Source: an uncultured Gammaproteobacteria bacterium (GTDB lineage Bacteria > Pseudomonadota > Gammaproteobacteria > UBA9214). From it: 64,000 nt of DNA. Position 1 is the first letter of the stretch. The number at the start of each line of letters is the position of its first letter. Below are positions 1 through 64,000 of the stretch, one piece after another. The notes under the pieces are model-generated. The model searched no databases. It saw nothing but the letters and a program-made list of their open reading frames with translations, and had not been told where the DNA came from. The stretch lies in contig CAWHCQ010000010.1 of assembly GCA_963827755.1 (NCBI GenBank), forward strand, positions 9,101 to 73,100. Reading direction: 5' to 3'. The translations under genes and the position numbers were made by a program.

Positions 1-313
1 CATTCGGGTTACGCACCACGAACTGCGAGCCCTGCAAATCCTCGACATAATCAACCTCGGAACCCATCAGGTACTGGATACTCATGGGATCGATGACCAG
101 GGCGACGTCGCCGTTTTCAATGGTTATGTCACCCTCGGTGACATTCTCGTCAAACGAGAAACCGTACTGAAAACCGGAACAGCCGCCGCCGGAGATGTAC
201 AGGCGCAGCTTGAGGTTTGGATTTTTTTCCTCTTCAATCAGGCGCTTGACCTTGCTCGCGGCCGCGTCTGTAAAGGTCAAATCGACGGCTGGTGCTATAG
301 CAACTTCACTCAT
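1..313 (-). CDS. erpA: Iron-sulfur cluster insertion protein ErpA (3' end runs off the window)
   Basis: Manual translation from ATG 313: [56 protein letters not shown], the A-type carrier signature. Typical argC-bactofilin-erpA neighbourhood. Confidence 0.93.
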
Positions 314-388
314 AACTTATACGACCTCTTGCCGGTGACAACGTTTCATGCAAAAAGTATGTCATTTCCCGAGTAAAATGGTCAAGTA

Positions 389-823
389 TTACTCTTGGGA
401 GTCATGACCCCCCGCCATATCCCGGCCGAAAGAAATCACCGAACTGGAGGATTCTTCCCGGTGTATCAGGCTGCCGTTGACCTGGGCACCCATGGCCATC
501 TCGATCAGGTTGTAATACACATCGCCGCTGACCTTTGCCTTGGAGGCCAGTTCGATCCGTTCATCCGAACGGATATCTCCACTCACAGTACCATTGAGAA
601 TAACCGTGGCCGCCTGTACAGCACCCTCGATACTGCCATGCTCGCTGACCGTGAGTATCGACGCTGAACCTTCCTCGGCAACGACATTGCCCTTGAGGGT
701 ACCGTCGATATGCAAACTGCCGGTGAAGTGAATATCGCCTTCAACCCGGCTTTGTTGCCCGATGATGGTATTCGCTGCCGCGCCTTGCCTCGTTTCTTTC
801 CTGCCTTGCCCCAACATAGCCAT
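389..823 (-). CDS. Bactofilin (polymer-forming cytoskeletal protein, CcmA family)
   Basis: TIIG..SRVEGDIHFTGSLHIDGTLKGNV beta-helix repeats. Confidence 0.9.
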   Translation of the reverse strand: MAMLGQGRKETRQGAAANTIIGQQSRVEGDIHFTGSLHIDGTLKGNVVAEEGSASILTVSEHGSIEGAVQAATVILNGTVSGDIRSDERIELASKAKVSGDVYYNLIEMAMGAQVNGSLIHREESSSSVISFGRDMAGGHDSQE

Positions 824-833
824 TCTCCTGTTG

Positions 834-1529
834 TTAAGAACCCGCTTCAGGCCAGTCGAATACCTGTTCCACGGCTTCCTGCCCGGCCTTGCCCGCCGGC
901 GTAACCGCCAGGGTTACCTGCGTGGCCTCGAAACCCTCCGGCAGGGTAATCACGCCCGAGAGGGACTGAAAATAGCGAAAACGGAATTTAAGCTGCAGTA
1001 CAGCAGGATGGGTCACGCCCGCAAGTCCCAGTTCGCCGGGCTCGCCCATCATCAACCCGGATATCCTCCAGTAAACCACGCCACTGACAAATCGCTTGTG
1101 CTGCGCCAGCTGTGTCAGCACCAGGGTATACACATACCTGCCGGGCAGCACATCTTGCTTCAGCTTGAAGCGGTGAATACGCAACCCGGACTGCACTGCA
1201 CCGGGAGAGACGATGCCGCGGTAAAATTCAACCTCTTCGCGCGCCGCCTGCAACTCCTCCTCCAGCCTTGCCAGGTCATTGCTGACATCCTCGATGGCCT
1301 CGCGGTCAATCACGGCTGATCGCTCAAAAACCGCAATCCGGCCGTTCAGGGACTCGTTCTCTCTCAGCAGCCTGATATTCTGCTCCATCAGGCCTGCGTG
1401 CCCGGTGCGCAGTTCTGCAAGCTCCACGGCGCCATTCAACTTGCCGAAATCGTACAACCACCAGAGCCCGTATACCGCCAGGCCGATAGCGGCAACGCCG
1501 GCGAGAAGCGTCAGGTAATCACGCAGCAT
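834..1529 (-). CDS. Membrane-anchored coiled-coil protein (DUF6776-like)
   Basis: N-terminal TM, coiled coil, EEVEFYRGIV and FRYFQ..G...LPEGF motifs; located between argC and bactofilin. Confidence 0.7.
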   Translation of the reverse strand: MLRDYLTLLAGVAAIGLAVYGLWWLYDFGKLNGAVELAELRTGHAGLMEQNIRLLRENESLNGRIAVFERSAVIDREAIEDVSNDLARLEEELQAAREEVEFYRGIVSPGAVQSGLRIHRFKLKQDVLPGRYVYTLVLTQLAQHKRFVSGVVYWRISGLMMGEPGELGLAGVTHPAVLQLKFRFRYFQSLSGVITLPEGFEATQVTLAVTPAGKAGQEAVEQVFDWPEAGS

Positions 1530-1583
1530 AGGCCCCCGGTCCAGCCAGGCGGCAAGTGTATATGAGTGTCCGGCCGCGCAGCA

Positions 1584-2615
1584 TCAGGGCAATAACGCAA
1601 TACCCGTCAGCCCGGCCTTTTCATCAAGGCCGAACATAATGTTCATATTCTGCACGGCCTGGCCGGCGGCGCCCTTGACCAGGTTGTCGATGACCGCAAG
1701 CACGACCACGGTATTGCCCTGCTGCGGCCGGTGTATTGCGATCCGGCAATGATTCGCCCCGCGGACACTGCGGGTTTCCGGGTGTGCGCCGGCCGGCAGG
1801 ACATCCACAAAATATTCTTCCGCATAACGCGCTTCGTACAGCGCCTGCAGGTCACGATCGGCATCCGTCAGTTGCGCGTACAGCGTCGCATGGATGCCGC
1901 GAATCATCGGCGTCAGGTGCGGCACAAACGTCAGGCCCACCGGCTGCCCCGCAGCCGCTTCCAGCCCCTGCGAGATTTCCGGCAGGTGGCGGTGACCGGG
2001 CACGGCATAGGCCTTGAAATTTTCACTGGCCTCGCACAGCAACGCGCCGGTTGCAGGCTTTCTGCCGGCGCCACTGACACCGGATTTTGCATCGGCAATC
2101 AGGTGGTTGATGTCGACCAGGCCTTCTTCAAGCAGCGGCAGGAAACCCAGCTGCACGGCCGTCGGATAGCAGCCCGGGTTGGCGACCAGTTGAGCCGGTG
2201 CTATGGCATCACGGTTTATTTCAGCCAGGCCGTAGACCGCCTGTGAAAGAAGATCGGGGCAGGCATGTTCAATTCCGTACCACTGCTCCCAGGTCTGCGG
2301 CTGCCTGAGCCTGAAGTCGGCTGCGAGGTCAATCACGCGCACGCCGGCCTCGAGCAACTGCGGCGCCATTGTCATCGCCGTTCCATTCGGTGTGGCAAAA
2401 TACACCAGGTCACAGCGGGCCAGTTGGCCGGCATCCGGCTGTGAAAATTCCAGGTCAACACAACCGCGCAGGTTTGGAAACATGTCAGCGACGGCAACCC
2501 CGGCCTCTGAACGCGAGGTGATCACGGACAAATCGACGTCCGGGTGCAGGGCAAGCAGGCGCAGCAGCTCTACGCCGGTATAACCCGTCCCGCCGACCAC
2601 AGCGACCTTTATCAT
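1584..2615 (-). CDS. argC: N-acetyl-gamma-glutamyl-phosphate reductase
   Basis: [36 protein letters not shown] motifs. Confidence 0.97.
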
Positions 2616-2722
2616 GTTCGTGTTACCTGTAGAATGAATTGCAGGTCAAGGATAGTACACCATCCCGGGAGCCTGTCGGACCCGGGCCGGTGATTCTACA
2701 ATATGTGCCCTGTTATCGTTAT

Positions 2723-2810
2723 GTAGCCCGAATGAAGCATCGCGGAATCCGGGAAAGCATGAGCACACGACCACCCCGGATTCCTGTCCTGCGGACCTGC
2801 ATCCGGCTAC
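2723..2810. repeat. Inverted REP doublet (REPIN-like), GTAG family 1
   Basis: GTAGCCCGAATGAAGCATCGCGGAATCCGGG (2723-2753) and inverted CCCGGATTCCTGTCCTGCGGACCTGCATCCGGCTAC (2775-2810); near-identical copy at 5136-5172. Confidence 0.7.
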
Positions 2811-2835
2811 GGTACTTACCCGCCAGGGACTGATT

Positions 2836-4578
2836 ATGCTGAAGCGCCAGTGGAACCAATGGCTGGATAATCTCGGGCTGCGCCTTTCCAGCCTGGATGC
2901 GCTGCCACAACTTGCCATGCTTGCCATACCGGTCGGCCTGCTGTCCGCCGGCGTGATCATCGCTTTCCGCATGCTGGTGGAATCCTCCCAGGCCGCGCTG
3001 CTGCCGGGTGGCGACGTTGAAAACTACGAAGCACTGGCGCCAACGCTCAGGTTCCTGCTGCCCGCGGGCGGCGGACTGCTGATCGGGCTCGGCCTGCAAT
3101 ACCTGCGCGATGAAACCCGCCAGACCGGCATTGTGCATGTCATGGAACGGCTCGCCTATCACCAGGGAAAACTTCCCCTGCGCAATGCCATCACACAATT
3201 CCTCGGCGCGGCAATCAGTATTATCAGCGGGCACTCGGTCGGCCGCGAGGGCCCGAATGTGCACCTCGGCGCGACCAGCGGCAGCCTGCTGGGTCAATGG
3301 CTGCGCCTGCCCAATAACAGCAACCGCACCCTTGCCGCCTGCGGTATTGCCGCGGCCATTGCGGCCTCGTTCAATACACCGCTGGCCGGTGTCATCTTCG
3401 CCATGGAAGTGGTCATGATGGAATATTCACTGGCGAGTTTTGCGCCGGTGATCCTCTCGGCCGTGATTGCCACGACGCTGACGCAGGCGGTATTCGGCAG
3501 TGGCACTGTCTTTACCATTCCCCCCACGCAGCTCGGCTCCCTGCTGGAGTTGCCGTATGTCACCCTGATGGGCATCGCCCTGGGCAGCCTGGCGGCGCTG
3601 TTCATTCACCTGTTGCAGCATTCCACCCGCCGCTCCTCCGGCTGGCCGATCTGGCTGCGCTGCAGCCTCGGCGGCAGCATCGTTGGCGGCATTGCACTGC
3701 TGGTGCCCGAGGTCATGGGGATTGGTTACGACACGGTCAACCAGGCGCTGCTCGGGCAGCTGGGCTTGTCCATGCTGCTGGCGATCACCGCGGCAAAGCT
3801 GCTGGCCACCGCACTCGGGCTGGGGCTGGGCCTGCCCGGCGGCCTGATCGGACCGATGCTGGTCAGCGGTGCGGTCGCGGGCGGCGCCATGGGCATCATG
3901 GCCGACACCTGGCTGCCGGGAGACATTGCCTCGCCGGCCTTCTACGCCATGATCGGCATGGGCACCATGATGGGGGCGACCCTGCAGGCGCCGCTGGCCG
4001 CGCTCACCGCCATGCTGGAACTGACCGCCAATCCGCATATCATCCTGCCCGGCATGCTGGCGCTGATCGCGGGCGGACTGGTGAGCCGTGAAATCTTCGG
4101 CAAGGCCTCGGTTTACCTGGTGTTGATGCGCGTACAGGGCCTCGACTACAACGACACACCGCTCACCCAGACCCTGCGCCGCATCGGCGTGGCCAGTGTC
4201 ATGGACCGCCAGCTTGAAACACTGCCGCAGACATGCAGCCGCGAACAGGTTAAAACCGCGCTGGCCAATGAACCGCGCTGGATCGTGATCCTGGAGGACA
4301 GTTTACCGGTCAGCCTGATGCCGGCCGCCGACCTTGCGCGCCATCTCCAGGAACCGGGGACCGGGGAGGAATCGCCGGTCAACCTGCTGGAGATCCCGGC
4401 CACGCGGCTGGAGTTCAGTGACATCGACTTCCAGTCTACGCTGCAGGAGGCACTCGACAGATTGAATTCAACGGGCAGGGAAGCACTCTACGTTACCCGG
4501 CACGCCGTGCCCGGTATCAAGCGGATTCACGGGGTACTCACCCGCGAGATCATCGACCGGAGTTACCGCCTGCGCTAG
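2836..4578 (+). CDS. ClC-family chloride channel/antiporter with C-terminal CBS-like region
   Basis: GREGP motif, FNTPLAGVIFAME, GLPGGLIGP, multiple TM helices. Confidence 0.92.
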   Translation: MLKRQWNQWLDNLGLRLSSLDALPQLAMLAIPVGLLSAGVIIAFRMLVESSQAALLPGGDVENYEALAPTLRFLLPAGGGLLIGLGLQYLRDETRQTGIVHVMERLAYHQGKLPLRNAITQFLGAAISIISGHSVGREGPNVHLGATSGSLLGQWLRLPNNSNRTLAACGIAAAIAASFNTPLAGVIFAMEVVMMEYSLASFAPVILSAVIATTLTQAVFGSGTVFTIPPTQLGSLLELPYVTLMGIALGSLAALFIHLLQHSTRRSSGWPIWLRCSLGGSIVGGIALLVPEVMGIGYDTVNQALLGQLGLSMLLAITAAKLLATALGLGLGLPGGLIGPMLVSGAVAGGAMGIMADTWLPGDIASPAFYAMIGMGTMMGATLQAPLAALTAMLELTANPHIILPGMLALIAGGLVSREIFGKASVYLVLMRVQGLDYNDTPLTQTLRRIGVASVMDRQLETLPQTCSREQVKTALANEPRWIVILEDSLPVSLMPAADLARHLQEPGTGEESPVNLLEIPATRLEFSDIDFQSTLQEALDRLNSTGREALYVTRHAVPGIKRIHGVLTREIIDRSYRLR

Positions 4579-4588
4579 TTCGACGGCT

Positions 4589-5053
4589 CTACTGGTCTGT
4601 GCCGGGCATGGCCGCGGGTTGCGGAAGATCACCGGCGCCATTGATGGAAACCACCGCGCCACCGCGGCTGACGTTGCAGTTGAAGCTGTATTCACGCGAC
4701 TCACCGCCCGCATCCAGCAGGGTGTACTCGACATCGCCCACATAATAGCCGGCGCTGGTCTCCTCGGCCTTGCCGTTATCCGTCAAACGCGCAAAACCGG
4801 GATTGCCGGTCGCGGCCAGCGCTGCCTTGCGACAGGCCTCGGCCGCGTTCCATTTCTCGGCATCCAGCAAACGATCCACCCAGCTCGAAAATGCCGGTAT
4901 TTCCTCGCGCGCAATGAATGCCGCAACCACTGCGAATATCAGCAGGGGAACGAGCTTTCTCATGCGCTGGCTGTGTTCACGCTCACGCCGCAAGGCGCCT
5001 TCCGAGCGCAAACTGTCCGTGACGGGCGTGGACTTTTTTCCGTTTTTCACCAT
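4589..5053 (-). CDS. Hypothetical membrane-anchored protein
   Basis: 154-aa ORF with one TM and two Cys; fills the gap convergent to the ClC gene. Confidence 0.6.
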   Translation of the reverse strand: MVKNGKKSTPVTDSLRSEGALRREREHSQRMRKLVPLLIFAVVAAFIAREEIPAFSSWVDRLLDAEKWNAAEACRKAALAATGNPGFARLTDNGKAEETSAGYYVGDVEYTLLDAGGESREYSFNCNVSRGGAVVSINGAGDLPQPAAMPGTDQ

Positions 5054-5135
5054 GATTGATCCTCAACACTGCCAGTAAAATATATCACAGCTTCCGCAGG
5101 AGCCGCCTGAAGGATACGGGTCGCCGGCAAGCAGC

Positions 5136-5172
5136 GTAGTCCGGATGCAGGTCCGCAGGACCGGAATCCGGG
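5136..5172 (+). repeat. Single REP, GTAG family 1
   Basis: GTAGTCCGGATGCAGGTCCGCAGGACCGGAATCCGGG is the reverse complement of 2775-2810 with 2 differences. Confidence 0.7.
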
Positions 5173-5209
5173 TTGGTCGGGTATTCAGGCCGGGATCTTC
5201 AAGGATATG

Positions 5210-6316
5210 TCAGACGTCCTGGCCCTCGACAAGCGACGGGGTTACCAGGCCCTCGACCTCGATCGTCACGTGATGCACCTGCGGTACCCGTGACCTGATG
5301 GCGGCCGCCAGTTCGTCGATAACGCTCTCGGTCCGCTCCAGGGTGGCCTGCGCGGCGGCACGGTTACGGCAATACTCCTGCACCTTTGCGTCACCGCGCC
5401 GCGCCGCAGACAACGGCGCCAGGTATTCACGCTCGTAGGCCTCGATGGTGACCTGCAGGCCGGCGACGATGGCCTCTTCACGCAATTCAATTTCCGCAAC
5501 CAGCACGGTGTGCATGTCGTCGATAACGATCGAGCGTAAATCATGATAGCGCTCGACTTCGCGGTGTTCTGCAACCACCTGAACAAATGCGGCCTCCGCC
5601 GCCTTGTCGCGCACATCGGTCAGGAAGCGCATGTTGACCGCGCCGAGAAAAAAGGCGGTGAAACCGAGCAGCAGGGCAATGATCGAGGAGAAGGCAACGT
5701 CCCAGGCGGGATTGCCGGTAAACGTCGCAAGCGCGATGCCCGTCATCGCAACGACCACGCCGAGCGTTGCGACTGTATCCTCGAGGACAATGGCCACCAG
5801 CGTCGGATCATTCGAGTTGAGCAGCGCGCGAACCGGGTTCGACTCACCGGCCTGGCGCATGCGCCTCCTGAACTCGGACACGGCTACACCCAGTGAATAA
5901 CCATCCAGCAGCAGTGCAACAAACAGGACAACGGCTGAAATCCACACGGGGGCAATACTCATGCCGAATATTTCGACCAGCGACTGCGGCTGCTGATTTC
6001 CCATGATTTTCCACGAATGCCAGGCATGCGCCAGGCCCAGGCCGCAGCCGATCGAAAACAGGCCAATGGCACTCCACAGGTTCCACAGGTATTTTTTCTG
6101 GCCATGCCCGAAGGCATAGTCCGCATCCGCCGGCTGCCTTGCCGCATTCAGGCCGAACAGCAGGAATGCCTGGTTGAGACTGTCCATCAGGCTGTGAATG
6201 GCCTCGTTCATCATCGAGGCCGAATGGGACAATACCGCCGCGATGAACTTGAAGATCGTCAGCAGCGAATTGACGAACAATGCCGTGACAACCGCTTTTC
6301 TCGAAGCGTGCGCCAT
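5210..6316 (-). CDS. Cation diffusion facilitator (CDF) family transporter
   Basis: EAIHSLMD, YAFGHG and VLED motifs, 6 TM helices. Confidence 0.9.
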   Translation of the reverse strand: MAHASRKAVVTALFVNSLLTIFKFIAAVLSHSASMMNEAIHSLMDSLNQAFLLFGLNAARQPADADYAFGHGQKKYLWNLWSAIGLFSIGCGLGLAHAWHSWKIMGNQQPQSLVEIFGMSIAPVWISAVVLFVALLLDGYSLGVAVSEFRRRMRQAGESNPVRALLNSNDPTLVAIVLEDTVATLGVVVAMTGIALATFTGNPAWDVAFSSIIALLLGFTAFFLGAVNMRFLTDVRDKAAEAAFVQVVAEHREVERYHDLRSIVIDDMHTVLVAEIELREEAIVAGLQVTIEAYEREYLAPLSAARRGDAKVQEYCRNRAAAQATLERTESVIDELAAAIRSRVPQVHHVTIEVEGLVTPSLVEGQDV

Positions 6317-6367
6317 CGTCAGAGCCGCACGCCGGCGATGCGCACTGTGTACGGGGTTATAACAGGC

Positions 6368-6842
6368 TTACTTGTAGCGCGTATCATTGAACTCTATCCA
6401 GCCACCGGCACGATTGTTTTGCGGATCATGGTGCGTCCAGTGAATCACACCGCCGCGGTCATTCCATTCATAGCGGCCCTTCAGTTTTATGCTGTCGTTC
6501 TTCTGCAGAGGAATGCGCTTTGCAAGATCGATGTTATGCGCCACCATCACGGTGTGCCCGCTGTCGAGCGTCGAGGATAAAACGCTGGTGCCGGCTGCCC
6601 TCATTATCATCGGACAGCAGGCGCGAGACACGCCCCGGCACCTCGACCCAGACCTTCGAACGCTGCTCCGCATAGGCCTGCTCGATGACGCCGGCCTGCT
6701 TGCCGGTCGTTTCCACGGCATCCGCTTGAAACCCGGCTGTTTCGGTTGCCGTATCCTGGTGTTGCGTATAGTACTGGTAGGCAAGCAGTCCGAGCACTAC
6801 CAAAAGCGGCAGCAGTTTGTTTTTAATGAACGCGCGATTCAT
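6368..6842 (-). CDS. DUF3465-family protein (frameshift near 6572, probable sequencing error)
   Basis: N-terminal half in ORF 6534-6842 (LLSDDNEGSRHQRFIL) continues in ORF 6368-6784 (VAHNIDLA...YEWN..GGVIHWTHHDP). Confidence 0.8.
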
Positions 6843-6875
6843 ACCAGATCCTTGCAGATAAAAAGAAAGTGACGG

Positions 6876-8348
6876 CTAACCCTTCAGAATTGATCCGAGT
6901 ATGCCGCGGGTAATCTGCCGGCCCAGGGAACTGCCGACCGAGCGCACCACGCTCTTGATCATGGCCTCTATGACCCCCTGGCGATTGCTTTTCCTGGCCG
7001 CGGGTTTTTTGGCGGCCTTTTCCGCAGCCGCGGTCTCTTTTGCATCGGCCTCCGCAACGACGGCCTTCTCAGCCCGCTCCTTGAGTGATTCATAGGCCGA
7101 CTTGCGATCGATTGCCTCGGCATAACGCCGGCCGAGCATGCTTGCCTCGATGATCGCGTTACACTCCGCCGGGGTTGCAGGACCCAGCCTGGAGGACGGC
7201 GGCCGTATCAGGGTGCGCTCGACCATGTCCGGAACACCCTTGCGACCGAGCATCGACACCAGCGCTTCACCCACCCCGAGTTCCTTGATTGCTGCGACCG
7301 CATCAAAGGCCGGGTTGGCACGAAAGGTATCGGCAGCGGCACGCACGGCCTTCTGGTCACGCGGTGTAAAGGCACGCAGCGCATGCTGAATCCGGTTACC
7401 CAGCTGACCGAGCACGGAGTCGGGAATATCCAGCGGATTCTGGGTCACGAAATACACACCCACACCTTTTGAACGGATCAGCCGAACCACCTGCTCGACC
7501 TTTTTAACCAGGGCCCTGGGTGCATCGTCGAACAACAGATGCGCCTCGTCGAAAAAGAAGACCAGCCGCGGCTTGTCCGGATCACCAACCTCGGGCAATT
7601 CTTCAAACAGTTCGGATAACAGCCACAACAGGAAGGTTGCGTACAATTTCGGGTACTGCATCAGGGTATCGGCAGCGAGGATATTGATATTGCCATAGCC
7701 ACCGGCGCCGGTGCGCATGAAGTCGAACAGATCGAGCGCCGGCTCGCCCAGAAACTCCTCGGCACCCTCCTCCTCCAGCACCAGCAGGCGCCGCTGTATG
7801 GCGCCAACCGAGGCACTGGCGATATTGCCGTATTCCAGCTTCAACGCTTTTGCATTTTCACCCGCAAACGCCAGCAGCGCGCGCAGGTCTTTCAGGTCAA
7901 GCAGTAACAGGCCCTGGTCGTCCGCCATTTTGAAAACGGCATAGAGGACGCCCTCCTGGGTTTCATTCAGACCCAGCAACCGTGCCAGTAACAACGGCCC
8001 CATTTCCGATACCGTGGTGCGCACGCGGTGGCCTTTCTTGCCGAACAGGTCCCAGAAAACAACCGGAAAACTCTCCAGCACATAGTCATCGAGCCCGATC
8101 TTCTCGGCGCGTTCCTTCAGCTTCGGATGTTCCGTGCCGGCCTGGCTGATGCCGGACAAGTCACCCTTCACATCGGCCATGAAGACCGGCACGCCAAGGC
8201 GCGAAAAACCCTCGGCAAGGATCTGCAGCGATACCGTCTTGCCGGTACCGGTTGCACCCGCTATCAAGCCATGCCGGTTGGCAAGCTTTGGCTGCAGGTA
8301 CATCGGTTTTGTACCCTTGCCGACAAATATACCCTGTTCATCACTCAT
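6876..8348 (-). CDS. HerA-like ATPase, DUF853/YjgR family
   Basis: Walker [31 protein letters not shown]. Confidence 0.92.
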
Positions 8349-8368
8349 TGGATGCGCTCCTCCTGTTT

Positions 8369-8575
8369 TCAGGCCAGCCCGGTTGCATCCGGGAAATGAC
8401 CAAGCTTGTCCACCGTACGTGCATATTCATTGCCAAGCTCTTTCAACTCGCCCAGCTCCAGCATGGACGGCGGCTGCCCGGAGGCCTTGATGGCTCTCTG
8501 TATGGTCTGCATGCGCTCTATAATCTGTTCAAGACGTTGCTGTGCATTTTCTGCTTTCAAACGGCTACCCTCCAT
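8369..8575 (-). CDS. Small hypothetical protein (68 aa)
   Basis: Helical ORF that starts directly after the stop of the upstream GalT-like gene, same strand. Confidence 0.6.
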
Positions 8576-9658
8576 TTATATGGCATCACGCAGCCGGGCA
8601 GCTGCATCTTCCGGACTGATGGTTGTAACAAACAGGCCGGAACCCAGCTCAAACCCGGAAGGAATAGTGGTCCTCGGGCAAATTTCCATGTGCCAGTGAT
8701 AACTCGCATCACAGTCGCTGAATTCGTCGCAACGCGGCACCGTGTGAAAATAATAATTGTATTGTGCACCGCTCAATACCTTGTCGAGACGCTGCATGGT
8801 GCGCTTCAACAGGATTGACAGGTCTGCAAGGTCTTCCGCCGTTGCCTTCATGAAACTGCTCTGGTGCTGAACGGGCAGGATATGCACTTCCCATTCATAA
8901 CGACTCGCAAACGGCTTGATGGCGATAAACCGTTCGCTGCGCTCGATCACGTACTGGCCGACATCCACCTTGCGCCTTATCTCGCCGGACTCGCGATTGT
9001 AGATGGTCGCCTCGAAAGTCAATGCCTCGTCAATCAGGCTGCAGAAAATACACTGGTGGTATTTACGGTAATACCTGCGGCTGCTCTCGACTTCATTGTA
9101 AACATTTTCGGGAATGATCGGCATGGCGATCAGCTGGCTGTGGGTATGCTTGATGCTGGCACCGGCTGCCGGGCCGAAATTCTTGAACACCAGCACGTAC
9201 CTGATGCGTTCATCTGCGGCAAACAATTCTTCCATGCGCTGCCTGTACAGCCCGAGCAGCATGCCGATATGCTGCTGCGACATTTCGTGCACCTCGATGC
9301 CGTGCCGGTGATGGTCAATAATCACCTCGTGGTGACCATAGCCGTCCATGACCTGCTGCAGGCCGATACTGATATTGCCCTGGTCGCTCTCGGTACCCAG
9401 CACCGGGAACAGGTTCTGCACGACGCGGATGCTCCAGTCGTCCGCGTCCGGCAGGGCCATGATCGTCGGCGGGGTCTTGTCCTCGTTGCCCTTGCAGAAA
9501 GGGCAGCTGTCCACATGCTCGCGGGAATCATGCGCAACACGCGCCTCTTCCTTTTGCGGGCGCAGGCTCCGCTCTGATGCAACCAGCACAGACTCGGAAG
9601 GAATGATCGGATTGATGCGGATTTCCCGCACCACTTTTTCAGTCGTCACTTTATTCAT
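8576..9658 (-). CDS. Galactose-1-phosphate uridylyltransferase-like (GalT/HIT superfamily)
   Basis: CPFCxGNE zinc motif, FKNFG..AGASIKHTHSQ catalytic HxHxQ, HWHMEI. The ORF is open back to 9739; ATG 9658 preferred. Confidence 0.85.
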   Translation of the reverse strand: MNKVTTEKVVREIRINPIIPSESVLVASERSLRPQKEEARVAHDSREHVDSCPFCKGNEDKTPPTIMALPDADDWSIRVVQNLFPVLGTESDQGNISIGLQQVMDGYGHHEVIIDHHRHGIEVHEMSQQHIGMLLGLYRQRMEELFAADERIRYVLVFKNFGPAAGASIKHTHSQLIAMPIIPENVYNEVESSRRYYRKYHQCIFCSLIDEALTFEATIYNRESGEIRRKVDVGQYVIERSERFIAIKPFASRYEWEVHILPVQHQSSFMKATAEDLADLSILLKRTMQRLDKVLSGAQYNYYFHTVPRCDEFSDCDASYHWHMEICPRTTIPSGFELGSGLFVTTISPEDAAARLRDAI

Positions 9659-9894
9659 TGAATCTCGGTCAAAAACAGCCGGATAGAGCGGCTTTTTTTC
9701 GAATTTACCAGGGGCAAGCATACCGGACGCGGCTCGCAACAGGCGCCAGCCAGCGGTGACGATACACTAACGCTTGATCACAGGGCAATGACACTGTTTA
9801 ATCTGCCGCTCAGGCTGGAAGGGATATTTGCCGCGGTGGCACATATCCGGTTTTCAACAGGGGCCGGGAAAGGCCCGTCAAACGGAGGCAATAC

Positions 9895-10302
9895 ATGAGT
9901 TATAAAATCGAGGAAATCGAAGGGATCGGACCGGCCTACGGCGAAAAACTGGCCGTAGCAAATATCAAGACAACGGATGACCTGCTGAAGCAATGCTGTG
10001 ACGCAAAGGGACGCAAGGGTACGGCCGAAACCACGGGGTTCAGCGAGGGACAACTTCTGAAATGGGCCAACATGGCAGACCTGATGCGCATCTCCGGTGT
10101 GGGCGGGGAATATTCCGAATTACTGAAAGCCTCCGGTGTCGATACGATCAAGGAGTTGCGTAACCGCAACGCGGAAAACCTCGCCGCCAAGATGGCGGAG
10201 GTCAATGCAAGCAAAAAGCTGACCCGTACCGTACCGTCGGAAAAGGTCGTCTCCGGCTGGGTCGAGAAGGCCAAGTCACTTGATCCGCTGATTACCCACT
10301 AG
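9895..10302 (+). CDS. DUF4332-family HhH-containing protein
   Basis: IEGIGP HhH, ADLMRISGVG.EYSELL...GVDT; GGAGG RBS upstream. Confidence 0.85.
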   Translation: MSYKIEEIEGIGPAYGEKLAVANIKTTDDLLKQCCDAKGRKGTAETTGFSEGQLLKWANMADLMRISGVGGEYSELLKASGVDTIKELRNRNAENLAAKMAEVNASKKLTRTVPSEKVVSGWVEKAKSLDPLITH

Positions 10303-10320
10303 GGCCTCTTGTTGCAAGCC

Positions 10321-10352
10321 AAAAAAAAGGGCTGCATCATGCAGCCCTTTTT
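10321..10352. terminator. Bidirectional intrinsic terminator
   Basis: AAAAAAAAGGGCTGCATCATGCAGCCCTTTTT between convergent genes. Confidence 0.85.
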
Positions 10353-10367
10353 CATGGTCACAGGAAA

Positions 10368-11021
10368 CTACCTGCTTTGGCTGACCATATACTGAACAGC
10401 CGCTTTCACGTCATCATTCGAACAGCTGGCACAGGCACCTTTTGGCGGCATGATGCCCTTGCCATTGATGGAACTGGCATATAACGCGTCCATGCCCGTG
10501 GCAATACGCGGCGCCCATGCAGCCTTGTCGCCCAGCTTGGGGGAGCCGGCTACACCCATTGCATGACAGGACTGGCAGCTTTTCTGATAGACCTGCTGCC
10601 CGGCTGCGCCGCCATCTGACATTTCAGCTTCACTTTCCATGTCATTGTCGCCTTCATCCGCGTCATCTGACATATCAGTCACTGCCTCGGTCGCATCTGA
10701 CACCATCTCTTTGGCGCCACTCATCGCGCTGCTCGCCGTAGCGACAACTGCAGTCTTGGCTTCTGACGCCATCTCGCTTGCACCCTTCATCGCATCACTT
10801 GCCGCATCACCAACCGAGCTGCTTGCATCGGAAGCCATCTCGCTGGTCTTGTCCATTGCTTCGCTGGCCGCACCCTTGATGTCACTCATGGCAGTTTTAG
10901 TCGATTCCTTTGCTTTCTCAAGCATGGAGGATTCGGTCTTGCCGGAGGCTGCATCGTCCTTGTCGCTGCAACCGCCAACAAGCAAGGCTGCAACAACAGC
11001 TACAAATAACATTTTGTTCAT
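10368..11021 (-). CDS. Lipoprotein cytochrome c5 with long low-complexity linker
   Basis: Lipobox LVGG-C, Ala/Ser/Met-rich repeats, C-terminal CQSCH heme motif, W.PR...G, MPPKG and CASC. Confidence 0.85.
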   Translation of the reverse strand: MNKMLFVAVVAALLVGGCSDKDDAASGKTESSMLEKAKESTKTAMSDIKGAASEAMDKTSEMASDASSSVGDAASDAMKGASEMASEAKTAVVATASSAMSGAKEMVSDATEAVTDMSDDADEGDNDMESEAEMSDGGAAGQQVYQKSCQSCHAMGVAGSPKLGDKAAWAPRIATGMDALYASSINGKGIMPPKGACASCSNDDVKAAVQYMVSQSR

Positions 11022-11064
11022 AAATTTATTCCTTTGAGTATTAACGGTAAATGGATAATTGCAA

Positions 11065-11496
11065 TTAATCGACTTCTGATGTACAAAACTTGCAACGCTT
11101 CGCAGCAATCGGAATATCCGAAATGCACTGCGGGCAGGACTTGGTATTCGGCTCCTTCGGTGGTTCTTCTTTCTTCATCTTGTTCATTGCCTTGATGACC
11201 ATGAAGATCGCAAACGCGACAATCAGAAAGTCCAGTACGGTATTGATAAACACACCGTAGTTGATGGTTGCGGCACCGGCTTCCTGTGCAGCCGCCAGTG
11301 ACGCATAGCTGCCTTCACTCAGATTGATATACAGGTTGCTGAAATCAACGCCACCCATCAACTTGCCAAGTGGCGGCATCAATACATCTTTGACAAACGA
11401 GCTGACGATCTTGCCGAATGCGGCACCGATAACGATACCAACGGCCATATCGACCACGTTGCCGCGCATGGCAAATTTCTTGAATTCTTCCAACAT
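11065..11496 (-). CDS. mscL: Large-conductance mechanosensitive channel with C-terminal zinc ribbon
   Basis: [28 protein letters not shown]; C-terminal CPQC-x10-CKFC. Confidence 0.95.
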
Positions 11497-11739
11497 GTGA
11501 CTCTCCCGGGGAGGTTAATAAACAGGGGCTGTATTAGACAGTATCTGCAGCCTGCCTGTAAATACGCGTGACAGCGCCGAAGATGGCACATTAAATACAT
11601 ATTAAATCAATCATACTTATATGCTTACGGCGTGGCGAGGCCGAATACATAAAACGCTCGAAATACACGCGCGACTGCAGGAATGGTTAGAATTACAGGC
11701 AACCAGGGCAGGCGCAGACACATCAGCTGACGAGGAGCG

Positions 11740-12384
11740 ATGGACATCACCCAGACAATTGCACTGACCATGGGCGTGGCCTGGGCCAGCGGCATCAACC
11801 TGTATGCCGCCCTGTTCATGCTTGGCTGGATGAGCAGCAGCGGCAACATCGAATTGCCCCCTGACCTGCAAATACTCTCGAACCCGATGGTCATGCTCGC
11901 AGCCGGTGTTATGTATTGTGTCGAATTCTTCGCCGACAAGATTCCCGGCGTCGACACCGGCTGGGACGCCATCCATACCTTTATACGGATACCCGCCGGG
12001 GCAATACTTGCCGCAGCCGCGATTGGAGACGTTGGCGCCGGGGCACAACTCGCCGCCGGCATCGCCGGGGGTACCCTGGCGACCGGCAGCCACCTCACCA
12101 AGGCGGGGTCGCGGGTACTGATCAATACCTCCCCTGAACCGGTCAGCAACTGGTTCACATCTGTCGGTGAAGACGTGATGGTAATCCTCGGCCTGTGGAC
12201 GGCACTCTATAACCCGGTGCTATTCCTGGTCCTGCTGGTCGTGTTTATCCTGCTGATGATCTGGCTGTTACCGAAATTATGGCGCAGCATAAAAAAAGTG
12301 TTCGCATTTCTCGGCAAATATTTTGGCGACAAAAGAAATGAAGAATCAATGACGAAACTTTCTGACATGAAACCGAAAGAATGA
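11740..12384 (+). CDS. DUF4126-family membrane protein
   Basis: WASGINLY, EFFADKIPGVD..WD..HTFIR, NTSPEP.SN...S..ED. Confidence 0.85.
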   Translation: MDITQTIALTMGVAWASGINLYAALFMLGWMSSSGNIELPPDLQILSNPMVMLAAGVMYCVEFFADKIPGVDTGWDAIHTFIRIPAGAILAAAAIGDVGAGAQLAAGIAGGTLATGSHLTKAGSRVLINTSPEPVSNWFTSVGEDVMVILGLWTALYNPVLFLVLLVVFILLMIWLLPKLWRSIKKVFAFLGKYFGDKRNEESMTKLSDMKPKE

Positions 12385-12920
12385 AAACCAGGAAAACATT
12401 TTTCAGCCTGCTTGCAGTTGCATTGCTCGGCCTGTTCGCCTGGGCCTGGCTTGCGCCCGCAGGACCGGGGAACAGTCCGGATATTTCACTGGTGACAGTT
12501 GACGGTGAACGGCTGTCACTGGCAGATTTCAGAGGCAGGCCGATACTGCTTGCATTCTGGGCCACCACCTGCCGTGTCTGCCTCAGGGAAATGCCGCACC
12601 TGATCGAGCTGTATAATGAACTCTCGCCACAGGGCCTGGAAATCATCGCCATTGCCATGCGCCATGACAAGCCCAGCCATGTACTCTCCATGCGCAAGGC
12701 ACGCAGCATCCCCTATCCCGTCGCAATGGACATCGACGGGGCCGCGGCACGGGCCTTCGGCAATGTCCGGCTGACACCGACATCCTTCCTGATTGCACCG
12801 GACGGGCGTATCGTTTTACGCAGAACCGGCGCACTGGATATGGTGAAATTACGAAAAAACATCCACAATATGCTGCAACAGGCCGGCACCAGCCGGCTCT
12901 TTGCAGCTGACGAATCATAG
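12381..12920 (+). CDS. TlpA/ResA-family thiol-disulfide oxidoreductase
   Basis: FWATTCRVCLREMP, TPTSFLI..DG. Confidence 0.9.
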   Translation: MKTRKTFFSLLAVALLGLFAWAWLAPAGPGNSPDISLVTVDGERLSLADFRGRPILLAFWATTCRVCLREMPHLIELYNELSPQGLEIIAIAMRHDKPSHVLSMRKARSIPYPVAMDIDGAAARAFGNVRLTPTSFLIAPDGRIVLRRTGALDMVKLRKNIHNMLQQAGTSRLFAADES

Positions 12921-12934
12921 GAAACCTGCACACC

Positions 12935-13357
12935 ATGCTCTGGATCAAGGCCCTGCATATCATTTTCATGGTGACCTGGTTCGCCGGCCTGTTCTATTTG
13001 CCACGCCTGTATGTCTATCATGCCGACTGTCATGACGAAACCGGACATGCGCGGTTCCTGGTCATGGAACGCAAGCTTTTCATCATCATGACGATCGGTG
13101 CGATTCTGACAGCCGTGTTCGGTGGCTGGCTGCTGCTGGAGTATGCCTGGAGCGCCTACCGTGATACCGCCTGGCTGAACGCCAAACTGCTGCTGGTCGG
13201 ACTGCTGATCGCGTTTCATTTCTACTGCTGGATGATCAACAGGGAATTCCGCACCGGAACTGCCACACACAGTCATGTCTTTTACCGCTGGATCAACGAG
13301 ATCCCGTCCCTGCTGCTGGTCGCGATCGTGCTGCTGACCGTTGTCAAACCCGCCTGA
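12935..13357 (+). CDS. hemJ: Protoporphyrinogen oxidase HemJ (CopD-like family)
   Basis: WIKALHII..VTWFAGLFYLPRLYVYH, MERKL, NEIP, VVKP. Confidence 0.9.
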   Translation: MLWIKALHIIFMVTWFAGLFYLPRLYVYHADCHDETGHARFLVMERKLFIIMTIGAILTAVFGGWLLLEYAWSAYRDTAWLNAKLLLVGLLIAFHFYCWMINREFRTGTATHSHVFYRWINEIPSLLLVAIVLLTVVKPA

Positions 13358-13438
13358 TTGTTGCGGGAAATGCAGCCAACAACCCGGCGATCAGGGTATA
13401 ATCAGGCCGTAACAGACACCCTCCAGAGGAAAAGCCGG

Positions 13439-13723
13439 ATGAGCCGTATCGTGAATTGTGTCGTCCTCAAGCGCGAAGCCGAAGGGCTGGAATCCGTCCC
13501 GCACCCGGGATCACTGGGTGAGCGCATCTACGAGAATGTTTCCGCGGAAGGCTGGAACAAGTGGCTGGAGCGCCTGACCATGATCATCAATGAGAATGGC
13601 CTGAATACCGGCGACAAACAAAGCGTGGAGCTGATCGAAAAGCACATGGTTGGCTTTCTGTTTGGCGAAGGCGATTTCGGCTCGGTCCCGGAAGGCTTCA
13701 AACCCCCGGGCGCCAAGAAGTGA
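13439..13723 (+). CDS. yggX: Fe(II)-trafficking / oxidative damage protection protein
   Basis: MSRIVNCVVLKREAEGL...PG.LGERIYENVSAEGW..W....TMIINE. Confidence 0.88.
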   Translation: MSRIVNCVVLKREAEGLESVPHPGSLGERIYENVSAEGWNKWLERLTMIINENGLNTGDKQSVELIEKHMVGFLFGEGDFGSVPEGFKPPGAKK

Positions 13724-13909
13724 GAAGTGAGAAGTGAAAGTGAAGAAGTGAAGAGTAAAGAGTGATTTGTAGCGAAAGCCGGACGTCCGTTCACTTCTCA
13801 CTTCTCACTTCTCACTTCTCACTTCTCACTTCTCACTTCTCACTTCTCACTTCTCACTTCTCACTTCTCACTTCTCACTTCTCACTTCTCACTTCTCACC
13901 TCTAACTTC
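13715..13909. repeat. Inverted heptamer element H1
   Basis: Purine arm 13715-13765, spacer, then 15 perfect TCACTTC units 13791-13895 plus 2 variants; overlaps both convergent stop codons. Confidence 0.95.
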
Positions 13910-15148
13910 TATTTTCAGCAGTGGCGCTACCACGATGTTCAGCGCCTGGTGCGCTGCACGCAGGGCCGCCTCGGCCTGTTCTGCCGTCGGCGCGCAGGCA
14001 AACATAAAGCCCAGGTAACTGCTGCCCTCCGGCAGTGGCACCAGTTCATAGCCTTCACGAATATTAATCAGGATCTCTTTTACAAACGGCACGGCTCGCG
14101 CCGCTGTAATCCCTTCCACACGCCGCATAATGCCGGCCTCGGCAATCGGAATCATCAGCACCCCTGCGGCACCGGTCTGCGCCTGCATTTCCAGTGGTTT
14201 CCCGGTCGCATGCGCAATCACCAGCGACTCGAGACTGTGTCCGGTGCCGTAGCTGAGCAGGCGGGCACATTCGCCGCCAATGGTGCGGCTGGCGACTTCA
14301 AGGACGATGCAGCCCTCATTTGATAATCGCAGCTCGGCATGCACCGGCCCCTCGCCCAGGCCAAGCGCCCTGCAGGCGGCTGTTACGCAGCTGACAATTT
14401 TTTCCTGCCAGGCCTCGCTGTGGCGCGAGGGCGTAATGTAATAGGTTTCTTCAAAAAACGGCCCGTCCATTGGATCGGGCTTGTCAAAAATCGCCAGCAC
14501 CTTGAGGCTGCCCCCGCTTAACAAGCCTTCCAGCGCCACCTCGGGTCCCGCTACAAAGCGCTCGACCAGTACATGCGATGCCACAAATTCATCATCCTGG
14601 TCCTCGCCGGCGAGTATGTGCTGTATCCGTGCACAGGCGGCCAGCAACTGTTTCTGTGTATCAGCGCGGATTACCCCGCGACTGGCGGAAAGCGACAGGG
14701 GCTTTACCACGCAGGGAAATACCAGCCCTTCGAGCTGCGGCCCGAGCGGCCCGGCAAGGTTTACAAGGCGAAATTCCGGGACGCCGACCCCGGCCCTGGC
14801 CAGCACTTCGCGGGACAGGTCCTTGCGGTGTGAATAACGTGCGGCTTCGACGGGGTTATGCGGCAGTTCCAGTGCCGCTGCGATGCGACTCCCCAGCTCA
14901 ACGGTTGTATCGTCAGTCGCCAGAACACCGCAGAAAGGACGTTGCCGGTTTGCGGCCAGCAACACGTCAACAGCAGCCGGATCAGACAGGTCCACGTGCA
15001 GGCCGCCGGCAAGTTCCCCGACCAGTGAGAATTTTCCCTCGGAGGCCACCAGTACATCCACCCCGTGGAGCCGTGCCGCCTCGAGAAACGCGGCTGTTCG
15101 ATAACTGCCGGGGGGCGCGATCAGCAACAGGCGCGGAGTTGTTTGCAC
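13889..15148 (-). CDS. ATP-grasp domain protein
   Basis: [49 protein letters not shown]. Start uncertain; the ORF is open to 15289. Confidence 0.85.
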
Positions 15149-15374
15149 CGTTGTGGCCGTATTCTGAAAAGTCCCGAAAGCGTGCAAGGCGTGGTGTATA
15201 TCGACTGGAAGATCTGCCCAGTCAGACTGGATACGTGAACCGCGTTTTTTACTGCAGCCTGAACTAACAGCGATGCGGCACCCGGACAAGGAAACGGCTT
15301 GCAGACCAACGCCTGCAAGCCGCTAACCCTTATACACAGTTTGTGTTCGCCAGCTGCGCGCGGGCTGCCGCCTG

Positions 15375-15782
15375 TCAGGCGCAACCGCCGCCGGCAGAAC
15401 CGCAGGCACCACAGGTGCCGGAGCCACCGGTCATGGAAAATGCATTATTGAAGACGAAACTGGCACCGGTCGGGCGCTCCACGTAGTCGATTTCAACGCC
15501 GCGCAAGTAATTCATCGCCACCGCATCGACAAAAAGATCGAAACCTTCTTCCTTGCGCACGCAGTCATACTCATTCTGCGAATCCGTAAATGTCATGCCA
15601 TAACCCATGCCGCCACAACCGCCGCCTGACACAAATACGCGGATGGCCTTGAGATCCTCATCTTCCGCCTGCTTGATCAGTTCGCTCATTTTCTCGCGCG
15701 CGGCGGCCGTCAACGCCAGAGTCGATTCCGCCAGCTCCACACTGAAACCGCCTGTTGCTAATGACTGTGCTGCCTGTGACAT
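15375..15782 (-). CDS. HesB/IscA-family A-type Fe-S carrier (second copy)
   Basis: IRVFVSGGGCGGMGYGMTF, G.EIDY, FVFNN; C-terminal TCGACGSAGGGC. Confidence 0.85.
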   Translation of the reverse strand: MSQAAQSLATGGFSVELAESTLALTAAAREKMSELIKQAEDEDLKAIRVFVSGGGCGGMGYGMTFTDSQNEYDCVRKEEGFDLFVDAVAMNYLRGVEIDYVERPTGASFVFNNAFSMTGGSGTCGACGSAGGGCA

Positions 15783-15993
15783 ATCAAGCTCCGTTATTTG
15801 CCTGCTTAAAAAGAAGAATATCAGTTAGATACAATATAATCGCTGGAACCGATCCATGCCAGCCTCCCTGAATGGGTGGTCACTCAAGCGCCGTTCGACA
15901 CCCGCCGGTCAGCTCCATATTTGCAATCAAAACAGTCACCTGTCTGATCCAGACACCCCAGGGCAAGGCGCCGCGTTCGTATATGAACCAATT

Positions 15994-16018
15994 GTTAATG
16001 ATAATGATTTGTATTTAC
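15994..16018 (+). promoter_or_regulatory. Putative overlapping Fur boxes
   Basis: GTTAATGATAATGATTTGT matches 14/19 and GATAATGATTTGTATTTAC matches 13/19 of GATAATGATAATCATTATC; upstream of the porin operon. Confidence 0.65.
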
Positions 16019-16072
16019 TTTAATATTCCGTAGAATATTAGCAAATGTTCATAAACACACACGGAGTTACCC

Positions 16073-17389
16073 ATGAAACGCGCAACCCCATTGCTGGCCT
16101 TGTTGCTCCTGCCGCTGGTCTCGGCCAGCCTGTTTGCCGACGAGGCGCCCGCCACGCCCACGCTCGAGCAACTCTGGGACATCATCCAGGCACAACAGGC
16201 AGAGATTGAACGCCCTTAAAAAGAAACAGGCGGCCACCGCTGCAACGGCCTCGGCCGCCGATGAAAAGGCCGAGGCGGCCGTCGTTGCCGTGGAGGAATC
16301 CGCCACCCTATACCGCGAGCGCCGGGAGCTGGGCCGAGCGCACAACCATTGGTGGCTATGGTGAAATGCATTACAACAATATCGATGCAGACGATTCTTC
16401 CAGGGACCAGAAGGAAATCGACTTTCACCGCTTCGTACTGTTTTTCGGTCACGAGTTTACAGACGATCTGCGTTTCTTCTCCGAACTCGAGGTTGAACAT
16501 GCACTCACCAAGGACAATGTCTGTGATTTTACAGTACCGGCGGGCGGTCTCGCTCCCGGTGATGAGATATGCGATGGAGCATCCAATCCCGGTGAAGTGG
16601 AAGTGGAGCAGGCCTATATTGAGTTCGACATCAATGATCAACTCAGCACAAAGGGTGGCATTTTCATCCTGCCGGTCGGCATCATGAACGAGACCCATGA
16701 ACCGAACACCTTCTATGGTGTTGAACGTAATGATGTCGAAAATATCATCATACCTGCCACATGGTGGGCAGGCGGTGCCGCGATCAGCGGACACCATGCC
16801 AACGGTATCAGTTGGGATCTCGCCATCCATGAAGGGCTGAAGATGCCAACGACCGGCGGCAGTGCATTTCGGGTGCGCAGTGGCCGCCAAAAGACCTCGG
16901 AAGCACTCGCCGACAAGCTGGCATATACCGGTCGCGTGAGATACACCGGTGTCGCGGGCCTTGAAGTCGGTGCTTCCGTCAACTACCAGACCGATCCTTC
17001 ACAATCAGGCAGTGACGGTCTCGATGACGGTATTCTGTACGAGACCCATGTGGCCTATCAGAAAGGACCCTTTGCCTTGCGTGCGCTGTACGCGGAGTGG
17101 GATTTCGACGGTTCAGCCGTTAAGGCCGCGAAAGCCGATGACCAGAGCGGCTGGTATCTTGGAACCCAGCTTCAAGCCGCGCGATGATGTTGGTTTGTAT
17201 GCCCGTTACGAGGATATCGACGCCGCCCGCTCCCGTGACAAGTTCGACCAGTGGGAAGTTGGTATAAATTTCTGGCCACACGAGGATGTCGTCCTGAAAG
17301 CGGACTACCGCAGCCGTGATCATGACCTGGCGGCCGAATCCGGCAGGGATTTCGATGCTTTTGATCTGGGCATTGGCTACCAGTTTTAA
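16073..17389 (+). CDS. Outer-membrane porin, OprO/OprP-like (several frameshifts)
   Basis: Signal peptide MKRATPLLALLLLPL after GGAG RBS; TTIGGYGEMHYN, DFHRFVLFFGH, EVEQAY, NETHEP.TFYGVER, C-terminal LGIGYQF; pieced together from several frames. Confidence 0.8.
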
Positions 17390-17427
17390 AATACAGCCAA
17401 CAGTTTGTTCTGTTACTTTGTATCTCA

Positions 17428-17958
17428 ATGATCACCCGGGCATGCCTGTTACTAATCACCTCGCTGCTGGCCGGACATGCGCTGGCCGGCAGCATCTACC
17501 AGTCGCCGGAAAAATTCCTCGACGAAGTATTTGACGGTAACCCGCCGACGCCTGCCGTACTCTGGTTACAGGGAGATATCAGGGAAAACGCAAAGGAGAT
17601 TCTCGGACACCGTTACCCGGGACTGCGGCTACGCTACTGGTTAAAGGACAACAGAACAGCATGGATACTCGAGGAAATCGGCAAGGACAAGCCCATCACG
17701 GTGGGACTGGTTGTCAAGGACAATACACTGGAGCTCATCAGGGTGCTCATCTTCCGGGAAAGCCGTGGATGGGAGGTACGTTACCCCTTCTTCACCGACC
17801 AGTTCGAGGGCGCGGGACTGGCCGATAATCACAAGCTCGACCGGCATATTGACGGCATCTCGGGCGCGACCCTGTCTGTTCGCGCACTGAAAAAGCTGGC
17901 GCGCCTGGCACTCTACCTGCACAGAAGGACAATCGTCTCCGATGACCCGGCGCAATAA
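17428..17958 (+). CDS. Periplasmic FMN-binding protein
   Basis: Signal peptide, RESRGWEV...F..QF.G, flavinylation-type motif DGISGATLS. Confidence 0.85.
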   Translation: MITRACLLLITSLLAGHALAGSIYQSPEKFLDEVFDGNPPTPAVLWLQGDIRENAKEILGHRYPGLRLRYWLKDNRTAWILEEIGKDKPITVGLVVKDNTLELIRVLIFRESRGWEVRYPFFTDQFEGAGLADNHKLDRHIDGISGATLSVRALKKLARLALYLHRRTIVSDDPAQ

Positions 17959-18725
17959 AAACCGCATCAAGTTGTTGCGTTCACTGTACGTATGGCACCG
18001 CTATATGGGGCTTACGGCTTCACTGTTTGTCGTCATGCTGACAATCACCGGCCTGGCGCTTGAACCACACTGAAGAACTGGGACTGGACTCCAGCAGTGT
18101 CCGCTCCGATACCCTGCTCGACTGGTATGGCATTCATGCGCCTGACATAAAGAACAGCTACCGGGCAGGTGCACACCGTGTCACTGAGGTCGGTGAAAAC
18201 CTGTACTGGGATACGCTGAAAATCCCCGGGCGTGGCAGCACCACTCATCGGCGCCGTTGAATATTCAGACCTCATCGTCATCGGCATCGATGGACCAGTT
18301 GCTGTTATTCACAACAGGAAGGAGAACTGATCGAACAGCTGGATAGTGCAACCGGGGTACCTTCCGGCATGCAGGCAATCGGGCTGACGGCGGATGGAAA
18401 CCTGGCAATCAGGGCGGCGCAGGGTTATTACCGGACCAATGCCGATTTTATCGAGTGGCATCAAACCGAAAGCCTTGCTGCCACATGGGCACGCAGCGAA
18501 AAGCCGTCCCTGCAGTTTGAACAGGCATTAAAGACAAGCTGGCGCGGCACTGGTCTACCGCTGGAACGCGTCATGCTGGACCTGCATAGCGGCCGTATCC
18601 TCGGCAGCTGGGGTGTCTACCTGGTGGATGCAGCCGCCGTCCTGTTCCTGATGCTGGCAGGCAGCGGCGTCTGGTTATGGGGCAAACGCCGCGCCAGCTG
18701 CCCGCCAGCACCGGGCGTAAAGTAA
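17942..18725 (+). CDS. PepSY-associated TM-helix membrane protein (frameshifted)
   Basis: N-terminal WHRYMGL.......ITGLAL(NH), C-terminal LDLHSGRILG.WG; ORF pieces 18060-18260 and 18369-18725. Confidence 0.75.
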
Positions 18726-18869
18726 AAAGTGAGAAGTAAAATGTAGTAGAGTTCCAGCGCAAAGCTGAACACCATCACTCTCACCTCTCACGTCTCACTT
18801 CTCACTTCTCACTTCTCACTTCTCACTTCCCTTCACTTCTCACTTCTCACTTCTCACTTCTCACTTCTC
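18718..18869. repeat. Inverted heptamer element H2
   Basis: Short purine arm (AAGTAAAAAGTGAGAAGTAA) then TCACTTC array 18775-18869 between convergent genes. Confidence 0.9.
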
Positions 18870-19431
18870 CAGCTTGGTAAATTTCGAGCCTTCAAGGTTC
18901 AGATTGAACATCAGCCCCTTGTTGCTGAATACAAACCCGACAATCGGGTCTTTAATATCGATCGTGTTGATGTCTTCACCAACACCCCATTCGACCAGCG
19001 CCACCGAGCCATCCACACCCGCCTTCCAGCCTTTGCTGCTGCGGAAATCCGCCAGCGCACTCACTGCTCATGAATACCACCACTATCGACTTGGATTGCG
19101 CGCCGACCTGGAAGCCGAGCGAGGCTGCCGCCGTGCTGTAGTAATCCACCGTCTTGCCACCCACACGCAGGGCACCTTCACCGTATTCACCGCCAAGCAC
19201 GAAACCGGCCTTGAGCACGGTCGGAAATACCAGCACCCCCCCGGCACGCTTCAGGAACTCGGAACCGCCTTTTATTTTTTGCTTGAACTCCTTGATTGTT
19301 TCATCAACCTCGATTTCTATCTCCATCGCTGACTTTGCATACGCGCTGCTCGTGACAGCAAGACCCAGCACCAGCAACAACGAGGCACACCAGCTACCCG
19401 CCTTGCCGCAATTTCTGCCAATTAGTTGCAT
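18861..19431 (-). CDS. Ysc84/SYLF lipid-binding domain protein (frameshift near 19065)
   Basis: GVLVFP.V.KAGF..GGEYGEG, SLGFQ.GAQ, then GWKAGVDGSVA...GLMFNLNLEGSKF in the next frame. Confidence 0.85.
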
Positions 19432-19841
19432 TTCCTTTCTCCTCTGGTTGACTCCGGAATTCTGCGCCATAAACCCTGTATAACCGCCGCAACACCCAAA
19501 TAAAAATTCGTTTAACCCAAAAGGGGGCTTGATCATGGTGAAAAACACTGTCACGCTTTATCAGCGAAGCTGCAATCATAACAGGCTCTGTCGGTATATT
19601 TACCGGGATTGCACTAAAACCCTTACACATTACCAGCGTCGATATGCCACTGCTGCGGGGATGATCACCCGCAGATTTTCTGCATTTCGGGGCCGCGCAC
19701 CTGCTTCTTTGCATTGCCATCACCGGGCGTCGCATGCTGAAACACACGGAGTCCCGACGACGTTCTGAACTTGCCAATGACATCCAGCCGGCTACTCATC
19801 CACCGGAAAACGTCCCGGCGTATGCGAAGACCGCGGCAGGG

Positions 19842-22106
19842 CTAGTTACCGGCCCGCACCAGGCCGCCCAGGCCGCCCTGTTCGAGCACATTATTGTAAA
19901 GTTCGCGGATGGCAGCAGGTTCTTCCAGCAACAGGGCCTGCTGCAGCAATTCCACCGTTTCTGACTTCTTGAAGCTGCGAATCACCCATTTCACGCGTGG
20001 CAGGCTGCTGGCACTCATACTCAAACTGTCCACGCCCAGCCCCATCAGCGCCAGCACGGCTGCCGGGTCACCCGCCATTTCTCCACAGACACTGACAGGT
20101 TTACCGAGTTTGTGTGCTTCCCTGACGATGAGCTTGATCGCGTGCAACAATGCAGGATGCAAGGTCTGGTAGAGGTAGGCAACACGTGAATTATTCCGGT
20201 CAACCGCCAGCAGATACTGGGTGAGATCATTGGTACCGATTGAAAAGAAGTCGACCCGTCGTGCCATGGCGGCAATCTGGTAGACCGCCGAAGGCACCTC
20301 GATCATGATGCCTAACGGCGGGCGATAGACATCCTCACCCTCCTCCAGCAGCTCATCATAGGCCTGCCTGATCAATACCCGCGCCTTGTCCAGCTCCGAT
20401 ACCGAGGAAATCATCGGCAACAGGATGGTGAGATTGTTCAGACCAACACTGGCACGCAACATGGCGCGCAATTGGGTCAGAAACAATTCCGGGTGGTCGA
20501 GTGAAATTCGTATACCCCGCCAGCCAAGGAACGGGTTTTCCTCCACCACCGGAAAATACGGGAGCATCTTGTCACCGCCGACATCAAGTGTTCGCAGGGT
20601 GACCGGGTTCGGTGCATAGGCCTCCAGCGACTTGCGATAAATCCGCATTTGTTCTTCTTCAGTGGGAAACCGGTCTCTTATGAGGAACGGAATCTCGGTA
20701 CGATACAGGCCGACACCATCGCACCTGTTATGAACCACGGACTCTACGCCGGAAACCAGGCCGGTATTCAGATACAGCGGGATGTAGACCCCGTCCGGCG
20801 TTTCCGAGGGCTTGTCCGCCTCGTGCCGCAACACCTCGGAGAGCACGTTCTCCTCTGCCTGCAAGCGCAGATATTCCTTGCGTATCAGTGCAGATGGGTT
20901 GACGAACACATCACCGCGGTAGCCATCGGCTATCATCGACTGCCCTTCCAGGCGGGCGACAGGAAGGTCGAGTGCCCCCATCACGGCGGGAATACCCATG
21001 GCCTGCGCCAGGATGGCCACGTGCGACGAACTTGAACCCGTGACCGAAACAATGCCGGCCAGCATTTCCAGCGGAACTTCCGCCAGTTGCCCGGCACTGA
21101 TTTCCTCGCCAACCAGCACCGTCTTCGAGTAGGCCATACGGCTTAGCGGCTGTTCATCCTGCAAGTGTGTCAGAATCCTGCGACCCAGATCATTAATATC
21201 ACTGGCGCGTTCACGCAGGTAAGAATCTTCCATGGACTCGAATACCTGCACGTGTTTCGCTATGGTCTTGCGCAAGGCACCCGGCGCCCAGTTACCTGCG
21301 CGAATCAGCTCCTTCGTTTCGCCGACAAGACTGTCGCCCCCCAGCATCAACAGCAGGGCATCAAACAATGCAAGCTCTTCCGCGGGCAAGACGGCGGACA
21401 TGCGATTGGCATAGTCACTGATATCATCCTGAACCGCGGCTACTGCTTCATCGAGACTGTTTATCTCGGCTTCTATATTCTCGATCTTGCGGTCCGGAAT
21501 GGCATCCAGGTTCGCAGGCGGGTAAACAACCATCGCCTGGCCAATGGCCACACCGGATGCACCGGGCAGGCCCTTCAGTGAAAGAGAAACCTCCTCCGCA
21601 GCATCCAGTACACTGGTGATTTCTCCACTGGCACCGGCATGGGTAATGGCGCCGGCCAGTTGCGCGGCCAGCGTCACCAGGAAGGCCTCTTCCTCGTCGC
21701 CAAACTTGCGCATCTCGCGCTGCCTGACAACCAGCACGCCCAGCACCACGCCGTGCTGAATAATAGGAACACCGAGAAAACCATGATAGGGCTTCTCACC
21801 GGTATCATGGACAAACCGATAGCGTGGATGGCTCGGGGCATCACGGATATTCACGGGTTCTTCACGCTCGCCCACCATGCCGACAAGGCCTTCAGTCTTT
21901 TTTAAGCGCACCTTGCCGATGGCATTCTTGCGATAGCCTTCGGTTGCTCGCAGCACAAACTCATCATGCTCGGCATCAAAAAGGTAAACGGACGCCACAT
22001 CCACGTCCACCGCCTCACGTACACGCCGGACAATAATATCCAGGGCCTGTCCAAGGTCAGGCGCAGTGTTTACTTCCTGGACAATACGACGCAAGGTCTC
22101 CAGCAT
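19842..22106 (-). CDS. ptsP: Phosphoenolpyruvate-protein phosphotransferase EI-Ntr
   Basis: N-terminal GAF domain, SHVAILA, GVGLYRTE, NPFLGWRGIR, FSIGTNDLTQY, CGEMAGDP. Confidence 0.97.
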   Translation of the reverse strand: MLETLRRIVQEVNTAPDLGQALDIIVRRVREAVDVDVASVYLFDAEHDEFVLRATEGYRKNAIGKVRLKKTEGLVGMVGEREEPVNIRDAPSHPRYRFVHDTGEKPYHGFLGVPIIQHGVVLGVLVVRQREMRKFGDEEEAFLVTLAAQLAGAITHAGASGEITSVLDAAEEVSLSLKGLPGASGVAIGQAMVVYPPANLDAIPDRKIENIEAEINSLDEAVAAVQDDISDYANRMSAVLPAEELALFDALLLMLGGDSLVGETKELIRAGNWAPGALRKTIAKHVQVFESMEDSYLRERASDINDLGRRILTHLQDEQPLSRMAYSKTVLVGEEISAGQLAEVPLEMLAGIVSVTGSSSSHVAILAQAMGIPAVMGALDLPVARLEGQSMIADGYRGDVFVNPSALIRKEYLRLQAEENVLSEVLRHEADKPSETPDGVYIPLYLNTGLVSGVESVVHNRCDGVGLYRTEIPFLIRDRFPTEEEQMRIYRKSLEAYAPNPVTLRTLDVGGDKMLPYFPVVEENPFLGWRGIRISLDHPELFLTQLRAMLRASVGLNNLTILLPMISSVSELDKARVLIRQAYDELLEEGEDVYRPPLGIMIEVPSAVYQIAAMARRVDFFSIGTNDLTQYLLAVDRNNSRVAYLYQTLHPALLHAIKLIVREAHKLGKPVSVCGEMAGDPAAVLALMGLGVDSLSMSASSLPRVKWVIRSFKKSETVELLQQALLLEEPAAIRELYNNVLEQGGLGGLVRAGN

Positions 22107-22194
22107 GGGAATGGTTCCAGTAATTAACGGTTAGAAAGTCTGTTCCGGCTATTGACTGGCAGTCAGTCAGCCCAACCCGGAAACAAAATACCGG

Positions 22195-22698
22195 CTATGT
22201 TCTTTTCAATCCGGCAGGTATGCCATCCGGGAACAGCAGCGGCGCCAGTTCATTCAGCGCCCGCCGGTAAACATTGCGTTTGAATGAAACAACTTCCTTG
22301 AGAGGGTGCCAGTAGTCCACCCAGCACCAGTAATCGAATTCCGGCTTGTCCGACTGATCGAGTGTTACCGCCTGATCTTCACAGAGAATGCGCAGCAGAA
22401 ACCAGACCTGCTTCTGACCGATGCACAGTGGCCGGCTTGTACGCCGCAGGTATTGCCGCGGCAGGTGGTAGCGCAGCCAGCCGCGGGTTGAACCGATCAG
22501 CTCGACCTGCTCCGGCTGCAGACCGACCTCTTCGGCCAGCTCCCGGTACATGGCCTCGCTCGGCGTCTCGTTCGAACGCATACCGCCCTGCGGAAACTGC
22601 CAGGCATCCTGGCCGATGCGCCGGGCCCACAAGAGCCGCCCCTGCGGGTTCGACAGGATAATCCCGACATTTGGCCTAAATCCATCTGGATCAATCAC
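22195..22698 (-). CDS. rppH: RNA pyrophosphohydrolase
   Basis: [20 protein letters not shown], Nudix box, GQKQ.WFLL; upstream of ptsP. Confidence 0.97.
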
Positions 22699-22843
22699 TT
22701 GTATACCCTATAGTGCATTTCCGGACTGAAATCATTCTCCCATAGCTCACAGGCCGGGGCAACCGTGGGCCCGGCAGTCGGCGCTTGCCGCGCCTCCAAT
22801 CGTGTATGCTTGGCAGCGTTTTTTTACCCGGGACCGGCGTGAC

Positions 22844-23497
22844 GTGGGCATTGCACTGTTTGACCTCGATAATACATTGATTGCCGGTGACAGCGATTAC
22901 CTGTGGGGCTGTTTTCTGGTTGAACAGGGCGTTGTCGACGGCAAGCTGTATGCAAGCGAGAACCAGCGCTTCTACGATCTATACAAGGTCGGTGAGCTGA
23001 ACATCCACGAGTTCCTCGAATTTCAACTCAAACCACTGGCCGAACACAGCATGGAGACCCTGGAGCAATGGCGCCACCAGTATATCGAGGAGAAGATCAT
23101 CCCGATCCTGCTTCCCGGCGCGCAGGAATTGATTGACCGGCACAGGCAAGAGGGCGACACACCGGTCATTATTACGGCGACCAACCGCTTTATTACCGGC
23201 CCGATAGCCGCGCTGTATAACATCCGCCACCTGCTGGCCACCGAACCCGAGATTATCAATCGCCGTTATAGCGGCGGCATTACCGGCGTGCCCTGCTTTC
23301 AGGACGGCAAGGTCGCCCAACTTGAAGACTGGCTGGAAAGCAACCGGCAAACACTTGATGACAGCTGGTTCTACAGCGATTCGCACAATGACCTGCCGCT
23401 GTTGAACAAAGTCAGTCACCCGGTTGCCGTGGACCCGGACGAGATTCTCAAACAGCATGCCGACGACCATGGCTGGCCGGTAATCAGTTTGAGGTAA
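22844..23497 (+). CDS. HAD-IB family hydrolase (histidinol-phosphatase-like)
   Basis: ALFDLDNTL, ITATN, FYSDSHNDLPLL. Confidence 0.9.
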   Translation: MGIALFDLDNTLIAGDSDYLWGCFLVEQGVVDGKLYASENQRFYDLYKVGELNIHEFLEFQLKPLAEHSMETLEQWRHQYIEEKIIPILLPGAQELIDRHRQEGDTPVIITATNRFITGPIAALYNIRHLLATEPEIINRRYSGGITGVPCFQDGKVAQLEDWLESNRQTLDDSWFYSDSHNDLPLLNKVSHPVAVDPDEILKQHADDHGWPVISLR

Positions 23498-23546
23498 TCC
23501 TGAGTGCCATAAGTCTCGATTCAAATGCAGGCCTATGAAACAGCCG

Positions 23547-23624
23547 GTAGGATGGGTAAAGCGTAGCGTACCCATCGGGTATGGCTCTGACGGGTACGTC
23601 GCTTCGCTCCTTTACCCATCCTAC
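23547..23624. repeat. Inverted REP doublet, GTAG family 2
   Basis: GTAG-GATGGGTA-N10-TACCCATC followed by an inverted partner ending TTTACCCATCCTAC. Confidence 0.75.
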
Positions 23625-23707
23625 CTCCCTACCAATGGATAAATAAGAACCCTCTTAACGGGCACACCATGGCTTGTCACTTCTGAAAGAATCAATATTT
23701 CCTGATC

Positions 23708-24694
23708 ATGCGACCAACCCTCCTGTTCACCGCATTACTGCTGGCGACCCTGGCCAGCTTCCTGTTCAGCCTGTCGAGCGGCACGGTCGAGATCGGCTGG
23801 CAGGAACTGCTGGCGTCCATTGGCGAAGGCACAGGGGGACTTGCCGAACGGGTAATCATCGAACTGCGCTGGCCGCGGACCGCGGCGGCATTTACGACCG
23901 GCGCCCTGCTGGCACTTGCCGGCGGCCTGATGCAGGTGCTGTTGCGCAACCCGCTCGCGGATCCCTACGTGCTCGGTGTGTCCGGTGGCGCGGCGACAGG
24001 TGCGCTGCTGGCGCTGCTGTTCGGCCTTGGCGCCCTGTGGCTGCAGGGCGCGGCATTTGCCGGTGCACTGTTCTCCATGGCGCTGGTATTCGGCCTGTCA
24101 CACGGGCGCGGCAGCTGGACAGGCAGCCGGCTTTTACTGACCGGGGTCGTGGTCGCTGCCGGCTGGGGCGCCTGCATTGGTTTTATCCTCGCGCTCAGTC
24201 CCGAACAGGGCCTGCGCGGCATGCTCTTCTGGTTAATGGGCGACCTGGGTTATGCCACGGTGCCGTACACGGGGTTTGCCATTCTGGTCGTCGGCCTGCT
24301 GGCGGCGATTGCCATTGCGCGTTCGCTGAATATCCTGACGCACGGTGAACTGGCGGCGGCCTCTCTGGGCGTGCGCATCAGGCCGTTACGGCGTTTCATC
24401 TATTTACTGGCCTCCCTGCTGACCGCCACCGCCGTCACCCTGGCCGGCACCATCGGCTTTGTCGGCCTGATCGTGCCACACATGTTGCGCCTCATGGGTG
24501 TGCGTGACCAGCGCATACTTTTACCGGCCGCGTCACTGCTGGGCGGCAGCCTGCTGATCGTTGCAGATACCCTCGCACGCACCCTGCTGGCACCCCGGCA
24601 GTTACCGGTGGGCATACTCACGGCACTGATCGGCGTACCCCTGTTCCTGGCACTGCTGCATCACAGCCGCACACTCCACGGCGACGAGCACTAG
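23708..24694 (+). CDS. FecCD/BtuC-family ABC permease (probably cobalamin)
   Basis: LRWPR, RNPLADPYVLGVSGGA, GTIGFVGLIVPH, LPVGILTALIG.P. Confidence 0.9.
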   Translation: MRPTLLFTALLLATLASFLFSLSSGTVEIGWQELLASIGEGTGGLAERVIIELRWPRTAAAFTTGALLALAGGLMQVLLRNPLADPYVLGVSGGAATGALLALLFGLGALWLQGAAFAGALFSMALVFGLSHGRGSWTGSRLLLTGVVVAAGWGACIGFILALSPEQGLRGMLFWLMGDLGYATVPYTGFAILVVGLLAAIAIARSLNILTHGELAAASLGVRIRPLRRFIYLLASLLTATAVTLAGTIGFVGLIVPHMLRLMGVRDQRILLPAASLLGGSLLIVADTLARTLLAPRQLPVGILTALIGVPLFLALLHHSRTLHGDEH

Positions 24695-24697
24695 CCC

Positions 24698-25465
<768 letters not shown>

Positions 25466-25536
25466 GCACGAAAGGACTGCAATAACAGAGTTTCCTTGAC
25501 TTGCGTGCGTCCCGCCCGTACAGTTTCCGCAGCTTA

Positions 25537-25728
25537 GTTTCAGGTGTCCCACGGACCTCCGTCCAAGGGATGAAACGGGAAGCCGGTGCGTCAACACAAT
25601 GACAAGTCCGGCGCTGCCCCCGCAACGGTAAGCGAGCATAGGTGAATCGAATATACCACTGCGCATGACGCGGGAAGGTGATTCACCGGGTACCAACCCG
25701 CTCGCAAGCCCGGAGACCGGCCTGAAAC
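25537..25728 (+). ncRNA. Cobalamin riboswitch
   Basis: Closing stem GTTTCAGG/CCTGAAAC, GGGAAGCCGGTG, CTGCCCCCGCAACGGTAA, CCACTG, GGGAAGG, B12-box-like AGCCCGGAGACCGGCCTG; upstream of a TonB-dependent receptor. Confidence 0.92.
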
Positions 25729-25847
25729 CACATGCATGTATCGCGAGGGGCGATGCTGGCAGTGGAATACTTCTTCCTGTCATTGTCATTCTCCTTCTGC
25801 ACTGATCAAACTTCAGCACGGGGTCGTGCTGTGGCATGGAGAAGACA

Positions 25848-27949
25848 ATGACAATCCGTTCCGTTATCGTGATGCAGATCCTGCTTGCAGGACTGTGTTG
25901 CGGCAATGCCGCTGCAAATACCCTGTCATCCGGCAATATCCTGGTCACCGCCACACGCATTAACACCGGGGGGCTCGGTGCCCGCGGTCATACCACGGTG
26001 ATTACCGCGGAGGATATCGGGAAAAGCACGGCACGCACCCTGCCGGAACTGCTGGGCCGTGAGGCCGGCGTTGTTACACGCAGCCTGTTCGGCAATAACG
26101 GCACCGGTGCCACGGTTGATATTCGCGGCTTCGGCGCGGCGTCGAGTCAAAACACCCTGATCCTGCTGGACGGACGACGCCTGAATGACGTGGATTTTTC
26201 CAGCGTTGATTTCAGCGTCATACCCCTGCAAAGCATCGAGCGTATCGAGATCATGCGCAACAGCGGCGCGGTACTCTATGGTGATGGCGCGATTGGCGGC
26301 ACCATCAACATCATCACCCGGCATCCGCTGGAAAGCGGCACAGACGGCTTTCATCAAGGCAGGTGCAGGCAACCTGGATAGCCGGCAAGTGGACGCGCAT
26401 GCAAGCCACAGCAGCGGCCCGCTTGCCGTGTTTCTCGGCGCACATGGCGCCGGAAGTGACGGCTACCGCGACCACAACGACCTGGACCAGCGCAGCGTCA
26501 ACGCCGACATCCGCTACACGCGTGATAACGGCGAATTATTTCTCAAGCTTTATGGTTTTGAACAGGACCTCGATCTTCCGGGCGAGCGCAAGGTCAATCC
26601 GGGAACCGGGATCAACGAACTCAAGTCCGACCGCAGGGGTACCGGCACCCCGCGAGACTTCGGCAACCAGGATGGCTACGTGATCAATCCCGGTTATACC
26701 CACTACTGGGAGAATGGCAGCGAGGCCGTGTTCGATTTCAGTTACCGTCACAAGAACCAGCAGGCCTTTTATGATGATTACCTGTTTGGCGGCTTGTTTG
26801 CCAGCCACCTGGATACCGATCTCGATACCTGGTCATTCACACCACGCATCCACCAGCCCCACCGTCTGCTTGGCAGACAGGCAACAACCACTGCGGGCAT
26901 TGATTATTACAACAGTGACTACCATTCCGACCGTTCATTAAATCCTGCAACAGACAGCGCACCCATACATCAACTGGATGCCGAGCAGAAATCCACCGCC
27001 GTGTATGCCGATACAGTGATTGCTGCCAGTGAAGACATCACGCTTAACCTGGGTGCCCGCCTGCAATGGGTAAAACTGGAGGCCAGAGACCGTTTCGATC
27101 CGACCGCACCGGGTGCCGATCCCGTTTCCGATGGTCCGGCACCGCGCCTGTCCGACAGTCAGCGGGTACACATGCTGGAGGCCGGTATCGAGAAACAGAT
27201 CAACCCGGCCACGGCTGCCTATATCAAGTTTACCCGCAGCGCCCGCGTGACCACTGTGGACGAGATGTTTGAGTCGAGGTTTTTCTTTGACCCGGCCACG
27301 TTTGCCTTCACGGGAACCAGGATATTCTCGCCACTGGACCCGCAGACCGCTAACGGCCTTGATATCGGCACCCGCTATGACACTGGCAAACTGTCGCTCA
27401 ATGCCAATGCCTATTACATGCGGCTGAAAAACGAGATCCACTTCAACCCGATCACCTTTGAGAATATCAACCTTGATCCGACGAAACGCTACGGGATTGA
27501 ATTAGGCGCCGCCATTGATCTTACAGACCGGTTACGCCTGCAAGGTAATTACACCTGGATGCGCGCCAGGTTCCGCGACGGACCATTCTCCGGAAACAAT
27601 GTACCCCTGGTCCCGGAAAACACGGCCAGCCTGGCAGCGAGCTGGGAACAGTCGGCAAACACTGAATACAGGGTTGCAGTCAATTACACCGGCGAAAAAT
27701 ACTTCGATAATGACCAGGCCAACAGCTTCGGCAGAAAGATCCCTGCCTACACCACGGTCGATGCCAGGGCCAGCCACCATGCTTGCGGGATTCCAGCTGG
27801 GCGTCGAGGTCAACAATATATTTGAAGAAGAGGCTATCGACTACGGTGTCAGCAGCGTATCCACCGCCGGTGTGTACAATGCCTATCCATTACCGGAACG
27901 GACTATACTGTTCACCGTTTCCAGGGCACTCGGCCGCAACAATCAATGA
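25848..27949 (+). CDS. btuB: TonB-dependent receptor, BtuB-like (frameshifts near 26350 and 27785)
   Basis: VTATR, plug motifs IRGFG, LILLDGRRLN, IERIEI....AVLYGDGAIGG.INIIT, terminal VNNIF...PLPERT; follows the B12 riboswitch. Confidence 0.8.
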
Positions 27950-28622
27950 GTCTTCACTTTAAATGGTTCCTGGCATTATCTGTGGCAGCACATGCCGCAG
28001 TCATGTTCGCCTGGGTAGCGCCGCTGCCCGACACCGGCAAACCGGGACAGGTTCTACTGCTGGATATCACGGAGCAAGCGGGCCAGAGCACACCCCTCGC
28101 AGCGACTGACGCTGCGAGCGGGCAGCGCCCGCCCGATACCACAGCAAAAGAGCCGGCTCCGCCGCATAAACCTGTTTCAGCAGGCCGCCGTGCAACCGCT
28201 GAACAGCCTCTCGGGGCAAGCACGGAGCCAGCGGACACCCGGCGATCAGATCCGGGCGATGCGGACAATACAAAATCCGGCCGCTGCGGCAACCCTTGCC
28301 GCGCAGCAGCCCCCGCCCCAGCCATGAAGAATCCGACCGGCACCTGCGCGACAGCGTGCTGCGACTGGTCACGCAGCGACTCAGCTACCCGGCCATTGCG
28401 CGTCGCAAGGGTTGGCAGGGGGTTGTCACCCTGGAACTGCATATCGAACCCGACGGCCTGATTTCAGACCTGCAGGTCAACGAGACGTCCGGCTACCCTG
28501 CACTGGACCACGCCGCGGTGAAATCACTGCAACTGGCCAGCATACCCGGTGCCGGAGCATGGCTGCATGGCCGGAGCATCGACATGCTGGTACCGGTTGA
28601 ATATCGGCTGCTGGACAGCTGA
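27946..28622 (+). CDS. tonB: Energy transducer TonB (frameshift near 28290)
   Basis: N-terminal SVAAH TM motif, Pro/Ala linker, C-terminal YPAIARRKGWQG.V.L...SG...LD.AA. Confidence 0.8.
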
Positions 28623-29195
28623 ATGGGCAACCGGCTCTCAAAGATATACACGCGCACCGGCGATGACGGCACCACCGGCCTTGGTGACGGTTCACGCGTT
28701 GCCAAGGACGATCCGCGAGTCGAGGCCATGGGTGCGGTTGACGAACTGAACTGCGCCATCGGGGTCCTGCTTGCCCATGAACTGCCGGTAGCTGTCCAGC
28801 TTTCACTGACCGGCATCCAGCACAGGCTGTTTGATCTCGGCGGCGAACTCTGCATCCCCGATACCAGCTGCATCACGGATGAACACGTTGCAGGGCTGGA
28901 ACAGTTACTCGATGAACTCAATGCAGACCTGCCGGCCCTGAAGGAATTCATCCTGCCGGGCGGCTCCGCGGCCGCGGCGGCCTGCCACCTGGCCCGTGCC
29001 ATCTGCCGTCGCGCCGAACGGCGTACCCACAGCCTCGGCAAGCAGGCAGGCATCAACCCGGCTTCCCTGAAATACCTGAACCGGCTCTCCGACCTGCTGT
29101 TTGTGATGGCCCGGCACCTGAACAAACAGGCCGGTGTAGCCGATGTTTTCTGGAAGCATGAAAAGAAAGGTGAGAGAGTGAGAAGTGAGAAGTGA
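28623..29195 (+). CDS. pduO: ATP:cob(I)alamin adenosyltransferase, PduO type
   Basis: KIYTRTGDDGTTGL, G.VDELN, FILPGG, CRRAER, YLNRLSDLLF. Confidence 0.93.
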   Translation: MGNRLSKIYTRTGDDGTTGLGDGSRVAKDDPRVEAMGAVDELNCAIGVLLAHELPVAVQLSLTGIQHRLFDLGGELCIPDTSCITDEHVAGLEQLLDELNADLPALKEFILPGGSAAAAACHLARAICRRAERRTHSLGKQAGINPASLKYLNRLSDLLFVMARHLNKQAGVADVFWKHEKKGERVRSEK

Positions 29196-29386
29196 AGAGT
29201 GAAGAAGTGAAGGTGAAGAATACGGAAGAAGTGAAAAGTAAGATGCTTAAGAATGATTTTCGTGTACTTCACGTGGATTCCGTGGCTATTACTACTTCAC
29301 TCTTCACTTCTTACTTCTCACTCTTCACTTCTCTTCACTTCTCACTTCTCACTTCTCACTTCTCACTTCTCACTTCTCACTTTCTC
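29168..29386. repeat. Inverted heptamer element H3 with nested CACG-triplet repeat (29257-29286)
   Basis: GTGAGAAGTGAGAAGTGA arm, central TTTTCGTGTACTTCACGTGGATTCCGTGGC, TCACTTC arm; both flanking proteins end VRSEK*. Confidence 0.92.
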
Positions 29387-30307
29387 AAGAATTCCGCACA
29401 AACGTTCAACCCCGTCCAGTATCCGCGGCGTTTGCCGCACCAGCAGTTCCCGCTGGATTGCGTACAGCTGGTTTGATTTCACCGCGGACAGCTCCGGCCA
29501 GCGGCGCCACGCCTCCAGCATGCTGTTATCACCGGCATCGACAGCGGTAACGATGACATCCGGATTGGCAACGAGCACGGCCTCGATGTCGATTTGTGGC
29601 GCCAGTGCCGGCAGTGCCGCAAAGACATTGCGCCCGCCGCATAACTGCATCACGTCACTGACCAGGTGTTCACCGTTCAAGGTCATCAGCGGGTTTTCCC
29701 ATACCTGGTAAAACACGCCGACTTCAGGGCGTCGTGCATAGCGACTGCGCAGCCCTTCAAGCCGCTGTTCAAATGCAGCCGCCTGTGCCCCGGCTGCCGT
29801 ACCTGTGGCAGCCAGCTCGCCCAGCTTCCTGAGCGTGACCGCGATATCCTCCAGCCGGCGTGGTTCGGAGAGAAACACGGTCATCCCGAGTGACTGCAGG
29901 CGCCGCACCTGCCGATCCGGGTTGCCGCTCTGCCAGGCAACCACCAGGTCCGGCTGCAGGGCAAGTACGGCCTCCATGTCAAGGCTGCCACCGTCACTGA
30001 TGCGCGGAAGCGTTTCTGCATTCGGCGGGTAGTTACTGTAGGCGGACACACCGACGATGGAACTGCCTGCACCGGCGGCAAACAGCAGTTCCGTGATGTG
30101 CGGCGACAGGCTGACGATACGCCGCGCGGGATGCTGCAGTACGACCTGCTGCCCTGCATCGTCGCTCACCCGGATCTCCGGCCACGCCGGCGTACTCGAC
30201 CAGCCGGTCATCAACAACAGGAATAGGACAGGCAAATACCATGTCCAGCCCGCATTGCTGTATAGGCAAAACTGATGCTTGAAGGATTTTTCTGAATTTA
30301 AAAACAT
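29363..30307 (-). CDS. btuF: Periplasmic cobalamin-binding protein
   Basis: RIVSLSPHITELLFAAGAG, YSNYP, QPDLVVAW.SGN, CGGRNVF; start uncertain. Confidence 0.88.
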   Translation of the reverse strand: MFLNSEKSFKHQFCLYSNAGWTWYLPVLFLLLMTGWSSTPAWPEIRVSDDAGQQVVLQHPARRIVSLSPHITELLFAAGAGSSIVGVSAYSNYPPNAETLPRISDGGSLDMEAVLALQPDLVVAWQSGNPDRQVRRLQSLGMTVFLSEPRRLEDIAVTLRKLGELAATGTAAGAQAAAFEQRLEGLRSRYARRPEVGVFYQVWENPLMTLNGEHLVSDVMQLCGGRNVFAALPALAPQIDIEAVLVANPDVIVTAVDAGDNSMLEAWRRWPELSAVKSNQLYAIQRELLVRQTPRILDGVERLCGILEKVRSEK

Positions 30308-30554
30308 GCAGACCTGACCATTGCACGAGCCGGGATCGATGATAACGGCCTGAAAACTCCTCATCGGCGCTCCGGGCATCCTGCCTCCCGCGACACTTGT
30401 GCGTCCTTGTACATCGGCCAGTTCCCGGAGGGAGAAGGGATTCTCTTTTGCTATGACGAGTGATGTGTCATCTCCTGTGTACTATTAATATGACAAACGG
30501 CTTTCCTGGATGCGTTATAATCCCGCGTCCCAACAGCAGACACAAGCAGGAACA

Positions 30555-31319
30555 ATGAAATCACCGGTCATAATTATCGGCATCGGGGAAATGGGCGGCG
30601 TTTTTGCACGCGGCCTGCTGCGCGCCGGCCACCCGGTCTACCCGGCAACCCGCAAAACAGATCTGGCAGAACTGGCCCGGCAATTACCCGCCCCGGAGCT
30701 GGTGCTGGTTGCCGTTGCCGAAAATGACCTGCACGCGACACTGGAACAGATACCGGCCTCATGGCAATCGCGTATCGCACTCTTGCAAAACGAATTACTG
30801 CCGGCTGACTGGGAACCCTACGGCCTGGTTCAGCCAACGGTGATCTCCGTCTGGTTCGAGAAGAAAAAAGGCCAGGACGTCAAGGTACTGATCCCCTCCC
30901 CGGTCTATGGCCCCGCCGCCGGCTTGTTGCAGGAATGCCTGGGGATGCTCGACATCCCGGTGTGTGTGCTGGAAACTGCAGCCGAACTGCTGCTGGAACT
31001 GGTGATAAAGAATGTCTACATCATCACCACCAACTGCGCCGGCCTGGTAACCGGCGGAACGGTGAGTGAGCTCTGGGCAAACCACCGCGAACTCGCTGAA
31101 GGCATTGCCCGCGAGGTCATACAGATACAGGAATCACTGGTGGGTGATGACTTGCCGGCCGATGCCCTGATCAAGGGCATGCTAAAGGCCTTTGCGGGCG
31201 ATCCCGATCACGGCTGCACGGGTCGCAGTGCACCGGCGCGGCTGGCCCGTGCCCTGCAACAGGCCGATGCAAGCGGTCTGGAAGTACCGCAACTGAGGAA
31301 GATTGCGGCAAGCCTGTAG
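30555..31319 (+). CDS. Rossmann-fold protein (ketopantoate reductase-like, function unknown)
   Basis: IIIGIGEMGG nucleotide-binding motif, LLQNEL. Confidence 0.65.
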   Translation: MKSPVIIIGIGEMGGVFARGLLRAGHPVYPATRKTDLAELARQLPAPELVLVAVAENDLHATLEQIPASWQSRIALLQNELLPADWEPYGLVQPTVISVWFEKKKGQDVKVLIPSPVYGPAAGLLQECLGMLDIPVCVLETAAELLLELVIKNVYIITTNCAGLVTGGTVSELWANHRELAEGIAREVIQIQESLVGDDLPADALIKGMLKAFAGDPDHGCTGRSAPARLARALQQADASGLEVPQLRKIAASL

Positions 31320-31367
31320 CCACATACCTTCATCGCGGATGCTGACTCCGCTGCCGTGCACTATCGG

Positions 31368-31456
31368 GTAGGAGCGCCTTGCAGGCGCGATTGGTTGTCT
31401 AGTCTATCGCCCGCAGGGCGAAACAAAGCCAATCGAGGATCAGATCCGCTCCTGCA
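31368..31456. repeat. Degenerate REP doublet, GTAG family 3
   Basis: GTAGGAGCGCCTTGCAGGCGCGA and inverted TCGAGGATCAGATCCGCTCCTGCA; overlaps the 3' end of the ROK ORF. Confidence 0.5.
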
Positions 31457-32376
31457 GGACCGTGGCGAAAGCCGGTCACGCACACAGGCCATAACCAGGC
31501 GGCGCCGCGGACACCGCTGGCGTCACCGTGCATGGCCGGCACCAGCCGGGTCTCCACACTGTCCGAGAAAACGTATTGGCCCCACAGCGCGGGAACGTCC
31601 CTGTAGAGCGATGCAATATTGGAAACACCGCCGCCAAGCACGATCACATCCGGATCGATCACGTTGATGACAGTCGCCAGTGCGCGTGCCATCCGGTCCG
31701 AGTATCGCGCCATGCTCTGCCTCGACTTCGCATCCCCCAGCTCGGCACATTGGGCAATGCTGACAGGCTGCATGCTTACCCCGTGCGCGTGGTAATGGTC
31801 ACGCACCAGGCCGGGGCCGGACAACCAGGTCTCGATACAGCCGGACAGGCCGCAATAACATTCAGGCCCCGGCAACTCGTCCTGCTGTGGCCATGGCAAG
31901 GGGTTGTGTCCCCATTCGCCGGCAATGCCGTTGGGACCATTGACCGGTTTGCCGTTGACCACAATCCCGCCACCGGTCCCGGTACCGATAATCACCCCGA
32001 AAACAACCGCCGCGCCCGCTGCGGCACCATCGGTGGCCTCCGACAGGGCAAAGCAATCCGCATCATTGGCAAACCGCACGTCACGCCCCAGCATCGATTC
32101 GAGATCGCGATACAGGGGCTTGCCATTCAGACACACCGAGTTGGAGTTCTTCACCAGCCCGTTTGCCCGCGACCGGGAGCCCGGCATGCCGACACCGACC
32201 GAACACGCTTGCGCAACAGACTGCTCAAGCACAGCAACCAGCTCGACAATGGCCGCGAGCGTAGCCTGGTAGTCGTCTTGCGGGGTGGCAACACGTTCAC
32301 GCGCCAGTTCCGCACCATCCCCGGCAAGCACGATGCCTTCGATCTTTGTGCCACCCAGATCGATGCCAATACGCAT
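31399..32376 (-). CDS. mak: ROK-family sugar kinase (fructokinase Mak-like)
   Basis: GIDLGGTKIE, ANDADCFALSE, GTGTGGG, GEWGH, CYCG..GCIE, HGDASGVRGAAWLW. Confidence 0.9.
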   Translation of the reverse strand: MRIGIDLGGTKIEGIVLAGDGAELARERVATPQDDYQATLAAIVELVAVLEQSVAQACSVGVGMPGSRSRANGLVKNSNSVCLNGKPLYRDLESMLGRDVRFANDADCFALSEATDGAAAGAAVVFGVIIGTGTGGGIVVNGKPVNGPNGIAGEWGHNPLPWPQQDELPGPECYCGLSGCIETWLSGPGLVRDHYHAHGVSMQPVSIAQCAELGDAKSRQSMARYSDRMARALATVINVIDPDVIVLGGGVSNIASLYRDVPALWGQYVFSDSVETRLVPAMHGDASGVRGAAWLWPVCVTGFRHGPAGADLILDWLCFALRAID

Positions 32377-32378
32377 CG

Positions 32379-32987
32379 CTAGCGACTCACGCCGTGCTGA
32401 ATGAGCTTGATGGATCGCTCGCCATCGGTAGCCAGGCGGGTCATACCTGCGTTGGCAACATGTATGCGGTACATGGCCAGTGGTGGAATTTTCAAAACGA
32501 TGGCGATGATTGCCCTTATCACCCCGGCGTGCGCAACGACCAGCAGTGATTGCCCGGCAAAGCGCGCCAGCAGTTCGGCAAAAGCACTGTCAACCCGGGA
32601 CATAAACGCATCCAGCGGTTCGGCACCCGGCGGGCGCTGGTTAACCGGGTCCTGGTAGAAGCGTGCGAGCTGTCCCGGAAACAGCTGCTCCACTTCCTCA
32701 CGGGTCTTGCCTTCCCAGGCACCGAAGCCCACCTCCGCAAAGCGCGGCTCGGTGTGTACCGGCAGTCCATGCCGCTCACCGAGCAAGTCGGCAAAGGCCC
32801 GGCAACGCTGCAAGGGTGAAGTGATGATCTGCTGCCAGTCATTGTCATCGCCCACGGCTTGCCACATCTGCTGCCAGCCTTTCTCGCTGAGCGCATCATC
32901 CACTTGCCCGCGGTAACGGCTGCCGCCAAGCGGTTCGCCATGACGCAACAGGTTGATGGTAGTTTCACTGTTCGGCAAAACGCCCAC
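32379..32987 (-). CDS. Histidine phosphatase (CobC/alpha-ribazole phosphatase-like)
   Basis: LLRHGE, SPLQRC, E..FG.WEG, VAHAGVIR. Confidence 0.85.
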   Translation of the reverse strand: MGVLPNSETTINLLRHGEPLGGSRYRGQVDDALSEKGWQQMWQAVGDDNDWQQIITSPLQRCRAFADLLGERHGLPVHTEPRFAEVGFGAWEGKTREEVEQLFPGQLARFYQDPVNQRPPGAEPLDAFMSRVDSAFAELLARFAGQSLLVVAHAGVIRAIIAIVLKIPPLAMYRIHVANAGMTRLATDGERSIKLIQHGVSR

Positions 32988-32998
32988 CCTTCCGGACT

Positions 32999-33556
32999 TC
33001 AGGACTGCAGCGCGGCAAGGCGGGCATGCAGCCGCTGCCAGTCAAAGGCCGCGCCCGGATCGGTCTTGCGGTGCGCCGCGATATCACAGTGCCCGGCAAT
33101 GCGTTCTGCAGACAACCCCGGGTAGACTGCAATCAGTTCGTGAATGACTTCCGCCAGGCGCTCGTACTGCAGCACGGTGTAGGGCACGCTATCCTCGCCC
33201 TCCAGTTCAATACCGATCGAGAAATCGTTACAGGCCGGCCGACCTTCATAACAGGACTCGCCGGCATGCCAGGCGCGCTTTGAAAAAGGCACATACTGGA
33301 CCAGTTCGCCGTCGCGCCGGATCAACAGGTGGCTGGACACCTGCAAATGAGCAATTTCGGAAAAATAGTCATGCTCATCCGGGTCAAGACAGTTGGTAAA
33401 GAACCGGTCTATGCAGGGCCCCCCGTACTCACCCGGCGGCAGACTGATGCCGTGGATGACAATAAGGCCTATCGCACAGCCGGCCGGCCGCTCATCAAAA
33501 TTGGGCGAAGGCACCTGCCGTGCCGTTAACAAGGTGTTTCCTGTTGGGTCTATCAT
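32999..33556 (-). CDS. ampD: 1,6-anhydro-N-acetylmuramyl-L-alanine amidase
   Basis: SPNFDERP, IHGISLPPG, VSSHLLI.RDG, RAWHAG.S, CNDFSIGIELEG, RKTDPG. Confidence 0.95.
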   Translation of the reverse strand: MIDPTGNTLLTARQVPSPNFDERPAGCAIGLIVIHGISLPPGEYGGPCIDRFFTNCLDPDEHDYFSEIAHLQVSSHLLIRRDGELVQYVPFSKRAWHAGESCYEGRPACNDFSIGIELEGEDSVPYTVLQYERLAEVIHELIAVYPGLSAERIAGHCDIAAHRKTDPGAAFDWQRLHARLAALQS

Positions 33557-33749
33557 CACAGTCAAACCGACCAAGGGCGTAAATGCAGCTTCAGATAATA
33601 CCCTGTCAGCCGCCAGAAATGGATGTGCAACAGGGTTGTTTTTCCTGTGATTACACCAAATCCGGCAGCCACGGCAAGCCGGCCGCACACAAGCGCCGCC
33701 AATCGGCTAGAATAATCACCTCAAAAATCTCAGACGTAATGGAGCCGCA

Positions 33750-34418
33750 GTGAAAAACGCACTTCTTCTTGTATCCCTCTTGCTGGTACTCACGGGCAAC
33801 GCGGTCGCCGAAACCCGCTATATCAGCGACCGCCTTGAAATCACCATGCGCAGCGGCAAGGGTACCGCCTATGGCATTACCCGTATGCTGCGCAGCGGCA
33901 CACCGGTTGAGGTACTCGATGTCGACAAAGACTCCGGTTACAGCCATGTACGCACCAGCAGCGGCAAGGATGGCTATGTGCTTTCCCGCTTCCTGATGAA
34001 GGGCCAGGCCGCACGCGACCTGTTGGCGACTGCCGAAAAAAACCTTGCCGAAATGGAACTCGAGAACAGCAAGATGGCCGCCACGATTGCCGCACTCACA
34101 CAGGAGAAGAACGCACTCGATAAGAGCCTGGCCGCCCTGGATGGCGAAGCCCGCAACGTCAGCCAGGAACTCTCCGAGATCAAGCGCACCGCCTCAAGCG
34201 CCCTTGCCCTCGACTCCGAGAACAAGAACCTGAAAGGCCGGGTAGTGTCACTGGAAAGGCAGCTGCAGACCCTGCACCAGGAAAATGAAAGCCTCAAGGA
34301 CCGGACTGCGCGTGACTGGTTTATGGTGGGTGCCGCCGTAGTACTGCTGGGGATTATTACCGGACTGATCATTCCCCGCATCCGGTTCCGCAAGAAGGCC
34401 GCCTGGGATACGTTTTGA
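33750..34418 (+). CDS. SH3-domain membrane protein (TIGR04211/YgiM family)
   Basis: Signal peptide, RYISD.L...MRSG.G..Y, coiled coil, C-terminal WFMVGA TM. Confidence 0.85.
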   Translation: MKNALLLVSLLLVLTGNAVAETRYISDRLEITMRSGKGTAYGITRMLRSGTPVEVLDVDKDSGYSHVRTSSGKDGYVLSRFLMKGQAARDLLATAEKNLAEMELENSKMAATIAALTQEKNALDKSLAALDGEARNVSQELSEIKRTASSALALDSENKNLKGRVVSLERQLQTLHQENESLKDRTARDWFMVGAAVVLLGIITGLIIPRIRFRKKAAWDTF

Positions 34419-34423
34419 AAAAA

Positions 34424-34583
34424 GGTGAGAAGTGAGAAGTGAAAGTGAAAAGTGAAAAGTGAGGAGTGAAAGTGAAGAAGCGGGGTGAAGTTGGCTGTTA
34501 CGTCGATAGCGAACCACTCATCTATTCTCACTTCTTCACTTCTCACTTCTCACTTCTCACCTCTCACTTCTCACTTCTCACTC
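34424..34583. repeat. Inverted heptamer element H4
   Basis: GTGAGAAGTGAGAAGTGAAAGTG arm and TCACTTC arm containing the ilvD stop. Confidence 0.92.
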
Positions 34584-36257
34584 ATCCGTTACGCAGCCCT
34601 CGGATGCATTCCTGACAAGCTTGATGTACTTGAACAGCGTGCCGCTTGCAGCCTTGTAGGGCGGCATGCTCCAGTCCTTGCGGCGCTGCTCCATCTCGGC
34701 GTCACTGACGGCTACGGACAGGAGCTTTGCTTCTGCATCGATGGTGACAAGGTCGCCGTCACGCAGCAGCGCAATCGGGCCGCCCTCCTGCGCCTCCGGG
34801 ACGATATGGCCGATAATGAAACCGTGCGAACCGCCTGAAAAACGGCCGTCTGTCAGCAGCGCCACATCTTCACCGAGTCCCGCGCCCATGATTGCCGAGG
34901 TCGGCGTCAGCATTTCCGGCATGCCCGGACCGCCCTTGGGGCCCTCGTAGCGAATGACAACCACGTCGCCCTTGTTGATGCGGCCGTTTTCCAGGGCCTC
35001 GAGCATGGCCTCCTCGGCATCGAATACCTTCGCCGGCCCGCTGAACTTGAGGCCTTCCTTGCCGGTGATCTTTGCAACCGAACCGCCCGGTGCGAGGTTG
35101 CCCTTGAGTATCTGTATATGGCCGGAGGGCTTGATCGGTTTGTCAAGTGCGTGAAAGACATCCTGGCCCGGCTTGAGCCCCGGCAGATCCTGCAGGTTCT
35201 GCGCCACTGTTTTCCCGGTCACCGTCAGGCAATCACCCTCGATAAATCCCTCGGCCAGCAGGTATTTCATGACTGCCGGGGTGCCGCCCGCATTATGCAG
35301 GTCCTCCATGACGTATTTTCCACTGGGCTTCAGATCAGCCAGGAACGGCACCCGGTCACTGACGCGCTGGAAATCATCGATACCGAGCGGCACATTGACG
35401 GCACGCGCCATGGCAATCAGGTGCAGCACGGCATTGGTCGAGCCGCCCAGCGCCATGATGATCACCATGGCATTCTCGAACGCCTGGCGCGTCATGATGT
35501 CACGCGGCTTGATGTCCTTTTCCAGCAGGTTAAGGATCGCCTTGCCGGCATTGAAACATTCCTCCAGCTTGGCCGGATCTTCCGCCGGCGTTGAAGAACT
35601 GTAGGGCAGCGACATGCCCATGGCTTCGATGGCCGAGGCCATGGTGTTGGCGGTATACATGCCGCCGCAGGCACCGGCACCCGGGCAGGCGTTGTCGACA
35701 ATGTGATGACGCGTCTCTTCATCGATCTTTCCGGCAATGAATTCACCGTAACTCTGGAATGCCGACACGATATCCAGTGACTGGTTCTTGTAATGGCCGG
35801 GTCGAATGGTCCCGCCATAGACCATCAGTGACGGCCGGTTGAGCCTGCCCATGGCGATTAAACAACCGGGCATGTTCTTGTCGCACCCGGGAAGTGAAAT
35901 ATTGGCGTCATACCATTGCGCACACATCACCGTCTCGATCGAATCCGCAATCAGGTCGCGCGACTGCAATGAATAACTCATCCCGTCAGTACCCATGGAG
36001 ATGCCATCGCTGACCCCGATGGTGTTGAAGCGCATACCGACCAGACCGGCCGCCTGCACGCCTTCGCGCACACGTGCGGCGAGATCGTTGAGATGCATAT
36101 TGCAGGTATTGCCCTCGTACCAGACACTCGATATTCCGACCTGTGCCTTGTCCATGTCTGCGGCGGTCAGGCCGGTGCCGTGCAGCATGGCCTGTGATGC
36201 TCCCTGTGATTTTGGCTGGGTGATGCGGGCGCTGTAGCGGTTCAACTGCTTGGTCAT
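34578..36257 (-). CDS. ilvD: Dihydroxy-acid dehydratase
   Basis: [52 protein letters not shown]. Confidence 0.97.
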
Positions 36258-36630
36258 GATTTTCTCCAGTCATGATTGCCGCTTGCGGCAACCGGGGGCT
36301 CATCCACGTACAAAGGTTGGCCATTGTACAGACGGACCCGCCGCTGCTGAACCGCCGGGAAGGTCGTCACCCGGATTGCACAGGCCAGGCCGGCTGGCGG
36401 CTTGCCGAAGCAGCGGACGAAGCTTGCCTCGCAGGCGAGCAAACAGCCGGGCGAGGTGAAACAGGGATATGCCAAATAATTGGCAGGATAAATTTTATAA
36501 TATCAATATTAATCAATAACCTGGATTAATAATTTTTTCAGTTTAGGGCTTGCTTTCCAGTGAATCGATGATACTATATTAGCAGTTGCTTATTTTATTA
36601 AGCATTAAATTACCTGGCAGGAGGTGAGCC

Positions 36631-36756
36631 ATGTATATCGACAATCTGACGCTGGTTTCGCTTGTTGTGTTTGCAGTTGCCTTGGGCAGCTTTATAAAAG
36701 TATGCCTGATAGACAGCTGCATGACAGGCGGAAACACAGGGGATAAACACCGGTAA
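36631..36756 (+). CDS. Small membrane protein, 41 aa (below the ORF-track cutoff)
   Basis: AGGAGGTGA RBS before ATG; MYIDNLTLVSLVVFAVALGSFIKVCLIDSCMTGGNTGDKHR*. Confidence 0.65.
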   Translation: MYIDNLTLVSLVVFAVALGSFIKVCLIDSCMTGGNTGDKHR

Positions 36757-36760
36757 CAAC

Positions 36761-36808
36761 CTGAACGGGCTGTCATTCCCGCCAACGCGGGCGTGCCGGC
36801 CCGTTCAG
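36761..36808. other. Intergenic stem-loop between the small ORF and rhodanese
   Basis: CTGAACGGGC...GCCCGTTCAG perfect 10-bp arms with inner CCCGC..GCGGG stem; no U-tract. Confidence 0.55.
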
Positions 36809-36825
36809 TATTGAGGAATAAATAC

Positions 36826-37137
36826 ATGTACCAGGCAACCCTTTCACCCGACGATGCATACACCCTGATTGAACAGGGTGCGCAGCTTGTTGATGTGCGC
36901 CACCCGCATGAGTACGCGCGCAATGCACTGCCCGGCTCGGTGAATATACCGTTGCAAGTCATCCAGCAGGCAAACAAGCAGTTGCATAAAGACACACCGG
37001 TGCTGCTGTATTGCAACAGCGGACAACGCAGCGGTACAGCCATGCACCTGCTGCAGGCCTGCGGTTTCCGCCGAGTGCATAACCTTGGCTCTTACTGCAA
37101 CTTCACCTGTCGTGAACAAAAAAACGGCCGCCGGTGA
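36826..37137 (+). CDS. Single-domain rhodanese (sulfurtransferase)
   Basis: LVDVR...EY....LPGSVNIPL, active-site loop YCNSGQRS. Confidence 0.9.
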   Translation: MYQATLSPDDAYTLIEQGAQLVDVRHPHEYARNALPGSVNIPLQVIQQANKQLHKDTPVLLYCNSGQRSGTAMHLLQACGFRRVHNLGSYCNFTCREQKNGRR

Positions 37138-37144
37138 ACCTGTC

Positions 37145-37867
37145 ATGGAACTGCGCCAGTTATTCGATCCCGGGAGTTCCACGTACAGCTACCTGGTATG
37201 GGACCGGGAGAGCCGTGAGGCCGCATTGATCGATCCCGTGCAGGAACAGGTTGAACGGGACATAAGACTCATTCGGGAACTTGACCTGAAGCTGTGTTAT
37301 ACCCTTGAAACCCATGTGCATGCCGACCACGTTACCGGCTCCGGCATGCTTCGAAACCGGCTCGATTCAATTGTCATGGTGCATGAAAACAGCCGGGCAA
37401 AATGCGCCGATGTCCTGTTAAGGGATGGTGACCTGTTACCGCTTGGCAGCGGCAAGATCAAGGTACTGTCCACGCCTGGTCATACAAACAGTGATGTAAG
37501 TTACCTGATCCCGGGCGCCGTGTTTACCGGCGACAGCCTGCTGGTACGTGGCTGTGGCCGCACAGATTTCCAGAGCGGTGACGCCGGCACCCTGTTTGAC
37601 TCCGTTACCCGGCGGTTGTTCACCCTGCCGGACTCAACGATCGTCTACCCGGCACACGACTACCAGGGGCGCGCCTCCACCACTATCGCCGAGGAAAAAC
37701 AGTACAACCCACGGCTCTGCGCGGGCATGACACGCGAGGCGTTTATCGCCATGATGAACAAGCTTGAACTCGGCCCACCACTGCACATGCATGAAGCCCT
37801 GCCTTCGAACCTGCGCTGCGGCACCCCGGATTTTCACACGCCCCCACCAAACACCTTTCAATTGTAG
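37145..37867 (+). CDS. Persulfide dioxygenase (ETHE1/Sdo-like MBL-fold)
   Basis: RQLFD..SSTYSY, ETHVHADHVTG, TPGHT, GCGRTDFQ, VYPAHDY, EEK..NPRL. Confidence 0.88.
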   Translation: MELRQLFDPGSSTYSYLVWDRESREAALIDPVQEQVERDIRLIRELDLKLCYTLETHVHADHVTGSGMLRNRLDSIVMVHENSRAKCADVLLRDGDLLPLGSGKIKVLSTPGHTNSDVSYLIPGAVFTGDSLLVRGCGRTDFQSGDAGTLFDSVTRRLFTLPDSTIVYPAHDYQGRASTTIAEEKQYNPRLCAGMTREAFIAMMNKLELGPPLHMHEALPSNLRCGTPDFHTPPPNTFQL

Positions 37868-37875
37868 GGGCCAAC

Positions 37876-37963
37876 TGTAGGAGCCAGCGCCAGCTGGCGA
37901 ACCCCGCACCAAACCATCGCCAGCCCTTCGCCAACCCTTCGCCAGCTGGCGCTGGCTCCTGCA
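37876..37963. repeat. Inverted REP doublet, GTAG family 4
   Basis: TGTAGGAGCCAGCGCCAGCTGGCGAA (37876-37901) and TTCGCCAGCTGGCGCTGGCTCCTGCA (37938-37963); identical single copy at 60941-60966. Confidence 0.85.
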
Positions 37964-38092
37964 ATGAATAGATACCTTCCCGCTTTTCCGGCCCCGGTTC
38001 AAGAATCTACTGAAATCGCCGATGGGCTGCAGATACCTGCCCGTCTAATAACTGTGGCTTTTATTCAACGGACCGGACCGAATGCGGGGCTT

Positions 38093-40074
38093 ATGAAGAA
38101 CGACTCGAACAAACCGCTTGCACTTGGCTTCATGGCCATCCTTGTCCTGTTGTTCTCACTGGTATTCATATCCCTGGTACAAATCCAGACAAGCAACAAG
38201 AGCATGAAAGAACTGGTCGATGCGAGCTATATAAAGACAGCCGCCGCCAATGACATGCGTGACGCTACCCGCCTCGTATCCGGAAACCTGAAGACAATAA
38301 TGCTCTCAAAAGACAGCCCTCTCGCGACGAGGAATATCAACGCTACACAAGCCATGGCGGCAAATACCAGGCGGCCGGGGAAAATCCTGCACGGCCCGGC
38401 ACGGAGAAACATGAGTCGGAAATTCTTGATGGGCTTGATCAACTGATCCCTGAATCTCAGCCCCGCAATGATGACACAGCCAGCCTGCTGACGAGCGATG
38501 CAGCAGCGACCAAAACAGAAAAGGCACTGGAAAATGCCGCCGCGCACCAACAGAAAATACTTGCTGTTATCGAGGAACTCGTTGCCCTTGAAAGAAAGAA
38601 TACAAGGCAGGCACTGGAGGCCAGCCAGGTTCATTACTCGGGCACCAGGCAGCTGCTGTTCGCCCTGACCGGTATAGCCCTGTTATTCATATTACTGGTC
38701 GCACGCGCCATAATGAAACATACTGCCAGAAAGAACCGGCAACTTGCCTACCAGTCAACACATGATGCACTTACCGGGTTGATAAACAGGCGTGAGTTCG
38801 AATGCCGGGTTGAACGCGCGATTGAAAACGCCCGCACACAGGATGCTACACACGCACTCCTGTATATGGACCTTGACCAGTTCAAGATCATTAATGATAC
38901 CAGTGGTCACCTGGCGGGCGATGAACTGCTCCGGCAGCTTTCACATTTACTTCTCAGCAGCATTCGCCAGCGTGACACCCTGGGCCGTCTTGGTGGCGAT
39001 GAATTTGGCATGTTGCTCGAAAACTGCCCGCTGGAAAACGCTGTCAAGATCGCCAATGAACTGTTGACTGCAATCAACGGATTTCAGTTTACCTGGGGTG
39101 ATAACACCTTCACTCCGGGTATAAGCATCGGCATCGTTCCAATAGACGACGGCAGCACCGATCTCGCCAGTGTGATGAGCGCAGCAGACTCTGCCTGCTA
39201 TATTGCCAAGGAGTCAGGTCACGACCAGGTGCAGATCGCACATCTCGGTGACCGGCGCCTGCAACAGCGCCACGGTGAGATGCAATGGATATCGCGACTT
39301 GCAAAGGCACTGAAAGAGGACCGCTTCACACTGTATTTCCAGCCAATACTTCCCTGTGCAGGTCGCCAGGGCGTCGACAAGCATATAGAAATCCTGTTGC
39401 GCCTGATCGATGAAGACGGCACGGTAATATCCCCCGGTTGTTTTCTTCCCGCCAGCGAAAAGTACAACATGGCTGCCAGCATCGATCGCTGGGTTATCAG
39501 CCACGCCATGGAGTGGCTGGCCGATGAGCCTGCACGTGGAGACTGGCCGGTAATCATTTCCATCAACCTTTCCGGGCAATCCATTGGTAACCCGGAAATG
39601 TTGAAGTTCATCATTAATGAGCTGGAGAGAACCGGTGCCGCCCCCGGGAAGATTATTTTTGAAGTCCCCGAAACAGAGGCAATTGCAAATATCTCTTCAG
39701 CAACCGGCTTCATGTTGACACTGCGGGGTTACGGCCTTCGATTCTCGCTCGATCACTTCGGCAGCGGCCTTTCTTCATTTACCTACCTGAAAAAACTTCC
39801 CGTGGATTTTCTTAAAATCGACGGTTCCTTTGTGCGCGACATACTCTCCGATCCCGTGGACCGCGCCATGGTCAAGGCCATCAACGAACTTGGACACCTG
39901 CTTGGCAAGCAGACCATCGCCGAGTACGTTGAAACACATGAACTGGCGGAAGAATTGCACAGGATGGGCATGGATTTCGCGCAGGGTTCTGTCTACGCCA
40001 GGCCTCAACCACTGGCCAACTTTTCCCGGGCGACGGGACCACACCTGGTCGTAGTTGCATCCCGCCAACCGTAA
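38093..40074 (+). CDS. Membrane sensor GGDEF-EAL protein (N-terminal part frameshifted)
   Basis: TM-periplasmic helical sensor-TM, then HDALTGL.NRR, RLGGDEF, EILLR, DFLKIDGSF, IAEYVE. Confidence 0.85.
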
Positions 40075-40135
40075 TAGTTGTTCCGGCTTGTGTCGCTGGA
40101 GATCACTTGTTATAAGAGACGTCAGGGAAAAACAC

Positions 40136-41461
40136 ATGACGCAAAAATTACTGCACAAGCAATTTGTCGAGAGCTTCCGCCAGTCGGCGCCCTACATCCA
40201 CGCACACAGGGGCCGCACCGTCGTGCTTGTCTTCGGGGGCGAGGCCGTTGCCGACCCGCAGTTCTGCAACCTGGTTCATGATATTGCCCTGCTTCACAGT
40301 CTCGGGATCCAGCTGGTACTGGTCCACGGGGCAAGACCCCAGATCGAAAACAGGCTCAAGGCCGGCAAGGTAAAACCGGCCTACGCCAGCGGGCTGCGTA
40401 TTACAGACGAGGACGCGCTGGCGTGCGTGAAGGAAGCGGCCGGTTGCGTTCGTGTCGAAATAGAGGCCCTGCTGTCCATGGGCCTTGCCAATACCCCCAT
40501 GTCCGGTGCGCGCATCGGTGTAACGTCGGGAAATTTCGTCATCGCCCGTCCGCTGGGTGTGCGCGAGGGGATCGATTACCAGCATACCGGCGAGGTACGC
40601 CGCATAGATGCAGAGGCCATCCGGCAACACCTTGCAGACAGGCGCATCGTACTGCTTTCCCCCCTGGGTTACTCGCCAACGGGCGAGGTGTTCAATCTCA
40701 GTGCCGGTGAAATTGCTACGGCTGCAGCAGCCGCGTTGCAAGCAGACAAACTTGTAATCATGGCTGAAGGCGGGACCCTCAGGGGCGCTCGCCGCCAGCT
40801 GATATCACAGCTGACACTGGACGAGTGCACGAAACTGCTTGAATCGAAACGCCGGCTGCCGGCAGACACAAGACAACACCTGGAACATGCAATACAGGCC
40901 TGCCGTTACGGTGTCGGGCGGGTACATATACTCGACCGCAACATCAATGGCGCGCTGTTGCTGGAACTGTTTACCCGCGACGGGCTCGGCACCCTGGTGA
41001 CGGCCGAGATCTACGAGGGCCTGCGTGCTGCCACTATCGACGATGCCGGGGGCATCCTGGAACTTATCAAGCCCCTCGAAGACGATGGCATCCTGGTGCG
41101 GCGCTCACGCGAACGCCTGGAGATCGAGATCGCCCATTTCCATGTCATCGAGCGTGACGGCATGATCATTGCCTGCGCAGCGCTGTACCCCAGCGAAAGA
41201 AAGACGCTGGCTGAACTGGCCTGCCTCGCCGTGCATGCAGATTACCGGGATGCGGGACGTGGCGATGCCCTGTTGCAGAAAATGGAAGACCTTGCCATCA
41301 GGGCAGGCATCAGCAAACTCATGGTGCTCACCACCCATACCGCCCACTGGTTCAGGGAGCGCGGCTTCCTGCCAGGTGACAGGTCGGAACTGCCGGCAAA
41401 AAAGAAAAACCTGTACAACTATCAACGTAATTCAAAGGTTTTCTTCAAGCAACTGGCCTGA
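40136..41461 (+). CDS. argA: Amino-acid N-acetyltransferase
   Basis: FRQSAPYIHAHRG, VHGARPQI, GYSPTGE.FNL, LLELFTRDG.GT, GNAT domain, YNYQRNSK. Confidence 0.96.
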   Translation: MTQKLLHKQFVESFRQSAPYIHAHRGRTVVLVFGGEAVADPQFCNLVHDIALLHSLGIQLVLVHGARPQIENRLKAGKVKPAYASGLRITDEDALACVKEAAGCVRVEIEALLSMGLANTPMSGARIGVTSGNFVIARPLGVREGIDYQHTGEVRRIDAEAIRQHLADRRIVLLSPLGYSPTGEVFNLSAGEIATAAAAALQADKLVIMAEGGTLRGARRQLISQLTLDECTKLLESKRRLPADTRQHLEHAIQACRYGVGRVHILDRNINGALLLELFTRDGLGTLVTAEIYEGLRAATIDDAGGILELIKPLEDDGILVRRSRERLEIEIAHFHVIERDGMIIACAALYPSERKTLAELACLAVHADYRDAGRGDALLQKMEDLAIRAGISKLMVLTTHTAHWFRERGFLPGDRSELPAKKKNLYNYQRNSKVFFKQLA

Positions 41462-41744
41462 AAACCCGGTACCTGGTCACAAAAAAGCGAATTGAGCGAT
41501 GCACCGGCTTTAGATTCAAGACCGCCAACCGATAACAGGACAAGAGGCAAATAGCCAGCATAGTCAACGTGTTACTAGCAGAATCAGGGAGACTATTGTG
41601 AATATTGAATTTACACGGAGTCTAAATCACGTATTATAAATAAGGTTGGCAGTGCTGCCTGCCGGGATACGCCCTGTCGCGGGGAACGCTTTCTTCAGGC
41701 AGCCTGGCACCGGGGCAGCAGCGCAATTCAGTGAGAAATGACAG

Positions 41745-42566
41745 ATGGCAGAAAGCAGCGTGCAGCGACAATCCGGGCAGGTCATCAAGGCACTGCAAAT
41801 TACAGATCTGCACCTGTTTGCAGGCAGTGAAGGAACGCTGGTCGGATTAAACACCGAACAATCACTGGAGGCCGTCGAGGCACAGATCAGGGCAAACGAT
41901 CTGCCCGCCGACCTGATTCTTGCCACCGGTGACCTGGTGCATGACGGTACAGAGGCGGCCTATCAACGTTCATTTTCACACCTGGCAAGTTTTGGATTAC
42001 CGGTATATTGCCTGCCGGGCAACCATGATGAACTGCAGGCCCTGAAAGCAAGCGCCAATGGCGGTTTAATCAACTACGTGGAACATTGCCACCATGGCAA
42101 CTGGCATTTCATATTCCTGGACTCCACCATTCCCGACAATGACGGTGCCCATCTGACCAGGGAATCCCTGCAGATACTGGAAACACACCTGCAATCCGCA
42201 CCCGATGCCCACACACTCGTATGCCTGCATCACCAGCCGGTGAAAATGGGCAGCCAGTGGCTCGATACCATGGCACTGGATAACCCGGATGAATTCTTTG
42301 CCATCATCGACCGCTATCCACAGATCCGCGGCATCCTCTGGGGACATGTACACCAGCAATATGACGGCATGTATAAAAACATCCAGATGATGTCCTCGCC
42401 GTCAACCTGTATTCAGTTTCTGCCCAAGAGCAAGGAATTTGCACTGGACAACGCGGCACCGGGATACCGCTGGCTGGAACTGCACCCGGACGGCCGAATA
42501 GAAACCGGTGTAAACCGGATCGCCAGCGTCACCGGCAGTGTCGACATGGCCTGCAACGGCTATTAG
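41745..42566 (+). CDS. cpdA: 3',5'-cyclic-AMP phosphodiesterase
   Basis: QITDLHL, TGDL, PGNHD, HHQP, WGHVHQ, PSTC.QF. Confidence 0.92.
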   Translation: MAESSVQRQSGQVIKALQITDLHLFAGSEGTLVGLNTEQSLEAVEAQIRANDLPADLILATGDLVHDGTEAAYQRSFSHLASFGLPVYCLPGNHDELQALKASANGGLINYVEHCHHGNWHFIFLDSTIPDNDGAHLTRESLQILETHLQSAPDAHTLVCLHHQPVKMGSQWLDTMALDNPDEFFAIIDRYPQIRGILWGHVHQQYDGMYKNIQMMSSPSTCIQFLPKSKEFALDNAAPGYRWLELHPDGRIETGVNRIASVTGSVDMACNGY

Positions 42567-42573
42567 AACACTG

Positions 42574-42724
42574 TCAGAAGTCCTGAGAAGTGAGAAGTAA
42601 GCAAGTACACAGCCAGGTGACTGTTTCTGAATGTAATGGCCACGGAATCCACGGATGCACACTTAAAACTAAAGTCATTAACTGACTTTTCACTTCTCAC
42701 TTCTTCACTTCTGACTTCCGTGGC
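42574..42724. repeat. Short inverted heptamer element H5 with nested CACG-triplet fragments
   Basis: TGAGAAGTGAGAAGTAA arm, ATGGCCACGGAATCCACGG (42636-), TTCACTTCTCACTTC arm, TTCCGTGGC (42716-42724). Confidence 0.8.
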
Positions 42725-42759
42725 AAAACATCTAAATGCCTTGTCAGCCTCAACCAGCC

Positions 42760-43977
42760 CTACTGAACCAGCTGGTTCAAATCAAAAATCGGCAGCAGGA
42801 TCGCCAGCACAATCACCAGCACCACCGCACCCATCAACAGTATCAGCACGGGCTCGAATAGCCCCAGCAAGGCGGCGATCAGCGTTTCGATTTCACGCTC
42901 CTGGTTGATGGCCGCACGCTCCAGCATTTCTTCCAGCTTGCCGCTGGCTTCGCCACTGGCAATCAGGTGCACCGTCATGGGCGGGAAGTAGCCGCTTCTC
43001 TCCAGGGCTGAGGCAATACTTGCACCCTCACGTATGCGTGCAGCGGCCTCGGTAACGGCCTCACGCATGGGCATGTTGGACATCACCTGCGCAGAAATAC
43101 GCAAGGCCTCCAGCACCGGCACGCCACTGGCCGTGAGGATACTCAGGGTCCGGGCAAATCGACCGGTATTCAGGCCACCGACCAGCCGGCCGATCAGCGG
43201 CAGCCGCAGCAGAAACCGGTGAAAACGCCTGCGGTTTGCGTCGTAGCGCAACAGGTAGGTGAAGCCGGCGACGCCCAGCATAATCAATACGATGAGTATC
43301 AGTCCCCATTCGCGCAGGAAATCGCTGACGGCAATCAGCCCCCGGGTCAGGCCCGGAAGATTCTGCCCGATATTGTCAAACACCTGTACGACCTGCGGCA
43401 CCACGTAGGTCATCAAGCCGCCGACAACCAGGACGGCAACCAGTGTCAGCATGGCCGGGTAAAACACCGCCAGTTGAATCTTCTGGCGCAGCTGCTGGCG
43501 ACTCTCGGTGTAATCGGCGAGGCGTTCCAGCACCCTGTCGAGGTGACCCGATTGCTCGCCGGCCTCGACGGTTGTCCGATACAGCTCGGGAAAGACATTC
43601 CTGAAATCCGACAGGCCCGCTGCCAGCGTATGGCCCTCCATGACACGTGAGCGAACGGCCAGTAATATTCTTTTCAGTCGCTGATTTTCAGACTGCTGCG
43701 AAACAGCGCGCAGGCATTCTTCCAGTGGCAGACCGGCACGCACCAGCGTCGCGGTCTGCCGGGTCATCAGCGCGAGGTCTGTTGCACTGATACCCCGCTG
43801 CAGAAATGATGGCCGGCCGCGACGAGTCGTCTCGCGCTGTATGACCTCGTTGACCTCGAGCGGGATCCAGCCCTGGTCGCGCAATTGCTGGCGTACCTGG
43901 CGCGGGGCATCACCTTCGATGACGCCTTTTTTCTCACGGCCGGACTTGTCCAGCGCCTTGTATTCAAAGGCACCCAT
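42760..43977 (-). CDS. gspF: Type II secretion inner-membrane protein F
   Basis: F.Y.ALD..G...G..E.D, TRQ.ATL..AGLPL, AGE.SG.L, EP.LI..MG. Confidence 0.95.
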   Translation of the reverse strand: MGAFEYKALDKSGREKKGVIEGDAPRQVRQQLRDQGWIPLEVNEVIQRETTRRGRPSFLQRGISATDLALMTRQTATLVRAGLPLEECLRAVSQQSENQRLKRILLAVRSRVMEGHTLAAGLSDFRNVFPELYRTTVEAGEQSGHLDRVLERLADYTESRQQLRQKIQLAVFYPAMLTLVAVLVVGGLMTYVVPQVVQVFDNIGQNLPGLTRGLIAVSDFLREWGLILIVLIMLGVAGFTYLLRYDANRRRFHRFLLRLPLIGRLVGGLNTGRFARTLSILTASGVPVLEALRISAQVMSNMPMREAVTEAAARIREGASIASALERSGYFPPMTVHLIASGEASGKLEEMLERAAINQEREIETLIAALLGLFEPVLILLMGAVVLVIVLAILLPIFDLNQLVQ

Positions 43978-44051
43978 GTCAGCCGGGGAAAGAGTTACTC
44001 GAAATTACACACATGCTGTTTCGACTGCACCTGCCGTAAGAGGTTGGCTGT

Positions 44052-45575
44052 CTAGCTACTCTGGGTAACGCGCAATACTTCCTCAACCGAGGTGATTCCC
44101 TGCAATACCTTGCGCCAGCCATCCTCGCGCATACCGGGTGAATCTTCACGCGCAACCCGTTCCATTGCCTGCTCACCATCACCGTCATGGATCATCGTGC
44201 GCAGGGTCTCGCTCACTTCAACCAGCTCGTAGATACCGGTTCGCCCGCGGTAACCAAGCTGCTTGCAGTGGGCACATCCGCGGACACGATAAAGGACAGG
44301 CGCTGCATCTTCCGCAACCCCCAGCATCCGGCACTCATTCTCGCCGGCCGTGTAGGGTTCCTTGCAGTCGTTACACAAAACCCGCACCAGCCGTTGCGCC
44401 AGTACCCCGATCAGGCTGGAGGATAAAAGAAAGGGCTCCACGCCCATATCACGCAACCGGGTTACCGCACCGACTGCACTATTGGTATGCAGGGTGGAAA
44501 AAACCAGGTGGCCGGTCAGACTGGCCTGTACGGAGATCTCCGCAGTCTCCAGGTCACGGATCTCGCCGACCATCACCACATCCGGGTCCTGACGGAGGAT
44601 GGCACGCAGGCCACGTGCAAAGTCCAGGTTAACCTTGGTATTGACCTGCGTCTGCCCGATCCCGTCAAGGTAATACTCGATCGGGTCTTCAACCGTCATG
44701 ATATTACGGCTCTTGTTGTTAAGACGCCCGAGCGCGGCATACAGGGTCGTGGTCTTGCCCGACCCGGTCGGGCCGGTTACCAGGATAATGCCGTGTGGCC
44801 TTTGAATAAGACTGTCGATCACATCTCTTGTGTGCGCGGCCATTCCCAGACTCTCGAGATCGAGGCGGCCGGCCTGTTTATCGAGCAGGCGCATCACCAC
44901 GCGCTCACCGTTACCGGATGGCAGTGTCGAGACACGCACATCGACCGCCCGCCCGGCGACCCGCAGCGAGATACGGCCATCCTGCGGCAGGCGCTTCTCG
45001 GCGATATCCAGGCGCGCCATGACCTTGATGCGTGACACCAGTAATGGCGCAAGCACCCGTTGCGGCTCCAGCACCTCGCGCAGCACACCATCACAGCGGA
45101 AACGTACGACCAGGCGGTTCTCGAAGGGCTCGATATGGATATCCGAGGCATTTTCCTTTACCGCCTCGGTAAGCAGTGCATTAATCAGGCGAATGATCGG
45201 CGCATCGTCTTCGCTTTCCAGCAGATCTTCCGGCTCGGGCAGATGCTCGGCGATATCCATCAGATCCATCTCGTCACCCAGGTCATCCATCATCTGCATG
45301 GCTTCGCTGGAATCCTGCTCATAGGTATTGGCAAGCAGCGTCTCGAACCTGTCCCTGTCGACGAGCGTGAGTGACAACGGCTGCCCCATAAAGCGGCGCA
45401 GCTCGGACAGCGCAGCCGGGGCTATACTGGAACAATGCAGCACCAGGGCCTTGCCATCCTGTTCGCCTGTGACCAGCAAGCCGTGCCGCTTGGCAAACAT
45501 GAATGGCGGGCGACGTAACCCGGCAGATACTTCGGTGTTGATTTCCCCGGCGGATTGAAGCGGCGTTTCAGACAT
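44052..45575 (-). CDS. gspE: Type II secretion ATPase E
   Basis: [37 protein letters not shown], tetracysteine motif. Confidence 0.96.
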
Positions 45576-45578
45576 CCC

Positions 45579-47578
45579 TTACTCGATGATGACCATCGAA
45601 TCCAGGGCGTCGGACGGAAGCGTCACCGAAGTCGATGTCATATCACCCAGCGGGGGTAATACCGGGTGCTTCTCGCTCGGCAACAGGTTAATGCCGTCAT
45701 CGTCCGCCCCCTGTTGCAAGGTCCGAATGTGGTTGTATTTGGTATTCGTATAAAACCTGGACATGGTGGCATCACGCAGGATAACGGGATGTATAAATAC
45801 CATCAGGTTGGTCCGGGTGACATCGGCTGTCCTCGAGGTAAACAATTCACCAATGTACGGAACATAACCCAGCAAGGGCACCCTCTGAATATCCTCACCG
45901 ACCGTTTCTTCAATCAATCCACCGAGCACCACCATATCTGAATCATCAACCATCACGGTCGTCTTGATGGAGCGTTTGTTGGTAACGATATCGGAGGCAC
46001 CCGCCACGCTCGGGGCGATGCTGGAGACTTCCTGCTCGATCTCGAGCCGCATCGCATCGCCTTCATTGATTTGCGGCTTGATCTTCAGCGTCAGGCCAAC
46101 ATCCTGGCGCTGTATGGTCTGGAACGGGTTGGTGGCACTGTCACCTGCCCCGGTACTGGTAAACGAGCCTGTGAGAAAGGGGACATTCTCACCAATAATG
46201 ATCTCGGCCTCCTCGTTGTCCAGGGTAACCAGTGTCGGCGTAGAGAGGATATTGTTATTGGTATCCGATGCAATCGCATTGAGCACACCAATATAGTTAA
46301 AACTGTTGCTGTTGGTCCGCCCGAAGCCAAGCAGGGCATTATCGACGATTGCAGGGAAAAGCACCGCCCGTCCGCAACGCTGGCCGCACCGTTGACGATA
46401 TCCGATATCAGGCTGCCGCTGTTGGTGAAGTTGATCAACCCGACCGGGCCGCTGGAATCCTGCGCACCGTTGAATATCCACTGCACCCCCAGCTCACGCG
46501 CGGTGTCTTCGGTCACCTCCGCGATAATTGCCTCTACCAGTACCTGGGCCCGACGAATATCAAGCTGGCTTATGACGCGTCTGAGCGTGCGCATGATATC
46601 CGGTGGCGCGGTAATCACCAGTGCATTGGTGGCTTCATCGGCCTGGATATCAAAGGAGTTGCGGCTGGCGGACGCCTTGCCCTGCTGCGCCCCGCGCTCC
46701 TCGAGCTTGCCGACGCCCATCAGGGTGCCTACAAGATCTGCGGCCACGGCGTAATGAAGGTAGACGACGTCCGTGTTGCCACCACTATCCAGCGGTGTAT
46801 CCAGGTGCGAGATCAGCGCCCGCATTCTCAGCCGCGTAGCGCGGTCACCGCCCAGCAGCACGCTGTTGGTACGCTCATCTGCAACCAGCACCTGTCCACC
46901 CGCAGCGGCACCGGGTGACTTGGCCTTTACCCCCGCAACACGATTAAGACTGGTCAGCACGCGGACAACTTCAGTGGCCGATGCGTGCTGCAGCGGGATG
47001 ATCTCGATTTCACTGTCGCTGACCTGATCGATTCGACGAATAATACTGACAAGGCGCTCTACGTTCCTCGCGCGGTCGGAAATGATCAGTACGTTGGTTG
47101 CCGGGTAAGCCGCCAGGTGTCCCTGCTGTGGTATCAGTGGCCGTAATATCGGCACCAGCTGGGCCGCGGTGACATTATCAACCTGTACCACACGGGTAAC
47201 CATTTCATCACCCTGGCCCGGACTCCTGTCAGTTACCGTCGGAATACCATCCTGCTTTGCATTCACGTCCGGTACGATCTTGATGACCTCGCCACTCGGT
47301 ACGGCGGCAAATCCATGTACCTTCAGGATAGACAGAAAGACCTGGTAGACCTCTTCACTGTTCATTGGCCGCGACGAGATCACCGTCACCTTGCCCTTGA
47401 CCCGCGGATCAACGATAAAATTCCTGTCCGTCACCGCCGAGACCGTACTGATAAGCGCACCGATATCGGCATCATTCAGATTCAGGGTGACAGTCTCTGC
47501 ATGCAGTGGCAGCGACAAAACCAGCCAGGCCAACAGCAGCCATATATTTTTTAACTGTAACTTCATTACGTGTCCCAC
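45579..47578 (-). CDS. gspD: Type II secretion secretin D (frameshift near 46365)
   Basis: FIVDPRVKGKV N0 domain, LDIRRAQVLVEAIIAEV, then LSTPTLVTLDNEEA and TNLMVFIHP in the next frame. Confidence 0.92.
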
Positions 47579-47663
47579 AACCGTCGTCGCGCTCCGTTTT
47601 ACATCCCTATCAGTCTTTATATCGTTAGCTTGAAGGTACTGCTTGAGTAAATCAAATATATCA

Positions 47664-48563
47664 CTACTCGGGCATCCTGAAGCTCATCACCTGTTCCTGC
47701 CCGTTCCGCAATATGGTCATACTGGCGGTGTCGCCACTCTGGATGCTCTTCAGGGCCTGCAAGCCACTCTCGGTGCTATCGAGCCTGACGTCATTGATCT
47801 GTACGGCCACGTCACCTGCCTGCAGGCCCAGCCCCTTGAACAATTCCGGCTCCCGACCGGGCCGCAATGTATACCCGATCAGCACGTTTCCATCAGCCCT
47901 GTATGGCATGGGCCGTACGACCTCGAGCAGGGTCCTCGGGTTCTTTCTTATATTCTGGCGAATTTCCCTGATCCGCTGTTCATGCCTTGCTGCAAGTTTT
48001 TTTCCGGGTGCCCTTGTTACCGCTGCACGTTTTGACGGGTCGTCCAGCACCAGCCGCAGGGTCTCGAAGCGACCATTACGCTTGAGGATTACCCTGTCCG
48101 GGTAAACCTCGCTTAACTCGGCATTACCGGGCAGCATATCGCCAACCGCATACTGCTCTTCCTTGCCCCGCGGGTCGGCAATAATCGCCCGCGCCTTGCC
48201 GGATTTTTCAGAGGCAAAAACGCCGTGCAAGACCAGCTTGAGTCGTGTATCCGGCGCATCGATCGGCGTATCGACAACCACGGGAGCCTGTTTCTGCGCC
48301 ACCACCCCCATCAAGTGCCAGCCCGGCAGCTGGCGTATCAGCTGCGCATTCGGATCAACGGCAACCGGCAAGAGACTGACCTCGATATTTTCGGCCTCAC
48401 CGCCGGCTGGCGGGCCTGCCAGGTTCCAGGTCAACGCGGCCAGCAAGCTTGCAATCCACACCACCAGCAACAGGTTGATTACCAGGATCAACCATCTTGT
48501 ATTCCTGCCCTGGAGCAGGCGGAAGACATCTGCCTGTTGTAATGAAAGTACGCTCATCGGCAC
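47664..48563 (-). CDS. gspC: Type II secretion protein C
   Basis: TM, APDTRLKLVLHGV HR domain, DRVIL..NGRFETL, C-terminal PDZ. Confidence 0.9.
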   Translation of the reverse strand: MPMSVLSLQQADVFRLLQGRNTRWLILVINLLLVVWIASLLAALTWNLAGPPAGGEAENIEVSLLPVAVDPNAQLIRQLPGWHLMGVVAQKQAPVVVDTPIDAPDTRLKLVLHGVFASEKSGKARAIIADPRGKEEQYAVGDMLPGNAELSEVYPDRVILKRNGRFETLRLVLDDPSKRAAVTRAPGKKLAARHEQRIREIRQNIRKNPRTLLEVVRPMPYRADGNVLIGYTLRPGREPELFKGLGLQAGDVAVQINDVRLDSTESGLQALKSIQSGDTASMTILRNGQEQVMSFRMPE

Positions 48564-48590
48564 CCTTTATACATAAATCAACTGCGTCCG

Positions 48591-49880
48591 TTATCGCTGG
48601 TTTGCCCTGCGCCGGTTGCCACTGCTTCTGTTCGCCGGACGTTTCCCGGACTTGCCCGGACCACCTCCGGGGCGTGGCTTGCGCACGATCCTGACCGGGG
48701 GTTTAAGCTTCGCAAGACGATCTTCCCGCACGATTTCAACGGGAATCTTGTGGCCGATAAAGGCCTCGATTTCAGGCAGCGAATAGACAAAACCCTCACA
48801 GGCAAAACTTACGGCATCACCATCCTTGCCGACACGTGCCGTACGACCGATTCGGTGCACGTAATCCTCGGCATCCTGCGGCAAATCATAATTGAACACA
48901 TGACTGACGTCGGGAATATGCAGGCCGCGTGCCGCAACGTCTGTTGCAATCAGTACAGGCAATTTGCCATCCTGGAATTCTTTCAACAAACGCTGGCGTT
49001 TTGTCTGCGGGACGTCACCTGAAAGCACGGCACACTTGAAGCCGTTGCCTTCCAGATAGGACCATACCCTTTCCGCATTACGCTTGGTGTTTACGAAAAC
49101 AATGCTGCGCAGGGGGTCCATGTGTTGCAGCAAACCGACAAGCAGCGGGATCTTTTCTTCATTGGCAGTGTGATAGACCACCTGCCTTACCAGGTCTGCA
49201 GTGACCTTTTCGGGTTCCACATCGATGTGCACCGGGTTATTCATGTGTTCGTAGGCCAGCTCCTGCACTCGATGCGAGAGGGTCGCGGAGAACAGCAGAC
49301 CAAGACGTTTTTCAGGGGGTGGGCAACGCCGTATCAGATAACGAATGTCATTGATAAAGCCCAGGTCAAACATCCGGTCGGCCTCGTCCAGCACAATGGC
49401 CTGCGCCATTTTCAGGTCATATACGTGCTGTTTGAAATAATCGATCAACCGGCCCGGCGTGCCGATCAGGATATCGACACCGGCCGAGATCGTGTCACGC
49501 TGTTGTTCGTAGCCGGTACCGCCATAGGCAAGGCCAAGCCGCAAACCGGTGTGCCGGCCAATGAGCGTGGCATCGGTATGAATCTGGATGGCCAGTTCAC
49601 GCGTCGGCGCCAGCATCAGCGCCCGGGGCTGGCTCTTGCTGCGCCGACTATCTGCCGGATGGGTCATCAAATGGTTATAGACGGCCAGCAGGAATGCCAC
49701 CGTCTTGCCGGTGCCGGTCTGCGCCTGGCCGGCGACATCACGCCCGCTGAGCGCCACCGGCAGCGTCTGTGCCTGAATCGGGGTACACATTGAAAATCCT
49801 GCATCTTCAATGCCTTGCATCAGTTTTTCAGGTAAGGAAAAGCTCGAAAAGGGGGTATCGCTTAAATGTGCATCAGACAT
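48591..49880 (-). CDS. rhlB: ATP-dependent RNA helicase RhlB
   Basis: [27 protein letters not shown]; divergent from trxA. Confidence 0.95.
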
Positions 49881-50359
49881 AATTTATTTACACCGGGCCC
49901 GTTAGCGGGGTCATTTTTGGCAGGATTTCATATTATATTTCAAACGCTTGCTAATATGCCACGTTTGTTTTCAGGATGGCCCGCCTGCCCCGGCTATAGA
50001 CGCCTGCAAACAGACGGCGGTGAGTGCAAAAAATTGCGGCCTGCATACCTGGAAACACCAGCCCGGGTTATGGACCCTGCAGGCGTGCATGCTGTTGGCA
50101 AAGGATACAGAAAATATTCACGACAGGCTTGTAATATGAACAGATTTAGGCTGAAATACACACATAGAGAAAACGCGTGCAATTGACAGCGTGCACCGAG
50201 ATATCAATCAGCCCGTCATGGCTGGACGTTTCCGTTTACAAGAATCACAACACGCCGCATAGCGGTATCCCATTCTGTACGAACATCGTGAACATGGCAT
50301 GTTCCGGCTTCCACCGAATGTATGCAGCGTAACCATTTCAACACAGGAGAATACCTACA

Positions 50360-50686
50360 GTGAGTGAACACATTATCTATGTGACTGATGATACATTTGA
50401 AGCAGAAGTCATAAACTCCCCCGACCCTGTACTGGTCGATTACTGGGCTGAATGGTGTGGACCCTGCAAGATGATCGCTCCAATCCTGGATGAAATCGCA
50501 AGTGAATATAACGGCAAGGTGCGCATCGCCAAGCTGAATATCGACGACAACCCGCAAACACCGCCCAAGTACGGAATCCGTGGAATCCCGACGCTGATGC
50601 TGTTCAAAGGCGGCAATGTCGAGGCCACCAAGGTAGGCGCACTTTCCAAGTCACAGCTCACCGCATTCATCGACAGCAACATCTGA
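50360..50686 (+). CDS. trxA: Thioredoxin 1
   Basis: [21 protein letters not shown]. Confidence 0.97.
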
Positions 50687-50844
50687 CTGAAATGATTGCT
50701 ACGAAATCCAACTGCAAGAAAACTACATGACAAACAGAATATACCGGGACAGCTGCACAGCCAGCTAACCCGGCGTTAGCACACATCCCACCGGCCTGAC
50801 AGGCCACTTCAACTATTCACAATGACACATATCAAAGGCTACTT

Positions 50845-52102
50845 ATGAACCTGTCCGAACTTAAACTGAAACCGGCTGCCGAGCTGGTTGAAATAGCACA
50901 ACAAATGGGCGCAGAGGGTACCGCGCGCTCCAGAAAACAGGACATCATCTTTTCCATCCTCAAATCGCATGCAAAAAAAGGCGAGGATATTTTCGGCAGC
51001 GGTGTTCTGGAAATACTGCAGGACGGGTTCGGTTTCCTGCGTTCTGCAGACAGCTCCTACCTCGCGGGCCCGGATGATATTTACGTATCTCCAAGCCAGA
51101 TCAGGCGTTTCAGCCTGCGTACCGGCGATACCGTGGATGGAAAGATACGGCCGCCGAAGGACAGTGAACGTTACTTTGCATTGCTCAAGGTCGATGCAAT
51201 CAACTACGAGAAACCTGAAAACGCCAAGAACAAGGTTGCCTTTGAAAACCTGACGCCGCTCCACCCCAATAAAAGACTGGTACTGGAACGCGGCAACGGC
51301 AGCACCGAAGACATTACCGCTCGCATCATTGACCTGGTCGCACCCGTGGGCACTGGGGCAACGCGGCCTGATCGTGTCGCCGCCCAAGGCCGGTAAAACC
51401 ATGCTGCTGCAGAATATCGCACAATCAATCGCATCGAATTACCCGGACGTGTACCTGATTGTGCTGCTGATCGACGAGCGTCCCGAGGAAGTCACCGAGA
51501 TGTCGCGCTCGGTAAAGGGCGAAGTGGTGTCCAGCACCTTTGACGAACCGGCAAGCCGGCATGTACAGGTCGCCGAAATGGTCATCGAGAAGGCGCGCCG
51601 CCTGGTAGAACACAAGCACGACGTCGTCATCCTGCTCGACTCCATCACCCGTCTCGGCCGCGCCTACAATACCGTCGTACCTTCATCCGGCAAGGTACTG
51701 ACCGGCGGTGTCGACGCCAATGCGCTGCAACGCCCGAAACGCTTCTTCGGCGCCGCACGCAACGTCGAGGAAGGCGGCAGCCTGACCATCCTGGCAACCG
51801 CGCTGGTCGACACCGGTTCGCGCATGGATGACGTCATCTACGAGGAGTTCAAGGGTACCGGCAACCACGAGATCCACCTGGAGCGCAGGATCGCCGAAAA
51901 ACGCGTCTATCCCGCGATCAACCTCAACCGCTCCGGCACCCGCCGCGAAGAGCTGCTGACCGACCCGAAAGAGCTGCAGAAGATGTGGATACTGCGCAAG
52001 CTGCTGCACCCGATGGACGAGCTGGCCGCCATGGAATTCCTGCTCGACAAGCTGAAATCAACCAAGAGCAATGCACAGTTCTTTGAATCGATGAAGCGGT
52101 GA
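50845..52102 (+). CDS. rho: Transcription termination factor Rho (frameshift near 51355)
   Basis: GFGFLRS...[19 protein letters not shown]; [25 protein letters not shown] in the next frame. Confidence 0.96.
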
Positions 52103-52360
52103 GAGCGGTGAAGTAGCGTGAGAGTGAAGTGAGAAGTGAGAAGTGAAAAGTGAAGAGTGAAGAGTGAGAAGTTAAGAGTAATGAGCGACGGTCCAGTAAT
52201 AATCAGGCTCCCTAATGCCCGGTTTAATTTTTCGTGTTCTTCCGTGGATTCCGTGGCCATTAAGGTTTTATCTCTCCCTACTCGTACTTCTCAGCTTATT
52301 CACTCTTCACCCTTATCACTTCACCTTTCACTCTCACTCCTACTTCTCACTTCTCACTTC
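52099..52360. repeat. Inverted heptamer element H6 with nested CACG-triplet repeat (52228-52261)
   Basis: Purine arm starts at the rho stop; central TTTTTCGTGTTCTTCCGTGGATTCCGTGGCCATT; pyrimidine arm contains the htpX stop. Confidence 0.9.
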
Positions 52361-53453
52361 CAAGATTCCGCAACCGGTTCATCCGCAACTCCAGCGGCGG
52401 GTGCGTCGCCATCAGGCTGCTGGACTTCTCCCTGAAGTTCCTGAACGGGTTGACAATGAACATGTGCTGCGTCGCCCGGTTGGCCCCGGCAAACGGGCGC
52501 GCCTGGGTCGCCAGCTTTTCCAGTGCGGATATCAGGCCTTGCGGGTGTCGCGTCAGGCGCACGCTGGTGGCGTCTGCAAGAAATTCCCGCTGCCGGGATA
52601 CCGCCATTTGCACCAGCAGGGCAAAGATCGGCGCCAGTGCGGCAAACGCCATCAGGGCAATCACCAGGAATGCCGCCCCCCCGCCCGCACGCCCGGAGCG
52701 GCGTGAGCGCCCGGAAAAATACAGCGAACGCAACGCGCCGTCGCTCACCAGCGCAATCAGGCCGACGATGACGCCCACCGCCGTCGCATAGCGGATATCC
52801 CAGTTGACGATATGCCCCATCTCGTGGCCGATCACCCCCTGCAGCTCTTCGCGGTTGAGGGTATCCAGCAGGCCCCGGGTAACCCCGATGGCCGAGCGTG
52901 CCGGGCTCATTCCGGTGGCAAAGGCATTCAGCGCATCGGTCTCGATCACGTAGACACGCGGCTTGCGGATGCCCGCGGCAATCGCCATTTCCTCCACCAC
53001 GTTGTGCAACTGCGGCGCCTCGGCCGCGGACACTTCCGCGGCACCGGTCAGGCGCAGCACAATCCGGTCACCGACACGAAAGGTTATCCACGACCAGAGG
53101 GCGCCGATGACGAGCAACACCAGCGCGCACCAGATTCCCCAGCGGCTGGCGAACCAGATGTCCTCGACACCGGCAGGGACGACACCCAGCACCAGCTGCA
53201 GGGTCCAGCCCAGCAGGTATCCGAGGACCACGAGAATGAAAAGCAGGAACAGCACCAGCCGGCGAGTGGCCTTTTGATTGGCGCGCGCCGCGGCCAGGAA
53301 ATCCGTGCGCCGCAACACCTTGTTGACCATGCGCGGACTTTCCTGCCAGTTGCTTTGCAGCGGGGCGCCGCACTGGCGGCAGGTGCTGGCGTGCGCGCGA
53401 TTTGCCGCGGCACATTCAGGACACGGCTTGTTGTGTGAGGATGTCATCCGCAA
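52347..53453 (-). CDS. htpX: M48 zinc metalloprotease HtpX-like with N-terminal zinc ribbon
   Basis: NAFATG, HEMGH, SRQREFLADA, THPP; N-terminal CPEC-x10-CRQC. Confidence 0.88.
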   Translation of the reverse strand: MRMTSSHNKPCPECAAANRAHASTCRQCGAPLQSNWQESPRMVNKVLRRTDFLAAARANQKATRRLVLFLLFILVVLGYLLGWTLQLVLGVVPAGVEDIWFASRWGIWCALVLLVIGALWSWITFRVGDRIVLRLTGAAEVSAAEAPQLHNVVEEMAIAAGIRKPRVYVIETDALNAFATGMSPARSAIGVTRGLLDTLNREELQGVIGHEMGHIVNWDIRYATAVGVIVGLIALVSDGALRSLYFSGRSRRSGRAGGGAAFLVIALMAFAALAPIFALLVQMAVSRQREFLADATSVRLTRHPQGLISALEKLATQARPFAGANRATQHMFIVNPFRNFREKSSSLMATHPPLELRMNRLRNLGSEK

Positions 53454-53500
53454 CCTTTATTTAAAGGCTCTTCCCAAAATCAAGAGGGTAGATAACCGTT

Positions 53501-53522
53501 GTAGGGCCGAATTCATTCGGCC
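53501..53522 (+). repeat. Single REP, GTAG family 5
   Basis: GTAG-GGCCGAAT-TC-ATTCGGCC, perfect 8-bp stem. Confidence 0.6.
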
Positions 53523-53537
53523 AACAACCTTGTCAAA

Positions 53538-54095
53538 TTAACGCAGATCAACCCCGGGTATCGCCGCCTCGGCTTCCGGCACTTCGAAGTACGTCGCCTC
53601 CCTGAACCCGAACATGCCGGCAATGATATTGGAGGGGAATTCCTGCACGCCGTTATTGAGCGCCATCACGCTGTCATTGTAAAACTGCCGGGAAAAGGAA
53701 ATCTTGTTTTCTGTCGCACTCAATTCTTCCATGAGGCGGGCAACGCTCTCGTTGGCCTTCAGGTCAGGGTAGTTTTCCATCAGGGCAAACAGCTTGCCCA
53801 TGGCGCCCCCGAGCAGGGTCTCCGCCGCAATCGCCTCTTCCGTACTGCCGGCAGCGACCGCCTGGTTACGCGCCTGGATGACCTTTTCCAGGGTCTCCTG
53901 CTCGTAGGACATGTAGTCCTTCACCACTTCCACCAGGTTGGGAATGAGGTCATGCCGCCGTTTCAGCTGCACATCGATCTGCCGCCAGGCATTCTTCACC
54001 TGGTTGCGCAAGTTCACCAGGCGGTTGTAAAGCAGCATGCCCGCCAGGGGGATGCCGATGATGATTGCTACGATGATCCAGCCGAATATTTCCAT
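53538..54095 (-). CDS. lemA: LemA family protein
   Basis: YNRLV..RN....AW.QIDVQLKRRHDLIPNLV, ENYPDLKAN, FPSN. Confidence 0.95.
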   Translation of the reverse strand: MEIFGWIIVAIIIGIPLAGMLLYNRLVNLRNQVKNAWRQIDVQLKRRHDLIPNLVEVVKDYMSYEQETLEKVIQARNQAVAAGSTEEAIAAETLLGGAMGKLFALMENYPDLKANESVARLMEELSATENKISFSRQFYNDSVMALNNGVQEFPSNIIAGMFGFREATYFEVPEAEAAIPGVDLR

Positions 54096-54116
54096 TTTAA
54101 ACACCTCTGGTAAACA

Positions 54117-54328
54117 GGTGAAAAGTTAGAAGTGAAGAGTGAAAGTGCAAGACCATGATAGCCACGGAATCCACGAAAGAACACGGAAAAACTATTCTTA
54201 AGGTATTTATCTTTTCGTGTTCTTTCGTGGATTCCGTGGCCATTACACTTCACTTCTCACTTCTCACCTCTCACTTCTCACTTCTCACTTCTCACTTCTC
54301 ACTTCTCACTTCTCACTTTTCACTTCTC
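54117..54328. repeat. Inverted heptamer element H7 with a complete nested CACG-triplet inverted pair
   Basis: GCCACGGAATCCACGAAAGAACACGGAAAA (54161-54190) / TTTTCGTGTTCTTTCGTGGATTCCGTGGC (54212-54240), then TCACTTC array to the purD stop. Confidence 0.93.
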
Positions 54329-55603
54329 CCGGTCCAGGGCACGATAGCCGATATCCGTCCGATAAAAGGCATCAGGCCAGTGAATCCGCTCGACACAGGC
54401 ATAGGCCCTGTCCCTTGCCTCGCGAATAGTAGCACCCAGGGCACAGACACACAGCACACGCCCGCCGCTGGTCACGATGGCGCCGTTTTGCTCCTGCGTA
54501 CCGGCATGGAATACCTTGCAGTCGTCATCATCGACTGGCGGCAAACCCTCGATGACATCGCCCTTGCGGTACTGTTCCGGATAGCCGCCGGCGGCCATGA
54601 CCACGCCCAGCGCGGTACGCTCATCCCATTGCACATCGACATCGTCGAGCTCGCCGTCAACCGTGGCCAGGCAGAGTTCGACCAGGTCGGACTGCAGGCG
54701 CAGCATCACCGGCTGGGTTTCCGGGTCGCCGAAGCGGACGTTGAACTCGAGCACCTTCGGCGTGCCATCGGCCGCAATCATCAGGCCGGCATAGAGAAAA
54801 CCGGTAAACTCATTGCCCTCTTCCGCCATTCCGCGGATCGTCGGCCGCATGACCTCCCGCATGACCCGGCGATGAATGTCCGCTGTTATGACCGGGGCCG
54901 GTGAGTAGGCGCCCATACCCCCGGTATTCGGACCTGCATCACCGTCATCACGCGCCTTGTGGTCCTGCGAGGTCGCCAGGGGCAGGCAGTGGGTGCCATC
55001 CACCATCGCGATAAAGCTGGCTTCCTCGCCTTGCAGGAATTCCTCAATCACGACGCGGTGCCCGGCCTCGCCGAACACGTTCCCGCCAAGCATGTCGCTG
55101 ACGGCCGCGATCGCTTCATCCACGGACTGCGCCAGGATAACGCCCTTGCCCGCGGCCAGCCCGTCGGCCTTCACCACGATCGGGGCGCCCTGCTCGCGGA
55201 TATAGGCAGCGGCCTTGTCGATATCGGAAAAACTGGCGTACGCGGCCGTGGGAATCCCGTGGCGGGCGAGAAAGTCCTTGCTGAAGGACTTGGAACCTTC
55301 CAGCTGCGCGGCCGCGCGGGTGGGGCCGAAGCAGCGCAGGTCGGCGGCCCTGAAGCGGTCGACGATACCGGCGACCAGCGGAACCTCGGGGCCGACAATG
55401 GTCAGCCCGACTTCATTGTCCGTGGCGAAGGCAAGCAGGGCATCGATGTCGGTGGCCTCGATCGCGACGTTCTCCACGCGCGGCTCCCGTGCAGTCCCGG
55501 CGTTGCCCGGCGCCACGAACACCGTATCCGCCCGCGAGGATTGCGCCGCCTTCCATGCCAGGGCGTGTTCGCGCCCGCCACTGCCGATGATAAGAATATT
55601 CAT
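54320..55603 (-). CDS. purD: Phosphoribosylamine-glycine ligase
   Basis: GSGGREHAL, VGPE.PL, KADGLAAGKGV, QDHK, NTGGMGAY, RFGDPETQ. Confidence 0.97.
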   Translation of the reverse strand: MNILIIGSGGREHALAWKAAQSSRADTVFVAPGNAGTAREPRVENVAIEATDIDALLAFATDNEVGLTIVGPEVPLVAGIVDRFRAADLRCFGPTRAAAQLEGSKSFSKDFLARHGIPTAAYASFSDIDKAAAYIREQGAPIVVKADGLAAGKGVILAQSVDEAIAAVSDMLGGNVFGEAGHRVVIEEFLQGEEASFIAMVDGTHCLPLATSQDHKARDDGDAGPNTGGMGAYSPAPVITADIHRRVMREVMRPTIRGMAEEGNEFTGFLYAGLMIAADGTPKVLEFNVRFGDPETQPVMLRLQSDLVELCLATVDGELDDVDVQWDERTALGVVMAAGGYPEQYRKGDVIEGLPPVDDDDCKVFHAGTQEQNGAIVTSGGRVLCVCALGATIREARDRAYACVERIHWPDAFYRTDIGYRALDREK

Positions 55604-55620
55604 GGTTTTTTCCTTTGGAA

Positions 55621-55786
55621 AAAAGTGAGAAGTGAGAAGTGATAAGTGAAGGGTGATAGAGTGAAGCGGAAGAACGCAGTACAATTACCTCTTCGATTTA
55701 CCTTTTACTTCTCACTTCCGTACACTTCTCACTCTAACTTCTCACTTCTCACTTCTCACTTCTCACTTCTCACTTCTCACTTCATT
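55621..55786. repeat. Inverted heptamer element H8
   Basis: AAGTGAGAAGTGAGAAGTGA arm and TCACTTC arm between purH and purD. Confidence 0.92.
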
Positions 55787-57356
55787 TCAATGCCGAAAAT
55801 GCCGCATCCCGGTAAACACCATCGCAATATCATGTTCATCGGCCGCGGCAATCACCTCGTCATCGCGCATGGAGCCACCCGGCTCGATCACGGCGGCGAT
55901 ACCGGCCTCGGCGGCCTGGTCGATGCCGTCGCGAAAGGGAAAGAAGGCATCCGAGGCCATCACCGAGCCCTTCACCTGCAGGCCTTCATCCGCGGCCTTC
56001 ATCGCGGCCACTCGGGCGCTGTACACCCGGCTCATCTGGCCGGCGCCCACGCCGATGGTCATCTGGTCTTTACAATAGACGATGGCGTTCGACTTGACGA
56101 ACTTGGCCACCCGCCAGGCGAACAGCAGGTCCTGCATCTCCGCCGCCGTCGGGGCGCGTTGGGTGACCACCTTGAGTTCGGCTTGCGTGATCCTGCCGAG
56201 ATCACGGTCCTGCACCAGCAGACCGCCGTTGACCCGCTTGAAATCCAGGCCGGCTTCGGATTCGGCCTCCCAGCTGCCGCATTCCAGCACGCGCACGTTC
56301 TTTTTTTCGGCCAGCACCGGCAAGGCGGCCGCCTCGATGATGGGTGCAATGATCACCTCGACAAACTGGCGCTCGATAATTGCCCTGGCGGTTGCCGCAT
56401 CCAGCGGCCGGTTGAAGGCAATGATGCCGCCGAACGCCGAGGTCGGGTCCGTCTTGAAGGCGCGCTCGTAGGCCTCGAACGGGCTGCCGGCCAGGGCAAC
56501 GCCGCAGGGATTGGCATGCTTGACGATCACGCAGGCCGGCGCCTCGCCGAATGATTTCACGCACTCCAGCGCGGCATCGGTGTCGGCCACGTTGTTATAG
56601 GACAGTTCCTTGCCCTGGATCTGCCGGGCCGTGGACACCGAGACCTCGCCCTGCGCGTGTTCGACATAAAAAGCGGCACGCTGATGGGGATTCTCCCCGT
56701 AGCGCATGGTCTGCACCTGTCTGAACTGGAAATTGATGGTGCGCGGAAAGGCGCTGCGCTCGCCCGCACTGTCGATGGCCCCGAGGTAATTGGCTATCGC
56801 ACCGTCATAGCGGGCGGTGTGCTCGAATGTTTTCACGGCCAGTGAATAGCGCGTGGCATCCGTGACCGCAGCCATCGTTGTGCTGCATCTCTTCCAGCAC
56901 CCGGGCGTAGTCGGCGCTGTCGACCACCACGGTAACATCGGCATGGTTCTTGGCCGCCGCGCGCAACATCGTCGGGCCGCCGATATCGATATTCTCGATC
57001 GCCAGCGCCAGATCACAGTCTTCCCGGGCAACGGTCTGCTCAAACGGGTAGAGGTTGACCACGACCAGGTCAATCGCGGCGATGCCGTTTTCGGACATGA
57101 CCGCCTCGTCGGTGCCGCGCCGCCCGAGAATGCCGCCGTGGATCTTCGGATGCAGCGTCTTCACGCGCCCGTCCATCATCTCGGGAAAACCGGTGTAATC
57201 CGACACCTCCGTCACCGGCACCTTTGCATCCGCCAGCAGGCGGGCCGTCCCGCCGGTAGAAAGGATTTCAACCCCCATACCCTGCAGGGCACGGGCGAAT
57301 TCCTCGATCCCGGTCTTGTCGGAGACGCTGATGAGTGCACGCTTTATTTTGTTCAT
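55787..57356 (-). CDS. purH: Bifunctional AICAR transformylase/IMP cyclohydrolase (frameshift near 56868)
   Basis: [24 protein letters not shown]; [32 protein letters not shown]. Confidence 0.96.
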
Positions 57357-57392
57357 GGTTTAAATTGGATTGGCCGCAGGTTGTTAGGTTAA

Positions 57393-57650
57393 AGGTTAGA
57401 AGTGAAGAGTGAAGAGTGAGAAGTGAAAAGTGAAGAGTGAAGAGTGAAGAGTGAAATGGTGCGCTAAAATTAATCGCACATCACTTCTCACTTACTCTCA
57501 CTTCTCCATCTATCTCACTTACTCACTTCTCACTTCTCACTTCTCACTTCTCACTTCTCACTTCTCACTTCTCACTTCTACACTACTTCTCACTTCTCAC
57601 TATCTCACTTCTCACTTCTCACTTCTCACTTCTAACTTCTCACTTCTCAC
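57393..57650. repeat. Inverted heptamer element H9
   Basis: (AGTGAAG/AGTGAGA)n arm to about 57455, then a long TCACTTC arm 57481-57650 between fis and purH. Confidence 0.95.
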
Positions 57651-57654
57651 CGCC

Positions 57655-57909
57655 CTACAACCCGTACAACTTGAGTTTCTTGCGCAAGGTGCTGCGGCTG
57701 ATCCCCAGCATTTCGGCGGCCTGGCTCTGGTTGCACTCCGCATGCTGCATCACTACATCGAGGATTGCCGGTTCGACCTCACTCATGACCACGTGATACA
57801 GGTCGCTCACATCATGGCCGTTCATGTCACGCAGGTAGAGCTCCAGGGCGGAGGTGATGCTGCGGCGCAGCGGCTGCTTGCGCCGTTCCCGCCGGGCAGA
57901 CACGTTCAT
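57655..57909 (-). CDS. fis: DNA-binding protein Fis
   Basis: LY..V..EVE..., NQSQAAEMLGISRSTLRKKLK.YG; downstream of dusB. Confidence 0.93.
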   Translation of the reverse strand: MNVSARRERRKQPLRRSITSALELYLRDMNGHDVSDLYHVVMSEVEPAILDVVMQHAECNQSQAAEMLGISRSTLRKKLKLYGL

Positions 57910-58892
57910 GCCGCCAGCCCCTGTTGCTCCGCCAGCCGTGCAAAGTAGGCCTGCACGTAGGCCAGCTGTGCATCGGCCGACTCCAGTTGGTTGATGTGCC
58001 GGCGAAAGACATTGCCGTTGCGCTGGCGCTTGCTGTACCAGGCGATGTGCTTGCGCGCCACGCGCACGCCGGTATATTCGCCGTAGAACTCGTAGAGCTT
58101 GCGCAAGTGGCCGCTGAGGATCGCGCCGATCTCAAGCGCGGCCGGCTCAGGCAAATGCCGGCCCGTTGCCATGTAGTGATTGATCTCGCGAAAGATCCAG
58201 GGCCGGCCCTGCGCCGCGCGGCCGATCATCACACCATCGGCGCCGGTGTAGCGCAGCACTCGCAGCGCCTTTTCGGGGCTGCCGATATCGCCGTTGGCGA
58301 TGACCGGTATGCTCACCGCCTGCTTGATGGCCCGCACGGTGTCGTGCTCCGCCTCGCCACGATACCCGCAGGCACGGGTGCGGCCATGCACGGAGAGCGC
58401 CTGCACCCCCGCCTGCTCGGCGAGGCGTGCGACGGCAAGGCCGTTTTTGTTGTCGCGATCCCAGCCGGTGCGGATCTTCAGCGTGACCGGCACATCAACA
58501 GCGGCAACCACGGCGTCGAGAATCCGTCCGACCAGCGGCTCGTCCTGCAGCAACGCCGAACCCGCCATCACGTTACAGACCTTCTTCGCCGGACAACCCA
58601 TGTTGATGTCGATAATCTGCGCCCCGCGCTCGACATTGAAACGCGCGGCCTGCGCCATCATGTCAGGATCGGCACCGGCAATCTGCACCGACACCGGTTC
58701 ATCTTCACCGGCATGATCGATGCGGCGCAGTGTTTTTTTACTGCCCCACAACAGGGAATTGGACGTCACCATCTCGGACACGACCAGGCCCGCACCCAGG
58801 TCCCGGCAGAGCTGGCGGAACGGACGATCGGTGACACCGGCCATGGGGGCCAGCACCAGCTTGTTCGGAAGTGTGTAAGGACCTATTTTCAC
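57906..58892 (-). CDS. dusB: tRNA-dihydrouridine synthase B
   Basis: LAPMAGVTDRPFR, DINMGCPAKKV, VTLKIRTGW, HGRTR, ANGDI. Confidence 0.97.
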   Translation of the reverse strand: MKIGPYTLPNKLVLAPMAGVTDRPFRQLCRDLGAGLVVSEMVTSNSLLWGSKKTLRRIDHAGEDEPVSVQIAGADPDMMAQAARFNVERGAQIIDINMGCPAKKVCNVMAGSALLQDEPLVGRILDAVVAAVDVPVTLKIRTGWDRDNKNGLAVARLAEQAGVQALSVHGRTRACGYRGEAEHDTVRAIKQAVSIPVIANGDIGSPEKALRVLRYTGADGVMIGRAAQGRPWIFREINHYMATGRHLPEPAALEIGAILSGHLRKLYEFYGEYTGVRVARKHIAWYSKRQRNGNVFRRHINQLESADAQLAYVQAYFARLAEQQGLAA

Positions 58893-59003
58893 CGGATTTA
58901 TATATCGACGAGTTGTATTACCGGAAGTGAAGGACGGCAGATAATACCCGCTTCTGCAGCCGGGATAAAGTCGCAGCGGCAGGCCCCGGGCAAGCCCCGG
59001 AAA

Positions 59004-59873
59004 TTAAAGAAAACCGAACTGGTAGGAGGCCGCAGATTTACCCGGATCGACGATTTCCAGCACCACCGGAACCGGTTCCCCGGGCGGCATACCGCGTTTG
59101 ATGGTGTAGCTGTCAATCATGTATTCGATCGGACGAAAGCGCCGCGCGGCGACGGTGTTGCCGCCAAGGTCGGTGAAACTCACCTCGAGCACCGGGTATG
59201 GCTGGGTAAAGTCGGCCTGGTTCGACAGGGTTGCATTGACGAGCAACGCCTCCTCGACCCGTGGGTGCTGGCGAACATCGCGCTGCAACAGTTCGAGCTG
59301 CGTCAGGTCCACCTGCAGCGGCAGACTGCAATGCAGGTACGTGCAGGCCTGTTCCAGGTACGGCCGCCAGTCCTTGTTACCGGCCAGCTCGGCGCGGTTG
59401 AAAAATATCCATTGCGCACATATCAGCAGCACCAGTAATACAAGCGCCACGGCACTGAACACATTCGGCATCTTCAGGGAACTTTGAGACCAGCCGCCGA
59501 CGGGGCTCGTTAATACCGGTGGTTCATCCCCGGCCACAGCACTGCCGGGCTGGCTGTCGGCCAGCAACGCCTCTGCCGCCGCTACCGCTGCCTCGGCTTC
59601 TTCCCGTTTATGCTGCTCCATCTTCTGCTGCGGCAGTTTCTTCCCGCGCTGCCTCCGCCTGCTCGGCTGCTGCAGCCGCCCGCGCGGCCGGTCCTCCGCA
59701 TGCTGTATGTGCAGTCTCTGCACTTCCCGTGTCTCGGCCAGGTCTTCAAACAGATGCTCAACCGCACTGTAGGTCTCGCGGCACTCGCCACAGCGGGTAC
59801 GTCCGCCGGCCGTGGCAAGCTGACGGGTCGTCAGCCTGAATATCGCGTGGCAGCTCGGGCAAAAGGTGTACAT
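59004..59873 (-). CDS. Zinc-ribbon plus DUF3426 domain protein
   Basis: CPSC.A.FR....QL...GG..RCGEC, TM, C...C.LP, N.A.F.Q.YP; conserved position between prmA and dusB. Confidence 0.85.
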   Translation of the reverse strand: MYTFCPSCHAIFRLTTRQLATAGGRTRCGECRETYSAVEHLFEDLAETREVQRLHIQHAEDRPRGRLQQPSRRRQRGKKLPQQKMEQHKREEAEAAVAAAEALLADSQPGSAVAGDEPPVLTSPVGGWSQSSLKMPNVFSAVALVLLVLLICAQWIFFNRAELAGNKDWRPYLEQACTYLHCSLPLQVDLTQLELLQRDVRQHPRVEEALLVNATLSNQADFTQPYPVLEVSFTDLGGNTVAARRFRPIEYMIDSYTIKRGMPPGEPVPVVLEIVDPGKSAASYQFGFL

Positions 59874-59910
59874 GGGGGGCTAGTGTACCCTGCACGGGAG
59901 TGAAGTGAAA

Positions 59911-60811
59911 TCAAACATCACCGCCCGGGAAATCGCGCTGTTTGACCCCCTCCAGCAGCACCCATTCATCCCGCGTGACCGGCGGCCTGAAATCAAACCG
60001 GTCGTCATAGGCCTCTGTTACCGCCGCGCCCTGCTCCCGGAGTATGCCCGTCATGATGAGGCGCCCGCCGCCGCGAACCCGTGCCGCCAGCGGGCCTGCC
60101 AGCTCGATCAACGGATTGGCGAGAATGTTGGCCATGACCAGATCGACCGGGTCCGTCGCCAGCTCATCGGGCAGCCGCACCTCCAGGCAATCTGCGACCG
60201 CGTTGCGGAATGCATTGTCCCGGGTTGACTGCAACGCCTGCGGATCGATGTCCACCGCATAGACCCTGTCCGCCCCGAGCTTGCAGGCCGCGATGCCGAG
60301 AATGCCGGAGCCGCAGCCGTAATCAATCACCCGCTGACCGGCGGGTGCATGGGCATCCAGCCATTCCAGGCAAAGCCCCGTGGTGACATGGGTACCGGTT
60401 CCGAATGCCAGCCCCGGATCCATCTGCACCACACAGGCCTCCGGATCCGGTGGCGACTCGCCCAGCGGGCAAACCCAGAGCCGCTGGCCGAATTGCATGG
60501 CACTGAAACGTATCCCGCCAGGTATTGGACCAGTCACGGTCTTCCAGCTGTTCCACCCGGCACTGGATTGATTCACCGCCAAGCCCGTTGCGCAGGGTTT
60601 CTTCTACCTGCGCCACATCTGTTTGCGGGCTGAACAGGGCAACGATCCGGTTGTTGGACCACAGCGGCGTCTCGCCCGGCGCCGGCTCCAGCAGCGGCTC
60701 ATCACCCGCATCCAGCACAGTCACGGACAGTGCCCCGGCTGCAGTAAAGGCCTCCGAGGCAATCTCTGCCTGCTCAGCGGGTACCTCGATGGAGAGTTGT
60801 AGCCATGTCAT
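59911..60811 (-). CDS. prmA: Ribosomal protein L11 methyltransferase (frameshift near 60505)
   Basis: EP.PGETPLW, LEDRDW; DPGLAFGTGTH.TT.LCL, DYGCGSGIL, ANILANPL. Confidence 0.95.
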
Positions 60812-60851
60812 AAATGCAATAATTTCTCACGCAAGGGTGCAAAAAATATTT

Positions 60852-60885
60852 AATGGCCACGGAATCCACGAAAGAACACGGAAAA
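60852..60885 (+). repeat. Solo CACG-triplet repeat at the islet border
   Basis: AATGGCCACGGAATCCACGAAAGAACACGGAAAA; core identical to 54161-54190. Confidence 0.85.
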
Positions 60886-60940
60886 ATAAAAACTCATCGT
60901 AAAAGCTACAACCCCTGCTCACACCCATCGTCTGTATCCC

Positions 60941-60966
60941 TGTAGGAGCCAGCGCCAGCTGGCGAA
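60941..60966 (+). repeat. Single REP, GTAG family 4
   Basis: TGTAGGAGCCAGCGCCAGCTGGCGAA identical to 37876-37901. Confidence 0.8.
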
Positions 60967-60975
60967 TGTTTCACC

Positions 60976-61281
60976 TCAACCAGCCCCTTCATACAACTCA
61001 ACCTCCACATCAAGCCTGGAACCCAGCCGGTCTTTCTCCAGCTCAAGATCATATCGTGTCTGCAGATTCATCCAGAAACGATCTGACATGCCAAAAAACT
61101 TTGAAAGACGCAGGGCTGTATCAGCAGTAATTGAACGCTTGCCATGAACGATTTCATTAATACGGCGTGCAGGCACACTCGTTGCCTTGGCAATGCGGTA
61201 CTGGCTTATACCCATAGGCTTGAGAAACTCTTCCAGCAGTATTTCTCCGGGATGAATTGGGGGTAATCTTTTACCGCTCAT
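60976..61281 (-). CDS. higA: HigA/VapI family antitoxin (copy 1)
   Basis: [20 protein letters not shown].......[24 protein letters not shown]....FWMNLQ..YDL. Confidence 0.93.
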
Positions 61282-61290
61282 ATTAATCAC

Positions 61291-61374
61291 CTAATGGTAG
61301 TCAACTATCTCTACATCAGTCGCCTGGCCTGATTTCCATTGAAAACATATTCGCCACTGGTTATTTACTCGAAC
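61291..61374 (-). pseudogene. higB: C-terminal remnant of a HigB (RelE-family) toxin
   Basis: Manual translation VRVNNQWRICFQWKSGQATDVEIVDYH*; no start codon in frame before an upstream stop. Confidence 0.8.
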
Positions 61375-61396
61375 CAGCGATGGCTTGTGTGACTGT

Positions 61397-61687
61397 TTAT
61401 GCTGCGGACAGCTTCTTCACATTTAACTGCTTACGCTTCTTTTCTGCTTCCCACAAGTCATACTGAGACTGCTGATTCAACCAACTTTCAGAAGACGTAT
61501 CAAAAGCCAGAGAAAGCCGTACCGCCATTTCAGGACTAATGCCGGATCGACCATTAAGAATTGCCGATAACGTTTTACGACTGATGCCAAGCCCTTCTGC
61601 AACCTCGGTAATACTAAGCCCCAGGGGCTCTATACAGAGTTCCCGCAGAATTTCACCTGGATGGGGAGGATTGTGCATCTTCATCAT
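61397..61687 (-). CDS. higA: HigA family antitoxin (copy 2)
   Basis: [44 protein letters not shown]. Confidence 0.93.
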
Positions 61688-61693
61688 GACACC

Positions 61694-61972
61694 TCAATGA
61701 TAGTCTTCATAATCAACAACGTCTGCATCCTTGTCTTTAAAGCAGAAAGTCACACGCCAGTTACCACTCACCCAAACCGACCAGATTCCTTTCCGTTTAC
61801 CTCCGAGCTCATGTAATTTGAGGCCCGGCAGATTCATGTCCTTTGGATTTGTTGAAGCATCCAGACGACTCAATATCAGCTTTAGCCGGTTAGCATGTTT
61901 GGCCTGAATCCCTGACCTGATTCCTTTCAGGAAGAATTTTTCAAGGCCCTTATGCCTGAAACTCCTTATCAT
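61694..61972 (-). CDS. higB: HigB/RelE family toxin
   Basis: MIRSFRHKGL..FF, PG..LH.L.G, WSV.VSGNWRVTF.F, VDYEDYH. Confidence 0.93.
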   Translation of the reverse strand: MIRSFRHKGLEKFFLKGIRSGIQAKHANRLKLILSRLDASTNPKDMNLPGLKLHELGGKRKGIWSVWVSGNWRVTFCFKDKDADVVDYEDYH

Positions 61973-61981
61973 GGGATACAT

Positions 61982-62000
61982 CGTAACGTATAACGTTACG
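61982..62000. promoter_or_regulatory. Palindromic operator upstream of higBA (putative HigA autorepression site)
   Basis: CGTAACGT-ATA-ACGTTACG perfect 8-bp inverted repeat 10 bp upstream of the higB start. Confidence 0.65.
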
Positions 62001-62126
62001 GGTTACAAATAGGCGGAATAAGCATATTACTTGTCAAGTTTTGCGGATATAGGGGGTATTTCCCCCTGTAACCTGCATATTGGCAAGTAGCATATTAGAG
62101 TTCTTTATAACTGTAATAACTATGAC

Positions 62127-62264
62127 TCTCGCCAAGGCGCCAAGCACGCCAAGAAATCATTGATAGTCTCCCCCTCTACGTCTTTATGAGTTTTCTATCT
62201 TTGCGAGCTTTGCGTCTTTACGAGAATATTTTTTGGTATCGCCAAGCCGCTAAGCCCGCCAAGA
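62127..62264. repeat. Degenerate B-A-B copies of the GxxExxY-associated repeat, downstream of the gene
   Basis: B 62127-62154 TCTCGCCAAGGCGCCAAGCACGCCAAGA; A 62198-62225 TCTTTGCGAGCTTTGCGTCTTTACGAGA; B 62237-62264. Confidence 0.9.
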
Positions 62265-62266
62265 AA

Positions 62267-62659
62267 TCACTGATCTTCCTCAATGAGTCGATTGACAGTA
62301 CGGGTGATACCATCCTTCATCATGGACTCAGCAAAATTCAGCAGATAGCCCAGTCTCATCCCGGTAAATCGAAGGTAGGTAAGGAGTTGCTTCTTGTGAG
62401 CGTTATTGAGCTTTTCAACACACTTAAGCTCAAGAATGACCTTGTTCTCAACGATGAGATCGGCCCGGAAGCCCTCATCGAACTTAAGCCCCTGATACTC
62501 GATATCGACAGGAACCTGCCGCTCCACTTGCAAACCACGCTGCCGCAACTCATGCGACAGGACAACCTCATAGACTGTTTCCAGCAACCCTGGACCTAGT
62601 TCACGGTGAACCCGAATGGCAACATCAACTACCTGCTTCCCTATCTCATTTTCCGTCAT
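62267..62659 (-). CDS. GxxExxY protein (PD-(D/E)XK nuclease superfamily)
   Basis: HRELGPGLLETVYE (GxxExxY), RADLIVENKVILELK (D..ExK catalytic core), QLLTYL, GYLLNF; 130 aa, intact. Confidence 0.92.
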   Translation of the reverse strand: MTENEIGKQVVDVAIRVHRELGPGLLETVYEVVLSHELRQRGLQVERQVPVDIEYQGLKFDEGFRADLIVENKVILELKCVEKLNNAHKKQLLTYLRFTGMRLGYLLNFAESMMKDGITRTVNRLIEEDQ

Positions 62660-62704
62660 TAGCCGCCTATTCCTTTGCGAGCCTTACATCTTTATGAGTT
62701 CTCT

Positions 62705-63654
62705 ATCTTTGCGAGCTTGGCGTCTTTGCGAGAGTATAATTTTTGATCTCGCCAAGCCGCAAAGAACGCCAAGAAACCATTAATATTCCTATTTCTTTAC
62801 ATGCACTTCATCTTTGCGAGCTTGGCGTCTTTGCGAGAGTATAATTTTTGATCTCGCCAAGCCGCAAAGCACGCCAAGAAACCATTAATATTCCTATTTC
62901 TTTACATGCACTTCTATCTTTGCGAGCTTGGCGTCTTTGCGAGAGTATAATTTTTGATCTCGCCAAGCCGCAAAGCACGCCAAGAAACCATTAATATTCC
63001 TATTTCTTTACATGCACTTCATCTTTGCGAGCTTGGCGTCTTTGCGAGAGTATAATTTTTGATCTCGCCAAGCCGCAAAGAACGCCAAGAAACCATTAAT
63101 ACTCCTATTTCTTTACATGCACTTCATCTTTGCGAGCTTGGCGTCTTTGCGAGAGTATAATTTTTGATCTCGCCAAGCCGCAAAGAACGCCAAGAAACCA
63201 TTAATATTCCTATTTCTTTACATGCACTTCATCTTTGCGAGCTTGGCGTCTTTGCGAGAGTATAATTTTTGATCTCGCCAAGCCGCAAAGCACGCCAAGA
63301 AACCATTAATATTCCTATTTCTTTACATGCACTTCATCTTTGCGAGCTTGGCGTCTTTGCGAGAGTATAATTTTTGATCTCGCCAAGCCGCAAAGCACGC
63401 CAAGAAATCACTGATATCTTATCCCTTTAAGTATTTTGCGACTTTGTACTTTTTACAACCTTCACATCTTTATTGTTTTTCTTTGCGAGCTTTGCGTCTT
63501 TGCGAGAGTATAATTTTTGATCTCGCCAAGCCGCAAAGCGCGCCAAGAAATCACTGATATCTTATCCCTTTAAGTATTTTGCGACTTTGTACTTTTTACA
63601 ACCTTCACATCTTTATTGTTTTTCTTTGCGAGCTTTGCGTCTTTGCGAGAGTAT
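62705..63654. repeat. Tandem array of alternating imperfect inverted 28-bp repeats (BIME-like)
   Basis: Units start at 62705, 62810, 62916, 63021, 63126, 63231 (105-106 bp), 63336, 63479 (143 bp), with a final A at 63622. Unit = A(28) + GTATAATTTTTGA(13) + B(28) + linker (36 or 74). Confidence 0.97.
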
Positions 63655-63694
63655 TAAAAAACCCAAATTTACAACAGCCGGCCATCAAGCACCA

Positions 63695-64000
63695 CTACAT
63701 CCCTAACTTCTTCTCCAAATAATGGATATCCGCCCCACCCTTCATAAAAACAGGATCGGTAACAATGTCACGCTGCAGCGTAGCATTGGTCTTGATCCCG
63801 TCGATCACGATCTCATCCAGCGCCACGCGTATGCGCGCCAGCGCAGACTCGCGGGTCTCGCCATAGGCAATCAGCTTGCCGATCATGGAATCATAAAAAG
63901 GTGGAACGGTGTAACCATTGTAAATATGGGAATCGACGCGAATACCCGGCCCGCCGGGTGCATGATACGAGTTGATCGTTCCCGGGGACGGCATGAAGGT
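63695..64000 (-). CDS. accC: Acetyl-CoA carboxylase biotin carboxylase subunit (C-terminal part; 5' end off the window)
   Basis: [51 protein letters not shown]. Confidence 0.95.

Follow-up and report, generated by a model that had tools for sequence, protein, structure and literature searches.

The interval between prmA and accC, close to the right-hand end of the window (by which the whole analysed stretch of 64,000 nt is meant), is occupied by an islet that contains a HigA-like gene, HigA, HigB, a small GxxExxY gene and a dense series of short inverted repeats, here called arms (Table 1). The islet measures 2883 nt, against 75–313 nt for the accC–prmA interval in nine of 12 relatives and 636–759 nt in the other three, a comparison that an earlier note on this DNA had proposed. 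That note had also stated that the islet is devoid of any transposase or integrase, and a profile search of its ORFs agrees, HigB and the two HigA proteins being the only other family-matched products. An integron cassette array is likewise not indicated, since no integrase-like ORF was found among the family matches in the islet.

Table 1. Position of the GxxExxY gene, its arms and units, the neighbouring genes and the CACGGAA-type elements along the window.
Feature	Position	Strand	Description
Degenerate CACGGAA-type arm	42638..42668	+	inside another heptad-repeat hairpin
Solo CACGGAA-type arm	52228..52258	-	
CACGGAA-type hairpin	54160..54241	+	inverted pair of arms around a 20-nt loop, lying within the loop of a heptad-repeat hairpin
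Whole prmA-accC islet	60812..63694	.	2883 nt; HigA-like, HigA, HigB, GxxExxY gene, arms
Solo CACGGAA x3 arm	60855..60885	+	prmA edge of the islet
HigA-like	60976-61290		in the prmA-accC islet
HigA	61397-61687		in the prmA-accC islet
HigB	61694-61981		in the prmA-accC islet
Gene-less unit downstream of the gene	62127..62225	+	B 62127-62154, 43-nt interior, A 62198-62225
B-type arm, degenerate	62237..62264	+	right after the stop codon of the gene; one end of the gene-bearing unit
GxxExxY / PDDEXK_3 gene	62267..62659	-	130 aa, intact; G22-G24-E27-Y30, D67, E77-x-K79
Further degenerate A-like copy	about 62670-62697		near the 5' side of the gene
A-type arm	62706..62733	+	46 nt before the start codon, at the opposite end of the gene-bearing unit
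Tandem array	62705..63407	+	6.7 copies of a 105-bp unit (A, 13-nt linker, B, 36-nt interior) with 98% matches
Two 143-bp units and terminal A arm adjoining the accC stop	63337..63654	+	A, 13 nt, B, 74-nt interior

The arms are of two types, A and B, each made of three CGC(A/C)AAG words, and 5–6 of 28 positions separate B from the reverse complement of A. Regular expressions locate ten A arms (starting at 62198, 62706 and so on to 63623) and ten B arms (62127, 62237, 62747 and so on to 63521), nine A and eight B lying upstream of the GxxExxY gene and a B-A-B series downstream, so that both the composition of the arms and their count correspond to the earlier description. The linkers from A to B are of one sequence in eight cases (GTATAATTTTTGA) and of another in one (ATATTTTTTGG), and across 62706–63407 the 13-nt and 36-nt linkers alternate, as in the layout of BIMEs. 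TRF, which delimits the 105-bp array of Table 1, finds the 143-bp unit in 2.2 copies with the same 98% of matches. The interiors from B to A measure 36–37 nt (six times), 74 nt (twice), 43 nt (once) and, around the gene, 441 nt. All of them start like the 3' end of the gene, and the right end of the 43-nt interior shares 19 of 22 positions with the 5'UTR of the gene; divergence is far greater in the 36-nt units. The array is most readily interpreted as a single gene-bearing unit accompanied by about ten gene-less tandem units, and the 98% identity together with the identical 13-nt linkers makes tandem duplication the most likely way in which the 105-bp array has grown.

Could such a regular structure be an artefact of assembly, or a chance repeat? 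This is barely credible. The array is not bridged by any one contig of another run, but its pieces and junctions are matched exactly by metagenome contigs of three studies, none of which reaches across the whole array (one of 135 nt, at 63022–63156, exceeds one unit, and another, at 63606–63797, joins the last arm to accC), the same architecture is present in isolate genomes, and shuffled and reversed-pattern controls stay near zero. For example, motif A matches ten times in forward and never in reverse orientation at up to three mismatches over the whole 2.85-Mb assembly, with no match for its reversed pattern, and triple-word sites number 99 in the genome versus 11 in the block-shuffled genome. 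All ten A matches fall at 62198–63650 of the window, and no solo A copy, of the kind that the earlier note had proposed to search for, lies elsewhere in this genome at this stringency.

The product of the gene is a clear member of its family (PF13366, PDDEXK_3, E 4.5e-43 and 146.8 bits versus a cut-off of 22; TIGR04256, GxxExxY, E 3.4e-43 and 146.7 bits versus a cut-off of 35) and carries GLLETVY, D67...E77-L-K79 and QLLTY, as expected from the intact gene reported earlier. In an alignment of 93 GxxExxY sequences, G24, E27 and Y30 are invariant, and D67, E77 and K79 are conserved in at least 90%. A restriction-endonuclease-like alpha/beta fold is predicted by an AF2 model of the window protein (pLDDT 94.8), whose best Foldseek matches are Cas4 (4ic1, E 5.8e-4, TMq 0.52), Hjc (2wiw of A. 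fulgidus, TMq 0.45, TMt 0.48), lambda exonuclease and a restriction-endonuclease-like protein; searching solved structures by sequence with the family profile gave no match for the GxxExxY family. From the conservation of the D...ExK residues, we infer that the window protein has nuclease activity, as a minimal PD-(D/E)XK enzyme.

The family is very large, with no fewer than 8000 sequence clusters that reach E 1e-5 or better. Many homologues come from contigs about 1 kb long, most likely an effect of arms that interrupt assembly. Among viral contigs, a scan returned a single relative, itself with word arms, and by that scan this is not a phage family. The 23S-IVS four-helix proteins (PF05635), which occur in similar contexts, were considered for comparison and dropped, this genome having no PF05635 member. 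In the literature, one passage on GxxExxY names the domain only in passing and another, on PDDEXK_3/PF13366, lists its function as unknown, while no mention of TIGR04256 / IPR026350 or of five arm sequences was found in full-text articles.

The genome of the window (G000) harbors two GxxExxY genes and two word families, with one gene per family. The CGCAAAG/CGCCAAG family consists of 20 arms, all at the window locus and none dispersed. The CACGGAA family brackets the second gene (the paralog C18) and counts 42 sites on 11 contigs, or, in a separate count of arms, 30 on 7 contigs, many of them as +/- pairs 50–130 nt apart; several lie in the window, outside the array (Table 1). The site orthologous to the hairpin at 54160..54241 is empty in G003 and occupied differently in G012, G166 and G023, so that orthologous positions vary in the presence of an element, and hairpins are seen to nest in the loops of others. 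CACGGAA-type flanks read AT...AT, letters that also extend the palindrome. The empty-site comparison at window position 54160 yields only an ambiguous AT, the sequences being too diverged, and the prlC–xthA spacer of G000, where other REPs are present, is also too diverged for such a comparison; no target-site duplication can be defined from the flanks or from these empty sites.

GxxExxY genes of many phyla sit between inverted triple-word arms. A triple word, defined as three tandem C(A/G)C-type 7-mers, lies within 300 nt of the gene at 77 of 93 loci from many phyla (64 of 78 in the broad sample and 13 of 15 in the genus), loci that are kin in part, so that relatives are not independent samples, and at three of 59 control loci (about 3.2 kb scanned in each), in no case with a purine-rich word. 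Similarly, a flanking inverted-repeat score of at least 16 was obtained at 56 of the 93 loci (44 of 78 and 12 of 15, respectively), many of which share the CGCAAAG word, and at none of the 58 controls (0/28 HigB and 0/30 rpsT loci); the association of triplet inverted repeats with this gene rather than with others, on which the earlier note had staked its proposal, is therefore borne out. The arms flank the gene in either relative orientation (49 versus 11 loci), the commonest layout placing the gene at the position of a hairpin loop (49/60 loci).

Distinct protein clades and paralogs carry distinct words. Paralogs with different words coexist in Nostoc, Flavobacterium rivuli and a Verrucomicrobiota-labelled MAG (11 of these 14 paralog loci score at least 19.5), and 31 word changes are needed on the protein tree, versus 42.4 on average, and never fewer than 38, when labels were shuffled 200 times. 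Word type follows protein clade, in the sense of the co-phylogeny for which the earlier note had proposed a test, and such clustering is expected from physical linkage alone. Gene and arms move between phyla jointly, and a single CGCAGAG clade spans Binatia, Desulfobacteraceae, Terriglobia and Phycisphaerales. Insertion between co-directional housekeeping genes is common (prlC-xthA, gmd-fcl, nuoE-nuoF, ribF-ileS); within the genus, prlC-xthA is occupied in at least ten genomes and gmd-fcl in four, and one and the same site can carry different words.

At the genome level, nine or more generic arms were counted in 13 of 18 PF13366-positive versus 5 of 103 negative genomes of a phylum sample, and in 11 of 15 positive versus 2 of 13 negative genomes within one family; five genomes of other phyla contain 27–120 arms, versus 0–7 matches for a control pattern. 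Gene-bearing genomes hold dispersed gene-less arms, hairpins and MITE-like units. The arms can also be found without the gene: of 37 same-genus genomes, 32 carry CACGGAA arms, and the cognate gene type was seen only in G000, G003, G006 and G008. Seven genomes (G013, G015, G023, G159, G163, G166, G167) hold 54–91 CACGGAA arms, and PF13366 searches at E up to 1 (four genomes) or up to 0.001 (three) found nothing in them; in two more (G162, G168), with 118–119 arms, the sole GxxExxY gene is of the CGCAGAG type. Several of the seven gene-less genomes are near-complete. Arms identical to the commonest sequence amount to 16 of 63 in G023 and 20 of 72 in G166, both gene-less, and to 10/30, 12/42, 10/35 and 13/37 where the cognate gene is present, hence no extra decay of arms without the gene in this comparison of two contiguous gene-less with four gene-bearing genomes, all kin. 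In G166, 15 arm pairs are devoid of any gene remnant, yet they fall into repeat families by their interiors (97% identical over 276 nt in one case), and copies that share an interior lie at different loci.

Taken together, the pairing of these repeats with a PD-(D/E)XK protein is real and apparently undescribed, and the GxxExxY protein probably recognises its cognate arms. A fuller reading, which we regard as about evenly poised between right and wrong, is that the window carries a tandem cluster of units of an undescribed inverted-repeat class, in which the GxxExxY protein would bind and cut the arms and thereby drive the copying of units. Each arm consists of three tandem 7-nt words, C(A/G)C followed by a mostly purine-rich tail, spaced 8–10 nt; one unit bears the gene, and several of the ten or so gene-less ones appear to keep its subterminal sequences, like MITE-like derivatives. 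The protein would bind the tandem words of cognate arms and cut at or near them, paired arms perhaps being cut as an extruded hairpin or cruciform, comparable to the action of Hjc-type resolvases at junctions. This cut would in turn drive copying, either of the arms, in a RAYT-like manner, or of the gene into arm hairpins, in a homing-like manner. The idea of a RAYT analogue put forward in the earlier note is upheld as regards the association with arms and the match of word to clade, and is weakened by the at least seven same-genus genomes with arms and no PF13366 gene, where the arms of the two compared are no more decayed than those of gene-bearing genomes.

Those genomes also give some room to the possible, if doubtful, view that the gene is a guest in a repeat of the host: the arms would form a REP-like family of their own, maintained through some host function or spread by another enzyme, and GxxExxY would be a selfish ORF of the loop, perhaps homing by cutting empty hairpins and not propagating the arms. 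The abundance and good conservation of arms in genomes without the gene fit such a guest, as do 27-nt arms shared without any difference by species whose prmA DNA has only about 70% identity, the prevailing loop position of the gene, hairpins nested in the loops of other hairpins, and a 101-nt mosaic array of G162 that combines the arms with a different REP. A guest of this kind should nevertheless be reconciled with a single gene copy per word family in G000 despite dozens of candidate hairpins, with the rarity of arms in gene-less genomes across the phylum sample, and with the lack of other cargo genes between inverted arms (in G000 and in the 15 pairs of G166). Nor was another candidate enzyme found: the eight Y1_Tnp (RAYT-type) genes of G000, G023, G166 and G168 are flanked by REPs of their own (seven of eight score at least 18), and CACGGAA arms were seen at none of these eight loci.

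The arms might instead be cis-acting elements of the gene, either operator sites or an RNA processing stem comparable to rRNA or 23S intervening sequence stems, which would make the ORF harmless inside host operons. The frequent position between co-directional housekeeping genes (in 37 of 58 loci the genes on either side point the same way, a crude count with only a moderate bias and of little weight), the lack of a sigma-70-like promoter in 61900–63750, and an RNA-library contig covering the GxxExxY ORF (62287–62682), with possible DNA carry-over, are compatible with this explanation. It is nonetheless improbable, as arm mismatches show no sense-strand wobble bias (67 of G.U type, 78 of A.C type and 175 others), most arms of a genome lie far from any GxxExxY gene, and Rfam 15 gives only sub-threshold matches, to microRNA precursor families; the mismatches and the Rfam result likewise lend no support to the transcribed structured RNA offered as an alternative in the earlier note. 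There is also a slim chance that the gene is unrelated cargo, namely a defence or toxin-like nuclease on a MITE-like element moved by an unknown transposase, protein and arms not interacting. Toxin-antitoxin genes adjoin both GxxExxY copies of G000, and arms do exist without the gene, but most family members are bracketed by arms with no other type of cargo seen, the word follows the protein clade over phyla, and no transposase is nearby.

Returning to the reading in which the GxxExxY protein acts on its arms, it can be extended, quite tentatively, to a general proposal: GxxExxY may be the enzyme of a second, non-HUH bacterial symbiosis of repeat and nuclease, present in at least eight phyla, in which a 125-aa PD-(D/E)XK nuclease would read three tandem 7-nt words with variable positions that evolve along with the protein, cut paired arms, and copy gene-less hairpins, MITE-like units and arrays. 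If true, this would provide a function for an orphan family, together with a compact, naturally re-targetable DNA-recognition module, and would place a second enzyme class beside the HUH transposases, to which alone, to our knowledge, the REP/REPIN phenomenon has been linked so far. In any case, PF13366/TIGR04256 is now tied to a distinct and easily recognised inverted-repeat class in many phyla, and word-specific binding and cleavage can be formulated as a testable hypothesis.

How does this system relate to those already described? Hjc and Cas4 have the PD-(D/E)XK fold in common with GxxExxY, and Hjc also its size of about 120–130 aa, whereas the Fe-S cluster cysteines and CRISPR context of Cas4 were not seen in GxxExxY. 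Free-standing homing endonuclease genes, which include PD-(D/E)XK types, are alike in being small nuclease genes of patchy distribution, located between conserved genes or inside a putative recognition sequence; we know of none with bracketing tandem-word inverted repeats or dispersed gene-less copies. MITEs and TIR transposons resemble the present units in having terminal inverted repeats that enclose a gene in some copies and a short stretch in others, in interior-sharing copies at separate loci, and in presence/absence at orthologous sites, and the gene-less units here appear to keep subterminal sequence of the gene-bearing one. Unlike them, GxxExxY units have no recognised transposase family or definable target-site duplication, and the gene-bearing unit is single-copy and apparently conserved in position within the genus.

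The nearest parallel is with the REP/REPIN-RAYT systems and BIMEs, and the comparison drawn in the earlier note stands in terms of array layout, word-to-clade match, one gene per word family and arm enrichment. These systems (REPtrons) share with the present one short inverted repeats, hairpin doublets and alternating arrays, as well as copies dispersed through the genome (from tens up to about 100), a small gene, as a rule single-copy, that is bracketed by cognate repeats at what appears to be a conserved site within the genus, a repeat type proper to each gene type, and repeats that can outlive the gene (bioRxiv 10.1101/2021.07.10.451892). The decay of arms upon gene loss, by contrast, was not seen for CACGGAA arms in the two gene-less genomes compared. 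Other differences concern the repeat, a single palindrome there and three tandem 7-nt words per arm here, and inheritance, RAYTs being described as mostly vertically inherited, whereas the GxxExxY gene and its arms are common to several phyla. The enzymes differ as well: an HUH Y1 transposase (PF01797) accompanies REPs, and a PD-(D/E)XK protein of PF13366 accompanies the arms described here.

The ORF at 62267-62659 (minus strand), encoding 130 aa, matches the profiles PF13366 (PDDEXK_3, E 4.5e-43) and TIGR04256 (GxxExxY, E 3.4e-43), and stands intact among near-mutually-inverted 28-bp A and B arms, each made of three CGC(A/C)AAG words, as the earlier note had described. By regular-expression count the arms number 10 A and 10 B, which reproduces the strict alternation of 9 A and 8 B upstream of the gene and the B-A-B order downstream; the other genes of the islet (the accC-prmA interval) are HigB and two HigA, with no transposase or integrase among them, as also stated there. 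Across the 2.85-Mb assembly, motif A is found at 10 positions (≤3 mismatches; 0 for its reversed-pattern control), every copy lying at this locus, where 20 arm sites are found at ≤6 mismatches; the search for solo copies elsewhere in the genome returned marginal matches only.

Read in the direction of the gene, the array consists of tandem units (outer arm, interior, inverted arm, 11-13-nt linker), whose interiors measure 441 nt in the single unit holding the gene and its UTRs, 36-37 nt in six units, 74 nt in two and 43 nt in one. Every interior starts like the 3' end of the gene, AA(T/C)CA(C/T)T(G/A)AT; the end of the 43-nt interior resembles the gene's 5'UTR (19/22 positions), the 74-nt interiors resemble it more loosely, and the 36-nt ones are more diverged. 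Since interiors keep gene-end sequences, the gene-less units seem related to the gene-bearing one by internal deletion. TRF resolves a 105-bp unit (6.7 copies) and a 143-bp unit (2.2 copies), each with 98% matches, and this identity, together with identical linkers, points to array growth by tandem duplication. As single-stranded DNA, A-13-B folds at -17.2 kcal/mol (z -3.9) and B-36-A at -18.2 kcal/mol (z -4.5), the arms pairing with their register slipped by one word. In contigs from two studies (runs X1 and X2; joints at window 62153 to 63480/63623), 37 other letters separate a B arm from an A arm: one more gene-less unit of this word family, distinct in its interior and sampled from another genome or strain.

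The assembly holds exactly two PF13366 genes. The other one lies on contig C18, between GDP-mannose dehydratase-like and GDP-fucose synthase-like genes, and has another kind of arm, three tandem CACGGAA words, in inverted copies on its two sides. That arm is dispersed in 30 copies (≤6 mismatches) on 7 contigs; many of the 30 form +/- hairpin pairs 50-130 nt apart, and five fall within the window. A de novo census of three tandem 7-mers beginning C[AG]C (8-10 nt spacing, ≤1 mismatch) found 99 sites against 11 after shuffling, including 42 for CACGGAA and 23 for CGCAAAG/CGCCAAG, 20 of the latter at the window locus; there are thus two genes and two word families in this genome.

This layout extends far beyond a single genome. 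PF13366 is present in 13/41 genomes of the genus and class, and at all 15 loci there with both flanks readable, inverted word arms (CACGGAA/G, CACAGAG, CGCAAAG/CGCCAAG or CGCAGAG) stand on either side of the gene, which is inserted in a short spacer between housekeeping genes (prlC-xthA 8, gmd-fcl 4, nuoE-nuoF 1, ribF-ileS 1; all read by eye). A broader set spanning many phyla comprised the best 80 of 578 relatives returned, with one genome per species; two loci with internal stop codons were removed before the triple-word test, leaving 78 and, with the 15 genus loci, 93. Local alignment of the upstream flank to the reverse complement of the downstream flank scored at least 16 in 44/78 broad and 12/15 genus loci (56/93 together), against 0/28 HigB and 0/30 rpsT control loci (0/58), and a strict triple word was found ≤300 nt from the gene at 77/93 loci, compared with 3/59 controls having any site in the whole 3.2 kb searched and 0/59 having a purine-rich word. 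Such flanking repeats are thus far commoner at homologues than at control genes, contrary to the refuting outcome named in the earlier note, and the link between GxxExxY genes and tandem-word inverted arms is firmly established; the literature searched held no report of it. The arrangement recurs, with further words, at 14 loci of more divergent paralogs from Nostoc linckia, Flavobacterium rivuli, a Verrucomicrobiota-labelled MAG, a Geobacter, a Sphingomonas and one viral contig, 11/14 scoring at least 19.5. Besides intact genes, broken GxxExxY copies (internal stops or split frames) occur at loci L027-L030 (G008:C14, G017:C2), L062 and L109. Many close homologues are known only from ~0.5-3 kb contigs, as would be expected if the flanking arms break assemblies, so that gene absence in fragmented MAGs has to be read cautiously.

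Gene and arms also travel together. Mapped on a 93-protein tree, the word label needs 31 changes, compared with a minimum of 38 and a mean of 42.4 in 200 label shuffles, and well-supported clades keep one word across phyla, one CGCAGAG clade uniting Binatia, Desulfobacteraceae, Terriglobia and Phycisphaerales. Such sharing implies that gene and arms are transferred between phyla as one piece; the clustering is no proof of recognition, as linkage alone would give it too. Among 121 genomes (one draw of the phylum), 18 carry PF13366; at least nine generic triple-word sites occur in 13/18 of these vs 5/103 negative genomes, in 12/18 vs 3/103 when more than twice the reversed-pattern control is also required, and inside one well-sampled family in 11/15 vs 2/13, relatives not being independent in any of these counts. 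Five gene-bearing genomes from other phyla hold 27-120 arms vs 0-7 for the control pattern. One genome of the same class without PF13366 (G093) has 39 generic triple-word sites, mostly CACAGAG/CACGGAG with an 8-nt period, and also matches the reversed control 26 times; its repeats could belong to a microsatellite-like family instead of being arms.

What the protein does to the arms is a different matter. The earlier note proposed a RAYT analogue that spreads its repeat; the association behind that idea proved general, whereas the spreading role is weakened by arm populations in genomes without the gene. CACGGAA arms occur in 32/37 genomes of the genus (control pattern 0 in all), and only G000 (the genome of the window), G003, G006 and G008 were seen to have the CACGGAA-type gene. 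Seven genomes without a PF13366 match (G013, G015, G023, G159, G163, G166, G167) hold 54-91 arms, two of them, G023 (20 contigs) and G166 (10 contigs), each being 95% complete, and G162 and G168 hold 118-119 CACGGAA arms with a sole gene of CGCAGAG type. No arm decay is visible between these two gene-less and the four gene-bearing genomes, the arms identical to the commonest sequence being 16/63 and 20/72 in G023 and G166, and 10/30, 12/42, 10/35 and 13/37 where the cognate gene is present. The prmA DNA of gene-less arm-bearing species is only ~70% identical to that of G000. In G166, 15 arm pairs lack any gene remnant, yet the sequences they enclose fall into families of repeats (97% identity over 276 nt, 89% over 454 nt). 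Passages of a preprint on REPIN-RAYT systems describe slow repeat decay after RAYT loss and a large REPIN population in a strain recently without its RAYT (bioRxiv 10.1101/2021.07.10.451892). The gene-less arm populations weaken the idea of a RAYT-like role, which may nevertheless hold. The other proposal, a transcribed structured RNA, found little to sustain it: across 60 loci, 86% of 2233 arm positions are Watson-Crick pairs, and the mismatches (67 G.U-type on the sense strand, 78 A.C-type, 175 other) show no wobble bias. No Rfam family reached its threshold and no sigma-70-like promoter was found in 61900-63750; an RNA-library contig covers 62287-62682, where DNA carry-over is possible and contigs break at repeats.

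RAYT-type Y1 transposase genes of G000, G023, G166 and G168 carry their own classic REPs in their flanks (7/8 scoring at least 18) and CACGGAA arms at 0/8 loci; the word arms are therefore a class separate from classic REPs, and the flank-scoring method does recover true REP-RAYT pairs. One G000 RAYT REP type, GCGGATC...GCTCCTACAG, is scattered through accC-prmA spacers of relatives as well. At locus L200 (G162:C3:17480-18030), two repeat classes make up a mosaic array with a 101-nt period, in which one CACGGAA arm, in one orientation throughout, alternates with a different REP hairpin, GTAGGGTGCA... A third class, at 54100-54330 and ~42580-42720, consists of hairpins whose arms repeat a 7-nt unit, GTGAGAA / TTCTCAC, up to ~12 times; no gene was found associated with them, and PF05635, which we took to be a candidate partner, was rejected, the family being absent from this genome.

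In the accC-prmA comparison suggested in the earlier note, the interval measures 75-313 nt in 9 and 636-759 nt in 3 of 12 relatives with both genes, against 2883 nt here, and arms are absent from the 10 of these relatives' intervals that were read. The nearest relative holds different toxin-antitoxin genes there, along with HigA-like remnants similar to the window HigA. Toxin-antitoxin pairs adjoin GxxExxY at both G000 loci, and GxxExxY-bearing spacers and the accC-prmA site are hot spots of small mobile genes. At 54100-54330, the orthologous site is essentially empty in G003, holds a heptad-repeat hairpin in G012, that outer hairpin around another REP in G166, and a CGCAAAG/CGCCAAG hairpin in G023; in G000 the loop of the G012-type hairpin contains a nested CACGGAA hairpin. 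The third-class hairpin, shared with G012 and G166 at this site, is the landing place of the CACGGAA hairpin in the window. Across the five genomes, then, the site is polymorphic for presence or absence and hairpins nest within loops; the comparison allowed no target duplication to be defined.

Toxin-antitoxin and RAYT-type genes near or compared with the GxxExxY loci
Feature	Position	Remark
HigBA + extra HigA	window 60976-61981	beside the window GxxExxY gene
VapBC-like small gene pair	L002 2100-2700, C18	between arms; read by eye
Phd/YoeB-like small gene pair	L174 577-1079	nearest relative, accC-prmA site; read by eye
RAYT-type Y1 transposase gene, G000	C3:16187 (L202)	own REP
RAYT-type Y1 transposase gene, G000	C13:5879 (L210)	own REP
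RAYT-type Y1 transposase gene, G000	C17:34362 (L206)	own REP

In the 93 protein sequences, G22, G24, L26, E27, Y30, N108 and F109 are invariant, and D67, E77, K79, Q91 and Y95 at least 90% conserved. A search among solved structures by sequence gave no match to the family; the AF2 model of the window protein is confident (pLDDT 94.8) and has weak best matches to Cas4 SSO0001 (E 5.8e-4), Hjc resolvase, lambda exonuclease and a tRNA-splicing endonuclease, and its predicted fold is consistent with a minimal PD-(D/E)XK nuclease. The most likely putative mechanism is word-specific: the protein would recognise the words of the arms and then cut the arms, and this cutting may spread the arms themselves, or else the gene alone. 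Among known systems, REP/REPIN-RAYT comes closest; the enzyme feature that defines it is not that of the GxxExxY gene, so gene and arms would work like such a system rather than belong to it.
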